Below, in pieces: positions 1 through 64,000 of a DNA stretch of 64,000 nt (its first letter is position 1; each line of letters starts with the position of its first letter). Source of the DNA: Patescibacteria group bacterium. Its GTDB lineage: Bacteria; Patescibacteriota; Patescibacteriia; Veblenbacterales; UBA10138. A program made the position numbers and the translations under genes. The stretch spans positions 14,895-78,894 of the forward strand of contig JBAZOT010000003.1 of the NCBI GenBank assembly GCA_041648575.1, read 5' to 3'. The notes below the pieces were generated by a model. That model was not told where the DNA came from. It searched no databases and was given only the letters and a program-made list of their open reading frames with translations.

Positions 1-250
1 TGAATCCACTATCAATGACTCCAGCTAAAACTGTAATACCGTGCTTAGCAGCCAAGCCTGATTTATCCCAACATAAACCAACGAAACCCTCTGGAATGGC
101 TATAGCCACGCCGGTTCTAATTCCAGAGACATACTTACCTGCCGGAGCAATATAATCCTCCAAAGCAAACAAATCCAACGCAGCATCACCCGGTAAGGCA
201 TAGCTTGGCAATTTTGCGCGCGGATCAACTTTTTTTACTTGCAGTTGCAT
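1..250 (-). CDS. dut: dUTP diphosphatase, first ~83 codons; gene runs off the window start
   Basis: Not in the ORF track. My reverse-strand translation from ATG 248-250 gives MQLQVKKVDPRAKLPSYALPGDAALDLFA...GIRTGVAIAIPEGFVGLCWDKSGLAAKHGITVLAGVIDSGF, which matches trimeric dUTPase motifs. Confidence 0.85.
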   Translation of the reverse strand, partial: MQLQVKKVDPRAKLPSYALPGDAALDLFALEDYIAPAGKYVSGIRTGVAIAIPEGFVGLCWDKSGLAAKHGITVLAGVIDSGF

Positions 251-261
251 AAATATCATAT

Positions 262-1272
262 TTACTTATTAGTAATCTTTTCTTTATTAGCCAGATTAGC
301 CAGTTTTTCTTTAGCCCTAACAATACCAGCGGGACAACGATTACCCCAACCATCTAGAAATTTACCTTCTTTTAATACACATATCACTTCACAATTATTT
401 GGACAACCACCACATTCAATACTAACAGTTTTAAATTCAATATCCTGAACATTAAAACTAAAAAGTTTTTCAGATTGTGTATCACGAGCCAACATGGCCA
501 CTCCAATCGCTCCCATTAAATGACCAATTTCATCAACAATGATTTTATGACCTGTAATATTACCGAAAGACCTTACTACTCCAACATTTTTACTAACACC
601 ACCTTGAAAAACAACTGGCGGTTCAATATTTTTTCCTTTGCCAACATTATTTAAATAATTATAAACGATGGAATTACATAACCCAGCAATAATATCCTCT
701 TTAGAATAACCCATCTGCGCTTTATGAACCAAATCCGATTCAGCAAATACAGTACAACGGCCAGCAATTTTAGTTGGCGTATTGGATCTTAAAGCGTAAG
801 TACCAAACTCCTCCACGGGGATGTTTAAACGTCTAGCCTGTGAGGCTAAAAATGAACCGGTACCAGCTGCGCACAGTGTATTCATCGCATAATCAACCAC
901 TACTCCATTATCAATAATAATAAGTTTGCTGTCTTGTCCACCAATTTCAAAAATTGTTCTGACTTCAGGATGGAACGCTAAAGTGCCAATCGCATGAGCA
1001 GTAATCTCATTCTTAATTACAGTAGCCTCTAAAATTGTACCAATCAATTCACGAGCTGAACCAGTGGTACCTACGCCAACTATTGTAAGATTATTACCAT
1101 TAATTTGCTTCTTAACCTCTTTTAGTACCAGTCGAACTGCCCCAATCGGATCACCTTCGGTCCATAGATATGATTGAGCATAAATCCTATTATTATGATC
1201 GATCACTACAGCTTTAGTAGAAATCGAACCAATATCAAACCCTAAATATACTTTAATGGGCGCTGGTAGCAT
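262..1272 (-). CDS. HgdC/BcrA/BadF-type ATPase (activase of the 2-hydroxyacyl-CoA dehydratase/benzoyl-CoA reductase family) with extra C-terminal Cys cluster
   Basis: Actin-fold motifs GFDIGSISTK and EIGGQDSK. Cys contexts NTLCAAGTGSF and GRCTVFAESD match [4Fe-4S]-bridging activators. C-terminal CGGCPNNCEVIC. Overlaps the upstream ORF by 20 nt. Confidence 0.8.
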   Translation of the reverse strand: MLPAPIKVYLGFDIGSISTKAVVIDHNNRIYAQSYLWTEGDPIGAVRLVLKEVKKQINGNNLTIVGVGTTGSARELIGTILEATVIKNEITAHAIGTLAFHPEVRTIFEIGGQDSKLIIIDNGVVVDYAMNTLCAAGTGSFLASQARRLNIPVEEFGTYALRSNTPTKIAGRCTVFAESDLVHKAQMGYSKEDIIAGLCNSIVYNYLNNVGKGKNIEPPVVFQGGVSKNVGVVRSFGNITGHKIIVDEIGHLMGAIGVAMLARDTQSEKLFSFNVQDIEFKTVSIECGGCPNNCEVICVLKEGKFLDGWGNRCPAGIVRAKEKLANLANKEKITNK

Positions 1273-2371
1273 AATTGATTTTAGTGGTATTAGAATTTAA
1301 TTTATCTCTTTTCATAATCAACATATCATAAAAAGCCTCTAAACGTGTTTTAATTCCCGTCTCTGAAGTTTGGGCGTCAAAGCTAAAATAAATAATGGGC
1401 ACTTTATAATCCTTTGATAAACGGTAAAGTGCAGACATCGCATTAACCTCGGGCATACAACCAAAAGGCTTTAAATGAATAATGCCATCAAAACCCTGTT
1501 TAATCAACTTATGGGCTAACGCTACACTTTCTGTACCATGCGCACCTATATGATATTTTAAATATGGACTGGCTAATCTTAACAATTTAGTAATATGCGT
1601 GCCAAAAGAAAAGATATCATGAAGAATACTAGAAACGCTGCAAAAACGGTAAACTTCAATTCCCTTCTTAGCTAATTCCATTTCAATATTAAAATTTGAA
1701 AAAGGTTCCATTAAAACATATAATTCACCAACAATACCAACCCTTACTGGCTTGGTTGGTTTAACTACCTCAATTTCCTTAAATAATTCTTCATACTTTT
1801 TTCTTAATTGATTGATATCTTTTTTTGTACGCACACGCCCCAACTCGGATAAAAAAATTTTAAATAGCCGTTCATATTGACCTGGGTTTTTTTCAAAACC
1901 AATATTTTTTCTGATATAATCCTCTATTTCATCAATAACCTTAACTTTAAAATATGAAAGATAATATGTTTTAAAAAAACGCCAATATGTTAACTCTGAA
2001 TTATAGCTTCTAAAAATTTTAGCCAATGAAATGGGGTTGTAAGTATTAGTTAATTTAATCAGTGTGAATTTATATCCCATATTTTTTAAAATCGCTTCCT
2101 GTACTTCGCCGTAATAACCAAAGCGGCACCCACCACCAGCTTGAATAAGTAAATTAGCGCCACGCTCTAACACCTCAATGTAATTCCCTAAATTATATTT
2201 AAAAGGGACACAAACAGCCTCGGGGCTATATTTAAAACCAAGATCAACGGTCTTCCTGGTAATTGGCGGCGGCGGCACTAATTCTCCACCCAACATTTCT
2301 GCAAATGGTTTAATAGCTACATAATAATTTCCCATTAACGGGAAACTAATTTTTCTGTGTATTTGCTTCAT
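1253..2371 (-). CDS. HgdA/B-like (HGD-D type) component of a HAD/BCR-family enzyme
   Basis: Cys motifs EAVCVPFKYNLG, AGGGCRFGYYG and LKPFGCMPE resemble the C-terminal half of large CoA-substrate-specific enzyme activase proteins. Family assigned from memory. Confidence 0.55.
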   Translation of the reverse strand: MKQIHRKISFPLMGNYYVAIKPFAEMLGGELVPPPPITRKTVDLGFKYSPEAVCVPFKYNLGNYIEVLERGANLLIQAGGGCRFGYYGEVQEAILKNMGYKFTLIKLTNTYNPISLAKIFRSYNSELTYWRFFKTYYLSYFKVKVIDEIEDYIRKNIGFEKNPGQYERLFKIFLSELGRVRTKKDINQLRKKYEELFKEIEVVKPTKPVRVGIVGELYVLMEPFSNFNIEMELAKKGIEVYRFCSVSSILHDIFSFGTHITKLLRLASPYLKYHIGAHGTESVALAHKLIKQGFDGIIHLKPFGCMPEVNAMSALYRLSKDYKVPIIYFSFDAQTSETGIKTRLEAFYDMLIMKRDKLNSNTTKINYATSAH

Positions 2372-3302
2372 ATTTCAATTTACTTGCCTTTATTTTTAAA
2401 ATATCAACAAAACTCTCCAAGCGTGTTTTTAATCCAGCTTCTGACTGCAGCTCATCTAAAGTTATTACCACAATCGGAATATCTTTTATTTTATTCTGAC
2501 AAAGATTAATAACTAAAGAATCGGGTCCGCAGGGAAAAGTCATTAAAAATATAATGCCATCAAGATGCGGACGGTAAAGTTCAATAGCACCTAAAAAGTA
2601 TTTATGATAAGTCCAATATAAATCACGAGATAAATTAGTTGCCAATTGACGCGCCTGATCTTCATCAACAATGTTAGAATAAACTAAATCAACACCTTGT
2701 GATTCTAAAAACTTAACAATTGGTACACCCAAAAACGCATCATGTGTAGTGTAGGGGTGTGAAACAATTAATACCAGTGGATTGCTATTATCCCTGTCTT
2801 TAAATTTATTTACCTGATCGTTTACTAATTTTTGGTGATGTTGCTTATATTTTTTCTTTGCCTGAATATAAGCCAAGGCACGAGTAAAGGGATTACTATT
2901 TAATTGTTTTGCCATTAAAAATAAACCTATGCTCTCCCCTTTAAACTTCCCAGCATCTATTGTATAAGTTAAAATATTGATTTTATCAAAGCTATTACGG
3001 ACAATATCAACTAAGGCCATAAACTTAGTACACAAAAATTCACCATGCCGTAACGAAACAATGCGTGGTATAAAAATATAATCAACCTTATCCTTTAAAT
3101 AATCTACATGGCCTAAAAAAATTTTTACTGACAAACAACTTTCATCAACTGCTATATTAATACCCCGAGCCATTATTTCCTTATTAGTCGGCGGACTAAC
3201 AACCAACTGGCAACCTAATCTACTAAAATACTCATGCCAAAAAACAGAATATTTATGATAAAGCAAGGCACGCGGCAAACCAATTTTCTTCATAACGAAC
3301 AT
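2346..3302 (-). CDS. DUF2229-like component of a HAD/BCR-family enzyme
   Basis: IGLPRALLYHKYSVFWHEYFSRLGCQLVVSPPTNKEI, AVDESCLSVK and MTFPCGPD resemble the DUF2229 region of fused activase proteins. The likely true start is MKKIG (ATG 3291-3293). Confidence 0.6.
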   Translation of the reverse strand: MFVMKKIGLPRALLYHKYSVFWHEYFSRLGCQLVVSPPTNKEIMARGINIAVDESCLSVKIFLGHVDYLKDKVDYIFIPRIVSLRHGEFLCTKFMALVDIVRNSFDKINILTYTIDAGKFKGESIGLFLMAKQLNSNPFTRALAYIQAKKKYKQHHQKLVNDQVNKFKDRDNSNPLVLIVSHPYTTHDAFLGVPIVKFLESQGVDLVYSNIVDEDQARQLATNLSRDLYWTYHKYFLGAIELYRPHLDGIIFLMTFPCGPDSLVINLCQNKIKDIPIVVITLDELQSEAGLKTRLESFVDILKIKASKLKYEANTQKN

Positions 3303-3305
3303 GAT

Positions 3306-3878
3306 TTATTTAATATATCTACTAATAATCTTATTCTCAATTTGCTTATATAATTCTCCCAATGTATTTTCATTTATCAACTTAATACTAGCTTTCTTTC
3401 CCAAACGCTTAATATAAACCTCGGTTGGTAAATTTTCTTCGCGTTTAAATTGTTCAATGTTAAAATGCGCTTCGCCAACTTTTTCACTCCTGGCTTTAGC
3501 CCGCTTAAAACGTGTCGCTAAACTCGCAGTAACATAAACTAGTAAAAATCCAGGTATTTTGCTTAAAATCTCATATTCTCCAAGATGTCGTAAACCATCA
3601 ATCACAAATTTATTACCAGTTGTTCCTTCTAACCTAAATTTTAACACCTCGGCCAGTATTCCACCGCCAAATCGCTCACGTAATCCTCCCATCAAATTCA
3701 TCTCATTAACTCTGGTAATGGGTAAATGAAGCCTGTTTAAAATATCTACCACAATTTTAGAAAAACGAAAACTCTTAAACCGGTATCGTTTAACCAAATA
3801 TTTGCTAACCATTTCTTTACCGGAAAGTTTTTCTCCTACCAAAACTGATATTATTTTCTTGGTCTTAATTGTTTTCAT
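3306..3878 (-). CDS. small P-loop nucleotide-kinase-like protein with atypical Walker A
   Basis: GEKLSGKE replaces GxxxxGK[ST]. VIDGLRHLGE and LVYVTASLATRFKRAKAR resemble UPF0200/dephospho-CoA-kinase-like small kinases. Lies 3 nt from the next gene. Confidence 0.4.
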   Translation of the reverse strand: MKTIKTKKIISVLVGEKLSGKEMVSKYLVKRYRFKSFRFSKIVVDILNRLHLPITRVNEMNLMGGLRERFGGGILAEVLKFRLEGTTGNKFVIDGLRHLGEYEILSKIPGFLLVYVTASLATRFKRAKARSEKVGEAHFNIEQFKREENLPTEVYIKRLGKKASIKLINENTLGELYKQIENKIISRYIK

Positions 3879-3897
3879 AAAATAAACCTAGATTACT

Positions 3898-4464
3898 CTA
3901 GGTTTTAAAATTCTCATAAATTTTACTAGCCTGTGGAACATCGGCACCATAATACTTGGAACGAAGCTCCTTGCTTCCATAAGGCCGTTCGCAAGGAGAA
4001 GACAGTGGCATAAAAGCAATCTGCGCTATAGCCATTTTGTAATATAGCTTTACTGGCAAGTTACCAATATTATGTAGTTCTAAAGTCGGCTTTAATGAAT
4101 TTCCTGGATCAATAAAACCGGCCGTAGCATGAATGATAATTCCAATCCTGCCCAAAGAAGATTTTCCTTCTAAACGCCCTACCATATCATTAGACAAAGT
4201 TATTCTTTCTATAGTAACACCAAGAGCAAATTCGCCTGGGTGTAGAACAAACGGTTGATCTTCTTTAATTTCTACTTTATCCATTAAATCTGGTGTCTTC
4301 TCTCTAACATCAATGCAAACATGACCGGTGTTTTTAAATATCAAAAATTGATTATCCAAATGCAAATCAACAGATGCCGGTTGAATAGATTCATCAAACA
4401 ATGGCTCAATTTTTATTCTACCTTCAGCTAATATTTTTTTAATATCTTTGTCTGATAAAATCAT
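3898..4464 (-). CDS. dcd: dCTP deaminase
   Basis: MILSDKDIKKIL, ASVDLHL, GRLEGKSSLGRIG and HATAGFIDPG are motifs of the dCTP deaminase family. Confidence 0.9.
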   Translation of the reverse strand: MILSDKDIKKILAEGRIKIEPLFDESIQPASVDLHLDNQFLIFKNTGHVCIDVREKTPDLMDKVEIKEDQPFVLHPGEFALGVTIERITLSNDMVGRLEGKSSLGRIGIIIHATAGFIDPGNSLKPTLELHNIGNLPVKLYYKMAIAQIAFMPLSSPCERPYGSKELRSKYYGADVPQASKIYENFKT

Positions 4465-4537
4465 ATAATTGGATAAATAATTTTCAATCTACGGCTCATA
4501 ATTTTTTACACTAACCACTGTATTAGTGATCTTTAAA

Positions 4538-5221
4538 CTAAATTACCAAGGGAATGGCTGGCCCCATAGAACAAGTCAATACAGCATTTTTAAGATAAGT
4601 ACCCTTAACGCCTGTAGGTTTAGCCTTGCGTATCGCCTGCAACAGATTTTCAGCGTTTTCCTGTAATTTTATTGCGTCAAATGACATTTTACCAATCATC
4701 TGATGCACATTACCAGATTCATCCACTTTAAAACTAATTTTACCAGAATTAAGTGCTTGCACAACTTTTCCCACATCTGGAGTAATAGTCTCGGTTTTAG
4801 GATTAGGCATTAAACCTTTTTGCCCCAGAATTTTAGCAATCGGTGCCATTTTCTTCATCATACCTGGTGTAGCAACCGCAACATCAAAATCACATTTCCC
4901 AGTGGTGGCTATTATTTTTATTAACTCGTCTCCACCCACAATCGTCGCTCCAGCTGCCTTAGCTTCTTTTTCATTAGCTTCTTCACAAAAAACCGCCACT
5001 TTTTTTAACTTACCTAAACCGTGTGGCAAAGTTGTGAAACCACGCACTTGTTGATTAGCTTGTTTAGTGTCAACTCCCAGTTTGAAATGAATTTCCACCG
5101 ATTGATCAAACTTAGTGGCTGGCATTTGTTTTAAAAGCTCTACTGCTTCTTTAATATTATAACGCTTGCCCGGCTCAATTTTAGAACGGGCAGCTGTATA
5201 TCGTTTACCTGATTTTGACAT
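4538..5221 (-). CDS. rplA: 50S ribosomal protein L1
   Basis: 227 aa with typical L1 sequence (KFDQSVEIHFKLGVD, GATIVGGDELI). Lies downstream of rplK. Confidence 0.95.
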   Translation of the reverse strand: MSKSGKRYTAARSKIEPGKRYNIKEAVELLKQMPATKFDQSVEIHFKLGVDTKQANQQVRGFTTLPHGLGKLKKVAVFCEEANEKEAKAAGATIVGGDELIKIIATTGKCDFDVAVATPGMMKKMAPIAKILGQKGLMPNPKTETITPDVGKVVQALNSGKISFKVDESGNVHQMIGKMSFDAIKLQENAENLLQAIRKAKPTGVKGTYLKNAVLTCSMGPAIPLVI

Positions 5222-5323
5222 AAATTTTTCCTTTCTTTACTCTCTCGTCCTGCCTATTGGCAGATACAAGATTAGTGGTTCAAACTCCCGATATTAATCA
5301 GGATCCCACCCATATTAATTAAA

Positions 5324-5752
5324 TTATCCTTCTACTGTTAAACCCATTTGCCTGGCAGTACCTTCAATAATTTTCATTGCGGCATTGATATCGTTGGCAT
5401 TTAAATCCGACATCTTTATCTTAGCAATTTCTTCAATTTGTTTCTTAGTAACTTTACCTACTTTCTCTTGCAAAGGCTTACCCGAACCCTTGGTAATACC
5501 AGCGGCTTTTTTAAGCAGCTCGGCTGCCGGCGGAGTTTTTAAAATAAAAGTATAACTGCGATCCTCAAAGACAGTTATTTCACAAGGAATAATATCATTA
5601 CCCTTGTCTTTGGTGGCGGCATTAAATTTAGTGCAGAATTCCTGCAAATTTAATCCATGTTGCCCCAAAGCTGGCCCCACCGGCGGCGCTGGAGTGGCTT
5701 TACCTGCTGATATTTGAAGTTTGATAACTGTTTTTACTTTTTTACCTGCCAT
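5324..5752 (-). CDS. rplK: 50S ribosomal protein L11
   Basis: 142 aa with the [15 protein letters not shown] motif. Sits in the canonical nusG-rplK-rplA order. Confidence 0.95.
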
Positions 5753-5786
5753 ACAAAAATATAAAATTTAAAAATAAAATGCAAAA

Positions 5787-6332
5787 TTAGATCTTTTGAA
5801 TTTGTAAAAAATCCAACTCTACTGGCGTTTCCCGTCCAAACATTGAAACCAATACTTTTACTTTACCCCGACCTTCGTCTACCTCGGATACCTTACCGTC
5901 AAAATCCTTAAAAGGCCCATCACTAATTTTTACTGCCATACCAACAGTCACATCCATTTTATAAGTTGGCTCTTCAATGCCCATTCTTTTTTGCAACGCC
6001 TTCATTTCTTCTTCTGAAACTGGAGTTGGAGTGGTGCCGCTACCAATAAATCCAGTAACATTTGGGGTATTACGCACCACATACCATGAATCATCAGTCA
6101 CCATCATTTCCACTAATACGTATCCTGGAAAAATTTTCTCTTCAACCACTTTACGCTTGCCATTTTTAATGCGAATCTTTTTTTCAGTGGGAATTAAAAT
6201 ATTAAAAATCTTATCACCCATATCCATTGATTCAATACGCTGCTTTAAATTGCGGGTAACATTTTCCTCATAACCAGAATAGGTATGTAGGGCATACCAA
6301 CGTCTACCTTGTTGTATTATCTGTCGCGGCAT
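5787..6332 (-). CDS. nusG: transcription termination/antitermination factor NusG
   Basis: RWYALHTYSGYEENV (NGN domain) and a C-terminal KOW domain. I prefer ATG 6330-6332 (MPRQ) over the TTG at 6344 in the ORF track, because that TTG lies inside the repeat element. Confidence 0.9.
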   Translation of the reverse strand: MPRQIIQQGRRWYALHTYSGYEENVTRNLKQRIESMDMGDKIFNILIPTEKKIRIKNGKRKVVEEKIFPGYVLVEMMVTDDSWYVVRNTPNVTGFIGSGTTPTPVSEEEMKALQKRMGIEEPTYKMDVTVGMAVKISDGPFKDFDGKVSEVDEGRGKVKVLVSMFGRETPVELDFLQIQKI

Positions 6333-6333
6333 A

Positions 6334-6481
6334 TCCAGTAACAATAACTTGACCTGCTAAAAATTAAGCGAGTCAAAAGTTTATTTAATAGTTAGATCGG
6401 TCTTGTTTAAAAAAGATAACATAGATTAATAGTATAGATAATTTCTATCAGCACGAGCTTAAGTCAAGTTTTGTTACTGGA
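6334..6481 (-). mobile_element. MITE-like element copy 1 (148 bp) with about 20-bp terminal inverted repeats and CATA flanking duplication
   Basis: The ends are TCCAGTAACAATAACTTGAC ... GTCAAGTTTTGTTACTGGA. CATA occurs at 6330-6333 and 6482-6485. A second copy lies at 51634-51774. Confidence 0.75.
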
Positions 6482-6487
6482 CATAAT

Positions 6488-6676
6488 TTATTTATATAAT
6501 AATTGCTGCAACCCTATATTAAAAATATAATCTAAGGCGCCTAAAAAAATAGCTACCCCCAAAGAAATACCAATCACCAACAAAGTATGTTGGGTAGTTT
6601 CTTTTTTGGTAGGCCAAACAACCCTTTTAAGTTCTTCAATTGATTGTTTAAAATAATTGGTTAATTTATTAGGCAT
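6488..6676 (-). CDS. secE: preprotein translocase subunit SecE
   Basis: 62 aa with VVWPTKKET followed by a single TM helix. Lies upstream of nusG. Confidence 0.8.
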   Translation of the reverse strand: MPNKLTNYFKQSIEELKRVVWPTKKETTQHTLLVIGISLGVAIFLGALDYIFNIGLQQLLYK

Positions 6677-6725
6677 AACGATCTTAAAATCAATTATTCA
6701 TTAAAATAAAACCCAGTTTTTAAAG

Positions 6726-6752
6726 TCTTTTAAAAGGCCCCTTGCTGGGCCT
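6726..6752 (-). terminator. hairpin plus U-tract (terminator or attenuator) upstream of secE
   Basis: The minus strand reads GGCCCAGCAAGGGGCC followed by UUUUAAAAG (stem 6736-6740 with 6747-6751). Confidence 0.4.
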
Positions 6753-6846
6753 CTATTAAAAAGAATAGCACGAAGTTAAAATGCTGGCAAGTGCCTAAAA
6801 CACTATTGAAAATTAATAAAAAGCCCTAAATACCGTAGTAGTTGGG

Positions 6847-7039
6847 AGATAGTGGTGAAGATTATTAAGAATTAATGTTTTGTAGAGAAGATGTGCAGAT
6901 GCACAAGGGGCGAGTTTTTTAGTAGGAGTTTGGGGATACAATTTAAACCTCTAAGTTATAAAGATTTAAATTGTATCCCTGTCACCACGCTACCAACCTG
7001 CCTGTTTTTCCTCTTGTTAATCCTTCTCCACCACCATCT
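6847..7039 (-). ncRNA. candidate 193-nt rod-shaped RNA (6S-like architecture), or a structured leader of the secE operon
   Basis: It starts at the predicted TSS of a consensus promoter. There is a 15-bp closing stem (7039-7025 with 6847-6861, including 2 G.U pairs that form only on the minus-strand RNA), a loosely paired centre, and a perfect 15-bp apical stem (6933-6947 with 6965-6979). No ORF. Confidence 0.45.
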
Positions 7040-7045
7040 ATCTTA

Positions 7046-7074
7046 ATTTTACTCCTAAATTAACAATTTGTCAA
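7046..7074 (-). promoter_or_regulatory. sigma70-type promoter TTGACA-17-TAAAAT
   Basis: Reverse complement: TTGACA (7074-7069), the 17-nt spacer AATTGTTAATTTAGGAG, then TAAAAT (7051-7046). Predicted start is A at 7039. Confidence 0.6.
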
Positions 7075-7105
7075 ATCAACCAAATTTGGATTGCGTATAA
7101 CGTAT

Positions 7106-7170
7106 GCGGATATGAGAAGTTGCGAAGCAATTTGGGATGAGACTCTGCAAGAGCCGAGACTCATATCCGC
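7106..7170. repeat. 65-bp GC-rich palindromic element
   Basis: Perfect 11-bp arms GCGGATATGAG / CTCATATCCGC with inner mini-hairpins TTGC-GAA-GCAA and CTCT-GCA-AGAG. It shares GCGGAT and CGAAGCAAT with the pheT insert. Confidence 0.6.
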
Positions 7171-7171
7171 T

Positions 7172-7237
7172 GTTAGGCGAGGGTGAGCGACCAACGGGAG
7201 CGAAAGTGCAACGCCCCCTTGAGTTCAAACCTGAGCC
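7172..7237. repeat. left terminal inverted repeat of the SDR cassette, interrupted by a 41-bp GC-rich insert (7181-7221)
   Basis: GTTAGGCGA[41 nt]AGTTCAAACCTGAGCC matches the reverse complement of 8032-8056 (GTTAGGCGAAATTCAAACCTGAGCC) at 24/25 once the insert is removed. Confidence 0.65.
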
Positions 7238-7247
7238 GTCCCTCAAT

Positions 7248-7982
7248 TTAGTTTTTAACATTCTTTTGCTTGATTACAATAATTTGTCCAGTAATATGAT
7301 CTGCCTCTTTTGAAGCTAAAAACAAAGTCAAGCTTGCGACATCTTCGGATTGAAGTGCGTTATCTGGTGTAGCATCATCTGGGAAAAATTTTTTGTACGC
7401 TTCAGTTGCTACATCAGAAGGCGAAATGCAATTAACTTGAATTTGATGATTTCTAAGTTCGTGAGAAAGTCCAACCGTTAAATCTTCAATCGCTTTTTTG
7501 GACACGAAATAAGGAAGCCAACCTTTTGCGCCACTCTCGAAAGTTCCTGAAATGTTGATGATTTTACTACCTTGTTTCATTAAGGAAACGAGTTCGTGTG
7601 ATAAAATGGTTGGCGCAGTTAAACCCACTGCGTAAGTATCCAAAATTTCATCGGTTGAATAATCAGCAAATTCAATCCCTGAAAACGCTTTGTCTTTAGA
7701 GTGCCAAATACCAGCAACATTGACGAGAATATCTATTTCGCCTTCTGACTCCTTGATATTTTGAGCAAACTTTTTTATCTCATCAACACTTCTTAAGTCA
7801 ACACAAAAAATTTTTCCTTCGCTACCTGCTTCTTTAACAAGCTCAAGTGTTTTTTCTAAACCATCTTTGGAGCGAGCCAAAAGCATAGTTTTCGCACCTT
7901 CCGAAGCGAGCTTGACGGATATAGCACGACCAATGCCAATACTTGCACCTGTGATGACGGCAATTTTGTTTTTTAGCTTCAT
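7248..7982 (-). CDS. short-chain dehydrogenase/reductase (SDR) family oxidoreductase
   Basis: Contains TGASIGIGRA (TGxxxGxG), NVAG and the catalytic YFVSK (YxxxK). 244 aa. Confidence 0.85.
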   Translation of the reverse strand: MKLKNKIAVITGASIGIGRAISVKLASEGAKTMLLARSKDGLEKTLELVKEAGSEGKIFCVDLRSVDEIKKFAQNIKESEGEIDILVNVAGIWHSKDKAFSGIEFADYSTDEILDTYAVGLTAPTILSHELVSLMKQGSKIINISGTFESGAKGWLPYFVSKKAIEDLTVGLSHELRNHQIQVNCISPSDVATEAYKKFFPDDATPDNALQSEDVASLTLFLASKEADHITGQIIVIKQKNVKN

Positions 7983-7988
7983 AAAATT

Positions 7989-8017
7989 ATTGTAATCATT
8001 AAGGATTTATAAAACAA
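7989..8017 (-). promoter_or_regulatory. promoter TTGTTT-17-TACAAT, with the -10 box 6 nt from the SDR ATG (leaderless)
   Basis: Reverse complement reads TTGTTT TATAAATCCTTAATGAT TACAAT AATTTT ATG. Confidence 0.5.
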
Positions 8018-8031
8018 TCGATAGCTTGATA

Positions 8032-8056
8032 GGCTCAGGTTTGAATTTCGCCTAAC
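8032..8056. repeat. right terminal inverted repeat of the SDR cassette
   Basis: GGCTCAGGTTTGAATTTCGCCTAAC. Its 14-bp core is a perfect inverted copy of 7224-7237. Confidence 0.65.
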
Positions 8057-8149
8057 TGGTTTATATGTGGAGTAAATGTTTAATATATGCATAAATTTGT
8101 ATGATATGTGGAATAAACTTACAAAATTATTAAATATCTAAATTCTTAA

Positions 8150-8310
8150 CCCACCTCCGCCCTGGCTGCAGGTAAATTTTCCAACCATTTTCTTATTCGC
8201 ACGAATAAGAAAGTAGTAATCCAGGGATAACCACTTAAATACCCAACTTCTTTACCCGCCTCCGCTAAAGCTTCTGGCTTCGCTCTAGCTTAGGCGGACA
8301 ACTCGGTGGG
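8150..8310. other. GC-rich multi-hairpin element between the gyrB stop and the SDR cassette
   Basis: Long-range pairs are CCCACC/GGTGGG, TCCGCC/GGCGGA and CCCTGG/CCAGGG. There is a perfect 10-bp hairpin at 8190-8211 and a local hairpin CCGCCT-AAGCT...AGCTT-AGGCGG. Confidence 0.4.
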
Positions 8311-8318
8311 CAGGCATT

Positions 8319-10373
<2,055 letters not shown>

Positions 10374-12881
10374 TTAATGATCTCTAACTTCTGCGTTAAA
10401 TTTTTTAATTAATATTTGCTTAATCTTTTCTATTACCTTGTCCACTTCTTCTGATGTTAATGTCCTATCCGAGGCACGTAAAGTCACGGTAAAGGCGATA
10501 CTGTGTTTAGGGGCGTAAACATCAAATAGTTCAATTGATTCTAATAAATCCATATTCTCAATTTCTTTTTGAATTTGAGACCAAGTTACCCTTTCTGGCA
10601 AAATAATTGATAGATCTCTCGCAGCTTCGGGGTACTCTGGTGGCGGTTCCGATGGGCTGGTCGGCCCTATTTCCAACATATCAAGTGACAACTCAATTAC
10701 TGCAGTAAATTCAGGCAAATCTAACTCCCGTCGTAATTTTTCTTGCAATATCCCGATGTGCCCAACTGTCTCGTTATTAATAATAATATCGGCTGCCATA
10801 TTTTCATTAAACCAGTCATGCTTAATTTTTTGCACTTCCACTAACTTAAAATCATTTTCCAGTTCATGGCCGATCTGTACGAGAACCCCAACCATATCAC
10901 GGTAACACCGGAGGAGGTCATCTCGTTCGTCACGTTTATTTCTACCAAGAACTATACCCAAATGAAACGGCTGTTTGGGTAAATTGCCACCCCCAGGTCT
11001 TCGTAAATACTCCTTACCGGATTCCGCCACAAAGACCCGGCCAATTTCAAACATTTTAACATTTTTATGTTTCTGACTATTTAAACCGGCTTGCCCTAAA
11101 AAGTTGGGTAATAAAGTTGGTCGTAAATAAGGCTTGCCCTGATCTGTTGGGTTTTCTAATTCAATACTTAAATCGCTTGTTATATGTTTACCTCTAATAG
11201 TCAGCCCAAAGTTTTGTAAATCTTTTTCACCCACAAATGAATGACTTAAAGTCTCTGTAAACCCAGCACCAATCAAGCACTCACGAATTTTTTGCATTAA
11301 CAATTGCTTTTCATCGGCCAATGGTTTAGTAATGGTAAAACTCGGCAGACTCGGCGTAATTTTTCCATAACCATAAATCCGTGCTACTTCCTCCAACAAA
11401 TCTTCACGAATTGTTACGTCTCTAGTGGCCCGCCATGAAGGCACGGTTACTTGCCATTTGACCACGCTGTCATCGCGATCCGCCCTGATCGGAGTGGCGA
11501 TCTTATGAGATTGCTTCGATCCGCTCGCAATGACTTTTATTTTAAAACCCAAATTCTCCAATATATTTTTAATCTGGCTATATTTTATTTTCGTACCCAA
11601 ACGCTCATTAATCCAATCGGGATTTACATTAATTTCAACCGGTTTAAATTTTTTAGGATATTCATCAACTAGGTCGCTGGCAACTTTTACGCCTGTAATT
11701 ATTTGTTGCATTATAGCCACAAAGCGCTTAATGCCAATTTCTGCTAGTTCTGGATCCAAAGCTTTTTCAAAACGAACAGATGCTTCGCTGCGTAAACCAA
11801 GTTTGCTGGCTGTTTGTCTTATACTAATCGGATTAAAAGTCGCAGATTCTACCACCAAGTTAGTTGTGCTAGATGAAACCTCACTAAACTCGCCACCCAT
11901 TACGCCAGCCACAGCAATCGCACTTTTATCATCAGCAATAACCAACATCTCACTGGATAATTTTCTGGATTCTCCATCTAGTGTTTTTATTACCTCTCCG
12001 GAGTTTGCTGTTCTGACAACAATTTTTGGAGAAGATAATTTTTGTAGATCAAAAGTGTGCAGTGGTTGGCCAGTTTCCAACATTACATAATTAGCAGCGT
12101 CCACCACATTATTTATTGATCTCATACCCAGGGCTTCTAATCTATTCTTTAACCATGTTGGTGATGAGGTAATCTTAATTCCAGCCAGCACCACCCCCAT
12201 ATACCTGTGGCATAAATCAGAGTTTTTAATTTCAACTTTAAACCCATTAGAGCCTTTTGGCAAATCAGCCAATTCCGGTAGTTTTAATTTTGTATTCCAC
12301 AAAGCTGCTAACTCCCTAGCCACACCCAAATGACTCCACAAATCAGGTCGATGAGTAATTGATTTATTATCAACTTCAATAACCAAATCATCTTTACCTA
12401 AAGCTTTGGCTAATAGTGTTCCAGGTTTAGCATCCAAATACGATAAATCCATAATGCCGTGCTCTGGTTCGTTATCATCAACCAAACCTAATTCTGCGGC
12501 CGAACAAGCCATACCATTACTTTTAACTCCACGAATAGTAGCAGCTTCCAATGACGCAAATTCACCCTCTCCATGCCATTTGACCAACGCGCCAGGTTGA
12601 GCCAGCGCGACTTTCATTCCTTCTTTTAAATTAATTCCTCCGCATACTATTTCCACTGTTTTGCCACCAATATCAACTGTAGCTAACTTTAATTTATCAG
12701 CATTAAGATGTGTTGATACTTTTATAACTAAGCCTACCGTGACTTTATTCAACTTTTCTGCCTCGCTGGTAACTGATTCTACCTCCATAACTGACATAGT
12801 CAAAAGCTCGCCCAACTCGCGCGCACTGATCCGCTTGGGTTTAACTATTAACTCTGCTAATGTTTTGTAAGAAAGATGCAT
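10374..12881 (-). CDS. pheT: phenylalanine--tRNA ligase beta subunit
   Basis: 835 aa with an N-terminal tRNA-binding domain, B3/4 and B5 domains, WQVTVPSWRATRDVTIREDLLEEVARIYGY, and a C-terminal FDX-ACB domain. Confidence 0.95.
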   Translation of the reverse strand: MHLSYKTLAELIVKPKRISARELGELLTMSVMEVESVTSEAEKLNKVTVGLVIKVSTHLNADKLKLATVDIGGKTVEIVCGGINLKEGMKVALAQPGALVKWHGEGEFASLEAATIRGVKSNGMACSAAELGLVDDNEPEHGIMDLSYLDAKPGTLLAKALGKDDLVIEVDNKSITHRPDLWSHLGVARELAALWNTKLKLPELADLPKGSNGFKVEIKNSDLCHRYMGVVLAGIKITSSPTWLKNRLEALGMRSINNVVDAANYVMLETGQPLHTFDLQKLSSPKIVVRTANSGEVIKTLDGESRKLSSEMLVIADDKSAIAVAGVMGGEFSEVSSSTTNLVVESATFNPISIRQTASKLGLRSEASVRFEKALDPELAEIGIKRFVAIMQQIITGVKVASDLVDEYPKKFKPVEINVNPDWINERLGTKIKYSQIKNILENLGFKIKVIASGSKQSHKIATPIRADRDDSVVKWQVTVPSWRATRDVTIREDLLEEVARIYGYGKITPSLPSFTITKPLADEKQLLMQKIRECLIGAGFTETLSHSFVGEKDLQNFGLTIRGKHITSDLSIELENPTDQGKPYLRPTLLPNFLGQAGLNSQKHKNVKMFEIGRVFVAESGKEYLRRPGGGNLPKQPFHLGIVLGRNKRDERDDLLRCYRDMVGVLVQIGHELENDFKLVEVQKIKHDWFNENMAADIIINNETVGHIGILQEKLRRELDLPEFTAVIELSLDMLEIGPTSPSEPPPEYPEAARDLSIILPERVTWSQIQKEIENMDLLESIELFDVYAPKHSIAFTVTLRASDRTLTSEEVDKVIEKIKQILIKKFNAEVRDH
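11469..11534. repeat. 66-nt palindromic element inserted in frame in pheT
   Basis: GTCATCGCGA...TCGCAATGAC termini. On the coding strand it is exactly 22 codons (VIASGSKQSHKIATPIRADRDD) in the loop before WQVTVPS. Confidence 0.7.
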
Positions 12882-12977
12882 GTAATTTCAAAATGTAAAA
12901 ATCAAAATGCAAAATGACAGATTAAACTTTAAAATTAATAAATAATTTTGATTTTTGATTTTTTAATTTTAAATTAA

Positions 12978-13025
12978 CTAAAATTGCTCTAAAAATCTTA
13001 AATTTACTGACAGAAGAAGAAATGA
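12978..13025 (-). pseudogene. orphan duplicate of the pheS 3' end
   Basis: Reads LSFLLLSVNLRFLEQF-stop versus the pheS tail IRLFLSGDLRFLEQF-stop. 12978-13003 matches 13899-13924 at 24/26 nt. Confidence 0.65.
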
Positions 13026-13034
13026 TAAATAACC

Positions 13035-13880
13035 CTACTTAATATTTCTTGATGAAGCCTCGTGTAATCCAGTAGATAAATCGCCCTTTGGTTGACTTAG
13101 ACAAAACAATAACACATAATCTTGATCATTATTCTTTGAGGTGTAAGTATAATCTTGATCGGGACAACCTCCTTCCATCCATGGCTGAGGATTACTGGGT
13201 ATCTGCCCCATATACACGGTTTCAAGTTTAGCATCGCAGTGACTCATAAAACCTTTTGAACTTAAACACAACCCACCCACAGCCAACGGTGCGGTGACTT
13301 TTGGATAATAATTTAACTCATCAAAATAAAACTCTAGCACCGTTTGTATTTGCCTTACGTCTGACAATCGTTTACCATCTCGTGATTTTTCTAATTTAGA
13401 ACTACCTGCGGGTAATACGCCAAGTAGAATCACTGCGATAATTATGTAACTCACCACATTAAACAAAACAGTCAATAGTGCGGTTTGACGACGAGTAAAT
13501 CCAAGCTTAAACAACCTACTTTTTACTACCCAGTACTCAATAAAAACAGTCGCGGGGAATAAAAATATGATGAAATAGGCAACATCAGTACCATAACCGT
13601 TTATTGGTAAAATTCCACCAATTATAGAAGTAACAAGATTGGCGATTAAGGATACTAAAATACTTTGCTTCCACGAAATTTCTTTTTTAAAAATCCAGCG
13701 CGAGAAATAGTAAATAGCTAGTGTCTCTGAAATAAAAATTATTGGGTAAATATACCAAACCGGAAGTAATGTATAGATAATTGGGGCTGCTAAATCCGCG
13801 TGGGCTATACCAGGCATCAACAACATGATTCCAATAACAAACAAGAGTCTATTAATTTTTATAATTATAAGTCGATTCAT
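13035..13880 (-). CDS. polytopic membrane protein with a C-terminal type IV pilin-like globular domain
   Basis: Signal-like N-terminus and about 5 TM helices, followed by SRDGKRLSDVRQIQTVLEFYFDELNYYP (the post-helix motif of pilin-like proteins) and paired Cys. It has no G/FTLIE prepilin site. Confidence 0.5.
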   Translation of the reverse strand: MNRLIIIKINRLLFVIGIMLLMPGIAHADLAAPIIYTLLPVWYIYPIIFISETLAIYYFSRWIFKKEISWKQSILVSLIANLVTSIIGGILPINGYGTDVAYFIIFLFPATVFIEYWVVKSRLFKLGFTRRQTALLTVLFNVVSYIIIAVILLGVLPAGSSKLEKSRDGKRLSDVRQIQTVLEFYFDELNYYPKVTAPLAVGGLCLSSKGFMSHCDAKLETVYMGQIPSNPQPWMEGGCPDQDYTYTSKNNDQDYVLLFCLSQPKGDLSTGLHEASSRNIK

Positions 13881-13898
13881 AATAGAGTAAATAAAAAA

Positions 13899-14921
13899 TT
13901 AAAATTGTTCTAAAAATCTTAAATCACCCGATAAAAATAGACGGATGTCATCAATCTGATATTTCATCATAACCAAACGAGACAGGCCTAAGCCAAAGGC
14001 AAAACCAGAAAATTTTTCAGGATTTACACCTCCAGCTTTTAATACGTTGGGATGCACTAAACCACAAGGCATCAATTCCACCCAACCAGATTGCTTACAA
14101 ACACTGCAACCTTTACCACCGCAAATAAAGCATTTTACATCCAGCTCAAATCCCGGCTCCACAAATGGAAAATAACCAGGTCGCAATCGAATCTCCACCT
14201 CTTTTTTAAATATTCCTTTTAACAACTCATTCATTACCCCGATCAAATGAGCTACGGTTATACCCTCTGCCACTACCAAACCTTCTAAGTGCCAAAAAGT
14301 ATTATCATGAGAAGCGTCAGTTGCTTCATAACGAAAGACTTTTCCCGGCACTACTGCGCGCAAAGGTGCGCCATATTTTTCCAGAGCCCTTACTTGCACG
14401 GACGAAGTATGAGTACGAAGCAACATCCTGTTGCCACTAATTGGCTTTTTTTCTTTAATATAAAAAGTGTCTTGAATATCTCGTGCTGGATGCCAGGAGG
14501 GAATATTTAAAGCCTCAAAATTATAATACTCGCTTTCCAATTCTGGTCCATCGAGTACCATAAAACCCATAGAGCGAAACAAATCTTCTAGTTCTTTTTG
14601 TACAATGGTTATGGGATGATAATGCCCGCGCGCGGGTTTAATACCAGGCAAAGTAACATCAAAAAATTCATCTAACTCTTTATTATTAGAAATATTTTTT
14701 TGCGTAAAAGCATTTTCTAAATCAACCTTCAACTCATTGGCTAACTTACCTAAACGTGGCCTCTGTTCTATACTAGATGCTTTAACCAATTGCATGACAG
14801 CGGCTAACTCTCCCTTACGGCCTAAATACTTAATCTGCCAATTTCGTAATTCGGCAGTCGAACGTAAAGATGACAATTCAGTCAGCGCTTGTTTTTTTAC
14901 ATTATTAATCTTATCAATCAT
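13899..14921 (-). CDS. pheS: phenylalanine--tRNA ligase alpha subunit
   Basis: 340 aa with class II motifs (HPARDIQDTFY, FRYEATDASH, GFAFGLGLSRL). Confidence 0.95.
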   Translation of the reverse strand: MIDKINNVKKQALTELSSLRSTAELRNWQIKYLGRKGELAAVMQLVKASSIEQRPRLGKLANELKVDLENAFTQKNISNNKELDEFFDVTLPGIKPARGHYHPITIVQKELEDLFRSMGFMVLDGPELESEYYNFEALNIPSWHPARDIQDTFYIKEKKPISGNRMLLRTHTSSVQVRALEKYGAPLRAVVPGKVFRYEATDASHDNTFWHLEGLVVAEGITVAHLIGVMNELLKGIFKKEVEIRLRPGYFPFVEPGFELDVKCFICGGKGCSVCKQSGWVELMPCGLVHPNVLKAGGVNPEKFSGFAFGLGLSRLVMMKYQIDDIRLFLSGDLRFLEQF

Positions 14922-14924
14922 AAA

Positions 14925-15320
14925 TCAATCTTGTTCAGGCGGAACCTGTCGCCGCATTGATAAAAAGAAAAATTCAATTATTGTTAAAGCCAAAATTAAA
15001 ATAACTAAATTCCACCATGTTAATAATTTTTGATCTTGAAGTAATAAGGCTAACACAATTACGATTCCTAAAGATATTCCTTGACGAAAAGATATAGAAA
15101 CTTGCCTAAACACCACTTCATCTTTGCGCAACCAATAGCGAATTGCAAACCCTATCAATGTGGTAGTGCCAATAATGGCAATAAACAAGGCCAGGTAAAA
15201 AAACACAAACCCCATTGTTCCAGCTGATTCTGGTGCTAAATAATTAATTACCAATAACCAAGCTGCCCAAGCACCACAGGTACTTAACAGCATTAAAAGA
15301 ATATACTGGCGTAATGTCAT
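14925..15320 (-). CDS. hypothetical membrane protein (about 4 TM helices)
   Basis: 131-aa hydrophobic ORF lying 3 nt upstream of pheS and downstream of a good promoter. Confidence 0.5.
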   Translation of the reverse strand: MTLRQYILLMLLSTCGAWAAWLLVINYLAPESAGTMGFVFFYLALFIAIIGTTTLIGFAIRYWLRKDEVVFRQVSISFRQGISLGIVIVLALLLQDQKLLTWWNLVILILALTIIEFFFLSMRRQVPPEQD

Positions 15321-15363
15321 GAAAATTATTAAAAATTAAAAAAGGGGTTTTATTTACCCATTT

Positions 15364-15392
15364 ATTTTAGCATATTTTCAGCATTTCTACAA
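15364..15392 (-). promoter_or_regulatory. promoter TTGTAG-17-TAAAAT with TGC extended -10
   Basis: Reverse complement reads TTGTAG AAATGCTGAAAATATGC TAAAAT, about 38 nt upstream of ATG 15320. Confidence 0.5.
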
Positions 15393-15434
15393 GTCTAAAA
15401 TGTTAATGAAATTATGCCAATTCTACTGCTAACA

Positions 15435-15725
15435 TTAGCCAAAAATTCTCAATCTTTTAACCTTTCCAGGAAACCGTGTTTCCAGGATTTTTAAAATCTC
15501 TTTTTCTGACAATTTTATCTCCTGCCCCAAGACCGAAGAAGAGACTTGAATATGTAAAGTATCATCCTTAAAAAATACGTTGCGAACAATATCTAAAGCA
15601 GAATTTCCCCAACGTTTTGATAAATAACTATTAAATTCTTCAACCATTTGGGCAATAATTGCTTGTTTTAACACCCCGTGATCCAACAACCGCGATGGTA
15701 AAATGCTTTTTAATGATTGGAACAT
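15435..15725 (-). CDS. DUF721/DciA-like small protein
   Basis: 96 aa. The overall pattern (LHIQVSSSVLGQEIKL..EKEILKIL) resembles DUF721 proteins, which are usually found near gyrB/recF. Assigned from memory only. Confidence 0.5.
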   Translation of the reverse strand: MFQSLKSILPSRLLDHGVLKQAIIAQMVEEFNSYLSKRWGNSALDIVRNVFFKDDTLHIQVSSSVLGQEIKLSEKEILKILETRFPGKVKRLRIFG

Positions 15726-15727
15726 AG

Positions 15728-17170
15728 TTATTTAATTTTCTTAACTATACCTTTATTAGCGTCTACTTCCACCAAATCGCCATCTTTAAATAATAAAGTG
15801 GCATTATTAGTACCAACTATACAAGGAATCTTTAATTCCCTGGCAGTAATGGCAGCGTGACAAATCAAGCCGCCTTTATTAGTAACAATAGCCGCTGCTT
15901 TTCTCATAGCTGGTAATAAATCAGGACTAGTAGCTTGCGAAAGCAAAATATTACCGCGATTCATCTTTATCATATCTTTAGGTATTTGTATAATCTTTAC
16001 CACCCCTTTGACTTTTCCGGTATAAGCACATTGCCCCCTAGTTTCTTTGGATAAAGACTGTTCTTGTTGAATAATTAAGGAAGAAACATACTTTTTAGCT
16101 TGAGAATCAATCATCATCTGATTGCCTTGCTTATTAACTAAAAAACATGAAAAATGACGTCGTCTTTCTAACGCAGAAATATCTAGCTTCTTTTCCAGAA
16201 TAAACCCAGGCACCTCCCAAGGAAGAAGGAAAGTAAATATTTTCCAGTCATTCACACCTTGTTGTTTTGCAAGCAATCTCCACAGTGCCTCATATGAATA
16301 AAAGCTATGAGTCAAAAGGTCTTTACGTAAACCTTTCTGCCAAATTACGGTCTGGGCTAACTGAACCAGAAATCTCGCTCGATTAGTATAATTTAACTTA
16401 GCCATTAACTCCTGCTGTTGTTTTTTTATTTTATTAAGTTGCAGAGGTAAAGACAAATTAACATTTCCCCTACAGACAGTACCGAACTCTTTCTTAAATT
16501 CTTCAAATAAAATAACTGGACCTAAATATAAATAATCAAGCCAACAATAATTCCTATATAATTTTTTTAAAATTAAGGTGAGCCGATTTTTACTTAATGC
16601 TTTACGGCGGCTAGCTAATAAAGCTAACTTGTAATCTTTTTTTTGATGAAGACTTAATTTGGTAACTTGGCTCAATAATGTCCAATGTTTATTAAAATCC
16701 TTAGCAGAAGAGAATCCTCTCAATTCTTCCATGATTTTATTCGATAGATGATTTTTACCATCAATAATTAAACCGTTTACTATTACTCCACTCACTTGAT
16801 AGAGGTGTTGAAGATTACTAACTTTCATAAACTCCTTCGCTAAACTTGATCTGGATAATTTATCTAACGGTAAATTCCTAAACAACTTAGCGCTCTTAAA
16901 AAATTTATCAGCATAAAGGTTAATCTTATCGTATATCTTGGTACGCCATTTGTTATCATTTAACAAGCGATTAGCGGCAAAGTTGGCTGATTTATTAAAC
17001 TCTTGATCATCAAAAAAATAAGTGCACACACCTTTGTCCATCACTGCTATAACTTTGGTGATATAACTACCACCCCCTAATCGAGGAAAATCATGAACAA
17101 AGCCACGTCCATGGTACCCTAACAATAACCAATGGCCACTAAATATCCTGTCATAAATTAACAGAGCCAT
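15728..17170 (-). CDS. protein with a C-terminal PEP-utilising-enzyme mobile (swivelling phosphohistidine) domain
   Basis: Matches GKVKGVVKII...ATSPDLLPAMRKAAAIVTNKGGLICHAAITARELKIPCIVG. The N-terminal ~370 aa are unassigned. Confidence 0.6.
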   Translation of the reverse strand: MALLIYDRIFSGHWLLLGYHGRGFVHDFPRLGGGSYITKVIAVMDKGVCTYFFDDQEFNKSANFAANRLLNDNKWRTKIYDKINLYADKFFKSAKLFRNLPLDKLSRSSLAKEFMKVSNLQHLYQVSGVIVNGLIIDGKNHLSNKIMEELRGFSSAKDFNKHWTLLSQVTKLSLHQKKDYKLALLASRRKALSKNRLTLILKKLYRNYCWLDYLYLGPVILFEEFKKEFGTVCRGNVNLSLPLQLNKIKKQQQELMAKLNYTNRARFLVQLAQTVIWQKGLRKDLLTHSFYSYEALWRLLAKQQGVNDWKIFTFLLPWEVPGFILEKKLDISALERRRHFSCFLVNKQGNQMMIDSQAKKYVSSLIIQQEQSLSKETRGQCAYTGKVKGVVKIIQIPKDMIKMNRGNILLSQATSPDLLPAMRKAAAIVTNKGGLICHAAITARELKIPCIVGTNNATLLFKDGDLVEVDANKGIVKKIK

Positions 17171-17175
17171 ATTAT

Positions 17176-17889
17176 TTAAATAATGCTAATAATATTAGTA
17201 TTTTCAGAGGAAGAAAGTAAACGGAAACCGCCTAATGGTTTGGGTCTTTTTGTTTGGGTAAATTCTTTCCTCATTAACTCTGCTATTTGTTCGTCTGTAA
17301 ATTTCTCATCCTGGTAGCTAATAGCCAAATCCAAAGTACGGGCAAAAAAGCCATGTGAAATGAATAGCGGCTGACGATTGGTATACTTATTTATTCTCCT
17401 TAAATATGTCAAAAAATTATTAGCTCTTTTATAAACATCAACAGGCCCCTCATCAATGATGTTGCCGTTTAAGAATGAATCGATGAATTTATTCCTCACC
17501 TCACTCATATCCTTAGCTTGTTCATAATATTCTGGAGTTATGTCGTCCATAGGAAATTTTACTTCTTTCAAATAATCGGAGGGGTGTACCTCTATATCAG
17601 CATCTACCAACCCTCTGACTAATTCAGCTGTCTGTCTACCTCGCAAAGCTGATGAACAAATAATGATATCAAAATCACCTTTCTTAATTTCTCCACTGCT
17701 TATCTTTTCTTGAATCAATTTAGTACTACTTTCTTTGTCTATGGGCGGATCCGTTTCTCCCCTCATAAATTTCACCAGTAACTCATAAGGAGGTTTTTCA
17801 CCTTTCTCAATATAAGTACTAATATCTAACACGTCGCCATGCCGTAAAAATAGTGATTCTAAATTCTCTCTACTAGACTTTGTGAACAT
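17176..17889 (-). CDS. histidine phosphatase (PGAM-like) family protein
   Basis: Carries LRHGDV (RHG motif), CSSALRGRQTAE and ISHGFFAR (second catalytic His context). Confidence 0.65.
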   Translation of the reverse strand: MFTKSSRENLESLFLRHGDVLDISTYIEKGEKPPYELLVKFMRGETDPPIDKESSTKLIQEKISSGEIKKGDFDIIICSSALRGRQTAELVRGLVDADIEVHPSDYLKEVKFPMDDITPEYYEQAKDMSEVRNKFIDSFLNGNIIDEGPVDVYKRANNFLTYLRRINKYTNRQPLFISHGFFARTLDLAISYQDEKFTDEQIAELMRKEFTQTKRPKPLGGFRLLSSSENTNIISII

Positions 17890-17896
17890 ATATTTA

Positions 17897-20800
17897 TTAT
17901 ATCAAAAATTTATACTGACAATCGTGACCGCCGTCTTTGTGAATCTCACTAAAATTATCCTGCTTTATAGATTCTATTATTTGCTCAATAACTTCTAAAT
18001 AGCGCGCTTGTAAATCTTCTAATTCTTCAGCCGCGCCCAAAAACGGATCAGACCAAACATTTTTATTTAAATACCAATATTGGCAATTAACCACTTTCTC
18101 CTGAAGAAACTCCTGCGCTGCTAATTGATAAATTAATAACTGGTCCTTGTCCACTTTAGCTAAATTTTTTGGCGGATTTTCACCAGTTTTATAATCAATA
18201 ATATTTACACCACCGACAGTAACATCCATCCGATCTATTTTGCCGACAAATTTATAATCACCAAAACGTATTTTAAAAAACTGCTCAATATATTTCGGTT
18301 GGGGTGGGTTATTTTTAATGGCATCGTAAAAAGTCTTAATTTGCTCCAATCCCCGCTTTTTAAAATTCTCGCGCTCTTGTTTGCTTTCGTACCAATCATC
18401 CAACCACACCTCTTGATAAATATTTTCCAGCTCTTTAATAGTTGGTAATTGAATCTTGCCTTTAGTTTTGCTGCCGGCAGTAAACAATCCCAACTGTTCT
18501 GAAGACAGGCGGCTTTGCCAAAGTTTCATAAAATGCTCCAAGGCTTTGTGCATGCTAGAACCAAAGCTTAAATAAGCATTACCCGGGGTAGGAATTTTTA
18601 GTAAATAACGGTATTTAAATTCCAACGGACATTTTAAATAACTGGAAATCGAAGAAAAAGAAAAATGTTCTGGTATTGAATAACTAACTTTTCTAGTTTT
18701 TACGCTGGTTTCTTTTTTATCCAACATTGATTCATCTTTCACTGTTGATTTGTCATAAACATTTTTATCAGCTAACCCAAGCTCATAAAGAAATTGCGAC
18801 GGCTTCCTTTTTTGCTTGCCAAAATAATCTAAAGCATAAGTAAAATATAAGCTGCGTTTGGCTCGCGTCATAGCTACATAAAACAGCCGACGCTCTTCTT
18901 GTAAATGAACATCACCTTCGGGTAAAATTTCCTTAATTAATTCCGTAGGCAAAACAATGGCTTCACGCCGCTCTGTGGATGGAAATCGGCGATCCACTAA
19001 CTGCACAATAAATACATATTTAAATTCCAAACCCTTGGCCGAGTGCACAGTAATTACTTTTACCATTTCCGGACCTTCTTCCCAAGCTGGCGGCAACTCG
19101 CCCTCTTCTCCAGCTTCCAGCTCTAAGGCAAACAAATTTAAAAAATTATTTAAACTTTTGTCAGTATTATCCAATTCAAACTCCTGGGTTTTTTTGAAAA
19201 AAGCCGTTAAATAATTAGCTTGTTTAATAACTTCGTAATTATCTTGATTTTGCACTAGCCAATCGCTCACGCCAATATCGCGTATCACGCGCAAATATGT
19301 TTCACTGGCTGTTTTTTCGCGGGCAAAACTAGAATGTTTAGTAATAAAATTTAATAAATTTTCAACTATTTTTTGGCCCTCGGTTGATAAAGGAATAGTT
19401 TTGGACTGATTTATAGCTTCGTACAAAGACAATGCTTTGCGATTGGCAAAATAAAGCAAGCTAGACAGGTCACTATTAGGCAATTTGAACCAGGGTGTGG
19501 TTAAAATGCGGTATAGGGCTTGAGACTCGTGATAATTGTCTAACAGCTTAAAATAAGCCATTAAATCAAGAATAATGGCCTCCTGGTAAAGCCCACGGCT
19601 AGCTACATACTCAAAAGGTATGCTGGCCTTGCGCAAACCCTGCAAAAACGGTTCAGCCGAAGCATTAGCCCTAACTAAGATAGCAAAATCATCCCAAGTA
19701 GCTTCTGAATCTATCTTTTTTAATTCAACAATTTTATTTATTACTCCAAACGATTCCTGATGAAGATTACTATAAGTCAGCAGTTCAATATTACCTGACT
19801 CACAACTGACTGCTTTTAATTTCTTAGATAATTTTTTTGCGCCTTGGCTCAACTTTATTTCTAATCGGTAAGGATTGTTTTGTTGGATAAATTTATAAGA
19901 CAAATCCAGAATGTCTTGCGTGCTGCGATAATTGGTAATTAACAAAATTTCTTTGGCCTGCGGATAATCTTTTTTAAATTCCAAAATATTAGAAATGGAA
20001 GCACCGCGGAATTTAAAAATTGACTGATCGTCATCCCCTACTACCGTAACATTATTAGCTGGAGCTGCTAAAATTTTTATTAATTCGTATTGCGCATAAT
20101 TAGTATCTTGAAACTCATCAATTAAAATGTATTTGAATTGTTTCTGAAAATGTTTTAAAACCCCAAGCCTAGTACGAAAAAGTTTCAAGCAATAATTAAT
20201 TAAATCACCAAAATCCAAAGCATTGTTATCTAACAGCAATTTTTGATAAACATGATAAGCCCGCGCAACTTCTTGCAAGCGTACGCTTTCATTTTCGTCT
20301 TCATTAATAATCTCGCTTTCGGTTTTTTCCACATCCTTACTTTTTCTCGTACTCTTACTCTTACTAATTTTCAAGAACTCACTTTGACCAGTGTTAAGTC
20401 TTTGTGATTCAGCTAGTTTCAAATAATCCCCCGGATACACTTCTTCATCTTTTGCTCGGGAAAAATGCTTAATTAAAGCATGCACAAATTTAGTGGAATT
20501 ACCCAAAGGCCGATAATAATCCAAATCAAATTTATCTAAATTCTGTTTAACCAATAGCCACTGTTCAGTAGTATTTAACAATTTAAAATCTCCGGGTAAG
20601 CCAATGTCCAGGCCATAATCTTTTAACACGCGCTCGGCAAAGGAGTGGAAAGTAGAAACCCATAAATTTACATAACCTAAAGGAAGTAGCTTATCCACCC
20701 GCTCTTCCATTTCACCAGCTGCTTTATCAGTAAAAGTTAAAGCTAAAATCTCGTTCGGTTTAGCTTTTTTTTGCTCAATTAGCCAAGCAATCCGCCTGGT

Positions 20801-20929
20801 AATTACAGTAGTTTTGCCCGTGCCAGCGCCAGCCACTATAAGAAGCGGCCCATCGCCATGCGTCACCGCCACTTTTTGTTCGGGATTTAAATCTTTGAGC
20901 AAATCATTGGTTCCTAACTTTTTCACCAT
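17897..20929 (-). CDS. UvrD/PcrA-type helicase fused to a C-terminal PD-(D/E)XK (Cas4/AddB-like) nuclease
   Basis: Helicase motifs GAGTGKT, DEFQDTN, VGDDDQSIFKFRGA and TVHSAKGLEF. The C-terminus carries CPLEFKYRY...IDRMD...IDYKTG...C motifs. Confidence 0.85.
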   Translation of the reverse strand: MVKKLGTNDLLKDLNPEQKVAVTHGDGPLLIVAGAGTGKTTVITRRIAWLIEQKKAKPNEILALTFTDKAAGEMEERVDKLLPLGYVNLWVSTFHSFAERVLKDYGLDIGLPGDFKLLNTTEQWLLVKQNLDKFDLDYYRPLGNSTKFVHALIKHFSRAKDEEVYPGDYLKLAESQRLNTGQSEFLKISKSKSTRKSKDVEKTESEIINEDENESVRLQEVARAYHVYQKLLLDNNALDFGDLINYCLKLFRTRLGVLKHFQKQFKYILIDEFQDTNYAQYELIKILAAPANNVTVVGDDDQSIFKFRGASISNILEFKKDYPQAKEILLITNYRSTQDILDLSYKFIQQNNPYRLEIKLSQGAKKLSKKLKAVSCESGNIELLTYSNLHQESFGVINKIVELKKIDSEATWDDFAILVRANASAEPFLQGLRKASIPFEYVASRGLYQEAIILDLMAYFKLLDNYHESQALYRILTTPWFKLPNSDLSSLLYFANRKALSLYEAINQSKTIPLSTEGQKIVENLLNFITKHSSFAREKTASETYLRVIRDIGVSDWLVQNQDNYEVIKQANYLTAFFKKTQEFELDNTDKSLNNFLNLFALELEAGEEGELPPAWEEGPEMVKVITVHSAKGLEFKYVFIVQLVDRRFPSTERREAIVLPTELIKEILPEGDVHLQEERRLFYVAMTRAKRSLYFTYALDYFGKQKRKPSQFLYELGLADKNVYDKSTVKDESMLDKKETSVKTRKVSYSIPEHFSFSSISSYLKCPLEFKYRYLLKIPTPGNAYLSFGSSMHKALEHFMKLWQSRLSSEQLGLFTAGSKTKGKIQLPTIKELENIYQEVWLDDWYESKQERENFKKRGLEQIKTFYDAIKNNPPQPKYIEQFFKIRFGDYKFVGKIDRMDVTVGGVNIIDYKTGENPPKNLAKVDKDQLLIYQLAAQEFLQEKVVNCQYWYLNKNVWSDPFLGAAEELEDLQARYLEVIEQIIESIKQDNFSEIHKDGGHDCQYKFLI

Positions 20930-20948
20930 AACTTTAGTTTATCAATCA

Positions 20949-20977
20949 TTGACAAATTAGACTAGATGGTGTAAAAT
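20949..20977 (+). promoter_or_regulatory. promoter TTGACA-17-TAAAAT
   Basis: TTGACA (20949-54), spacer AATTAGACTAGATGGTG, TAAAAT (20972-77). It overlaps the ATG used by the ORF track, so the real start must be downstream. Confidence 0.55.
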
Positions 20978-21035
20978 GTTTTTACAAAAAACAAAGTATT
21001 ATTTACAATATCTAAATATAGAAAGGAAAACTGCA

Positions 21036-21263
21036 ATGATAAATACATCTGGTTGCTCAATGGCCGTTATTGTTGGTATATGTCTAATACTTATGGCTGA
21101 TTTTATTGCACTTATGGGTGCGATCCCACAATATAACTCCATGATTATAATACTCGCGATTGTAATAATGGCAATGGGAATTTTGACACTTAGTATTTCC
21201 GCGTATTTTTGGTTAAATAGACTTGACCATAATCAGGGGGAAATATTGAAAAAATTAAAATAA
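21036..21263 (+). CDS. small two-TM membrane protein (75 aa)
   Basis: ATG 21036 is preceded by GAAAGGA. The ORF has two hydrophobic helices, its own promoter, and a shared hairpin terminator. Confidence 0.45.
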   Translation: MINTSGCSMAVIVGICLILMADFIALMGAIPQYNSMIIILAIVIMAMGILTLSISAYFWLNRLDHNQGEILKKLK

Positions 21264-21329
21264 CTAAATTAAACACAAACGATTTGACGCTGACAAAAAA
21301 AATTGCCGGCGTTTTTTATAAAATTTAAA

Positions 21330-21358
21330 AAGTGACCCATAATATTTATGAGCCACTT
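21330..21358. terminator. hairpin between convergent genes
   Basis: AAGTGACCCATAA-TAT-TTATGAGCCACTT, with 11 of 13 positions paired. Confidence 0.4.
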
Positions 21359-21379
21359 CATGTTAGATAAATCTCTGTT

Positions 21380-21904
21380 TTACATCTTTACAATATACTG
21401 ACGCCGTTTGCTACCACTGAAAACATGTAATATTGGAATAACTTCCAATAATTCTCCTTGCTGTGGTGGAAATTTTTTTTCACTATAAGATGAAAACAAG
21501 GCTTTGGTCACAAAATATGCTTCGCGTAGCATTAATAATAACTTATCAACACTAATATCTTTAACTCTAGCCCAAGCGCAAGGGTAATGAACTCCAAGAA
21601 CAATTGTATGAATATCCTTCATTATTGCGCCATCTACTAATTGCTTTAATAAAGCAACGCGCAACGGATTATCAAGTTCATCAATACCTAGAACCGCAGC
21701 ACCACCATGATGAGAAAAAATATGAATTCGTTTGTTAAATTGATGATGGTGTGTTATCCAATCATGTGAATGATCACCGTCAGAACAGATAATAAGTTCA
21801 ATTCCGTCTGCACGAGTTAAACTTGAGGAATCAACATCAAGTAGCAGACCGGCTTTTCGCCAAGATGCAATACGTTGAATATCTTCTTTATTAATATCTA
21901 CCAT
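21380..21904 (-). CDS. hypothetical protein with a His/Cys-rich patch
   Basis: 174 aa containing CSDGDHSHDWITHHHQF, FSHHGGA and GVHYPCAWA. I recognise no family. It has its own promoter. Confidence 0.5.
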   Translation of the reverse strand: MVDINKEDIQRIASWRKAGLLLDVDSSSLTRADGIELIICSDGDHSHDWITHHHQFNKRIHIFSHHGGAAVLGIDELDNPLRVALLKQLVDGAIMKDIHTIVLGVHYPCAWARVKDISVDKLLLMLREAYFVTKALFSSYSEKKFPPQQGELLEVIPILHVFSGSKRRQYIVKM

Positions 21905-21957
21905 ATTTTTTTCCTTTGATTAATTTATTTATAAAGAACAACATTTTTTAATACTTT

Positions 21958-21986
21958 ATAATATATTAGTAATCAAAAAATGTCAA
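21958..21986 (-). promoter_or_regulatory. promoter TTGACA-17-TATTAT
   Basis: Reverse complement reads TTGACA TTTTTTGATTACTAATA TATTAT. Confidence 0.5.
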
Positions 21987-22022
21987 GAGTAAAAATATTT
22001 AACTGATTATAAATTCTATTTA

Positions 22023-22472
22023 TTATTCTTCAATTCTTGGCCCCAGTGGCTTACGGTCGCGTCTTTTGCGAACTACCTTAAGCCGAGCTAATTCTTTTTC
22101 CAACTTAGCTGCCAAAGCTGTGTAATCAACTGCCTCAACCTGTTTTTTCTCCATTAAATCCTTGGCTCTTTGTCGCGCTTCTTCTGCTCTAATTTCATCA
22201 ATTTCTTCTGCTCGTTCTGCTGTATCTGCCAGCACCACGACTTTACCAGGTCTAACCTCAATAAATCCACCAGAAACTGCCATAGAAATTTCTTCATTGC
22301 CAATCTTTACTCTGACTTCTCCAGGAACTAATGAAGATACCAAAGGAAGATGATTTGGCAAAACAGTAATCTCGCCCATTTTAGTCGGCAGAGTAATTGA
22401 TTCCACATTTGGCGCGTCAAACACCACGCGTTCGGGGGTGGCTATTTGAAAATGAAGATTTTTTTCAGACAT
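22023..22472 (-). CDS. atpC: ATP synthase F1 epsilon subunit
   Basis: 149 aa with an N-terminal beta-sandwich and a C-terminal helical hairpin. Follows atpD. Confidence 0.9.
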   Translation of the reverse strand: MSEKNLHFQIATPERVVFDAPNVESITLPTKMGEITVLPNHLPLVSSLVPGEVRVKIGNEEISMAVSGGFIEVRPGKVVVLADTAERAEEIDEIRAEEARQRAKDLMEKKQVEAVDYTALAAKLEKELARLKVVRKRRDRKPLGPRIEE

Positions 22473-22492
22473 AAATTTTAAACACTTAGAAT

Positions 22493-23899
<1,407 letters not shown>

Positions 23900-24022
23900 T
23901 TAATAGTTGATAGTTATTAGTAATAAATTTAAGCTATTGACAGATTAATAAGTTTATATTAAGGTTAGATAAAATTCAAGATAAATAATTAATTAAAATT
24001 GTAAATTTCTAAGGAGTAAAAA

Positions 24023-24220
24023 ATGATTATCTATATCTACGACATATTAACCCCTGATGACCTAACCATCACTGAACTTAGAGAATTAATGAATCATTAT
24101 GGCCAAAAAGGAATTAAAGTCAAAGTGCTACACATAGAAAAAATTCGGGGGGGAATTGTACAAAATTGCGGTAATATTATTTTACAAACAACACAAGAAG
24201 TGGCTACCATCCAAAAATAA
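24023..24220 (+). CDS. orphan 65-aa protein encoded antisense inside the atp operon
   Basis: AAGGAG lies 8 nt before the ATG, an upstream TTGACA is at 23937-42, and an intrinsic terminator follows directly. No recognisable family. Confidence 0.4.
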   Translation: MIIYIYDILTPDDLTITELRELMNHYGQKGIKVKVLHIEKIRGGIVQNCGNIILQTTQEVATIQK

Positions 24221-24256
24221 AATACTCCTGTCAAATATCAATTTATTCGTTTCTTC

Positions 24257-24295
24257 AACTCCAGCGATGAATACATCAACGGAGTTTTTTATTTT
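24257..24295 (+). terminator. intrinsic terminator of the 65-aa ORF
   Basis: AACTCC (24257-62) pairs with GGAGTT (24281-86), followed by TTTTTATTTT. Confidence 0.55.
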
Positions 24296-24320
24296 CTTAA
24301 AATTACAGTTTTTATTTTTT

Positions 24321-24388
24321 CTGGATTCCCCCACTACGCGGGGCAAGCCGCTGGAGTTTATCCCCGCGTAGGCGGGGACGGGAATGAC
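24321..24388. repeat. GC-rich palindromic element ending in GGGAATGAC
   Basis: CTACGCGGGG (24334-43) pairs with CCCCGCGTAG (24362-71). It lies in the atpG-atpD gap. Confidence 0.5.
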
Positions 24389-24427
24389 GTTTTTAAATCT
24401 TACTCTATACTCTTACTCTTACTTAAT

Positions 24428-25369
24428 TCATCCTTCCACCGCTACACGGCCGCCAGTGATATCTGCTAATTCCGTGGTAATTGAAGCTTGGCGCGCCTGG
24501 TTATAAGTTAGGGTTAATGAGGAAACCATATCGTCCGCTGCGTCAGAGGCATTGCGCATAGCCAACATTCTGGCTGAATGCTCCGAAGCATCAGATTCTA
24601 AAAGAGCTTGGTAAATTTGCACCTCAAGCAACCTGGGGAGCAAATCTTCCAGTACCTGATCTGGTGTTGGTTCAAATAAATATTCGTAATTATATAAATA
24701 CGACGGCTGGTACTTTTCTGACTGATTTGGTTTATCTTGATCCGGTATGCGCGCTTGACCTAAATCAGCATCTGCTTCAATTTCTATTGGCAGTAATTGT
24801 TTAATACGTGGTTTTTGTGCCATGGGAGAAATAAAATCCGTATATGCCATTACCACGCGATCATAATAACCACGCAAATAATCATCAATTAATAATTTGG
24901 CAATCGGAGTTACCTCGTCAATTCTGGTGGTAATGTCAGCTTTGGTAAACTCTGCCATGATAGTATGACCATGTCTAAACATAATGTCGCGACCACGCTT
25001 TCCTACAGCCACTAAATCAGCCTCTAGCTCAACCTGCTGACTGCGATGGCGTTCAATATATAAATTTGCTCTATTAGCCAACTGATGATTAAATCCACCG
25101 CATAATCCACGATTAGATGTAACTATCACCAACCCAATATGTTTGGTGGTTTCTCGACGATGCAATAACGGGTGGTGGGCAGGATCGGTGCGCCTAACTA
25201 GCTCCTGCAGCATTTCCCAGCCCAAATTAGCATAAGTACGCGTAGCTAAAACATTGGCTACTGCTTTTCTCATTTTAGCAGCCGACACCATTTCCATTGC
25301 TCGAGTTATTTGATTGGTGTTTTTTATGGAGCGTATTCGCCTTTTTATTTCGCGAGTAGCCTGGGGCAT
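24428..25369 (-). CDS. atpG: ATP synthase F1 gamma subunit
   Basis: 313 aa with N-terminal IKRRIRSIKNTNQITRAMEMVSAAKMRKA and C-terminal ITTELADITGG. Confidence 0.9.
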   Translation of the reverse strand: MPQATREIKRRIRSIKNTNQITRAMEMVSAAKMRKAVANVLATRTYANLGWEMLQELVRRTDPAHHPLLHRRETTKHIGLVIVTSNRGLCGGFNHQLANRANLYIERHRSQQVELEADLVAVGKRGRDIMFRHGHTIMAEFTKADITTRIDEVTPIAKLLIDDYLRGYYDRVVMAYTDFISPMAQKPRIKQLLPIEIEADADLGQARIPDQDKPNQSEKYQPSYLYNYEYLFEPTPDQVLEDLLPRLLEVQIYQALLESDASEHSARMLAMRNASDAADDMVSSLTLTYNQARQASITTELADITGGRVAVEG

Positions 25370-25404
25370 ATTAAAAATTTAAAATTTAAAAATCAAAATG
25401 AAAA

Positions 25405-26907
25405 CTAAACTATCATTTTTTTAACCTCTTCAACTGCTGTCTTAATTGCTTGTTCAATTTCTGGAGTTAATTCTTTTTTATCAGCAATCTGTTTTAATAC
25501 CGGCTGTCCTTTTAGATAATGATGGAATTTCTTTTCAAAATCAGAAATTTTCTCGACTGCTACATCATCCAGTAAACCATTAACTACCGAGTACAATATG
25601 GCGATTTGATTTGTAACGGACAAAGGTTCATACTGGCCTTGTTTTAAAATTTCAGTAATACGCTTACCTCGCTCTAATTGTTTCTTAGTTGTTTCGTCTA
25701 AATCAGAACCAAACTGGGCAAAAGCGGCGAGCTCTCTGTATTGGGCCACATCCAAACGCAATTTTCCAGCAACTTTTTTCATCGCCTTAACCTGTGCTTT
25801 TGAGCCAACGCGCGATACTGATAACCCCACATTAACTGCTGGCCTAATACCCTGATAAAATAAATCGCTTTCTAAATAGATCTGACCATCGGTAATGGAA
25901 ATAACATTAGTGGGAATATAAGCTGATACGTCGCCAGCTTGCGTTTCAATAATCGGCAAAGCTGTTAAACTTCCACCGCCATAATCTTTGTTGAGCTTAG
26001 CGGAACGTTCCAGTAACCGGGAATGTAAATAAAAAATATCTCCCGGATATGCCTCACGTCCTGGTGGCCTCCTTAGTAATAAAGAAATCTGCCTGTAGGC
26101 CACTGCATGTTTGGATAAATCATCATAAATCAACAACACATCTTTACCTTTATCCATAAAATATTCTCCCATTGCACATCCGGAGTATGGCGCTAAAAAC
26201 GTTAACGCCGCCGGATCCGAAGCACCAGCTACCACCACAGTGGTATAATCCATGGCGCCGAATTCCTGTAACTTGGCAACAATTTTTGCCACTTTTGATT
26301 CTTTTTGTCCAATGGCAACATAAACACAAAATACCTCCTGACCTTTTTGATTAATAATCGTATCAACCGCCAAAGCAGTTTTACCGGTTTGCCGGTCACC
26401 AATAATAAGCTCGCGCTGCCCGCGACCAATGGGAATCATTGAATCAATTGCTTTAATACCGGTTTGCAACGGGGTGTCGACTGATTGCCTAGTAATAACA
26501 CGTGGAGCAATTTTTTCTACTGGATAAAAAGTTTCAGCTTTAACTGGGCCTTTACCATCTAGTGGTTCGCCCAAGGGATCAACTACGCGACCGACAATTC
26601 CCTTGCCAGTAGGAACAGATAATATACGGCCAGTGGTTTTTACTGTGTCTCCTTGTTTAATCTCCACATAGTCCCCTAAAATCATGACTCCGACCATTGC
26701 TTCTTCTAAATTTAAAGCCACACCAAAAATTCCTTTGGGAAATTCAACCATTTCGCCTGATTGTACCGTCGCTAAACCAGAAATTTTAGCAATACCATCG
26801 CCTACCTCCACTACTGTACCGATTTTTTCGCCTGTTACCTTTCCTTCAAAATCAGCTAATTTGCTGGTTAATGATTTTAATAAACTTTCTTTGGTAATTT
26901 CAGTCAT
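25405..26907 (-). CDS. atpA: ATP synthase F1 alpha subunit
   Basis: Carries GDRQTGKTA (Walker A), [11 protein letters not shown] and the alpha signature [13 protein letters not shown]. Confidence 0.97.
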
Positions 26908-26931
26908 ATAAGCTATTTAAAAAATTAATTT

Positions 26932-27327
26932 CTAATTTGTTAATTGATAATATAATTTGTCCAGCTTTCCTTTAACGCTAAAATCGAACCGTTCGCCATC
27001 TATAACTACCACTACTCCACCCAGCAAATGTGGCTTAACCTGCCATTCAACAGTAAATTCTCCCGGAACAGATTTTTTCAAGCTACTTACTAAGCCTTTT
27101 TGCTCTTGAGTATTAAGCTCCCTGCCGGTGGTAATTAATATTTGATGTTCCTGAGTTAAAGAATGCCAAACATCGTTAACCTCCTGAACAATTCTCTTGC
27201 GCCAAACAAAATGCTTGTTTTTTAGAACTTGTTGCCATAAACAGTCAATAATTTTATCTTTATTTGCTGGCTGCCGCAAGACATCGGAGATTAATTGTTT
27301 AGCGTAATAGCGAGGACTTATTTTCAT
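26932..27327 (-). CDS. atpH: ATP synthase F1 delta (OSCP) subunit, short form
   Basis: Lies between atpF and atpA. C-terminal LLGGVVVVIDGERFDFSVKGKL. At 131 aa it is shorter than a typical delta subunit. Confidence 0.7.
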   Translation of the reverse strand: MKISPRYYAKQLISDVLRQPANKDKIIDCLWQQVLKNKHFVWRKRIVQEVNDVWHSLTQEHQILITTGRELNTQEQKGLVSSLKKSVPGEFTVEWQVKPHLLGGVVVVIDGERFDFSVKGKLDKLYYQLTN

Positions 27328-27329
27328 AA

Positions 27330-27845
27330 TTATTTTTTGTGATTACGATTAGTTATTTCTTGCATTGCTTCATCAATCACTTTTTTGTCTAAAGTAGGAG
27401 TTGTTACTTTACCTAAAACTTTAGCCACTGCTTGGACCACTAAACTAGAGGCCTGCTTTTTAACTTCATTTAACATCTCTTCTTTCTCCACTATAAATTT
27501 TTGACGTGTCTCCTGAACCACTCGTTCTGCTTCGGTACGTACTTTTTGCAACGTTTCCTGACGCTGGACTTCGCTTCTGGCTTCACCCTGGCGCTGAATT
27601 TCTTCCGACTGTTTTCTAGCCTCAGTTAAAACCTCTTCTCGAGTTATGGTTAATTGCTTCATTTCTTGTTCAATCCGTTTGGCGTCGGCTAGACTTTTTT
27701 CTATTTCCTTGGTCCGACTGTCCATAGTTTTCATTAATGGTTTAAGTGCAAATTTCCACAATACTCCTATTACAATACCGAAATTGATTAATTGGGCAAT
27801 CATTAATTTCCAATCAACGTGAAATGTATTTATAAAATCTTCCAT
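27330..27845 (-). CDS. atpF: ATP synthase Fo subunit b
   Basis: One N-terminal TM helix followed by a long charged coiled coil. The operon position fits. Confidence 0.8.
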   Translation of the reverse strand: MEDFINTFHVDWKLMIAQLINFGIVIGVLWKFALKPLMKTMDSRTKEIEKSLADAKRIEQEMKQLTITREEVLTEARKQSEEIQRQGEARSEVQRQETLQKVRTEAERVVQETRQKFIVEKEEMLNEVKKQASSLVVQAVAKVLGKVTTPTLDKKVIDEAMQEITNRNHKK

Positions 27846-27916
27846 AAATATTAATTAAAAATAATCATTTTTCGGCAGAAGGCTTGCGTTTTTCAAACCT
27901 TCTGAATGAAAAACAA

Positions 27917-28174
<258 letters not shown>

Positions 28175-28223
28175 TTATTATTTAACGTCACCAGCAAATA
28201 CTCAGTTAATTAATAAATGCAAA

Positions 28224-29153
28224 TTAATGTTCCTCTGCTGTCGAAGCAACAGAAAAATAAACTAAAGTTAGCATGGCAAAAATCAACGCCTGAACAACAC
28301 CCACTATTACTTCTAAAAACATGAAGGGTATAGGCAAGACAAAAGCAAAAATTACGGCAATTGATGCTAATAATACTTCACCTGCAAAAATATTACCAAA
28401 TAATCGAAAAGATAGTGAAGCGACTTTGGCCGCTTCTCCAATAATTTCAATCAAACCAACAAAAAATTTTACTGGACTGATAAAAATTACTGCCGGCTCT
28501 TTAATTATTTTCTTTGGTATATTTATTAATTCCTTAATGTTAATAAACTTATTAAAATATTTCCAAATGCCTACTGAAATAACGCCAAAAAGATTTGAAC
28601 CAATCACCGCCATCACTGCCAAAACAAAAGTAGTGTTGAAATCTGCGGTAGCGCCACGTAACAATGGAACAAAAACTTGGTGTCCGCTCTCAACCTCTAT
28701 AAAACCAACCGACCCAACTCCTGGTAACAATCCTAACCAATTATTCAATAGAATAAAAATAAAAATCACAAAAACAAAGGGAAAAATTTTAAGAGATTTT
28801 TTTCGATCACCGGTAACTTGGTCAGCCAACCCTAATGACCCTTCAATAATAGTTTCCAACGCAGTTTGCAACCGCGAGGGAATTCTGGTTATTCTTTTGC
28901 TAATTACCATAGCAAATAAAACCAAAATCACCACTACCAACCAAGAATTAATTAATGAATTAGTAACTGTAAAATTGCCAATGTGAAAAATCGGTTCTGA
29001 ATACAAAGTAACTTCGTGAGTTACCTGCTGTTCTATATTTTCTTCATTAATCAAGGTAGTTTCATTATTAACTGGTAATTGAAGATTATTGGTTTCTTCT
29101 GCTAACATCATTAGTGGTCTTTCTTTGACGCGCTTCTTTGTCTGCTTCCGCAA
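28224..29153 (-). CDS. atpB: ATP synthase Fo subunit a
   Basis: Polytopic protein with LSFRLFGNIFAGE (the conserved Arg helix). The real start may be the internal MMLAEE (about 29111). Confidence 0.85.
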   Translation of the reverse strand: MRKQTKKRVKERPLMMLAEETNNLQLPVNNETTLINEENIEQQVTHEVTLYSEPIFHIGNFTVTNSLINSWLVVVILVLFAMVISKRITRIPSRLQTALETIIEGSLGLADQVTGDRKKSLKIFPFVFVIFIFILLNNWLGLLPGVGSVGFIEVESGHQVFVPLLRGATADFNTTFVLAVMAVIGSNLFGVISVGIWKYFNKFINIKELINIPKKIIKEPAVIFISPVKFFVGLIEIIGEAAKVASLSFRLFGNIFAGEVLLASIAVIFAFVLPIPFMFLEVIVGVVQALIFAMLTLVYFSVASTAEEH

Positions 29154-29367
29154 TATATCTGGAAGCGATGCGAGTTATAGACAAGGTAGCAACAACAATT
29201 CCTAAACTTAATAAAATTAAAGTATACAGAGGTTCGCTATTATATATTTTATCCAAAATCCTGCCGCCATAAAGCGCCGCGATTATAGGCACCACAATTA
29301 ACCCAGTTACTTCCGAAAAAAGCGCCAGGGCTTGGTGCCACCACTGGTTATTTTTTTGCTCAATCAT
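29086..29367 (-). CDS. AtpZ/AtpI-like small membrane protein
   Basis: 93 aa with two TM helices. It is the first gene of the atp operon. Confidence 0.55.
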   Translation of the reverse strand: MIEQKNNQWWHQALALFSEVTGLIVVPIIAALYGGRILDKIYNSEPLYTLILLSLGIVVATLSITRIASRYIAEADKEARQRKTTNDVSRRNQ

Positions 29368-29493
29368 AGCTTTATTTTACCCCTAGACGCTCCTTTTGGA
29401 CAGCGCAATCTAAAGCATTGATTATTAACTCGCTCGGACTAAATAAACTTATGATGATAAATAAAAAGGGCAGTGGTAAAACCTCAAGCGAGT

Positions 29494-29522
29494 ATTATAA
29501 CCATTTTTTATGATTACGTCAA
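29494..29522 (-). promoter_or_regulatory. atp operon promoter TTGACG-17-TATAAT
   Basis: Reverse complement reads TTGACG TAATCATAAAAAATGGT TATAAT, about 120 nt upstream of ATG 29367. Confidence 0.65.
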
Positions 29523-29602
29523 TGGTTAATAAATTTTTTGGCTAAAATTAGATAAAAAACAAATATAACTCTAATTTTTAAGAGTTTTTTATCTATTATA
29601 AT

Positions 29603-30649
29603 TTATTCATCCTCGTTCTTCGGCTTATCTAAAACTAATGGTTCAATCTCGGCCGCCGTTCCAGAAATTCTTAGCACATCCTTATCTATCTTCCCCAATT
29701 CTTTATAAGCAATATTGTAAGTACTAACAGTTGTTCCTAAATGCCCACCCAACTTTTTCATATACTCTTCGTAACTGGCAATATGTCTCCCTAACGCTTC
29801 TACGTTTTTTCTAATCTCTTTAGCCGATTCTTCTATTTGTAAAGCTTTCAAACCCTGCAGCACAGTTTGTAAATATGCCAAAAAAGAAGTTGGCGAAACT
29901 ATAATCACATGTTTTTCTTTAAACGCATACTCAATTAAATCACGGGTATTAACTTTTACCGCGCCAACCTGTGTCACTAACAAATCATAATAAATTGCCT
30001 CATGCGGAATAAACATAAAAGCAAACTCCATGGTTTTTTCAGCTGGTTTTACGTATTTTGAAGTTTCATCAATTCGCGCCTTTAAATCAGCTTTAAAGGT
30101 TTTTTCTAACCGCTCGCGTTCTACTGGATCTCTTTCTTCAGCTAAACGATTATAATTTTCCAGAGAAAACTTAGAATCAATGGGAATAATTTTGTCTTTT
30201 ACAAAAACTACTGCGTCTACAATCGTACCGTCTTTAAATTCATATTGCATCTGGTAACTGCCAGTTGGTAAAACATTTTTTAATAAAGTCTCTAAATAAT
30301 ATTCACCCAATATTCCCCGCTGCTTTGGATTTTTCAAAATATCTTGTAAACTTTGCAGCTGATCAGCAAAATTAACCACCTGCTTGTTGGTTTCATCCAG
30401 CTTAGTCAGACGCTCGGTTACATCCCGTATTATTTTAGCTGACTCCCCAAACTGCTGTTGCATAGCCTTGGTTGATTCGCCCAATTTATTATCCAAAGTT
30501 CTGGTAATCTCATTTAGCTGGTTTTGGAGCATTAATAAACTATTTGCATCGGGTGCTGAACCAGTAGAAATGCGCGATTTCAATAATAAAAACAAGACGA
30601 CAAACCCTACTAGCACGACAATTAAAAGTATAATAAATTCTATACTCAT
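29603..30649 (-). CDS. rmuC: DNA recombination protein RmuC
   Basis: N-terminal TM helix and coiled coil, then the nuclease-like core FAFMFIPHEAIYYDL...VIIVSPTSFLAYL. Confidence 0.85.
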   Translation of the reverse strand: MSIEFIILLIVVLVGFVVLFLLLKSRISTGSAPDANSLLMLQNQLNEITRTLDNKLGESTKAMQQQFGESAKIIRDVTERLTKLDETNKQVVNFADQLQSLQDILKNPKQRGILGEYYLETLLKNVLPTGSYQMQYEFKDGTIVDAVVFVKDKIIPIDSKFSLENYNRLAEERDPVERERLEKTFKADLKARIDETSKYVKPAEKTMEFAFMFIPHEAIYYDLLVTQVGAVKVNTRDLIEYAFKEKHVIIVSPTSFLAYLQTVLQGLKALQIEESAKEIRKNVEALGRHIASYEEYMKKLGGHLGTTVSTYNIAYKELGKIDKDVLRISGTAAEIEPLVLDKPKNEDE

Positions 30650-30655
30650 AGAATT

Positions 30656-30683
30656 ATTATAACAGAACTTCGTTCTTTTGCCA
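30656..30683 (-). promoter_or_regulatory. promoter TGGCAA-16-TATAAT (TGT extended), with the -10 box 6 nt from the rmuC ATG (leaderless)
   Basis: Reverse complement reads TGGCAA AAGAACGAAGTTCTGT TATAAT AATTCT ATG. Confidence 0.5.
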
Positions 30684-30688
30684 GGATC

Positions 30689-30716
30689 TTATTTACTATA
30701 AAAATTGTGTTATACT
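30689..30716 (+). promoter_or_regulatory. extended -10 promoter (TGT TATACT) for the TonB-like gene
   Basis: TTATTT-16-TGTTATACT. The RBS AAGGAG lies 8 nt before ATG 30778. Confidence 0.4.
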
Positions 30717-30777
30717 TAAAGTAAATCTAACAAAAAGTGCCATTTTACAAATCAATACCCCTGAAAGGAGTAACGCC

Positions 30778-31488
30778 ATGACTAAAGCTCTGACTTTTAA
30801 TCGTACTACTTTTCCCCTTCTTTACCGTCGCTATTTAAGTATTGCTTTAACTATAGCAATCTTTGTACATCTTGCGGTAATTGCTGTTTATTATATTGTC
30901 TCGTCATTTACCGTTGAAGAGTCAATAGTAATGGTCAGACTAACAAAATATATCGACCTACCACCTCCACCATCAATAGATCAGGCTAATAATCCACCAA
31001 TAGTTAACTTTAATATACAAGCAACAATTGGAAAAGGGATACCCGTCCCTGTGCTTGACGCAGAAGTCAATCCCGATCAAACCATTGCTTCACAAACAGA
31101 ACTATCACAGCAAGCTAACGCCACCAGTAATATTTTAAATACTCAATCAAATGTAGAATTTATTCTTGACCAAAAAATTAATATTGAAGACGAGGAACCT
31201 CCTGATTTTGTGCCAGTAGAGAAACAACCTGTGCCTGTTAAGACTCAACAACCAGCATATCCTGAAATTGCCAGACGAGCTGGTGTGGAAGGAACTGTTT
31301 GGGTAAAAATTCTTATAGATAAAGAAGGTAAAGCTAAGAAAGCGGTAATTATTAAAAGCGATGCAGAGATATTTAATGAAGCGGCAATTCAGGCTGCACT
31401 GCAATGGGTGTTTACGCCCGCTATGATGAATAATGGTCCAGTTCAAGTATGGGCCGCTGTTCCTTTTCGTTTTAAATTAAATAAATAA
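30778..31488 (+). CDS. TonB-like protein (N-terminal TM, Pro-rich linker, TonB C-terminal domain)
   Basis: Carries LPPPPSIDQANNPP, and a C-terminus PAYPEIARRAGVEGTVWVKILIDKEGKAKKAVIIKSD...ALQWVFTPAMMNNGPVQVW. Confidence 0.65.
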   Translation: MTKALTFNRTTFPLLYRRYLSIALTIAIFVHLAVIAVYYIVSSFTVEESIVMVRLTKYIDLPPPPSIDQANNPPIVNFNIQATIGKGIPVPVLDAEVNPDQTIASQTELSQQANATSNILNTQSNVEFILDQKINIEDEEPPDFVPVEKQPVPVKTQQPAYPEIARRAGVEGTVWVKILIDKEGKAKKAVIIKSDAEIFNEAAIQAALQWVFTPAMMNNGPVQVWAAVPFRFKLNK

Positions 31489-31526
31489 AAAAACTGCTTT
31501 GACAACATCAACTCAATAAACAAAAC

Positions 31527-31556
31527 AATCCCGTGTATTCCATCACGGGATTTTAA
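31527..31556 (+). terminator. intrinsic terminator of the TonB-like gene
   Basis: AATCCCGTG pairs with CACGGGATT, followed by TTTTAATTT. Confidence 0.6.
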
Positions 31557-31591
31557 TTTACCAAATAAATGTAATAATCCGAGTCGACAAC

Positions 31592-31629
31592 TAGTCATTT
31601 TTATGTCTGGCCAGACATAAAAATGACTA
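31592..31629. repeat. 38-bp perfect palindrome TAGTCATTTTTATGTCTGG|CCAGACATAAAAATGACTA
   Basis: Read directly from the sequence. It shares the outer arms CAACTAGTCATTT...AAATGACTA with 32712-32749. Confidence 0.8.
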
Positions 31630-31764
31630 TCCCAATTTAAAGGGGAAATGGAGAAAATTTTTGGAATAAAATACATTCGAACCGCCACGCGATTTTAAAT
31701 ACCAAAAAAGGGCCACAAAACCAACTAAAACTATTATGATTAAAAATATAAATTCCGTATTCAT
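31627..31764 (-). CDS. possible 45-aa hydrophobic peptide (leaderless)
   Basis: My translation is MNTEFIFLIIIVLVGFVALFWYLKSRGGSNVFYSKNFLHFPFKLG. TGC-TAGAAT (31771-76) lies 6 nt before the ATG. It is below the ORF-track size cutoff. Confidence 0.3.
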   Translation of the reverse strand: MNTEFIFLIIIVLVGFVALFWYLKSRGGSNVFYSKNFLHFPFKLG

Positions 31765-31778
31765 AACACCATTCTAGC

Positions 31779-31815
31779 AAAAAAGAAAGGGTCTGGAAAT
31801 ACAATCCCAGACCCC
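31779..31815 (-). terminator. intrinsic terminator of the 240-aa gene
   Basis: The minus strand reads GGGTCTGG...CCAGACCC followed by TTTCTTTTTT. Confidence 0.6.
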
Positions 31816-31843
31816 ATGAAACTACTATCTAATGGCCTTAGTG

Positions 31844-32566
31844 CTAAAACGATTGAAATGATCGGACAATCTTATCCACCCAGCTAGCCCTACGCATTAA
31901 CTCGTTAGCTATCTGCGGTGCTTGACCCTCCATTACCTTCGCCTCCTCAATCAGTATATTCCTCATCTCAACATTGGTGAGACCAGAAACATCATACCAA
32001 GCCAACGCGGTATCCAGATAAGAAATATTACCTGGTTCCATGTATCGTTCTCCAGTAACAACACTACGCATACCGTCGCTATAGAAACTGAGATACAAAT
32101 TACCAACCATCACCGCCGAGCGCGAAGCTGATACCGTATCACCGCACTTGATGTATAAGTGATAAGCATACTCTGGAAAACTCTTTCTCCCATAACCATC
32201 ATCACAATGTGGTATCCCATAGTATGTTAAGTCTGCTAGGAGTAAGCCCCACCCCTGACGTCTCTTGAACCAGTATGGATCATCACAGGAACTATCACAT
32301 ATCTGATAAATCCTTCTCACTGTGTTTACAAACTCCCAACCACAATAAAATGGGTCATCGGTCCCTGAATAACCCCCTACATCAGTCCATGAATAATTAT
32401 CTGGGTTATATCTCATACCCTCCACAATCTTATACTCGACCAGATTCTTGACCAAAGTGCGATAAGACTGTTCAGGGGACTCTTGCTTTTCCTTGGCAGG
32501 TAAAGTGTTATTTATGACTAAACCAGCCACAGCCAAAAAGATAATGATTGTAAAGTACTTTTTCAT
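31844..32566 (-). CDS. secreted Cys-rich hypothetical protein
   Basis: 240 aa with signal peptide MKKYFTIIIFLAVAGLV and 8 Cys. By eye it is more GC-rich at codon third positions than its neighbours. It has its own promoter and terminator. Confidence 0.55.
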   Translation of the reverse strand: MKKYFTIIIFLAVAGLVINNTLPAKEKQESPEQSYRTLVKNLVEYKIVEGMRYNPDNYSWTDVGGYSGTDDPFYCGWEFVNTVRRIYQICDSSCDDPYWFKRRQGWGLLLADLTYYGIPHCDDGYGRKSFPEYAYHLYIKCGDTVSASRSAVMVGNLYLSFYSDGMRSVVTGERYMEPGNISYLDTALAWYDVSGLTNVEMRNILIEEAKVMEGQAPQIANELMRRASWVDKIVRSFQSF

Positions 32567-32651
32567 ATAACACCTGTTTATTTTTGTTTAATAAATTCCC
32601 CATTATTTGGGACTTTTTTAAAGATCTTTACTGTTTTTACAATAACAATAC

Positions 32652-32680
32652 ATAATACGGCAAACTACTTTATTTGTCAA
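32652..32680 (-). promoter_or_regulatory. promoter TTGACA-17-TATTAT for the 240-aa gene
   Basis: Reverse complement reads TTGACA AATAAAGTAGTTTGCCG TATTAT. AGGTG lies 6 nt before the ATG. Confidence 0.6.
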
Positions 32681-32711
32681 TATCCATACTAAACTAGATT
32701 AAATCACCAAC

Positions 32712-32749
32712 TAGTCATTTACCCTTTCGCGCGAAAGGGTAAATGACTA
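32712..32749. repeat. 38-bp perfect palindrome TAGTCATTTACCCTTTCGC|GCGAAAGGGTAAATGACTA
   Basis: Read directly from the sequence. It lies between the arsR-like stop and the promoter of the 240-aa gene. Confidence 0.8.
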
Positions 32750-32777
32750 AAGAAATAATTTATGCATAAACAGTTAA

Positions 32778-33056
32778 TTAGCTAGTCTGACGGACTTGCT
32801 TAAGAAGCTGCTGCAACAAACTACTTAACCCCTCATCTAAACTATATAGACCTACGTATCCAAATTGCCTGCGTTCTAAAAACCCCACTTGCCGCAATAG
32901 CACTAAGTGTTTAGAGGTGGACTTAAATGATAGATGAATCGCCGTCGCAACGTCACCTACTGTCCGCTCTTTACCATCGGACAACAACCTTAGTATCTCC
33001 AGCCGCTTTCTCGCACCCAGCGCCCGGTAAACCTTTTCTAACTCTCGTAGACGCAT
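32778..33056 (-). CDS. ArsR/SmtB-family transcriptional regulator
   Basis: 92 aa with a winged HTH: LGARKRLEILRLLSDGKERTVGDVATAIHLSFKSTSKHLVLLRQVGFLERR. I see no obvious metal-binding Cys. Confidence 0.8.
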   Translation of the reverse strand: MRLRELEKVYRALGARKRLEILRLLSDGKERTVGDVATAIHLSFKSTSKHLVLLRQVGFLERRQFGYVGLYSLDEGLSSLLQQLLKQVRQTS

Positions 33057-33062
33057 GTTGGT

Positions 33063-33100
33063 AGTATATCATATTTACTGATTCGCGCGAAAGGGTAAAT
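33063..33100 (-). promoter_or_regulatory. leaderless arsR promoter (TGA TATACT, 6 nt from the ATG) overlapped by a degenerate copy of the TTTACCC..GGGTAAA palindrome
   Basis: ATTTACTGATTCGCGCGAAAGGGTAAAT (33073-33100) covers the -35 position and may be an operator. Confidence 0.45.
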
Positions 33101-33120
33101 AATCATATAAACCAACACAT

Positions 33121-33960
33121 TTACAAACTAAATAAATTTCTCGCATTTTGAGTTGTAACCCTAGCCAGCTCGTCTAAACTTATATTTTTCAATTCAGCTA
33201 TTTTCTTTGCCACCTCCACTATATACGCCGGCTCGTTGCGGGTGCCCCGATAAGCTTGGGGGGCCAGATACGGCGCGTCTGTTTCTACCATTATCCTATC
33301 AATTGGAGTTTCTTTTACTACTTTTAACAATCCCGGACTGGCATTTTTAAAAGTAATAATTCCGGTAAACGATAATAAAAATCCTAAATCTAAAAATTGT
33401 TTAGCTTGCTCTTGGGTACCTAAAAAACAATGAGCCACGCCCTTTTTTGATAATCTACCTTTGTCTAATTCTTGTTTTAAAATCATCAACAAATCATCAT
33501 AAGCTTCACGGCAATGAATAATAACAGGTAAATTAAGTTCGTCGGCTAAAGTAATATGCTGCCTAAACAATTCTTGTTGCTTTGTTTTAACTTCTGTCTT
33601 ATCAACGCCATCTGGAAAACGATAATAATCCAATCCACACTCCCCTATGGCTACCACTTTACTACCAGAACCACGTGCTAAAGCAGAATATCTTGATGGA
33701 TTAAAAACCTCGGCCCGAGTTTTAAAATAAATTTCTTCCTCATCCACTTCTTGCTCAAATAAATGAATGGGATGAAGCCCAATCGCGGCATATAAATTAT
33801 CATGTTCCTGTGCTAATTTTACTGCCCGCTCCGATGTGTCCCATTGACTGCCAAGATTAATAATACAAGTCACACCAGCACGATGAGCTCGTTTAATTAC
33901 CTCATCAGTATCATTCTTAAACGCATTAAAATTCAAATGGCAGTGAGTATCAATCAACAT
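33121..33960 (-). CDS. tatD: TatD-family metal-dependent hydrolase/DNase
   Basis: Carries MLIDTHCHL, GECGLDY, PVIIHCREA and VETDAPYLAP. Confidence 0.9.
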   Translation of the reverse strand: MLIDTHCHLNFNAFKNDTDEVIKRAHRAGVTCIINLGSQWDTSERAVKLAQEHDNLYAAIGLHPIHLFEQEVDEEEIYFKTRAEVFNPSRYSALARGSGSKVVAIGECGLDYYRFPDGVDKTEVKTKQQELFRQHITLADELNLPVIIHCREAYDDLLMILKQELDKGRLSKKGVAHCFLGTQEQAKQFLDLGFLLSFTGIITFKNASPGLLKVVKETPIDRIMVETDAPYLAPQAYRGTRNEPAYIVEVAKKIAELKNISLDELARVTTQNARNLFSL

Positions 33961-33963
33961 TTA

Positions 33964-34497
33964 TTAAATAGACAAATTAACATTAGGAATGTATGGTTGT
34001 ATTTTTTCGAGAACTTCCGGTAATAATGGGATTAAAACTCCGGCAAACATAATTAAATCTTGGGCAATATCAGAATTAGCTATAGCTTGAGTAATTGATA
34101 ATGGCAAGTCAACTGATCCGGAAAAATATAAAACTAAGCCCAAGGTTAAACCACCCTCTACCAACCCCAGCACCGCACCACCTAAATGATTAATAGTTTT
34201 TAAAAATGGAATAAAGCTGACAAAACGAAAAGTACGATCCAAAATATAAAAACCAAAACCAACCAAGCGATTAATCACTATAAATAATATAAGAAAAATT
34301 ATAATTTTAATCCATCCTGAATCATAACCAATCCAATTGACAACTAAATCAAAAATTGGCAGATAAAGTCGTCCAGCAATAAACGCACCAGCAATTGTCC
34401 CCACTAAAGCTCCGAGTGTATGAATAAAACCAAACCAAAATCCAAACCAAACAAAACCAAACAAAATAAGAAGTAAAAATGCATCAAAAATTCCCAT
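33964..34497 (-). CDS. CvpA-family membrane protein
   Basis: 177 aa with 4 TM helices. The N-terminus DAFLLLILFGFVWFGFWFGFI resembles colicin V production protein family members. Confidence 0.7.
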   Translation of the reverse strand: MGIFDAFLLLILFGFVWFGFWFGFIHTLGALVGTIAGAFIAGRLYLPIFDLVVNWIGYDSGWIKIIIFLILFIVINRLVGFGFYILDRTFRFVSFIPFLKTINHLGGAVLGLVEGGLTLGLVLYFSGSVDLPLSITQAIANSDIAQDLIMFAGVLIPLLPEVLEKIQPYIPNVNLSI

Positions 34498-34508
34498 AAA
34501 TGTTATTA

Positions 34509-35915
34509 TTAGTTAGTTAATCGCGGAAATAATGGCTCCGCTTTAGTAATTTTATCAGCAAATAGCGCCCGTTGAATAGTCTTGGCAGTTTCGGGCATAA
34601 AGGGTAATAACAATTCGGCTACCAATTGTAATTTTGCAACACTTTCTCCTAAAAATATTTTAACTTCATCAATTTTACCCGCTTTAAAAAGTAGCCATGG
34701 CTTGTGGTTGTCAATTGATTGATCAATTTCCCTACTTAAACCAAAAATATAATTAAGCGCCCCATTAAAATTTAGTGAATTAATATAATCATCTATACTA
34801 CCCCTAACCGGTGAAGATTTTTTTATACCATACTGTTCCACCATATTAGTAACTCGAGAAAAAGTATTGCCCAGACCATTAGCCAAATTGCTATCGTAAC
34901 GCTCTCGAAAACGAGCTAAAGAAATATCGCTATCATTTGCAAAAGATAATTGCGATAAAATAAGATACCTAGTGGCATCAAGGCCAAATTGCTTAATCAA
35001 ATCAGCAGGATCAATAACATTGCCTAAAGATTTGGACATCTTCTGGCCATCAACAGTAAAAAAACCATGTGCGGCCACTACTTTGGGTAAATCTAATCCA
35101 GCTGCCAATAAAAAAGCTTCCCAAATAACTGCATGAAACCATAAAATATCTTTTCCTAATAAATGAACCTGAGCAGGCCAAAAACCTTTTGCTTTCTGGA
35201 TAAATTGAGTTGCCGAATAATAATTAACTAGAGCATCTATCCATACATAAACCGTTTGTGTTTTGTCCCAGGGTATTGGTACACCCCAACTTACTTCGGA
35301 TCGTGAAATTGAAACATCATCTAATCCTTTTTTTAATTTTCCTACTATTTCATTTTTTCGTTCTTCAGGAACAATCTGGTATTTACCTTGGTTTATGGCA
35401 TTAAGTAACTCTTCTCTAAAAGCCGATAGTTTGAAAAAATAATTTTTTTCCTTTTGCTTAACTGGTTTATCTTTGGGATGTAATGGACATACATTGTTAA
35501 TCAAATCATCAATCTGTAAAAATTTCTCACAACCGATACAATAAAGCCCTTCATATTCCCCATCATAAATAAATCCGCGATCATAAATTTTCTGCAATAA
35601 TTCCTGCACTATTTGTTGGTGTTCCGGTTGAGAGGTACGAATAAAATCATCATGAGACAACCCGAGGATTTTCCAAGCCTGTTTAAAAGTTTGGGAAATT
35701 TTATCTGTAAATTCTTCAGGTGTTAAACCAGCAGCCTCGGCCGCCTGTTGAACCTTGGCGCCATGCTCATCAGTTCCAGTTAAAAAAAATACTTCATCCC
35801 CCCTATCTCGATGCCAACGCGCTAAAACGTCAGCACATAAAGTGGTATAAGCATGCCCCAGGTGTGGTTTATCATTCACATAATAAATAGGAGTGGTGAT
35901 ATAATATTTACTCAT
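34509..35915 (-). CDS. metG: methionine--tRNA ligase
   Basis: Carries PIYYVNDKPHLGHAYT (HIGH) and KMSKSLGN. I prefer the MSKYY start at 35913-35915, which removes the overlap with rsmI. Confidence 0.95.
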   Translation of the reverse strand: MSKYYITTPIYYVNDKPHLGHAYTTLCADVLARWHRDRGDEVFFLTGTDEHGAKVQQAAEAAGLTPEEFTDKISQTFKQAWKILGLSHDDFIRTSQPEHQQIVQELLQKIYDRGFIYDGEYEGLYCIGCEKFLQIDDLINNVCPLHPKDKPVKQKEKNYFFKLSAFREELLNAINQGKYQIVPEERKNEIVGKLKKGLDDVSISRSEVSWGVPIPWDKTQTVYVWIDALVNYYSATQFIQKAKGFWPAQVHLLGKDILWFHAVIWEAFLLAAGLDLPKVVAAHGFFTVDGQKMSKSLGNVIDPADLIKQFGLDATRYLILSQLSFANDSDISLARFRERYDSNLANGLGNTFSRVTNMVEQYGIKKSSPVRGSIDDYINSLNFNGALNYIFGLSREIDQSIDNHKPWLLFKAGKIDEVKIFLGESVAKLQLVAELLLPFMPETAKTIQRALFADKITKAEPLFPRLTN

Positions 35916-35919
35916 ATTT

Positions 35920-36594
35920 TTATTTACCTTCTGTATTAACAATAACAACGAATTCGCCCTTGGTCGAGCTGGCCTGCAGTTGTTTTAAAATTTCCGTCGC
36001 AGTTCCACGATAAATAGTCTCAAATTTTTTTGTTAATTCCCGCGCCACAATTAAGCTTCGGGCGGGTATAATTTCGGATAATACTTCAAGCGTTTTAACT
36101 ATCCGATAAGTTGATTCATAAAAAATAACTGGCGAAGAACTAGCAGCTACTCGTTTAAAAAAAGTTTGCCGGCCTTTTTTGTGAGGCGGCCAACCAAAAA
36201 AATAAAATTCCTGTAAATTTATACCAGCAATGGAAATGGCACAAGTTAAAGCCGATACCCCAGGTATAGGCACAATAGTAATTCCCTGTTTAACCGCTTG
36301 TTCAACCAATTTACCACCCGGATCAGCCAACCCTGGCGTACCAGCATCTGTAACATAAGCGAATACGCTGCCCTTTATTAATTTATTAACAAATACATCT
36401 AACTCCGCTTGTTTTGAGTGTTGATGTAAACTAAATAACTGTTTATGAATATCAAAACGCTCGAGTAATTTACTGGTTACTCTTTTATCTTCACAAATTA
36501 TTGCATCAACCTGTTTTAAAACATCCCTAGCCCTAAAAGTCAGGTCAGCTAAATTACCAATAGGTGTTGCTACGACATACAAAACTCCAGCCAT
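35920..36594 (-). CDS. rsmI: 16S rRNA (cytidine1402-2'-O)-methyltransferase
   Basis: Carries LYVVATPIGNLADLT and TDAGTPGLADPG, the tetrapyrrole-methylase fold typical of RsmI. Confidence 0.9.
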   Translation of the reverse strand: MAGVLYVVATPIGNLADLTFRARDVLKQVDAIICEDKRVTSKLLERFDIHKQLFSLHQHSKQAELDVFVNKLIKGSVFAYVTDAGTPGLADPGGKLVEQAVKQGITIVPIPGVSALTCAISIAGINLQEFYFFGWPPHKKGRQTFFKRVAASSSPVIFYESTYRIVKTLEVLSEIIPARSLIVARELTKKFETIYRGTATEILKQLQASSTKGEFVVIVNTEGK

Positions 36595-36603
36595 GATATT
36601 AAC

Positions 36604-37686
36604 TTAAGGTATTTTATCAGAAGTTGTCTCCTCGGTTTCCAATTTTTGATCACTAGTTTGCCAACCTTCAAAAAAATCAGAAACAAATACCGCAATAGCA
36701 GTGGCTAAAGGAATAGACAAAATCGCGCCCATAATTCCACCTAATTTTACGCCAACCAATATCACTACTATTGATATTATTGGGTTTAAACCAACCGCTT
36801 TCCTCATAATAGTCGGCACAATAATATTGTTCTCTAATTGCTGCACTACTACATAAAGAACAACAATTAATAAACCTTGAATTGGTGAAATAGTAAAAGC
36901 AAGAAAAACAGCTGGTATGGCTCCAATTATTGGACCGACAAAGGGAATAATTTCTGTTAAACCAGCCCACAACGCCAACACTAAGGCATATTCCATACCA
37001 AATAATTTTAGACCAATATAAGTCAACGCTCCAATAATTAACATTAATAACAATTGCGCCCGAAACCACAAACCCAGCTTGATATTTATCCTGCTCATCA
37101 ACTGCATAATGTATGGCTGATACTTAGCTGGTGTAATGGACCGTAAAAATCGTTTAAGACCGTTTTCTTGCACAATCAAATAAAAACTAATTACTAAAAT
37201 TACCACCAACTGAATCAATCCGCCAAAAATAGAAGTGACAGTAGAAAAAATTGAGTTAGCAGTACTGGCCAGTGTTGCGCCGATATTTTCTAAAAATGAT
37301 CTGATGGTTGCGGCCGACTCTATATCACTAGAATGTTGTATGGCTGATAGTCCACTAACTGCTTTAATATAATAATTGGGCAAAGCAGAAGCCAACTGCT
37401 GTATTTGCTGAACCAGTGGCGGTATTAATAAAAAAACTACCAATGAAATTATTAAAAAAATTGCCAAATAAATAGCAATCAATGATACGGCACGAGGTAT
37501 TCGATGTCGTTGTAATGAATCTACCCAAGGCCCCAAGGCAGCCGCTACCACAACTGATACAAATAACAGCCCTAAAATATCCAGGATCATATATAACAAA
37601 TAGATTAACAGAATAACTAAGGCCACTTTTACTATGGAGCCAATAGAAATGGTTAATGATGAAGTGTTAGATAATGGTCTTTGCAT
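36604..37686 (-). CDS. AI-2E family transporter (PerM-like)
   Basis: 360 aa with about 8 TM helices and the motif TEIIPFVGPIIGAIPA. Confidence 0.8.
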   Translation of the reverse strand: MQRPLSNTSSLTISIGSIVKVALVILLIYLLYMILDILGLLFVSVVVAAALGPWVDSLQRHRIPRAVSLIAIYLAIFLIISLVVFLLIPPLVQQIQQLASALPNYYIKAVSGLSAIQHSSDIESAATIRSFLENIGATLASTANSIFSTVTSIFGGLIQLVVILVISFYLIVQENGLKRFLRSITPAKYQPYIMQLMSRINIKLGLWFRAQLLLMLIIGALTYIGLKLFGMEYALVLALWAGLTEIIPFVGPIIGAIPAVFLAFTISPIQGLLIVVLYVVVQQLENNIIVPTIMRKAVGLNPIISIVVILVGVKLGGIMGAILSIPLATAIAVFVSDFFEGWQTSDQKLETEETTSDKIP

Positions 37687-37701
37687 AAGTGTTTAATTAA
37701 A

Positions 37702-38970
37702 TTATTTTAACCAAGAAACAAATTTTTTAGCCTCTTTAAAAGGCCCAATCATAGCTAAAGTATAACATTTGGGATCAATAATTGCACGCGCCACCCGCTG
37801 TAAATCTAATGCAGTGATTTTTTGAATCCTATTGATTAATTCAGCTGGCAGCTCTAATTTATGCTCCAGTAGTATTTGTCTACCTATCAATTCAGCCACA
37901 CTAGCCGAATCTTCCAATGAGAGTAATAATTTTCCTTTAACAAAATCCTTGGCCTTGGTTATTTCTGTTAATGGAATTTTTTCTATTCGCAGTCGCTCTA
38001 ATTCTTGACGGATTAAAGTTACAGCCCTGGATAACCTGTCTTTATCCAACCCAGCTTGAATAGCCAAAACACCAATACCTTCATAGGCAGATAATGATGC
38101 TCTTATAAAATAACACAAACCTTCTTGCTCTCTTAATCGAGAAAATAAACGCGAACTCATGTTGCCGCCTAGAATCACTGCTAATAATTCAGCAATTAAA
38201 ATGTCGGGGTGACGTAATGATAAAGCCGGTAATCCTAATGATAGCTGTATTTGTTTGGTATCTTTGTATTTTACAACTACCTTTGGCTGCCTAATCTTAA
38301 TAATTTGTTTGCCAAATTTTGGTTTTATACCAACACCAGTATTTTTTCCAAAATATTTATTTATCAACTGAAGTGCCTGTGAATTACTTTTTCCCGATAC
38401 AACTAGTAGCATATTTGAGGGGTGATAATATTTTTTCAAATAATCATGAACCGCTGGCTTGGTTAAAGACCGTACTGATTCTCGCGAACCGCTTATTAAT
38501 CGTCCCAAGGTTTGGCCTTTAAACATTTCGCCCTCAAGTAAATCTTCTACATACAATATTGGATTGTCTTCATACATATTTATTTCCTGAACAATAACTT
38601 CTTTTTCTCGCGCCATTTCTTGTTTATCTATCAATGGCTGCCAAACCAATTCCGATAACACTTTAAGTATAGTTTCAAAATGTTCAGCCGCTGCTTTAAT
38701 ATATAAACCTGTAACCTCTTTACCGGTATAAGCATTAAAATCTGCCCCTAAACCATCAATTAAATGAGTAAGCTCTTTTGAGGTTGGCCAGGTTTTAGTA
38801 CCTTTAAAAACCATGTGCTCTAAAAAATGTGAGACACCTGCTTGATTATTTTTTTCTAGACGCGATCCGGTATGTACCAAAACCAAAACCGTCACCGCTT
38901 CGGTTGAACCAAGATCAGCGATGACTACTGGCAGCTTATTTGCCAAACTATAACGTTTTTTTATTTTCAT
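37702..38970 (-). CDS. M16-family zinc peptidase (insulinase-like)
   Basis: Carries HFLEHMVFKGT (inverted zinc motif HxxEH). 422 aa. Confidence 0.8.
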   Translation of the reverse strand: MKIKKRYSLANKLPVVIADLGSTEAVTVLVLVHTGSRLEKNNQAGVSHFLEHMVFKGTKTWPTSKELTHLIDGLGADFNAYTGKEVTGLYIKAAAEHFETILKVLSELVWQPLIDKQEMAREKEVIVQEINMYEDNPILYVEDLLEGEMFKGQTLGRLISGSRESVRSLTKPAVHDYLKKYYHPSNMLLVVSGKSNSQALQLINKYFGKNTGVGIKPKFGKQIIKIRQPKVVVKYKDTKQIQLSLGLPALSLRHPDILIAELLAVILGGNMSSRLFSRLREQEGLCYFIRASLSAYEGIGVLAIQAGLDKDRLSRAVTLIRQELERLRIEKIPLTEITKAKDFVKGKLLLSLEDSASVAELIGRQILLEHKLELPAELINRIQKITALDLQRVARAIIDPKCYTLAMIGPFKEAKKFVSWLK

Positions 38971-40392
38971 TTAAATAAAAGAATATTTTTCATTAAAGTA
39001 GCCTAACAGGTCGCTAATTACCACCCGCTCCTGCTTCATGGTGTCGCGATCGCGTACCGTTACTTTATTGTCGGTTAAACTTTCAAAGTCAACCGTGACA
39101 CAATAAGGCGTACCAATTTCATCTTGCCGGCGATAACGACGCCCGATAGAGGATATTTCATCGTAATCAACCATAAAACTAGAGGATAAAACCTGCCAGA
39201 TTGATTGAGCAACTTTACTAAGTTCTGGTTTTTTGGAAAGTGGTAAAACTGCAGCCTTATAAGGCGCTAAGTCTTTATGAAGTTTAAGTACTACTTCGGT
39301 CTCTTTGGTAGATTCAGTAGTAGTAGTACGCCCGCCCTCAATTTCAGTATAAGCGTCAACTAAAAACGCTAAAGTTGCCCGATCAGCCCCACCCGAAGTT
39401 TCAATTACCCAAGGAGTATATTTCTCACCTGTTTCTGTATTATGATATTTTAATTCCTTGCCGGAAAATTTCTCATGTCGTGAAAGGTCCCAATCGCCCC
39501 GATTATGAACTCCTTCTAATTCCTTAAATTCCGCATCGCCAGCAAAAGGAAATCTATAATCAATATCTACAGCGCGTTTGGCATAATGAGCTAACTCATC
39601 CTTTTTGTGTTCTCGAATATTAAGGTGCTCTGATTTAATGCCATAAGCCTTATACCACTCTTGTCTTTGTTTTAACCAATACTCAAACCACTTATCAGCG
39701 TCTTTAGAATTTATAAACCACTGCATTTCCATTTGTTCAAACTCCCGCGTACGAAAGATAAAATTTCCTGGCGTGATTTCATTGCGAAAAGCCTTGCCAA
39801 TTTGAGCAATACCAAAAGGAATTTTCTGTCGCGTGGTATTAACCACGCTATCATAATCAACATAAATACCCTGAGCTGTTTCTGGCCGCAAATAAAGCTG
39901 CGCTGCATCTCCCTCCACTGGACCCATAAAAGTCTTGAACATTAAATTAAAATCGCGTTTACCAGTTAATTCTCCATTGCATTCAGGACATTTTAATTCA
40001 CTAACGTCGCGTGGTATTTCTTTATCCCATTTAGGATAAAGGCTACGGAAATCTTCTAATAAATGATCAGCGCGAAACCTTTTTTTACATGATTTACAAT
40101 CCACCAGTGGGTCGGTAAAACTTTGAATATGACCCGATGCCTCCCAAACCTTGGGGTGCATTAAAATTGCTGAATCTAACCCCACAATATCCTGATGTTG
40201 TTGCACCATCGTTTTCCACCAAGCTTTTTTAATATTGTTTTTCAGCTCCACCCCCAGCGGCCCGTAATCATAACAAGAATTAAGCCCGCCATAAATTTCT
40301 GATGAAGGAAAAATAAATCCCCGCCTTTTTGCGAGGCTGACAATTTTCTCCATTTTATCTTGAACTGAAGATGTTTTATTGACTTTAACCAT
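38971..40392 (-). CDS. glyQS: glycine--tRNA ligase (homodimeric type)
   Basis: 473 aa with RGFIFPSSEIYGGL, FRNEITPGNFIFRTREFEQMEMQ and a C-terminal anticodon-binding domain. Confidence 0.95.
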   Translation of the reverse strand: MVKVNKTSSVQDKMEKIVSLAKRRGFIFPSSEIYGGLNSCYDYGPLGVELKNNIKKAWWKTMVQQHQDIVGLDSAILMHPKVWEASGHIQSFTDPLVDCKSCKKRFRADHLLEDFRSLYPKWDKEIPRDVSELKCPECNGELTGKRDFNLMFKTFMGPVEGDAAQLYLRPETAQGIYVDYDSVVNTTRQKIPFGIAQIGKAFRNEITPGNFIFRTREFEQMEMQWFINSKDADKWFEYWLKQRQEWYKAYGIKSEHLNIREHKKDELAHYAKRAVDIDYRFPFAGDAEFKELEGVHNRGDWDLSRHEKFSGKELKYHNTETGEKYTPWVIETSGGADRATLAFLVDAYTEIEGGRTTTTESTKETEVVLKLHKDLAPYKAAVLPLSKKPELSKVAQSIWQVLSSSFMVDYDEISSIGRRYRRQDEIGTPYCVTVDFESLTDNKVTVRDRDTMKQERVVISDLLGYFNEKYSFI

Positions 40393-40476
40393 AGTGTCTT
40401 TACTTTAATAAATTTTATGGTTTTTGGCAAATAAAAAACTCTTTAACAATATATGACAATTGCCCATTATCTATTA

Positions 40477-41445
40477 TTACTCAATTAACTTCTTAAACTT
40501 TTCCACCATTGGCACTTGTTCTGCTTCTACTCCATAAGATTGTGCTAAATAATATGCTGTCCAGTCTGCTAACAATAACGAGGAAAATACCTTTTGTAAG
40601 TGTGAATCACCTTGTAATTTAATTATTTTAACAGGAAACTTTCTATCTTTATATAACTTTTCTAATACTTCCATTCTGGTTTGAATACGTTCATTATCAT
40701 CATCATCTAGTAAAAAAATAAAAAAATACTTTTTGGATAAAGCACGTGTAGAGCCAACCGCATCAAAACCCGTCATCTCATTATGATTCATTTCCGGCAA
40801 AATATTATAAAAAGCAGGAATTTTTCCTGTCTCATTTAATTTTATTTTCCAGCTATAAGCAATTATTTGATTACGAAATGAACTGTAAATAACTGGCACA
40901 TATTCATGGAGTGTTTGTGCCAATTCTTTTCCTACTGGTTCCAACGCTTCGGGATTAAGCAAACGCAACAATGAATTGGATTGTTTAATTAACTGATCTT
41001 CACCCATTGCTTTCAATATCGCTCGGTAATTAAAACCTAATGCCATGCGCGGTTGAATGCCGGTGTTGGGAATGATAATTCTAGGAACTTTGTATTCCTC
41101 AGCTAATTCATGCAACTTGCCATTAATAGATATTGCCAAACGCTGGTATTTTAATTGTCCAGCGCAATTAAAACCGTCCAACGGCTCTTCCGTATTTCCA
41201 GAGTAAGATACAAATATAGTTAGGGTTTTTGACTGTTTATTTTTAGGAATAAAAGGCAACCCGTAATCAGGATGGGTGACGAGTGGTAATTCGGGATTTA
41301 AGGACTTTACTAAATTAGCAGCCAACAGTGACCCCCCAATACCACAGGCCACAAAATTGTTAAAATTTTTGGTATTACAAACAGGATCTATTCGCGGATT
41401 AAACAAAAACTGTTTGGGAAAATTTAAAATAGCTTCGCGCATCAT
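40477..41445 (-). CDS. bifunctional phosphoglucose/phosphomannose isomerase (SIS domain)
   Basis: Carries FVSYSGNTEE and LPEMNHNEMTGF, motifs of the PGI/PMI family. Confidence 0.75.
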   Translation of the reverse strand: MMREAILNFPKQFLFNPRIDPVCNTKNFNNFVACGIGGSLLAANLVKSLNPELPLVTHPDYGLPFIPKNKQSKTLTIFVSYSGNTEEPLDGFNCAGQLKYQRLAISINGKLHELAEEYKVPRIIIPNTGIQPRMALGFNYRAILKAMGEDQLIKQSNSLLRLLNPEALEPVGKELAQTLHEYVPVIYSSFRNQIIAYSWKIKLNETGKIPAFYNILPEMNHNEMTGFDAVGSTRALSKKYFFIFLLDDDDNERIQTRMEVLEKLYKDRKFPVKIIKLQGDSHLQKVFSSLLLADWTAYYLAQSYGVEAEQVPMVEKFKKLIE

Positions 41446-41449
41446 AAAT

Positions 41450-42358
41450 TTATGAATTAAAAATATTATAAAAATAATGATATTGGTCTGCGATGCTATC
41501 TATTGCTTGCTGGTCAGTAAGTTTATTATTCAAATATTGCTTTAATGATTCTAAAAAAATAGTACGACCAATGGCAAAACCAATAACGCCAGTGATCCCC
41601 TTACCAGCCATTAGCCACCTTTCCATATTTTGCGGATTTTCTCCCCTACCTAAAATAATTAAATTAACATTATCCCGTCCACCAGCTTTAATTTGTTTAA
41701 TCGTTGTTTGATAATGATCTGATTTAGTCATGCCCTCAATTTTCCAAACATCTGGCTCTACTCCAGCAGTTTGTAATTCAGCTATCATTTTTACTACCAA
41801 AGAAGGGCGAATTTCTTGATCATATTTATTAATATCACCAGCTTGTGCTAATTGTTCCGCTGTTGCCGGCACTAAAGTTTCAATTAAAAATTTATAACCG
41901 CTCTTATGGCACCAATCACTAAACTCTTTTAATTTTTTTTGCTGCCGCAAATTTGATTCTTGATCACCCCGCGGATTGTAGCGAATTAAAGCTTTAATAA
42001 AAGTTGGCTGATATTTTTCTATATGTTGATCAAATTCCTTACCGTATTCTAGAGTAAATTCTGTTTGTCCACTTTTTTCTACTGACAAACAAACTAAATA
42101 ACCAGCGTGCTTAGCTTCGTGTAATATTTTATCGCAAAACTGTTCATCTACCAAAATCGCAGCTCGTTCTTTCGGCACTAAATTACTTTCTATCGCTTTA
42201 ACAAAACCCTGATAAATTAGATGTTTTAAATCACAAATCTTATGTGAATCTTCATTACCTAACTCACCACTAATATGCAGTAAATCACGAATAAACGAAG
42301 ACCGATGGTCAAAAGCCAAGATAAACAAGGGTTTAGTATAACCTAAATTTGCTACCAT
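41450..42358 (-). CDS. DUF2090-type class I aldolase-like TIM-barrel protein
   Basis: N-terminal PLFILAFDHRSSF and WKIEG, as in DUF2090/LacD-like aldolase domains. Adjacent to PGI/PMI. Family assigned from memory. Confidence 0.55.
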   Translation of the reverse strand: MVANLGYTKPLFILAFDHRSSFIRDLLHISGELGNEDSHKICDLKHLIYQGFVKAIESNLVPKERAAILVDEQFCDKILHEAKHAGYLVCLSVEKSGQTEFTLEYGKEFDQHIEKYQPTFIKALIRYNPRGDQESNLRQQKKLKEFSDWCHKSGYKFLIETLVPATAEQLAQAGDINKYDQEIRPSLVVKMIAELQTAGVEPDVWKIEGMTKSDHYQTTIKQIKAGGRDNVNLIILGRGENPQNMERWLMAGKGITGVIGFAIGRTIFLESLKQYLNNKLTDQQAIDSIADQYHYFYNIFNS

Positions 42359-42411
42359 AGTTAAAGTTTACCAAGTTTTACTGATAAATTAAACCCGCCG
42401 TTACCTTGTAT

Positions 42412-43095
42412 CTATTGTTCTTTAAATTCATCCAAGCAAGTTTCCAAATCTGGGGTTTTGGTCCAACCACATTGGTTATCTTCCTGGCGCTCGCAAACCG
42501 CCCGAGTATAACACACGTATTCGGGTTTAAAGTCGCAAGTCGTAATAACTTCTTCATCAGCGCAAATCTGTTTACTACAACCAGTTATAATACACGGTTT
42601 GGTGAGTAGTTGATTATCTTCACCAAATAATACCGGGATATTAATTTGTGCGTCGTACTCTGGTAAACCAGAAGGATTGTCTTTTTGTAAAACCAAAACC
42701 CCAGCATCGCTAGATGGTTTGGTAAAAGTTAAACTGGCAACAAATGGCACAAAATTTTCTGTCATCCAATCACTTTGCGCTTGGGCAATACCTTGGGCTA
42801 ATATATTTCCTTGGTCATCTAAAAGTCTAATCGGAAACGATGCTTCAAAAAACCAGGTTCCGCGCGCCTCTCCAGTAACTTGTAACGGACTGGCTACTAA
42901 CTGCTGCTTCTGCGGTTTAACAACTTTAATTAAATTCTCAACTTCTTGATCAACATCAACTGGACTATTGTTAACTATAGGCGAATTATTATTTAAGTTA
43001 TCACTGGTCTCAAACTGCTGCCAAATTATAAATCCCATCCAACCCAAAGCTAAAATGATTACCAGACTGATTATTATTCTTATAATTTTAGTCAT
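42412..43095 (-). CDS. Gmad2 Ig-like domain protein with a Cys-rich C-terminal module
   Basis: N-terminal TM helix, then LQVTGEARGTWFFEASFPIRLLDDQGNILAQG...FVPFVASLTF, and a C-terminus with 8 Cys. Confidence 0.6.
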   Translation of the reverse strand: MTKIIRIIISLVIILALGWMGFIIWQQFETSDNLNNNSPIVNNSPVDVDQEVENLIKVVKPQKQQLVASPLQVTGEARGTWFFEASFPIRLLDDQGNILAQGIAQAQSDWMTENFVPFVASLTFTKPSSDAGVLVLQKDNPSGLPEYDAQINIPVLFGEDNQLLTKPCIITGCSKQICADEEVITTCDFKPEYVCYTRAVCERQEDNQCGWTKTPDLETCLDEFKEQ

Positions 43096-43103
43096 AGATT
43101 TTG

Positions 43104-43592
43104 TTATGGTTGTAAAATATCTTCAGTACGTCCGTCAATAGAAATTATAACTTGTTTAAGTTCTGGAAATTGTTGCAGAGTGCTAATAATTTGCTGACGA
43201 ATATTGGTCACTCGGCAAGAACCGCCGACTTGATACTCTAACTGTTGATTAAAATCAACGCGTACTACACACTGTTCAATGATAAAATTTTGAATAACTA
43301 CTCCTTGATTAATACTAGTAAAATAACCTTGTTCTTTCTCGTCATCGGTTGGACCAATTAGTAGACTTTCCAGGACTACTTGCTCTTTATTAATAATGGA
43401 TACCTGCCTTAAAACTGGAAAAACCTTAGTACAGTCTAGTGCTTGTGGATCAAGCTTGCTATTGCCAAAAAATAATTCCACTGTATTCATTTGCTCTAGT
43501 GGCGCTTTGGCTTCTTGAATAGTTAATATAAAAAATATTAATGCTATGATTAAAAACAGTACAATAATCAACAATACATAACGGCGGGTCAT
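43104..43592 (-). CDS. GerMN-domain envelope protein
   Basis: N-terminal TM helix, then LLIGPTDDEKEQGYFTSI, VRVDFNQQ and QIISTLQQFPELKQVIISIDG. Confidence 0.6.
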   Translation of the reverse strand: MTRRYVLLIIVLFLIIALIFFILTIQEAKAPLEQMNTVELFFGNSKLDPQALDCTKVFPVLRQVSIINKEQVVLESLLIGPTDDEKEQGYFTSINQGVVIQNFIIEQCVVRVDFNQQLEYQVGGSCRVTNIRQQIISTLQQFPELKQVIISIDGRTEDILQP

Positions 43593-43598
43593 AAAATA

Positions 43599-44177
43599 TT
43601 AATTGATTTCTAATAATTCAATTTCAAAAATAAGTGTGGCTTTGGCGGGTATCGCTCCATTGCCCACGCCTTGATCACCATAAGCAAGGTTAGAGGGAAT
43701 AATCAATTTGCGCTGTTCGCCTGGCTTCATTCCCACTAATCCCTGATCCCAACCCTTAATAACTTGCCCCTCGCCAAGGGAAAACACAAATGGTTCACCA
43801 CGATCCCGACTGGAATCAAATTTTGTACCATTGGTAAGCCAACCGGTATAGTGGACTGCTAGCTCGTCGCCTGTTACTGCTTCGCGCCCCTGGCCTGGTT
43901 TAATTATTTCAATTAACAAATTATCTGACTGACTAGTAGCAGTATTAGTTGGTAAATTTGTTCCTGTATTTCCAGATGATTCTTCGGTTGTTTTTAAACT
44001 ATCCCTAAATTCAATGGCCTGCTCATTGTTATTATTAATAATTTCCATATCATTATTCTTAAAAAAAATAAAATAAATTCCAATCAAAACTGCTAAACCA
44101 ACTAAAGTGCCAATAATTATGCCAATTGTCTGACTGGTATAAGTACGCTCACTTCTATTAGATAAATCTAGATACAT
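43599..44177 (-). CDS. membrane-anchored FKBP-type peptidyl-prolyl isomerase
   Basis: Matches [60 protein letters not shown]. Confidence 0.85.
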
Positions 44178-44201
44178 AAGATGAAACTATTTTAATATTT
44201 A

Positions 44202-44816
44202 CTACTTTACATTCTGGTTATTAAATCGCCGATTAATGATTTCTATTTGTTGCTTTAATAAATTATCATCAGTTACCAGTTTTATTTTCTCTTGTTTAAG
44301 AGCAGGTGGTAATTTATCAAATTTCTCTACTATATTTTTGATGGTAACTAACTGTTCGTGATTATAACTCTGCTCATTAATTTTACTTTGCTTGTTAATA
44401 TAAGGCCAGATTTCCTCTAATGCTTCGTGTTCAGCAATAATTCTAGTTAAGGTTTTCTCCCGACTAGTGGCTAATTGGTAATGTTTTTGATCATACCATG
44501 ATACGCTAATGCCTTGCTTATATAACAACTCTCCCAGTTGAACTAAATAAGAGGCTACATTATGACTTTCTTTTAAATCATGCGAACGCTGTTGGTCTTG
44601 ATCATCTAGTAAAATGCTAAATTCCCATTCTAATTGATGTAACATACTAGTGCATAAACCCTCCATAACTGCATGATACTGCGATTTTTCAAATTTTTCA
44701 GTAATATTATTTTCAAAATCACCCAAACGATCAATGATTTTTTCATCAAAATTAGATAATTGTTCTGTAACTAATTCTGGATTTTTTTCACTGGTGGTTA
44801 ATGTCTCGCGAAACAT
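44202..44816 (-). CDS. hypothetical cytoplasmic protein
   Basis: 204-aa acidic helical ORF lying 3 nt downstream of the Clp-like gene. Confidence 0.5.
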   Translation of the reverse strand: MFRETLTTSEKNPELVTEQLSNFDEKIIDRLGDFENNITEKFEKSQYHAVMEGLCTSMLHQLEWEFSILLDDQDQQRSHDLKESHNVASYLVQLGELLYKQGISVSWYDQKHYQLATSREKTLTRIIAEHEALEEIWPYINKQSKINEQSYNHEQLVTIKNIVEKFDKLPPALKQEKIKLVTDDNLLKQQIEIINRRFNNQNVK

Positions 44817-44819
44817 AAA

Positions 44820-47393
44820 TTATAATTTACTGGCTTTTTCTACCCTCACCACGCTCCCCGGCTCTAGCACTACCACATCTCTACGGGTCAATTTACCAGT
44901 TAATAAATAATTTGCCAAAGCATTATCAACTTTATCTTGAATTACCCGTTGCAAAGGTCGTGCTCCGTATAATGGATCAAATCCTTCGCGTGCTAATTCT
45001 TCAATTGCCGTTGCTGAAGCTTGCAAAGTTATTCCTTTGGTTAATAAATTTCGCGCCAATTTATCTAGCAATAATTTAGTTATAGCAATTACGTTTTGAA
45101 AATCTAACGGTTTAAAAACTACCACGCCATCAAATCTATTAATCAATTCCGGTCTAAAATACTGTTTTAATTCATTTTGTAATAAGTATTGATGAATTTG
45201 TATAATGGTCTTGCCTTGACGCATGCTGTCCTGAATAAATTGCGTGCCAGCATTAGAAGTGGCAATGATAATCGTGTTAGTGAAATCAACAGTTCGTCCA
45301 GTTGAATCAGTTAACCGACCGTCATCGAATAACTGTAAAAAGACATTTAAAATATCAGGATGAGACTTTTCAAATTCATCAAGTAAAATTAAAGCGTAGG
45401 GAGCTTGCCTTACTGCTTCGGTTAAGTAACCAGCTTCCCGACCCATCCCTGGCGGCGCGCCTATTAGTCGATAAATGCTCTCGGCAGTTTGATATTCTGA
45501 CATATCCAAACGAATCATCTTGTTTTCGCCGCCAAAATATTCAGCTGCCACGGTTTTTGCTAATTCTGTTTTACCAACACCTGTCGGGCCTAAAAATAAA
45601 AAAGTGGCAATTGGCCGTGATGCTGTCCGTAACTCAACGCGTGCCCGCCTTAAAGCTGCTGCCACCAACCGCACAGCTTCGTCTTGGCCAATAATGCGCT
45701 GATGTAAAATATCCTCCAAATTAAGCAACCTTTCGCCCTCGGCCTTGCTGATTTTGGTAACTGGCACATTTACTTTTCCCGACACCAGTTGAGCAATATC
45801 TTCAGCGGTAATAGTTGTATTCTCTTTATTTTTTTGCCTGACAAATACTGCAGCTTCTTCACAAATCTTAATGGCTTTCTCTGGTAAAAAACGATCAGGA
45901 ATAAAACGCCGTGATAAATCCACCGCTTGTGCTAAGGCCCCATAAGAAAAATAAACTTTATGCTGATATTCAAGCTGCCCCACTGTTGCCTCTAAAATTT
46001 GTATGGCCACATCGTTTGTTGGCTCTTCTATTTTTACTTTTTCCAAAGCATTACCCAAAGAAGTACGATCCAAATAACTGCGCTGGTCGCTGGGGGTAGT
46101 AGACGCTAAAGTAATAATCCCTGACTTACCAATAAAATTGGCGATCATTTCTGACACATCTAAATTTTCCTTGCCACCAGTACTTTGACCCACTAAATTA
46201 TGAATGTCATCAATATATAAAATAATATTGCTAGCTCGCGATATCTCATTCATGATTTGCAGTAACTTATGTTCAACTTCATTAGCATTGTTAGCGCCGC
46301 CAACTAATGCGGGTACTGATAACTGAATCAATTTTTTGTCTTTCATTGTCTCTGGTACTTCTTCGGCCACCATAGCTTGGGCAATACCCTCGACAATTGC
46401 TGTTTTACCGACGCCCGATTCACCAACTAAAACCACGCTGGAATGACCACCTTCAATAATGCGGAAAATTTCCTGAATTTCCTTATCGCGTCCAATACAA
46501 GGCTTCAGATATCCATGAGCTGCCAAATAGGTTAATTCATGACTAATTTGATCTAATAAAGGCGTAGCTACGGCTAAATAGGCTCGATCTAAAGCATGGC
46601 GCGGGCGCCAGGCTGCTTTTCGCGCACGACGCGATACTTCTTGCCGTAAACGGCGCCTAACAGCAAACCAAATAGTAATATTTTCTATCATCACTGGTTC
46701 AATAGCCAACTCATCTAAAACTTCCCGCGCTAAAGATTCATTTTTAGCTATGGCTAAAAGCATTTCTCCAACTTCAACTTGCTGACTTCGCTGGACTAAA
46801 GCCAATTCAGTCGCCTTAACAAAAATTCCTTGCACTGAATTGCTTAATTGTGGATTAGTACCAGTGGTTACTTTAGTCAACGCGTTTGATAAAGTATTAA
46901 ATAACTTATCTGGATCAACACCTAATCTGGAAAAAACCGCTTGTCCACTTCTGGTTTTTAAAGAGGCAGCCAATAAATGAATTTCCTTAATTTCATTATG
47001 CGAAAATTTATGGGCATATCGAAACGCCTCTTCCAGTAACTGCCAAACTTCGGGTGACAAATAATTCTCAACTTTAATAGCTTGATCTTTAGCGTCAATT
47101 AAAATTTTATGAGCAGTCCGTTCCTGTTCTAAGCGATAAAAAGTATAACCAAAAAAGAAAACTGCCAACCAAAATAATCGATGTAGCTCGGCTGGCGGCA
47201 TAATTGACTCCCACCAAAATCCTCCTTGTTCAATAAATAAAAATAATCGCCAGAAATAAAATACCAAAAAAATTATCGCTAACAACAATGAACAACCACC
47301 CACTAAGCGATACATTAACTGGCGAAATTTGCGCGCCAATAACGACGGTAAAGTTGGTTTTATTGTCCAGGCAATGACCGACATTTTAAACAA
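44820..47393 (-). CDS. ClpC/ClpB-like double AAA+ ATPase with N-terminal transmembrane helices
   Basis: Two hydrophobic helices lie in residues about 30-95, followed by Clp_N-like repeats. Also present are GESGVGKTA and GPTGVGKTE Walker A motifs, and sensor GARPLQRVI. No long M-domain is evident. Confidence 0.85.
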   Translation of the reverse strand: MFKMSVIAWTIKPTLPSLLARKFRQLMYRLVGGCSLLLAIIFLVFYFWRLFLFIEQGGFWWESIMPPAELHRLFWLAVFFFGYTFYRLEQERTAHKILIDAKDQAIKVENYLSPEVWQLLEEAFRYAHKFSHNEIKEIHLLAASLKTRSGQAVFSRLGVDPDKLFNTLSNALTKVTTGTNPQLSNSVQGIFVKATELALVQRSQQVEVGEMLLAIAKNESLAREVLDELAIEPVMIENITIWFAVRRRLRQEVSRRARKAAWRPRHALDRAYLAVATPLLDQISHELTYLAAHGYLKPCIGRDKEIQEIFRIIEGGHSSVVLVGESGVGKTAIVEGIAQAMVAEEVPETMKDKKLIQLSVPALVGGANNANEVEHKLLQIMNEISRASNIILYIDDIHNLVGQSTGGKENLDVSEMIANFIGKSGIITLASTTPSDQRSYLDRTSLGNALEKVKIEEPTNDVAIQILEATVGQLEYQHKVYFSYGALAQAVDLSRRFIPDRFLPEKAIKICEEAAVFVRQKNKENTTITAEDIAQLVSGKVNVPVTKISKAEGERLLNLEDILHQRIIGQDEAVRLVAAALRRARVELRTASRPIATFLFLGPTGVGKTELAKTVAAEYFGGENKMIRLDMSEYQTAESIYRLIGAPPGMGREAGYLTEAVRQAPYALILLDEFEKSHPDILNVFLQLFDDGRLTDSTGRTVDFTNTIIIATSNAGTQFIQDSMRQGKTIIQIHQYLLQNELKQYFRPELINRFDGVVVFKPLDFQNVIAITKLLLDKLARNLLTKGITLQASATAIEELAREGFDPLYGARPLQRVIQDKVDNALANYLLTGKLTRRDVVVLEPGSVVRVEKASKL

Positions 47394-47736
47394 AAATTAA
47401 AATTAATGACACTGGTAACAATGCCAGCCAAATTAAAAAAATCGCCGTGTACCACAACACCCAAAAAACCAAACGAATAAATTTATAGATCACCAAAACC
47501 GTGCGCATCAATAAACTAATGGCGCGCCCCGAAATGGTGTAATCGCCATACATTGGCTTAAAAAAGTATTTTAAAAATAACCCCAGAGCCAACCGTTCCC
47601 AGGTATTATGAAGACTTTCTAAGCAATACTGGCCAACCATTTTTAACCCACCAGTATACCACCACCAAGGGAACCGCCACAGGTCGCCAATAACATTTAA
47701 AGCTAATTTACTAACTTCTTCCCGCGCATATGTCAT
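47386..47736 (-). CDS. hypothetical membrane protein
   Basis: 116 aa with WRFPWWWYTGG and 2 C-terminal TM helices. Overlaps the Clp-like gene by 8 nt. Confidence 0.5.
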   Translation of the reverse strand: MTYAREEVSKLALNVIGDLWRFPWWWYTGGLKMVGQYCLESLHNTWERLALGLFLKYFFKPMYGDYTISGRAISLLMRTVLVIYKFIRLVFWVLWYTAIFLIWLALLPVSLILIFV

Positions 47737-47789
47737 ACGCTTATATTATACTTTATTTTATGCAGGGAGAAAAGAAAATATCTTTGCTT

Positions 47790-48920
47790 CTATAACTTAC
47801 CTTTTTTAATAGCTAAACGAATAATCTTCATCAATTCCAAATAAAAATGCAGATTGTGAATAGTGGCCAGGCGCAAGGCCAGGGTTTCTTGGATATCAAA
47901 CAAATGTCTTAAATAAGCGCGGGTGGTTTTTAATTGGGCGCAGGTAAAACACAAACAACCTTGCTCCAAAATAGAAAAATCTTTTTTATAAACCGCGCTT
48001 TTAATATTTATTGCTTCATAAAACTTTTTACCGCTGGCTAGTAATTTTACTTTATCCTGCTGGCCTGATTTTAACCACAGATAAATTCGTCCATGCCGCG
48101 CCTCTCGAGTCGGAATTACACAATCAAAACAATCCACTCCTCGCTTTACCGCCTCCACAATATTTTCTGGATACCCCACGCCCATTAAATAATGTAATTT
48201 ATCCTGCGGCAATAACGGAACAGTATAATCTAAAACTTGGTACATTTGTTTTGGTTCTTCGCCAACAGCTAATCCACCAATAGCATAACCATCAAAGGGT
48301 AATTGTTTTAATTCTCCGCAACTTTGCTGACGCAAATCTTTAAAAACTGAACCTTGAGCAATTCCAAACAATGCCTGACCCGGTTTTTTAATTTTTGGCC
48401 AATACTTTATTGCTTGCTTAGCCCATGATGAAGTTCGCTCTACTGCCGCACCTGCTTCTTGCTTAGTACAAGGATAACCAACACATTCATCTAACACCAT
48501 TACTATATCTGATCCTAATTCAACTTGTATGGCTAAAGCTAATTTAGGAGTTAAAAAATATTTATTACCATTTTCCGGTACTCTAAATTCCACTCCATCT
48601 GGTTTTACTTTACGTACCTTACTTAAACTAAAAACTTGAAACCCGCCTGAATCAGTTAAAACTGGACCTGACCAACCCATAAATTTATGCAAACCACCGG
48701 CCTGGCGAATAACCTCACGTCCAGGCTTTAGCCATAAATGATAGGTGTTAGACAAAATAATTTGGGCACCCAGCGCCTTAATATCTGCCACAGACAAACT
48801 CTTTACTGCCCCACGGGTAGCAATTGGTAAAAAAAACGGCGTTTCGATTTTACCGTGCCGAGTTTTAAAAACCCCAACCCGGGCTTGACTTTTAGGTGAC
48901 TTTTGTTCTAAAGTAAACAC
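47790..48920 (-). CDS. tgt: queuine tRNA-ribosyltransferase
   Basis: Carries LTDSGGFQV, DGYAIGGLAVGE and zinc site CxCxxC...H (CLCFTC). GTG start. Confidence 0.95.
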   Translation of the reverse strand: MFTLEQKSPKSQARVGVFKTRHGKIETPFFLPIATRGAVKSLSVADIKALGAQIILSNTYHLWLKPGREVIRQAGGLHKFMGWSGPVLTDSGGFQVFSLSKVRKVKPDGVEFRVPENGNKYFLTPKLALAIQVELGSDIVMVLDECVGYPCTKQEAGAAVERTSSWAKQAIKYWPKIKKPGQALFGIAQGSVFKDLRQQSCGELKQLPFDGYAIGGLAVGEEPKQMYQVLDYTVPLLPQDKLHYLMGVGYPENIVEAVKRGVDCFDCVIPTREARHGRIYLWLKSGQQDKVKLLASGKKFYEAINIKSAVYKKDFSILEQGCLCFTCAQLKTTRAYLRHLFDIQETLALRLATIHNLHFYLELMKIIRLAIKKGKL

Positions 48921-48974
48921 AATTAAAAAATATCACAAATCAAATCAAATTAAAAATAAAAGGAGGGTAATGTC

Positions 48975-49721
48975 TTGTTCCTTAATAAAATGTTAATAAA
49001 GGCAGAGATTATAGCCTCTGTGATAATAAGGGTAAAAGATATAACAATAGATTATATTATTGATCCATTTGTTCCGATTCAAACAAATCGCCGTAAAATC
49101 AGAAACGCCTTAGTTTCTTTTGCAAAATATCTATCACGTCCGCTATCGGAAAAAGTTGACTTGTGGATTGAGCAAGATATAATCTCAACCGCTAATATTA
49201 TCTCCCTAAGCAGGGCACTAATGGCTGGCCCGCTATTCTTAATATTTACCCATTTTGACTTGGGTATTACCTACCAAATGGGACCCTTGATATGGGCTTT
49301 CGTTTCTGACTATATAGATGGAGTTTTAGCTAGAAAAATGTCTCAGGTGACTGATTTAGGCGCTGGATTAGATGCGGCTTGCGACAAAATATTTGCCTTT
49401 TTTGTTGCAATATCTTATTTAGATCAACTTTTTTACTCGCCGTTCAACGCCGTGGCGTTTATAATATTAGATGGATTCCTGCTAACTTTAGGTATTATGT
49501 TGTATTTAGCCAGAAAAAAAGGACATTATCAAGGTAAGGCCGAAGTTAGAGCTAATTGGTTAGGTAAAATTAAATTCAACCTTCAAGCTGGAGCATGTTT
49601 CTGTTGGATGAATTACTGGACAACAGAGGGCCACTACTTTTTACTTGGCGCCAATTTGTTTGCACTTGGTAGCCTGATACGGCACCTTTCTCCTAAAATA
49701 AAAAATAATGAGACCGGATAA
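48975..49721 (+). CDS. CDP-alcohol phosphatidyltransferase family protein
   Basis: SDYIDGVLARKMSQVTDLGAGLDAACDK fits D(x2)DG(x2)AR(x8)G(x3)D(x3)D. TTG start 6-7 nt after AAGGAGG. Confidence 0.75.
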   Translation: MFLNKMLIKAEIIASVIIRVKDITIDYIIDPFVPIQTNRRKIRNALVSFAKYLSRPLSEKVDLWIEQDIISTANIISLSRALMAGPLFLIFTHFDLGITYQMGPLIWAFVSDYIDGVLARKMSQVTDLGAGLDAACDKIFAFFVAISYLDQLFYSPFNAVAFIILDGFLLTLGIMLYLARKKGHYQGKAEVRANWLGKIKFNLQAGACFCWMNYWTTEGHYFLLGANLFALGSLIRHLSPKIKNNETG

Positions 49722-49739
49722 GCAACTTCTGGTCTTTTT

Positions 49740-51632
49740 TTATCTAACAACCACTCCTTTGCCTTGCGCGCCTAAATCATTATCCAGTTCTGTGGTAACT
49801 AATTTATCTGTAGCAATTAAATCTGCACCGCTATAAGCATCCCGAGCTGTGGCAGTGGTGGTTTTTACCAACACTAAAATTTTATCCGCATCTTGCTCTG
49901 CCGGTGTAATAGCTACTTCAAAAGACGCTTCTGGTTTATCAAATTTAAACCCTACGCCCGCAGGCAGACGATTTAATTCCCAACGCACTTCGCGAGTATT
50001 GGGATTATATGTTAATGGCTGGCCATGCGATACTGTCGTTTGTCCGGTCCAGGTTACATCTTGGGGTAAAGTAGTAGTAACTTCAACGTTGCTAGCCTCA
50101 TTAATAGTATTGGCTAATCTCCAAAAAATATTATAAGTGGTAGTGTTGCCTACTCGCGGCGGCAACTGTCCCGAGCCAATTTTTATCAACTGATCTGTGT
50201 AATACCTACCTTCTGTTTGAACTAATAATTGTGTATTAATCTTGGTAATTATAATATTTGATTCAGTAGTAACCGGCTGTAATTTACCACCAATCAATTG
50301 CTCGGCACTCGCCTTAACGCTGGTATTAAAACTATAAGGCGACATATTGTTAGGAGCAACACTTACAACTTTCAAGCGAAAATTAATACTGCCTTTGGTA
50401 CCAGGAGCAACTCTAGCTAAACTGGGCAACTCATTTTTTGTCCAAACCACTGCGTTTTCTGTCTCTTTAACATTAGTTGGCGTATCTGTTTGCCAAGAGG
50501 TCCAATCTAATAACTCGGAATTTAATTTGGTCTCTAACACTAAATTAGTTAAAGCAATTTCCCCTTCATTAGCATAACGCAATTCAAAATCAATTTGTTC
50601 CCCCCAATCAGCATAGCTTTTTAAAACTACCTGATTCGCAGTTAATGACAATGTTAAATGAGACTCAATTAACGTTACAGATATTTTCTTTTCTTCTTGA
50701 ATAGTAAAAGTATTATCGTCATTAATCACACCAATGGCTACAGAAAAATCCTGAATACCAGCACTAGCTGAAGTGGTAAACCTGCCGGTAAATTCCAGCT
50801 CGCCAACACTTTTGGCAGATAGGTCATCCAATTTCCATAAATTTATTTCGCCAATTACTGATTCTAATTTTGGAAGATCCAATTCGAAGCCGCTGGGGCT
50901 AATGAATTTTAATGCTAAATTCGGCAACGCCGCAGTAGAAGTATTATTATACTTAATTTTTAATGCCAAATCTTGATCAAAAGGTAATTGTGCAGGAGCT
51001 TCTAAATCTATGGTTACTACCGAAGCAATTAATTCTGTGGAAAAAACTGTCGTCTTGGCAAACTGTGCTTTAAAATTTTCCGGCTCATATGTAAAAACCG
51101 CGGCCATTTCCTTAATCTCGCCAACCTCACCAACCATTTGCCCGGTTATTACCAACTCTCCACTACCTTTGGCGTCAACTTGACCTAAGAGAAATCTAGT
51201 CTTGGCTTCATCATCAGCTGGTTTACTGGTTTCAGTTACGACAAAACCAGTCGGATAGCGAAAATTAACTTCCAAAAAATTTAAACCAACTCCCTGATCA
51301 TTATTCCAAGACAAAGTATAATTAATCATTTGCCCCGATGGCGCACTGACTGGACCAGATAATTTCACCTTAACCGCTTCTTCGCCAAATTTTGTATTCT
51401 GACCACTAAAAAAAACAAACCAAATGCCACCGACAATAATTACCACTAATAAAGTGGTCGTTAACCATAACCAACCACGCTGACGTGAAGCTTTTTTTCT
51501 TAGCACGCGAAAATCTTCAGGTGGATCTTGGCGATACATGCGCGCCAATTCACGCTCGGCAACTTCTGCAGTTAAAGGTGTTTTTTTTGATTTTGATAAA
51601 GTATCAAGAGGTGGCCTAGAAATATTAGACAT
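49740..51632 (-). CDS. large membrane-anchored surface protein with repeated beta-sandwich (DUF11/CARDB-like) modules
   Basis: N-terminal cytoplasmic tail, one TM helix (LWLTTTLLVVIIVGGIWFVFF), then about 550 aa rich in T/V/N. I prefer ATG 51630-51632 over the TTG inside the repeat. Confidence 0.6.
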   Translation of the reverse strand: MSNISRPPLDTLSKSKKTPLTAEVAERELARMYRQDPPEDFRVLRKKASRQRGWLWLTTTLLVVIIVGGIWFVFFSGQNTKFGEEAVKVKLSGPVSAPSGQMINYTLSWNNDQGVGLNFLEVNFRYPTGFVVTETSKPADDEAKTRFLLGQVDAKGSGELVITGQMVGEVGEIKEMAAVFTYEPENFKAQFAKTTVFSTELIASVVTIDLEAPAQLPFDQDLALKIKYNNTSTAALPNLALKFISPSGFELDLPKLESVIGEINLWKLDDLSAKSVGELEFTGRFTTSASAGIQDFSVAIGVINDDNTFTIQEEKKISVTLIESHLTLSLTANQVVLKSYADWGEQIDFELRYANEGEIALTNLVLETKLNSELLDWTSWQTDTPTNVKETENAVVWTKNELPSLARVAPGTKGSINFRLKVVSVAPNNMSPYSFNTSVKASAEQLIGGKLQPVTTESNIIITKINTQLLVQTEGRYYTDQLIKIGSGQLPPRVGNTTTYNIFWRLANTINEASNVEVTTTLPQDVTWTGQTTVSHGQPLTYNPNTREVRWELNRLPAGVGFKFDKPEASFEVAITPAEQDADKILVLVKTTTATARDAYSGADLIATDKLVTTELDNDLGAQGKGVVVR

Positions 51633-51633
51633 A

Positions 51634-51774
51634 CCCAGTAACAAAAACTTGACCTGCTAAAAATTAAGCGAGTCGAGATAATTAATAATAAAAGTTGGTT
51701 GGTTTATAAAAGCTGACATAAATTGATAATATAGATGATTTTTACCAGAGCTTAAGTCAAGTTTTGTTACTAGG
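51634..51774 (-). mobile_element. MITE-like element copy 2 (141 bp)
   Basis: The ends are CCCAGTAACAAAAACTTGAC ... GTCAAGTTTTGTTACTAGG. CATA occurs at 51630-33 and 51775-78. It has the same orientation relative to transcription as copy 1. Confidence 0.75.
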
Positions 51775-51779
51775 CATAT

Positions 51780-52529
51780 TTATAGAATACTACGTAAAAG
51801 TTTTAATGTATAGAGTTGTCGTCCTGCCTGTCCTTGGACATAATCAACCAAAAATCCTAAAAGTTCAGCTGGTAATTGACGATTATACGGTGGTTCCGCT
51901 CGTGTCGCTAGGGTGTGTAAATAACTTAAAGCGTCATCAGTTAATAAAAACAAACCACTGCTATCGATGATACAATTTTTATGATAAAAACCATGTTCTC
52001 TAAAACTAAACACCACGGGCGCTGCTAATTCACCTTGGCATTTTGGACACCTAGTAACTTGAATTGCTAGACCAGTAATTTTTAATATTTTATAAATAAA
52101 TCTGCCCAGATATGTTCTGGCTCGCTCACGCCAAGCCGGCTCATCTTTGGGAATATCTTTTAATTGGCTTAAATAATACCTTAGCGATTTTAATAATTCC
52201 GGTTCAGGCGCGCCTAAAGAAGTTAGCACATCAGTTATTTCCAAAAACGAAGTGCCTAAAATGGCGGTATTTAAATGATAAGGTGTTTTTAAAAAAATTC
52301 TTTTAAGTTCCGCGCCTGCTAATTTATCATATTTTTTCCCCGGTGCCACCTGTACCTGAACTTCACCAAAAATCACCAAATGTGGAGCTAATTTAGATAA
52401 AATTTTTCGCGAACTAGTAGCTACCGCCTCAACCTTACCCCGTCGCTCTGTAAAAATAGTATAAAGCCGATCATTTTGCCTATGACTTCTAGCGCGTAAA
52501 ACAATACCGGTAGTGGTATAAGTAGACAT
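51780..52529 (-). CDS. recO: DNA repair protein RecO
   Basis: N-terminal OB fold (TTGIVLRARSHRQNDRLYTIFT) and zinc finger CPKCQG...HKNC. Confidence 0.8.
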   Translation of the reverse strand: MSTYTTTGIVLRARSHRQNDRLYTIFTERRGKVEAVATSSRKILSKLAPHLVIFGEVQVQVAPGKKYDKLAGAELKRIFLKTPYHLNTAILGTSFLEITDVLTSLGAPEPELLKSLRYYLSQLKDIPKDEPAWRERARTYLGRFIYKILKITGLAIQVTRCPKCQGELAAPVVFSFREHGFYHKNCIIDSSGLFLLTDDALSYLHTLATRAEPPYNRQLPAELLGFLVDYVQGQAGRQLYTLKLLRSIL

Positions 52530-52539
52530 GTTTAAAAAG

Positions 52540-53022
52540 CTATTTTTTTTCTTCTCTTTCCTTTAATATTTCTTTAAGAGTGGCTAAAAGTAATTGTTCC
52601 CGATTAACCTGCTCTAATAGAGAAAACTCATAATTAGCTTTATCAGCTATATTTCTCCTCCGACCATGTTCTAGATCTTTTATTTCTTTTTTTATAAATT
52701 CATTAGAAGCGTTAATATATCTACCTTTAATATTTTTAATAAAGTTATCCCATTCTAATCTGATATTATCAATTTGTTTAGTAGTCGGCTCTAACCTTGT
52801 AGATCCATCTTCGGAAAATACTAATTTGGCGCCATCAGCTAATAATTCTTTGGTTTCTATTTCTTGTTCGATCACTATTTGTTCTTCGTCGGTGAATCCC
52901 TTACCTATTCCTTTTTCTTTAACGACCTCATCTCTTAATTCTTTCCAACTCCTTTTCTTATCTTTTGAAGTGTTTTGGACCAATTCTGGCGCCGGCGACA
53001 TTTCTCTTGAATTCATAAACAT
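52540..53022 (-). CDS. hypothetical charged protein
   Basis: 160 aa. Its start codon abuts the ileS stop (TGAATG). Confidence 0.5.
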   Translation of the reverse strand: MFMNSREMSPAPELVQNTSKDKKRSWKELRDEVVKEKGIGKGFTDEEQIVIEQEIETKELLADGAKLVFSEDGSTRLEPTTKQIDNIRLEWDNFIKNIKGRYINASNEFIKKEIKDLEHGRRRNIADKANYEFSLLEQVNREQLLLATLKEILKEREEKK

Positions 53023-55983
53023 TCAATTAATTATTAAATTTATTGTTATAATTACACCATCGATTTCTATTTTTTCTGGCAAAGTCTCTTTAGTATAATC
53101 AATTTTAGATGCAATAGTACTTTTAATAACTTGTTTTTCGTTGGATTGCAGAGCTTTAACAATATTATCTGGTGCTGATACTTTTAGATTAACTTTATCT
53201 TTCACAGTTAATTTTTTCTCTTTTCTTAAAGCGTTTACTTGCCTAATAAATTCACGCACCAAGCCCATATCCTTTAGTTCTTCGTCTAATTTTATGTCCA
53301 ATTCGCAAGACAAACTATCGTCTTTGATAGTGGTCACTTCTAAAACATTAACCTCTTCTGCTAAAATCTTTTTTAAATCATCAGTCAAATCTAAACCAGT
53401 AACTTTTAATAACCGTAGTGGCTGTCGCACTTTAATTTTACTTTCTGCTCGCTTTGCCAAAGCCAGTTCTACTGCTTGCCTTAAGTTAGACATATTAGAC
53501 AATAAGATATTCTGATCCTTAGATAAATCATTGCTCGTAGGCCAATTATCTAAATGAACAGATTCTTGTCCACCCTGAAGGCGCCGATACAATTCTTCTG
53601 CTATAAAAGGTGTAAATGGAGCAAGTAAAATTGCCAGCTTATAAAGCACAAATCCCAAAGTGGAGCGGGCTAAATTTTTATCTTCACCGTCTTCTTTAAA
53701 CCGCTCTCGACTGCGCCTGACATACCAAGTTGATAATTCAGTAATAAATTCAGTAATTTTTCTACCCGCTTCAGTAATCTCATATTTTTCTAAATGTTCA
53801 GTTATTTCATTAATTAATTTTTGTAACAAAGCTAAAATCCACTGGTCTAATATATTTGGTGATTTAGATACCGCCGTTGGCACCGGATCATCTTGTTTAT
53901 ACAATTCATAAAATGTTAAAACATTCATTAAAATTAATAAAGTCCGCTTAACCACTTCTTCAACTGCTTGGGGGTCAAAATTCTTTGGCTCGCCAGGCTG
54001 ATTAGCAGTATAAAAATGGAAACGCAGGGCATCAGCTCCATATTTAGCAAAAATTTCCCAAGGATCAACAATATTGCCTTTAGATTTAGACATTTTTTGC
54101 CCGTGTTTATCATTTATATGCCCCAAGCAAATCACATTTTTATAAGGTGGAATTTCTTTAATCGCTCCTGATTTTTTAAGTAAAGTAGCCACAGCTAAAA
54201 GCGTATAAAACCAACCGCGGGTTTGATCAATGGCCTCTGATATAAAATCAGCCGGATAACTATTTGCTATTTGCTCCGAGCTTCCAGTTAAGTATGGGTA
54301 TCCCCATTGAGCAAAAGGCATACTCCCTGAATCAAACCAGCAATCAGCCACTTCTGGCACACGCTTCATTGTTCCGCCACACTTACAAGACCAGGTTATT
54401 TCATCAATAAATGGGCGATGAATATCAAATTCATGATTCATTATTCTTGATTCATGATTCGATGCTAATTTTGCAAGCTCTTCCAAACTGCCAACGCACA
54501 TTATTTCCTTACACTTATCACACACCCAGATTGGTAATGGCGTTCCCCAATAGCGCTCCCGAGAAATAGCCCAATCTTTAGCACCATCTAACCACTCGCC
54601 AAATCGCCCATGTTTGATATGCTCCGGATACCAATTTATTTTCTCATTAGCAGCTTTCATTTCCTCGCGAAGCTCTGACATTTTTATAAACCACGACGGC
54701 TTAGCATAATAAAGCAGTGGCGTGGAACAACGCCAACAAAACGGATAATCATGAGTATACATTTCTTGCTTAAACAAAAGCTCACGTTTTTTTAAATCCT
54801 CAACTATTCCTGCTTCCACTTCTTTATCCTTAACAAATTTGCCAGCCCATTGGACTACGTCTTTAGTAAAATGACCGTCTTCACTAACCGTATGATATTT
54901 AGGTAAACCAACTTGTGTCCCCAAATCAAAATCATCTTCGCCATACATCACTGCCGCATGCACTACACCACTACCTTCGGTCGTGGTAACAAAATCAGCT
55001 GCGTACACGCGGTAGGATTTGTCGTTCTGAAGGGGTTTGATGTCAAATAATGGTTCATATTCAAGGCCAACTAGGTCTTTTCCTTTGAAAACTTCTTCCA
55101 CTTCCAAAGCGCAACCCATAAAAATCCTGCCTCCAAGAGCCGACTCCGAACTCTTTTCAAAAATATCTTTTGCTAAAATAAGGTAGCCACTCCCATGCTC
55201 GTTCGGAATAGAATCAACGAACTCCGCTTCGGGAAGAATTCGTGCCTTCACGTATTCAATGTTTTTCCCAACTGCCAACGCTACATTTCCAGGCAAGGTC
55301 CAAGGAGTAGTCGTCCAAGACAAAATATAAGTATCATTATCAATTTTGATTTTTGCCTGCCCCGGCTTCACTTTAAACTTAATGTACACCGACGGTTCGG
55401 TAATACTTTTATAACCCAATGCTACTTCGTGACTAGAAAGCGCGGTTTCACAGCGCGGACAGTGGGGCAAAACTTTATAATCTTTATACAATAAACCGGA
55501 CTCGTAAACTTTTTTCAAAATCCACCACAAACTTTCAATATAATAATTTTCATAAGTTACATAGGGGTGTTCCAAATCCAACCAATAACCCATGCGCTCG
55601 GTTAATTTTTCCCAATCAGCTTTGTATTTCCACACATCCTCGCGACAATGAGCATTAAATTTAGCCACGCCGTATTTTTCAATATCTGGCTTGCCTTGGA
55701 ATTTTAATTCTTTTTCCACTTGTAATTCCACTGGCAAACCTTGAGTATCCCACCCGGCTTTACGCTCCACTTGGAACCCGCGCATAGTTTTATAACGTGG
55801 GATTAAATCCTTAAAAGCCCGCGCTAACACATGATGCAAACCGGGCTTGCCGTTAGCCGTGGGCGGGCCTTCAAAAAAAACAAAGCGTCCTTGAGGTGCT
55901 TCTTTCTCCAGTGATTTTTGAAAAATATTATTCTTTTTCCAAAAATCAAGAATCTTTTGTTCCAGCTCGGGAAATTTAATCAT
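53023..55983 (-). CDS. ileS: isoleucine--tRNA ligase
   Basis: Carries PPTANGKPGLHHVLARA (HIGH), KMSKSKGN, a CP1 editing domain and Zn-type Cys clusters. Confidence 0.97.
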   Translation of the reverse strand: MIKFPELEQKILDFWKKNNIFQKSLEKEAPQGRFVFFEGPPTANGKPGLHHVLARAFKDLIPRYKTMRGFQVERKAGWDTQGLPVELQVEKELKFQGKPDIEKYGVAKFNAHCREDVWKYKADWEKLTERMGYWLDLEHPYVTYENYYIESLWWILKKVYESGLLYKDYKVLPHCPRCETALSSHEVALGYKSITEPSVYIKFKVKPGQAKIKIDNDTYILSWTTTPWTLPGNVALAVGKNIEYVKARILPEAEFVDSIPNEHGSGYLILAKDIFEKSSESALGGRIFMGCALEVEEVFKGKDLVGLEYEPLFDIKPLQNDKSYRVYAADFVTTTEGSGVVHAAVMYGEDDFDLGTQVGLPKYHTVSEDGHFTKDVVQWAGKFVKDKEVEAGIVEDLKKRELLFKQEMYTHDYPFCWRCSTPLLYYAKPSWFIKMSELREEMKAANEKINWYPEHIKHGRFGEWLDGAKDWAISRERYWGTPLPIWVCDKCKEIMCVGSLEELAKLASNHESRIMNHEFDIHRPFIDEITWSCKCGGTMKRVPEVADCWFDSGSMPFAQWGYPYLTGSSEQIANSYPADFISEAIDQTRGWFYTLLAVATLLKKSGAIKEIPPYKNVICLGHINDKHGQKMSKSKGNIVDPWEIFAKYGADALRFHFYTANQPGEPKNFDPQAVEEVVKRTLLILMNVLTFYELYKQDDPVPTAVSKSPNILDQWILALLQKLINEITEHLEKYEITEAGRKITEFITELSTWYVRRSRERFKEDGEDKNLARSTLGFVLYKLAILLAPFTPFIAEELYRRLQGGQESVHLDNWPTSNDLSKDQNILLSNMSNLRQAVELALAKRAESKIKVRQPLRLLKVTGLDLTDDLKKILAEEVNVLEVTTIKDDSLSCELDIKLDEELKDMGLVREFIRQVNALRKEKKLTVKDKVNLKVSAPDNIVKALQSNEKQVIKSTIASKIDYTKETLPEKIEIDGVIITINLIIN

Positions 55984-55992
55984 AATGTTTTT

Positions 55993-56021
55993 ATTATAGT
56001 AAAAATATTACCAAAAAACAA
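55993..56021 (-). promoter_or_regulatory. promoter TTGTTT-17-TATAAT, 9 nt from the ileS ATG
   Basis: Reverse complement reads TTGTTT TTTGGTAATATTTTTAC TATAAT AAAAACATT ATG. Confidence 0.55.
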
Positions 56022-56071
56022 GGCTCGAGGTTTAAAAAATATTAGCTATTGGCTACAAGCTATTAGCCAAT

Positions 56072-57781
56072 TTACATCCTTTCCACTGTTTCTATACCTA
56101 AAATTGCCAAACCTTGCTTTAAAATCAGCGCTGATTTTTGCACCAGGTCTAAGCGCAAAAAACGCAACGGTCCGCTGGCTTTTAATACTGGCGACTCATG
56201 ATAATAAAAATTCACCGTATTAGCTAACTCATAAAGATAATTGGCCAGCAGGTGCGGAAAATTTTCTTGTGCCGAACGGGTTAAGGCGTCCTGATATTGC
56301 ACTAACTTTCTTAATAACTGCAAATCGTTATCTTCCAAATAATGAGAATCAAATTTAATCGTAGTTATTTTTCCAGCTTTAGCTAAAATACTTTTTAAAC
56401 GAACATAAGTATATTGTAAATACGGCCCGCTGTTACCGGAAAACGATAACATTTTATTCCAATTAAAGACAATATCGGTTAAACGATTTTGTGATAGATC
56501 ATTATATTTAATAGCGCCAACGCCAATTGCTTCAGCCGCCGTGGTTTTTTCCACTGGTGATAATTTGGGATTTTTCTTTTGTACTACTCGCCAAGCCAAA
56601 TCCACTGACTTGTTAAATAATTCTTCCAATTTAACAATTTTTCCTTCGCGTGTAGCCATTTTTTTACCATCTTCGCCAAAAATAAAACCAAACTTAATAT
56701 GCTGTGGCTTCGTTTTGCCAGCATATCTTGCTAATTCTGCCGTAGCAAATAATTGATCAAAATATAAAGATTGTTCGCTTCCCACCACATAAAGCATTAA
56801 CCAAGGTTTATATTTACTAACCCGTGATCGTAAAGCGGACAAATCGCGAGTTGAATAAAGAGAAGCGCCGTCGGATTTTTGTACTAGCATGGCAGGCAAC
56901 TTTTCATTGTCAAAAATTACCACAATGGAACCATCTGGATTCTTAGTAACAATTTTTTGCTTAATTAAATCTTTAAGTACACCAATTAAGGCTTTTTGGT
57001 ATAAACTTTCACTTTCAAAGTGATCGAATTTTATTCCCAACCGTTGATATAACTTATTAAACTCCTTGAGTGAAAAAGTTTTAAACAGACGCCAAATGGA
57101 CTGCAGTTTAGGATTGCCATCTTCTAATTTTCTAAAAGCAATTTGGGCTTCTTTTTCTAATTCCGGATGTTTGGTAACTTGCTCATGAAAATAAACATAA
57201 ACCCGTAACATTTCATTAATAGGATTTTTTTTCAAATTAACCTTACTACCCCATTTTTGATAAGCCACCAATAATTTACCAAATTGTGTACCCCAATCAC
57301 CCAAATAATTCAAGCTAACCACTTTGGCTCCCAACGCTTTATAAATATTAACCAGAGCCTGACCAATAATAGTCGAACGCAAATGACCAATATGCATTGG
57401 CTTGGCAATATTGGGTGATGAATATTCAATCACAATTTTTTTACCACGATATAATGGAAAAACTGCTGTTTTGCTTTGATTTATTAATTCGTGATATAAC
57501 GCTTCTGATGACAAGAAAAAATTAACAAAACCTGGGCCAGCCGGTTCAACTTTGGCAAAATGCTGACGAATAAATTTACTTTGCACTAACTCACCCACCA
57601 GAGTATCGGTAATTTGACTGGTGGGAACACCCCAACGCGCGGCTACTTTAAGCGCCACATTAGTAGTGAAGTCCCCTTGCCACAATTCCTTAGGTGCGGT
57701 TATTTCTACATCTTCAGCTGCCAATTGCCAGTGCGCCTTAACTACTTTGCCAATTTCTTGTTGTAACTTTTTTATTAACAT
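56072..57781 (-). CDS. argS: arginine--tRNA ligase
   Basis: Carries SSPNIAKPMHIGHLRST (HIGH) and a C-terminal DALR anticodon-binding domain. I prefer ATG 57779-81 over the TTG at 57787. TGCTATAAT lies 10 nt upstream. Confidence 0.95.
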   Translation of the reverse strand: MLIKKLQQEIGKVVKAHWQLAAEDVEITAPKELWQGDFTTNVALKVAARWGVPTSQITDTLVGELVQSKFIRQHFAKVEPAGPGFVNFFLSSEALYHELINQSKTAVFPLYRGKKIVIEYSSPNIAKPMHIGHLRSTIIGQALVNIYKALGAKVVSLNYLGDWGTQFGKLLVAYQKWGSKVNLKKNPINEMLRVYVYFHEQVTKHPELEKEAQIAFRKLEDGNPKLQSIWRLFKTFSLKEFNKLYQRLGIKFDHFESESLYQKALIGVLKDLIKQKIVTKNPDGSIVVIFDNEKLPAMLVQKSDGASLYSTRDLSALRSRVSKYKPWLMLYVVGSEQSLYFDQLFATAELARYAGKTKPQHIKFGFIFGEDGKKMATREGKIVKLEELFNKSVDLAWRVVQKKNPKLSPVEKTTAAEAIGVGAIKYNDLSQNRLTDIVFNWNKMLSFSGNSGPYLQYTYVRLKSILAKAGKITTIKFDSHYLEDNDLQLLRKLVQYQDALTRSAQENFPHLLANYLYELANTVNFYYHESPVLKASGPLRFLRLDLVQKSALILKQGLAILGIETVERM

Positions 57782-57840
57782 AAGCAACTTTATTATAGCA
57801 GAAATTTTAGTTTATCACTTCATAATGATAAATTTTCAAA

Positions 57841-57871
57841 ATAAAAACCCTAGTCTATTTCAAAACTAGGG
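57841..57871 (-). terminator. intrinsic terminator of the 254-aa gene
   Basis: The minus strand reads CCCTAGT-TTTGAAATAG-ACTAGGG followed by TTTTTATTTT. Confidence 0.6.
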
Positions 57872-57913
57872 TAATTTATACATTTCTATTGATTTAACAC
57901 CTAATTGATCCTT

Positions 57914-58678
57914 TTAAATCCTTTTGCGTTTTTCCATCACAGAAAGTGTTAAATATACATTAACAAGCCCCCTCATTCTATTATTGGGAGATCCATCTTT
58001 ACCAAGCACTGCATCAGTTATAGAATCACAACCACATCCATAATCTTTTTTATACTGGTCATGAATATACTTTTCTAACACGGGAATAGCTAAAAATTCC
58101 TCAGTAAAAATAAAGTGCTCGTCTTGCTCCGCCAAAATCATTGGTAAAATAATACGCTGATGAATTTGAGAAACCTCTGGTAAGTTGGCTAAAATTGCTG
58201 CTTCATATGTAGTTAATCTACTCTCGTTGATACTACGATTACGACTGACAGCATAATACACGATGTACAAAAAATCTTTTAAATGCTTTTTGTCCTGCTC
58301 CCGATGAGAAATATTCTCATTGCTTGAAAAAAAATTTAAAATATTAAGTACAAATTTACCAATATTTGGATTTTTGTCCTGTGCCAAAAGGCTAAAGTCA
58401 AGACAAGCGCAAAGAACCGAACGTGCCTTTTCCGCTACACTATCGTTATAACAATTCAATTGACTACCTTTATAACTCCTGCCGGGTGACATATCAGCGA
58501 ACTCTATAAGCAAGTTAAAAGCCTGTTCCACCTCAATATATGACTTTTTTACGCCAAAGTACTGACCCACCGCATGGAGCAACCCGATCGCCTCATCTGT
58601 ATTTGTCAAGTTGGGGTTATACAACTTCTCTTCAATTTCTTTGAATGAAGTGGTTGGTGTAAAATCTCGTTGTATCAT
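57914..58678 (-). CDS. hypothetical cytoplasmic protein (orphan)
   Basis: 254 aa with TAGGAG 8 nt before the ATG. I recognise no family. Confidence 0.5.
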   Translation of the reverse strand: MIQRDFTPTTSFKEIEEKLYNPNLTNTDEAIGLLHAVGQYFGVKKSYIEVEQAFNLLIEFADMSPGRSYKGSQLNCYNDSVAEKARSVLCACLDFSLLAQDKNPNIGKFVLNILNFFSSNENISHREQDKKHLKDFLYIVYYAVSRNRSINESRLTTYEAAILANLPEVSQIHQRIILPMILAEQDEHFIFTEEFLAIPVLEKYIHDQYKKDYGCGCDSITDAVLGKDGSPNNRMRGLVNVYLTLSVMEKRKRI

Positions 58679-58836
58679 TGTTAAAACTCCTATATTATTT
58701 TTGTATTTCGCCCGCCTATTTTAGGCCGGCTTGGTTAGTTATTTTTCTCAGGCTTAACCCGAGTATATTACCTTAATACTTTGAGTATTTTAAGTCAAAT
58801 TCTTATTGCCTCGCTAGGGCGTTTGATTTAAATATT

Positions 58837-58967
58837 GCCACCATAGCGAGGGTAAGGTAACGGCGTGGAACCGGAGCGAGCGAAATGGTAGCCGCGTGTT
58901 GTGTCCTTGCGGCATAGCGGCTACCGTGAGCTACGGTAACGCCGTCTTGCCCGAAGCTCTAGGTGGC
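58837..58967 (+). ncRNA. candidate structured RNA or long imperfect palindrome (131 nt)
   Basis: Nested pairs GCCACC/GGTGGC, GGGTAAG/CTTGCCC (a U.G pair only on the plus-strand RNA), ACGGCGT/ACGCCGT and GGTAGCCGC/GCGGCTACC. Possible promoter TTGCCT-17-TAAATA upstream and GGTGG..CCACC-ACTTTTTTT downstream. Confidence 0.3.
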
Positions 58968-58976
58968 GCTTTTTCC

Positions 58977-59001
58977 CACCACTTTTTTTAAAAAAGTGGT
59001 G
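58977..59001. terminator. perfect palindrome CACCACTTTTTT-T-AAAAAAGTGGTG (bidirectional terminator-like)
   Basis: Read directly from the sequence. It lies between the rplT terminator and the GC-rich palindrome. Confidence 0.45.
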
Positions 59002-59021
59002 AAAGACAATTTTTTAATAAA

Positions 59022-59052
59022 AAATCAAAAAACCCCGAACTTAATCGGGGCT
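59022..59052 (-). terminator. intrinsic terminator of the infC-rpmI-rplT operon
   Basis: The minus strand reads CCCCGA-TTAAGT-TCGGGG followed by TTTTTTGATTTTTT. Confidence 0.7.
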
Positions 59053-59073
59053 TGATAAAAAATTTACAGACTA

Positions 59074-59427
59074 TTAAGTTTTGGGTTTAACCATTTCTAC
59101 CACTTTGGAAAAAATAATAGGATGTTCAGCAGCTAATTCAGATAATACTTTTCGGTTCAAAGTAACTTTGGCTTTTTTTAATAAATTAATAAATTGACTA
59201 TAGGTTAACCCATGCTCCCTAACCGCGGCATTTAATCTAATAGTCCAAAGTTTGCGGAACTCCCGCTTACGGTTGCGGCGATCACGATAAGCATAAACAC
59301 CAGCTTTACGAGACGCCACTTTAGCTAGTTTAATCTTACTCTTGCGACCCCAACGGTAACCTTTGGTCCGTTTTAAAATATTTCTTACTCTTTTAGCGTG
59401 CATTACGCCGCGTTTTACTCTAGACAT
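59074..59427 (-). CDS. rplT: 50S ribosomal protein L20
   Basis: MSRVKRGVMHAKRVRNILKRTKGYRWGR is a typical L20 sequence. Confidence 0.95.
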   Translation of the reverse strand: MSRVKRGVMHAKRVRNILKRTKGYRWGRKSKIKLAKVASRKAGVYAYRDRRNRKREFRKLWTIRLNAAVREHGLTYSQFINLLKKAKVTLNRKVLSELAAEHPIIFSKVVEMVKPKT

Positions 59428-59475
59428 AAATTTATAAATCCTAAATTCTAATCCGCCGGTAGGCGGCTAAATTAA

Positions 59476-59673
59476 TTAACTTCCAGGAATTAATTTTCTC
59501 AACGCCCTAACATTAACATCAGCAATAGTTGAATCGCGTCGTTTCGCCATGCTGGTTTTTCCTGACTCTCTAGCATTAAAATGATCCTGACCAGCAGTTC
59601 GTTTTAAAAATTTACCACGAGCGGAAATTTTAAATCGCTTGCTAGATGCTTTATGTGTCTTCTTTTTTGGCAT
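59476..59673 (-). CDS. rpmI: 50S ribosomal protein L35
   Basis: MPKKKTHKASSKRFKISARGKFLKR is a typical L35 sequence. Confidence 0.9.
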   Translation of the reverse strand: MPKKKTHKASSKRFKISARGKFLKRTAGQDHFNARESGKTSMAKRRDSTIADVNVRALRKLIPGS

Positions 59674-59758
59674 AATTATAAATAAAGGGATAAAACAAAA
59701 GCCTTAAAACAGGCTTGCTATATGGCTGATATATTTATACAGTATTTTCAAAAAATAT

Positions 59759-60274
59759 TCAAGTTTTACGCGTAATTTGCATGGACAACCGCCCTCCCTG
59801 CCTAGAAAACGCCGCCTGTACTACTATATTGTCGCCTAATGAAGATATAAAATTATTAAACACCTGCTGGGCTAAATCGCCTCGTGCTTTTTCCCTACCC
59901 CTTAAAATCATTTCCAATTTTATCTGATTTCCTTCTATTAAAAATTTTTCTGCCTGCTTTTTTCTTATTTCCAAATCATGCTTACCAATGTTTAAAGTTA
60001 ATCTTAAACCTTTAACCTCAATTTTCTTAAGTTTCGCTTTTTGCTGCTTTTCCAATTTTTGCTGCTTATACTGAAACTGACCAAAATCCATTATTTTACA
60101 AATTGATGGCCGAACCGTAGGGTTTACTTCTACCAAATCCAAACCAGCCTCTTGCGCCAGCTGTAAGGCAGTATAAGTTGCTACCACGCCCCTGGGCTTG
60201 CCAGTTTCATCTATTAACTGAACCTCGGGTAGACGTATATATTGATTAACTCGATAACGAAATTTATTACTCAA
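59759..60274 (-). CDS. infC: translation initiation factor IF-3
   Basis: Carries INQYIRLPEVQLIDETGKPRGV and C-terminal domain motifs. It has a non-ATG (TTG) start, as is usual for infC. Confidence 0.9.
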   Translation of the reverse strand: MSNKFRYRVNQYIRLPEVQLIDETGKPRGVVATYTALQLAQEAGLDLVEVNPTVRPSICKIMDFGQFQYKQQKLEKQQKAKLKKIEVKGLRLTLNIGKHDLEIRKKQAEKFLIEGNQIKLEMILRGREKARGDLAQQVFNNFISSLGDNIVVQAAFSRQGGRLSMQITRKT

Positions 60275-60292
60275 GTCTTTTTGATTAAATAG

Positions 60293-60550
60293 TTAAATTA
60301 GACTTAATGTTTCTCTTAATATTAGATGTAAAGATTTTTTCCCAGGATTAGTTTTAAAATATTTCTCGCGCCTTAGGGCGTCACCCTTAGCTAAAAAACC
60401 TTCATAAAAAATTAATTTACACGGGCGTCTATTCTTGGTAGCGGGTGCCCCTCCTGCGTTATGTGTTTTAACTCTGTCCTTTAAATTCGAAGTAAAACCA
60501 ATATAAAACTTTTTATCTTTCAAACTATATAATAGGTAAACGTAATACAT
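60293..60550 (-). CDS. GIY-YIG nuclease family protein (small stand-alone type)
   Basis: Matches MYYVYLLYSLKDKKFYIGFTSNLKDRVKTHN...ALRREKYFK. I prefer ATG 60548-50 over the upstream start in the ORF track. Confidence 0.8.
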   Translation of the reverse strand: MYYVYLLYSLKDKKFYIGFTSNLKDRVKTHNAGGAPATKNRRPCKLIFYEGFLAKGDALRREKYFKTNPGKKSLHLILRETLSLI

Positions 60551-60593
60551 TTGTCTACTGCCCTTAAAGTACGCGCTTCGCTTGACTTTAGGG

Positions 60594-60700
60594 CATGAAG
60601 TATATGCTAGCAAATTAATACGCCATGAAGTTGTATAAAGAAGTAAATACTTCTTGGCTCGCCATGAAGTTATGCGAATAAAATGAGCATATACTTCATG
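60594..60700. repeat. cluster of CATGAAGT/ACTTCATG repeats abutting the tmRNA 3' end
   Basis: A 15-bp inverted repeat CATGAAGTATATGCT (60594-608) pairs with AGCATATACTTCATG (60686-700). The direct repeat CGCCATGAAGTT occurs twice, and there is an inner hairpin AGAAGTA-AA-TACTTCT. Confidence 0.6.
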
Positions 60701-61081
60701 GTGGAGATGGCGGGAATTACACCCGCGTCTAAGACAATTAACTTTACCCTTCTACAAACTTAGTCTGATTAATTTTGACAGAAGTCAAATCAGACCAAAG
60801 CCCCTGTCAATCTGTCCTAAGTAATGTCGGCCTAAGCACTAGAACAATACTTAAACCCTGCTCGATAAATGACGCTCTATAAGACTATCGAGATCGTCTA
60901 ATAGAACGGCCTCTGCTTAAATTAAGCAAAAGCTGGTGCTAGTGTCAAAGTGCTAAAAGCAGCTTTGGCGCGAGCTACAAATGATTTGGCATTTGTGAAG
61001 TGTGATGCTTTTATTACGCAGACACATCAACTGCGGTCTGCCAGACAAAGATCACTGCCTTATCGATTGTTAAACATCCCC
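60699..61081 (-). ncRNA. ssrA: tmRNA (transfer-messenger RNA)
   Basis: The 5' GGGGATG pairs with the 3' CATCTCC-A-CCA, including a G3.U pair. T-arm GCGGG-TGTAATT-CCCGC. An internal tag frame ends ...LAPAFA-TAA with the stop inside hairpin GCTTAA-TT-TAAGC. Adjacent to smpB. Confidence 0.85.
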
Positions 61082-61167
61082 CAAAGTCAAGCAAGAGTCT
61101 TGGATAAGTGTAAAAAAACTAACCTCTTTTCTCTATCTCTTACTCTTTACTCATCGTTGGCGAAAGT

Positions 61168-61614
61168 TTAATATTTTAACGAGCGTCTAATTTCTCTATT
61201 AACTTCTCTTTTTTTAATAGCTACTCTTTTATCATATTTATTCTTGCCCACAGCCACAGCAATCTCTACCTTTACCATACCGTGAGTAGTATACACTGAA
61301 ATTGGAACAATTGTCAAGCCTTTAACCCTGCCTTTACCTAATAAATAAGAAAGTTCTTTTTGATGCAAAAGTAATTTGCGATCACGCTTTGGCTCGTAAT
61401 TTTTTTGCACACCTCGGGCTGGTGCATAAGGCGCAATATGAGCGCCCACCAACCATAATTCACCCTGTTTGGGAATAACATAACTGCCTTGCAAATTAAT
61501 GCTACCGCGTTTAGCAGATTTCACTTCTGCGCCCTGCAATACCAAACCAGCTTCAAATTTCTCCTGAATATTGAAGTTAAATAGAGCTTTTTTATTGTCA
61601 GCTAAATGAGGCAT
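61168..61614 (-). CDS. smpB: SsrA-binding protein SmpB
   Basis: 148 aa with KFEAGLVLQGAEVKS and RKLLLHQKEL motifs. Confidence 0.95.
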   Translation of the reverse strand: MPHLADNKKALFNFNIQEKFEAGLVLQGAEVKSAKRGSINLQGSYVIPKQGELWLVGAHIAPYAPARGVQKNYEPKRDRKLLLHQKELSYLLGKGRVKGLTIVPISVYTTHGMVKVEIAVAVGKNKYDKRVAIKKREVNREIRRSLKY

Positions 61615-61634
61615 AGATTAATAATAACTTTTTA

Positions 61635-61676
61635 ATAAAAAAATGGCCATCCCGTAAAAATTACTAGGAGATGGCC
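61635..61676 (-). terminator. intrinsic terminator of the 107-aa gene
   Basis: The minus strand reads GGCCATC...GATGGCC followed by ATTTTTTTATT. Confidence 0.5.
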
Positions 61677-61687
61677 TTCTAACTTGT

Positions 61688-62011
61688 TTATTCTTTTTCT
61701 TCGCGTTCGCACCGTTCAATGAATCTTCGGATTCGTTCCGAACCGCTATATGCATCATTACTAAATAATATGACACCAATGCCCACGTGTCTAACATCAA
61801 TGGCAGTGGCGGTTATTATCTTAGTAACAACCAGAAGGCCACGAAGATAAATTCTTCGCATCCTAGGTATCAACCAGGTGAAAGGAATAATAATGCAAAC
61901 AACATCAAATGGTGTTGGTAAATTAATGAAACGAGTAGCTGCCACTAATAATAAAATTGAAGAAATGACAGCAACTAGCACGAGGATAAAACGTACAATT
62001 TTATGCGACAT
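61688..62011 (-). CDS. hypothetical membrane protein
   Basis: 107 aa with two N-terminal TM helices. It is the last minus-strand gene before the strand switch. Confidence 0.5.
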   Translation of the reverse strand: MSHKIVRFILVLVAVISSILLLVAATRFINLPTPFDVVCIIIPFTWLIPRMRRIYLRGLLVVTKIITATAIDVRHVGIGVILFSNDAYSGSERIRRFIERCEREEKE

Positions 62012-62111
62012 TATATGTCCCTTTAATTAAGTTGAACATTTATTTTTTTATTTTTTATTTAAAAGTACAGCTATTTATACTATATCAAATCCCTAATTTT
62101 GTCAATGGTAA

Positions 62112-62148
62112 TTATCCACAAGCTGGCCTTGACAAATTCTGTGGATAT
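62112..62148. promoter_or_regulatory. pair of inverted DnaA-box-like sites flanking a -35 element
   Basis: TTATCCACA (62112-20, perfect consensus) and TGTGGATAT (62140-48, 8/9). An AT-rich tract lies at about 62040-62065. Confidence 0.4.
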
Positions 62149-62156
62149 GCTATCAT
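62129..62156 (+). promoter_or_regulatory. promoter TTGACA-16-TATCAT with TGC extended -10
   Basis: TTGACA (62129-34) and TGC TATCAT (62148-56), about 200 nt upstream of ATG 62363. A second TTGACA-17-TAAAGT is at 62185-62213. Confidence 0.5.
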
Positions 62157-62362
62157 ATAATGTTTTGAAGGTTTTGATTGAATTTTGACAATTGAAAAGC
62201 TCGGTAGTAAAGTCTTGCCTGTGCACGGACAAGGTAACCCCTTTATTATCGGGCCCAATTAGGTGCTAATAATTACTAAAACCAAAAACCCGTTTTTGTG
62301 TTGTCAGTCTTGTGGGTTACAAGATTGAAACAAACAAAAACATATAGGAAGGAAATATTCCT

Positions 62363-63250
62363 ATGGAAAAAAATAACATAAATAACGCAGTAGTTGATGA
62401 GGCGTTGAATGATACAGCGCCGATAACAACTGTGGAACCGGAATCAACGTCGCCTACTCCGGATCCGACACTAGCAATAGATGATCGACCAGAGCCAGAT
62501 CTTGCTCCAACAGGAGACGATCAATCGTGGTTCCAAAAAAATATTCTTTTAATCGGCCTGATTGTCGGGGTCGTGTTGGTGGCACTCATACTATTTGCGT
62601 TTAAGTCATGTGGCGGAGACGATAAGGGCACAAAAAAAACGACAAAGATCGTTGACTCAACAGCCGTAGCTGATTCAACTGCGAGGGCTAAAGCCGACTC
62701 GCTCGTGAAGGCTAAAGAACTCGGCTATCAAAATCTTATTGATTCACTAAATAAGATGCAGCCAATGAATCTATTGGACGTTATTTCTCAACTCGACGTT
62801 CAAGGAAAAATCTGGAAAAGCCAGGTTAAGGCAGTACAAACAGTGACTGGTAATCTTCACCAGAAAGCGCTGGCACTCGACGGCCAATCTAGAGTTGGAG
62901 TATGGGGTCAAATTACCCAAATGTCATCAACACTACCCAGTGTTTCCACTATTCCCGAGATCCTCAACACTATCTCAGCAGATGTTGTTGAGATAAAAAA
63001 GGACATAAAGGAACATCGGAAAGGTGCTCGTGCCTCTCATAATCAAGCGGTTGCCCAGCGCAATGAAATCCAGAACCAACTAGACGATCTGGATACTCAA
63101 ATAACTATGGCTCGTGGTGCACTTACTACTGCCAAAGAAGAGCTCAAAAAAGCTCTTCAATCTGGTGAGCAATCAAAAATTGATAACCAGATGATAAATC
63201 TCCAGCTTCGTCTTGAAGCTCTGGAAAGATTACAGAAAATACATAAGTAA
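62363..63250 (+). CDS. membrane-anchored coiled-coil protein
   Basis: 295 aa with a Pro/Thr/Asp-rich N-terminus, one TM helix (ILLIGLIVGVVLVALILFAF) and a long C-terminal coiled coil. RBS AGGAAGGA. Confidence 0.55.
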   Translation: MEKNNINNAVVDEALNDTAPITTVEPESTSPTPDPTLAIDDRPEPDLAPTGDDQSWFQKNILLIGLIVGVVLVALILFAFKSCGGDDKGTKKTTKIVDSTAVADSTARAKADSLVKAKELGYQNLIDSLNKMQPMNLLDVISQLDVQGKIWKSQVKAVQTVTGNLHQKALALDGQSRVGVWGQITQMSSTLPSVSTIPEILNTISADVVEIKKDIKEHRKGARASHNQAVAQRNEIQNQLDDLDTQITMARGALTTAKEELKKALQSGEQSKIDNQMINLQLRLEALERLQKIHK

Positions 63251-63274
63251 CCATCAATAAACATTGAGGTTACG

Positions 63275-63310
63275 AAGGAGTTATCAACGCATAACTCCTT
63301 TTTTATTTTT
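63275..63310 (+). terminator. intrinsic terminator
   Basis: AAGGAGTTAT-CAACGC-ATAACTCCTT followed by TTTTATTTTT. Confidence 0.7.
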
Positions 63311-63327
63311 AAGCCTTAGTGTTTGCC

Positions 63328-63398
63328 GTCATTGCGATTGTCACCCTACGGGTGATCTCCCGAAGGGACGACTTCGTCACGTTGTTCCTCGCAATGAC
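63328..63398. repeat. 71-bp palindromic element with GTCATTGCGA/TCGCAATGAC termini
   Basis: Perfect 10-bp terminal inverted repeat. Inner hairpins are TCACCC-TAC-GGGTGA, TCCC-GAA-GGGA and GACGA-CT-TCGTC. The termini match those of the pheT insert. Confidence 0.7.
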
Positions 63399-63407
63399 AA
63401 AAAAATG

Positions 63408-63425
63408 GTTGTTCCTCACAATGAC
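63408..63425. repeat. solo right-end copy GTTGTTCCTCACAATGAC
   Basis: Matches 63381-63398 at 17/18, lying 27 nt downstream of it. Confidence 0.55.
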
Positions 63426-63450
63426 CAAAAAACGACCAAACGCGTAGGTC

Positions 63451-64000
63451 CTATTTATTTAATATCTGCTCGGCTTTACCGATTAAGTTCTGAGCTTGAA
63501 ATTGCTTTTCTATCAACTCCGCTTTTCCAATCAATGCTTGAGCATTGGTTTTGCTTACCACCAACTTTTCCAAATTCTCGCCAATAGTACCAGAAAGCTT
63601 GCCTTGAGATAATTTATGCCCCAAAGTAGTATCTAATTCTTGGTACAATTTATCAATCATCGCTTGCTGTTCCCCGCCGTAACTGCCCTTAAAACTCGCT
63701 AATGCTGTTTTGGTATCAAGCGACAATACTTTATTTACTAAATTATGATCTTGAGCAGCAGGAATTATTTCAAATCTGCTTTTTAATATTCTCACATAAT
63801 CAGCCAGCTCGGTTTGCGCGTTTTTAGCCAGCTCATAAGTATGTGTCACAGTTTCAGCATCAAATTTATTTTTATCAATAAATTCCACTGCTAAATTTTT
63901 ATTAGTAGCAGGCGACAATAACTTGGTCTGTAATTTTACACCGTCAGTGACGCGATTATGCTTTACCATCTCGTCTACATAATTATAATCAACTTCTTTC
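63451..64000 (-). CDS. hypothetical helical protein; the 5' end probably lies beyond the window
   Basis: The frame stays open upstream of the M at 63969 (KEVDYNYVDEMVKHN...). The C-terminus has the internal repeat LIGKAE. No family recognised. Confidence 0.5.
   Translation of the reverse strand, partial: KEVDYNYVDEMVKHNRVTDGVKLQTKLLSPATNKNLAVEFIDKNKFDAETVTHTYELAKNAQTELADYVRILKSRFEIIPAAQDHNLVNKVLSLDTKTALASFKGSYGGEQQAMIDKLYQELDTTLGHKLSQGKLSGTIGENLEKLVVSKTNAQALIGKAELIEKQFQAQNLIGKAEQILNK

What the first reader, a model, noticed from the sequence alone, without database searches (positions are those of the whole stretch)
63328..63425. Family of palindromic elements sharing GTCAT...ATGAC termini but unrelated interiors
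What the sequence shows: 63328-63398 is GTCATTGCGA-[51 nt with three mini-hairpins]-TCGCAATGAC, followed 27 nt later by a solo end, GTTGTTCCTCACAATGAC. The pheT insert (11469-11534) has the same 10-bp ends but a different interior. The two 38-bp perfect palindromes (31592 and 32712) have arms AGTCATTT/AAATGACT. The element at 24321-24388 ends in GGGAATGAC. Translating through these repeats generates the spurious ORFs 63264-63587, 24156-24371 and 11451-11672. Inference: there is a common recognition motif (GTCAT/ATGAC) for a nuclease or transposase, analogous to REP elements and their RAYT transposases. It is encoded elsewhere or has been lost.
Basis: partly seen in the sequence, partly recalled or inferred. 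Interest (0 to 1): 0.5.

Follow-up and report, generated by a model that had tools for sequence, protein, structure and literature searches.

The report
GTC-tagged hairpin repeats, nuclease-linked family
The small GC-rich palindromes in this candidate-phyla-radiation genome are real copies of a repeat family found across many bacterial phyla, whose GTC-tagged hairpins are the kind recognised by a small single-strand-DNA nuclease (Ssn), and one copy sits in frame inside an essential tRNA-synthetase gene.

Summary
E1 (63328-63398) and E2 (11469-11534) share 10-nt GTCAT[T/C]GCGA/TCGCAATGAC ends. So does a fourth copy 3.4 kb beyond the window. Each is a tags-outward pair of hairpin units built [C/T]GTC-ATTGC-GAG-variable mini-hairpin-CGAA-GCAAT-CC. 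The variable mini-hairpins explain the "unrelated interiors". E3 (24321-24389) is a single CGTC-ATTCCC...GGGAAT-CCAG unit of the dRS3/RPE-6/NTS type with further units nested in its loop. The "solo end" is a 27-bp tandem duplication.

These are CGTC-tagged REPs (Di Nocera 2013), the same thing as Ssn-related motifs (Chenal 2025). The ATTGC type occurs in at least eight phyla and in viral contigs. It flanks small single-domain GIY-YIG (Ssn-like) genes in four independent loci. The published SRM search pattern misses it. So a dedicated recognising enzyme is likely, but it is a GIY-YIG ssDNA nuclease, not a RAYT.

No matching Ssn lies in the 83 kb available. An 85-aa GIY-YIG gene at 60293-60550 is a distant relative and only a weak candidate. 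E2 is a 22-codon in-frame insert in a PheT B5 loop that carries such inserts in several CPR lineages. The 38-bp palindromes P1/P2 cannot be assigned; P2 may be an ArsR operator.

The parts
63327..63398 (.). E1: ATTGC-type element. It has the CGTC tag and perfect 10-nt terminal inverted repeats GTCATTGCGA/TCGCAATGAC. Read on the minus strand it is one unit, GTC-ATTGC-GAGGAA-[three mini-hairpins]-ACAAT-C, followed by the terminal 8-10 nt of an inverted partner. It lies between convergent genes, downstream of a terminator-like hairpin at 63276-63300.
   Evidence: (DNA fold -17.7 kcal/mol, z -4.0)
63381..63432 (+). A 27-bp tandem duplication of E1's right end plus 9 nt of flank.
   Evidence: period 27, 1.9 copies, 92% match
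11468..11535 (.). E2: ATTGC-type tags-outward dimer, 66 bp = 22 codons, in frame in pheT. Its peptide on the gene strand is VIASGSKQSHKIATPIRADRDD. The plus-strand unit is TGTC-ATCGC-...-GCGAT-CTT, with a compensated stem change. The minus-strand unit is AGTC-ATTGC-GAGCGGATCGAA-GCAAT-CTC.
10374..12881 (-). pheT (phenylalanine-tRNA ligase beta chain), the host gene of E2. The insert sits in the B5-domain loop between LGF and W.V.VPSWRA.
   Evidence: (the 67-position B5 profile spans 89 residues)
24321..24389 (-). E3: a single CGTC-1/NTS-type unit on the minus strand, CGTC-ATTCCC-[GTC-CCCGC-CTAC-GCGGG-GA ... inverted copy]-GGGAAT-CCAG. Smaller tagged hairpins are nested in its loop. It lies in an atpG-atpD spacer of 543 bp; the syntenic relative L127 has about 80 bp there.
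   Evidence: (the same nested form in L061)
31592..31629 (.). P1: a 38-bp perfect palindrome, (CAAC)TAGTC-ATTTTTATGTCTGG|CCAGACATAAAAAT-GACTA. Family membership is unresolved.
32712..32749 (.). P2: a 38-bp perfect palindrome with the same outer 9-nt arms as P1 and the inner core TTTACCCTTTCGCGCGAAAGGGTAAA. That core recurs, untagged, at 33072-33101. P2 lies between an ArsR-family gene and ORF 31844-32566.
33072..33101 (.). P3: an imperfect, untagged copy of P2's core, 16 bp upstream of the ArsR-family gene's start codon. It is a likely operator.
   Evidence: (I16)
32778..33056 (-). A 92-aa ArsR-family HTH regulator, too short for the 100-aa ORF list.
   Evidence: PF01022, E 7e-8
60293..60550 (-). 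An 85-aa single-domain GIY-YIG protein, 149 bp downstream of the tmRNA gene and 2.8 kb from E1. It is a distant relative (28% identity, hhalign probability 97%) of the Ssn-like family whose genes are flanked by ATTGC-type units. It is a weak candidate for the cognate nuclease.

Best explanation
E1, E2, E3 and a fourth copy just outside the window are members of the NGTC-tagged hairpin repeat superfamily. That superfamily was described as CGTC-tagged REPs and, independently, as Ssn-related motifs.

The unit is a strand-specific hairpin. It has a 5' unpaired tag [C/T]GTC, a stem that starts with AT, and a short C-rich tail. In the type found here the basal stem is ATTGC/GCAAT. It encloses a G/A-rich internal loop and an apical mini-hairpin, often with a GNA triloop, whose sequence is free to vary. 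Two units usually sit tail to tail with the tags outward. That arrangement gives the GTCATTGCGAG...CTCGCAATGAC termini and the apparently unrelated interiors.

In single-stranded DNA, at replication forks or on incoming transforming DNA, such units are bound and cut just upstream of the tag by a small single-domain GIY-YIG nuclease, Ssn. Ssn genes are themselves flanked by their own motif. Copies persist where they do no harm: in intergenic spacers, and in surface loops of proteins when the length is a multiple of three and the frame is open, as in PheT.

Shown here: the family, its unit structure, its spread across phyla, and its linkage to GIY-YIG genes.
Shown by others: ssDNA-specific cleavage of the sister NTS motif by SsnA.
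Inferred: that an Ssn acts on the ATTGC type, that this genome encodes one, and how new copies arise.
For: Family and anatomy:
- Units number 277 against 7 in the control.
- Among 443 units the base before GTC is C in 59%, T in 36% and A in 4%. The tail is CCA, CTC or CCC.
- In the commonest interior, GAGCGNAGCGAA, N is C 45, A 37, T 22 and G 16. That is what a GNA triloop allows.
- 230 of 286 units lie in tags-outward dimers.
- The stem variant ATCGC/GCGAT recurs in E2 and in L240.

Literature:
- Di Nocera 2013 (PMC3733652) describes the CGTC tag, AT-first stems, CCA tails, head-to-head dimers, in-frame intragenic copies and no linked transposase. VIPAKAGI/DSRFRGND corresponds to CGTC-1, dRS3 and RPE-6.
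- Chenal 2025 (PMC11893778) defines NTS as CGTCATTCCCGCGMAVGCGGGAATCYRG and shows it is cut only as ssDNA by the 94-aa GIY-YIG protein SsnA. Ssn genes are flanked by their motifs.

Linkage of the ATTGC type to Ssn-like genes:
- L042 (Woesebacteria) and L078 (Flavihumibacter) each have a roughly 100-aa GIY-YIG ORF flanked on both sides by ATTGC units.
- Viral contigs L259 and L260 show the same; L260 has 6-7 units around a 98-aa ORF.
- More distant relatives at 39-45% identity (L261, L262, L265, L266, L279, L280) are flanked by hairpins that match the published SRM pattern. That pattern has 0 hits in 361 kb of background.
- Tagged hairpins are 1.62 per kb in the gene flanks, against 0.13 per kb in the rest of the same loci.

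In-frame tolerance:
- Most of the 39 PheT homologues compared have a 3-residue loop where E2 sits.
- L126 and L240 carry the same element type at that site, and L127 is empty.
- A phage gene shows an in-frame presence/absence case.
Against: - None of E1-E4 matches the published SRM search pattern, and that pattern has no hit in the 83-kb contig.
- The ATTGC unit has a 5-bp basal stem with an internal loop. It lacks the 8-9-bp stem and 4-5-nt loop given for the four published CGTC families.
- No Ssn of the ATTGC-linked type lies in the 83 kb I could read.
- The one GIY-YIG gene present is only 28% identical to that type and is not flanked by tagged hairpins.
- I could not run CDD, so assigning the L042-type proteins to cd10448 rests on homology to genes flanked by regex-positive SRMs.
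- Only 2 of the 120 genome loci carry the nuclease gene, so the linkage rests on four loci plus the literature.
- Cleavage of ATTGC units has not been tested by anyone.
- E1 is degenerate: its inner GCAAT reads ACAAT.
- Nothing here shows how copies spread.
Confidence: 0.7

Rival explanations
1. REPIN-like elements mobilised by a Y1 (RAYT/IS200-like) tyrosine transposase. The enzyme would recognise the hairpin and the 5' tetranucleotide in ssDNA and would cut and rejoin it.
For: - The architecture parallels REP/REPIN: a 5' tetranucleotide tag at the hairpin foot and inverted doublets.
- GNA triloops point to DNA-level hairpins.
- The REP/RAYT precedent is described in PMC6006769.
Against: - The tag is CGTC/TGTC, not GT[AG]G.
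- Di Nocera et al. found no Y1 gene flanked by CGTC repeats, although many host genomes encode Y1 proteins.
- In my loci the genes embedded in ATTGC arrays are GIY-YIG.
- The precomputed Pfam lists for the 83-kb contig show no Y1_Tnp or any other transposase family.
Confidence: 0.08
2. Classical MITEs: internally deleted insertion sequences whose 10-11-bp terminal inverted repeats are bound as duplex DNA by a DDE transposase acting in trans.
For: - Perfect 10-11-nt terminal inverted repeats with variable interiors.
- E1 keeps both termini although one half is reduced to 8-10 nt.
- In L076 the dimer is embedded in a larger 142-nt repeat.
Against: - There are no target-site duplications at E1, E2 or E4 or in the 126 flanks listed.
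- Single units without a partner, and units of sister types, carry the same tag, stem and tail logic. That fits hairpin units, not duplex TIRs.
- No parent IS with these ends turned up in any locus.
Confidence: 0.04
3. The elements are kept mainly for an RNA- or DNA-level host function, such as transcript 3'-end stabilisation, termination or supercoiling. They are not substrates of a dedicated nuclease.
For: - E1 lies between convergent genes and E3 lies inside the atp operon spacer.
- REPs are reported mostly downstream of ORFs.
- The predicted folds are stable.
Against: - E2 and many other copies lie inside coding sequence.
- No Rfam family matches, even at permissive thresholds.
- A proper terminator hairpin already precedes E1.
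- Copy numbers vary widely between species.
- This rival does not explain why GIY-YIG genes sit inside arrays of the repeat.
Confidence: 0.1
4. P1 and P2 are not members of the family. P2, together with the untagged P3, is an operator for the adjacent ArsR-family repressor. P1 is a lineage-specific palindrome or a bidirectional terminator. The GTCAT they share with E1-E4 is coincidence.
For: - P3 carries P2's core 16 bp upstream of the ArsR gene, and P2 lies upstream of the next gene.
- A scan of 241 million metagenome records for ACTAGTCATTT-N(10-40)-AAATGACTA gave 74 stretches. By my estimate that is near chance, and few of them are palindromic.
- None of the 112 other perfect palindromes in the genome and viral loci begins with GTCAT within the narrow window tested (flank 3 + first 7 arm bases).
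- The halves of P1 and P2 do not fold on their own.
Against: - P1 and P2 share 13 nt and then diverge completely, yet each stays perfectly palindromic. That mirrors the conserved-base, variable-apex logic of the family.
- AGTC tags occur in 4% of units and in SRMs that flank Ssn genes.
- A doubly tagged hairpin, TGTCATTCCCGCGAAAGCGGGAATGACA, exists in the syntenic relative L127.
- P1 and P2 are 2 of only 5 perfect palindromes with arms of at least 10 nt in 83 kb.
Confidence: 0.5

Closest known systems
Ssn-related motifs (SRM), including the Neisseria NTS, with their Ssn GIY-YIG ssDNA nucleases (Chenal et al. 2025, Nat Commun 16:2388)
   Same: - A 5' HGTC(A/T)(C/T) tag directly before a hairpin, with strand-specific orientation.
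- Hundreds of copies, spread across phyla.
- Small single-domain GIY-YIG genes flanked on both sides by the motif (L042, L078, L259, L260).
- E3's outer part reads CGTCATTCCC...GGGAATCCAG, which is the NTS frame.
   Different: - The ATTGC type fails the published degenerate pattern, which requires two pyrimidines after the tag.
- Its stem is 5 bp plus an internal loop and a variable apical mini-hairpin.
- It occurs mostly as tags-outward dimers.
- It is frequent inside genes; NTS is intragenic in about 2% of cases in N. meningitidis.
- No cleavage data exist for this type.
- CPR hosts are not mentioned in the main text of that paper.
CGTC-tagged REP superfamily, families CGTC-1 to CGTC-4 (Di Nocera, De Gregorio, Rocco 2013, BMC Genomics 14:522)
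   Same: - A CGTC/TGTC tag, stems that begin with AT, and a CCA-like tail.
- Predominantly head-to-head dimers.
- In-frame intragenic copies that encode 20-30 residues.
- No linked transposase.
- E3 corresponds to CGTC-1 (peptides LDS...GND and VIPA-type).
   Different: - The published families have 8-9-bp stems and 4-5-nt loops. The ATTGC type does not.
- I found no trace of it (VIAS.../...PRND peptides, ATTGC) in the text or supplementary tables held. Their Figure 2 could not be read.
- The host phyla listed there do not include Patescibacteria, Cyanobacteria or Chloroflexi for CGTC repeats.
Rickettsia palindromic elements (RPE), especially RPE-4 and RPE-6
   Same: Small palindromic repeats inserted in frame into essential genes at permissive surface sites. 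Di Nocera et al. equate RPE-6 with CGTC-1 and RPE-4 with CGTC-4.
   Different: A different host clade and a different stem sequence. Here the same loop of one protein (the PheT B5 domain) carries inserts in several divergent lineages.
REP/REPIN elements with RAYT (TnpA-REP) transposases
   Same: A hairpin with a 5' tetranucleotide at its foot, inverted doublets, and a cognate enzyme gene embedded among its own repeats (REPtron versus SRM-ssn-SRM).
   Different: The tag is GT[AG]G and the enzyme is an HUH-Y1 protein. Here the tag is NGTC and the linked gene is GIY-YIG.

Membership tests
CGTC-tagged REP superfamily (Di Nocera 2013) | An unpaired 5' tag CGTC (also TGTC or CCTC) at the foot of the hairpin | tested here: met
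   The tags are CGTC (E1, E3, both E4 units), TGTC (E2 plus-strand unit) and AGTC (E2 minus-strand unit). Family-wide the base before GTC is C in 59% and T in 36%.
CGTC-tagged REP superfamily (Di Nocera 2013) | The stem begins with A-T, T-A pairs | tested here: met
   The stems are ATTGC/GCAAT, ATCGC/GCGAT and ATTCCC/GGGAAT.
CGTC-tagged REP superfamily (Di Nocera 2013) | A stem of 8-9 bp and a loop of 4-5 nt | tested here: not met
   ATTGC units have a 5-bp basal stem, an internal loop and an apical mini-hairpin. Interiors are 10-45 nt, with a mode of 12. E3's loop is expanded to 50 nt.
CGTC-tagged REP superfamily (Di Nocera 2013) | A short 3' tail, mostly CCA | tested here: inconclusive
   E3 has the tail CCA(G). 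E2 and E4 have CTT, CTC, CCC and CTT. Family-wide the tail is CCA in 35%, CTC in 26% and CCC in 11%.
CGTC-tagged REP superfamily (Di Nocera 2013) | Mostly inverted (head-to-head) dimers, with in-frame intragenic copies | tested here: met
   230 of 286 units lie in tags-outward dimers, though the sample was selected on dimers. In-frame copies are in PheT and in a phage gene.
Ssn-related motif (Chenal 2025) | A match to HGTCWYN(0-2)YYVSBRHN(0-5)WNVSBRGN(0-2)RNCYNB | tested here: not met
   The pattern finds the NTS but not canonical ATTGC units, and it finds nothing in the 83-kb contig. It does find hairpins that flank more distant relatives of the same GIY-YIG family.
Ssn-related motif (Chenal 2025) | The motif flanks a single-domain GIY-YIG gene under 150 aa of the Ssn clade, often on both sides | tested here: met
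   This holds for the ATTGC family in L042, L078, L259 and L260. It is not shown for the window's own genome.
Ssn-related motif (Chenal 2025) | The linked protein belongs to CDD family cd10448 | not testable with these tools
   No CDD search is available. Indirect evidence: the proteins are 39-55% identical to GIY-YIG proteins flanked by regex-positive SRMs. Pfam gives only PF01541.
Ssn-related motif (Chenal 2025) | Bound and cut only as single-stranded DNA, on one strand, upstream of the tag | not testable with these tools
   This needs an in-vitro nuclease assay.
REP/REPIN with RAYT | A 5' GT[AG]G tag and a Y1 transposase gene flanked by the repeats | tested here: not met
   The tag is NGTC. 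The precomputed Pfam lists for the 83 kb show no Y1_Tnp or other transposase family. The genes inside the arrays are GIY-YIG.
MITE | Terminal inverted repeats plus target-site duplications | tested here: not met
   Terminal inverted repeats are present. No direct repeats flank E1, E2, E4 or the 126 sampled copies.
Ssn family, for the window's 85-aa GIY-YIG protein | A small single-domain GIY-YIG gene flanked by NGTC-tagged hairpins | tested here: inconclusive
   It is single-domain, 85 aa, and matches the Ssn-like profile with hhalign probability 97% at 28% identity. No tagged hairpins flank it or its close homologues. Those homologues sit just 3' of tRNA or tmRNA genes.

The most novel reading that the evidence does not exclude
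The ATTGC-type dimers are a cross-phylum Ssn-motif family that I found described in no source I could search. They have their own highly conserved Ssn clade, 65-75% identical between CPR, cyanobacteria and proteobacteria. SRM-ssn-SRM units would move horizontally, partly on phages, and seed the repeats, which then enter permissive loops of essential genes such as PheT again and again. The tmRNA-adjacent 85-aa GIY-YIG gene in the window would represent a second, sister family of small nucleases that sits at the 3' ends of tRNA and tmRNA genes with its own CATG-containing hairpin repeats.
Probability: 0.3. Interest if true: 0.6.

Novelty: new member of a known kind. Interest (0 to 1): 0.4.

Why it matters
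For over a decade CGTC-tagged repeats had no known partner enzyme, until the 2025 Ssn work on Neisseria. This window matters for four reasons.

- The same logic extends to ultra-small CPR genomes.
- It involves a repeat type that the published search pattern cannot see, although that type is among the most widespread of these repeats in public genomes.
- That gives a concrete motif-enzyme pair to test for new ssDNA-cleavage specificities.
- It explains a common class of spurious ORFs and assembly breaks in metagenome bins.

It also shows that a single loop of an essential enzyme (PheT B5) repeatedly tolerates such inserts. That is useful for annotation and for thinking about how selfish hairpins shape proteins in reduced genomes.

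Tried and rejected
- **Rfam.** Gathering and permissive thresholds on the window and on 12 canonical loci found no family for any element. Only tmRNA and chance miRNA-like hits on P1/P2 turned up.
- **Literature by sequence string.** The ATTGC type and its peptides (VIASEAKQS, FAPRNDG and others) gave only primers and unrelated hits. The CGTC-1 string led to the Ssn paper.
- **Integron attC and Xer/dif-like sites.** I considered these for P1/P2 and for the conserved-ends, variable-interior pattern. I dropped them because the core sequences do not fit and there is no cassette array.
- **tRNA-like cloverleaf for E1.** ARAGORN finds nothing and the loops are 3-4 nt.
- **Loose census in the contig.** Counting GTCAT plus a 3-nt stem is not above shuffles (15 against 13.3). 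That statistic is uninformative at this stringency.
- **Empty-site search among all fetched loci.** This was meant to define exact insertion boundaries. Only one informative case appeared, a phage gene at about 70% identity. It is too diverged to place the junction to the base.
- **Larger repeats around multi-copy loci (L076, L006).** I found a 142-nt composite repeat, not an IS.
- **Relatives of the window's GIY-YIG in viral contigs.** There was one locus, with no tagged hairpins.
- **Recovering the rest of the contig.** Look-ups extended the sequence to 83 of its 101 kb. One look-up failed because the true gene is longer than the ORF I gave.
Full report
**Source and setting.** The window is part of a 101-kb metagenome contig (ENA ERZ27249422, k141_75984). 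A second sample (SRR8449827) holds shorter contigs that encode the same proteins. Its PheT is listed by NCBI under 'Patescibacteria group bacterium'. G+C is 37% and nearly all genes are on the minus strand. By looking up end-proximal proteins I extended the readable sequence to 83 kb.

**What is in the sequence.**
- E1 (63328-63398) is 71 bp with perfect 10-nt ends GTCATTGCGA/TCGCAATGAC, and it is preceded by C.
- E2 (11469-11534) is 66 bp with ends GTCATCGCGA/TCGCAATGAC.
- E3 (24321-24389) reads, on the minus strand, CGTC-ATTCCC...GGGAAT-CCAG.
- P1 and P2 are perfect 38-bp palindromes that share CAACTAGTCATTT and AAATGACTA.
- The 'solo end' after E1 is the second copy of a 27-bp tandem duplication.
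- A fourth, textbook copy (E4) lies 3.4 kb past the window end, at L124 15061-15168. It reads cGTCATTGCGAG-TCCGCCAGAGGCGGA-CGAAGCAATC...GATTGCTTCG-TCCTCCGATAGACATCGGAG-TCCTCGCAATGACg.
- The exact 10-mer occurs five times in 83 kb, always at element ends. With up to one mismatch the window has 7 copies against 2.7 expected.

**The family outside the window.** It returned 120 loci from Alpha-, Gamma- and Deltaproteobacteria, Bacteroidota, Cyanobacteria, Chloroflexi, Nitrospirae, Firmicutes and CPR lineages (Berkel-, Woese- and Saccharibacteria). The same pattern occurs in 38 viral contigs.

The copies show that each half is a unit of its own: [C/T]GTC-ATTGC-GAG-(mini-hairpin)-CGAA-GCAAT-CC(A).
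- In 871 kb such units number 277, against 7 in a control that asks for a non-complementary 3' stem.
- The commonest interior is GAGCGNAGCGAA, with all four bases at N (C 45, A 37, T 22, G 16). Others are GAG-G(GNA)C-GAA or longer stems of unrelated sequence that stay self-complementary. This is the pattern expected of a C-G-closed GNA triloop. From general knowledge, that motif is unusually stable in DNA, which is a hint that the relevant form is single-stranded DNA.
- Most units sit in pairs with the tags outward.
- E2's plus-strand unit has ATCGC...GCGAT in place of ATTGC...GCAAT. The change is compensated within the half, not between the two ends. The same variant recurs independently in another CPR PheT insert.

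**E3.** Its outer frame is the dRS3/NTS frame. Inside the loop are smaller tagged hairpins (GTC-CCCGC-CTAC-GCGGG-GA and an inverted copy). The same nesting is seen in a Saccharibacteria locus (L061: TGTCATTCCCGCGGAGCCTGTCCCCGCGAAGGCGGGGAGCGGGAATCCA). The syntenic relative L127 has about 80 bp between atpG and atpD, where the window has 543 bp. L127 carries CGTC-1-type units elsewhere.

**What is known.** Di Nocera et al. (2013) defined CGTC-tagged REPs by these features: a CGTC or TGTC tag, stems that begin with AT, CCA tails, mostly head-to-head dimers, in-frame intragenic copies and no linked transposase. Their CGTC-1 equals Neisseria dRS3 and Rickettsia RPE-6, and their intragenic peptides (VIPAKAGI, DSRFRGND) are the translations of E3-type units. 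I found no sign of the ATTGC type in the text or tables held for that paper, and its figures cannot be read here.

Chenal et al. (2025) showed that the NTS (CGTCATTCCCGCGMAVGCGGGAATCYRG) is bound and cut, only as ssDNA and only on one strand, by SsnA. SsnA is a 94-aa single-domain GIY-YIG protein. Thousands of homologues are flanked by 'Ssn-related motifs'. In Neisseria the pair limits integration of transforming DNA.

**Linking the ATTGC type to Ssn.** I searched all ORFs of the fetched loci with GIY-YIG profiles.
- Two of the 120 genome loci hold a roughly 100-aa GIY-YIG ORF. In both, ATTGC units lie on both sides. In Woesebacteria L042 a dimer sits 5 bp from one end of the ORF and a unit 8 bp from the other. 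In Flavihumibacter L078 the gene lies inside a dense array.
- This protein type is very conserved, 65-75% identical, across CPR, cyanobacteria, proteobacteria, Cloacimonetes and Elusimicrobia.
- Its relatives in viral contigs follow a gradient. At 52-55% identity they are flanked by ATTGC units (L259; L260 has 6-7 units around a 98-aa ORF) or by an ATGCC variant (L258). At 39-45% identity they are flanked by hairpins that match the published SRM pattern, which has no hit in 361 kb of unrelated loci. At 36-41% identity they are flanked by NGTC-ACCCCGGA hairpins.
- Tagged hairpins are twelve times denser in the 400-bp flanks than in the rest of the same loci.
- The published SRM pattern does not match ATTGC units.

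I conclude that ATTGC units are the cognate motif of one Ssn clade. This is inference from gene linkage, not from an assay.

**The window's own enzyme question.** No L042-type gene is in the 83 kb. The window does encode an 85-aa single-domain GIY-YIG protein at 60293-60550, 149 bp after the tmRNA gene and 2.8 kb from E1.
- It aligns end to end with the Ssn-like profile (28% identity, probability 97%). Like that profile, it has UPF0213 proteins as its best solved relatives.
- Neither it nor its close homologues are flanked by tagged hairpins. The homologues sit 80-140 bp after tRNA-Ser or tRNA-Gly genes, amid other CATG-containing repeats.

I rate it a weak candidate, about 15%, for the enzyme that acts on E1-E4.

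**E2 and PheT.** E2 adds 22 residues (VIASGSKQSHKIATPIRADRDD) to the B5 domain. The 67-position Pfam profile spans 89 residues. Most of the 39 homologues compared have a three-residue loop there.
- The nearest homologue (59% identity, L126) has an ATTGC dimer two codons away in the same frame.
- A 45%-identical one (L240) has an ATCGC-type unit there.
- The 53%-identical L127 is empty.
- Other CPR lineages carry different GC-rich palindromes in the same loop.

At these divergences an inherited neutral insert should have lost its DNA palindrome. Repeated insertion into a permissive loop, or homogenisation by other copies, is therefore more likely than one ancient event. This is inference. Both samples encode the identical PheT with the insert. 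Contigs from other assemblies end inside E1 and inside the L126-type insert, as expected for multi-copy repeats.

**P1 and P2.**
- For membership: an NGTC tag followed by AT, a shared base with a variable but perfectly palindromic apex, AGTC tags in 4% of units, and a doubly tagged CGTC-1 hairpin in L127.
- Against: the halves do not fold alone. The metagenome-wide scan found 74 stretches, near chance by my estimate and mostly non-palindromic. P2's core recurs untagged (P3) 16 bp upstream of an unlisted ArsR-family gene, so P2 and P3 look like operators.

I leave this at even odds.

**Mechanism and limits.** Cleavage upstream of each tag would nick opposite strands at the two outer borders of a dimer. 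That alone does not excise or copy the element, so how new copies arise remains unknown. Chenal et al. raise an IS-like SRM-ssn-SRM origin. No target-site duplication is seen. The genome scan was truncated, so taxon counts are lower bounds. The unit statistics come from loci selected for perfect dimers.

**Verdict.** This is a real feature of a known kind. It is a member family that I did not find in the two key papers' text or held tables, or in string searches of open-access full text. It occurs in a phylum not mentioned there, with an instructive in-frame copy.

Noticed in passing
window 60293-60703: The 85-aa GIY-YIG gene sits 149 bp downstream of the tmRNA gene. The spacer holds a 15-nt inverted repeat (60594-60608 and 60686-60700) and two exact copies of AACTTCATGGCG. 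Close homologues in other CPR contigs sit 80-140 bp after tRNA-Ser or tRNA-Gly genes, next to tandem or palindromic CATG-containing repeats. This may be a small element that targets the 3' ends of tRNA and tmRNA genes.
   Followed up: partly
window 60561-60593: A hairpin, CCCTAAAGTCAAGCGAAGCGCGTACTTTAAGGG, lies just upstream of the GIY-YIG start codon. Its apex AGCGAAGCGCG is identical to a common interior of ATTGC units and is preceded by GTCA. It could be a degenerate unit or chance.
   Followed up: partly
window 32778-33056 (minus strand): An unlisted 92-aa ArsR-family regulator. It is flanked by the related palindromes P3 (upstream) and P2 (downstream, ahead of the secreted-looking ORF 31844-32566, which has no family match).
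   Followed up: partly
PheT B5 loop: window 11469-11534; L126 2997-3074; L240 and L241 inserts: The same surface loop of PheT carries in-frame GC-rich palindromic inserts of at least two unrelated repeat families in several CPR lineages. Most homologues have three residues there.
   Followed up: partly
window 58835-58984 (plus strand): A GC-rich imperfect palindrome of about 135 nt, in the spacer between rplT (59074-59427) and ORF 57914-58678, folds into one long hairpin (-74.8 kcal/mol, z -5.1). It has no Rfam match and belongs to a different repeat family from E1-E4.
   Followed up: partly
window 8250-8319: A GC-rich palindrome, CCGCCT-AAGCT...AGCTT-AGCGG-type, lies directly after the gyrB stop codon (fold z -2.8). 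It is untagged and resembles the inserts seen in other CPR PheT genes.
   Followed up: no
window 7134-7246: A 113-nt island of 66% G+C lies in the spacer next to the short-chain dehydrogenase gene (7248-7982). It has no Rfam match and no clear excess of folding energy (z -1 to -1.8).
   Followed up: partly
window 24023-24220 (plus strand): A 65-aa ORF lies on the opposite strand inside the enlarged atpG-atpD spacer, next to E3. The syntenic relative L127 has only about 80 bp there.
   Followed up: no
L225 941-1015 and L236 2260-2334, against L239, L233, L213 and L211: A conserved gene in viral contigs carries an in-frame ATTGC dimer (VIASVAKQSQGIATSPRFIGAPRND) in two contigs and lacks it in four homologues at about 70% identity. 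Several viral contigs hold 2-3 copies.
   Followed up: partly
L125 (ends at window 63365) and P0019 (partial PheT that ends in the insert): Contigs from independent assemblies break inside the elements. This fits high copy number, and these repeats probably fragment CPR bins.
   Followed up: no
L076 1536-1677, 5537-5678 and 7289-7430: In one genome the 70-bp dimer is embedded in a 142-nt composite repeat present three times within 6 kb, in both orientations.
   Followed up: partly
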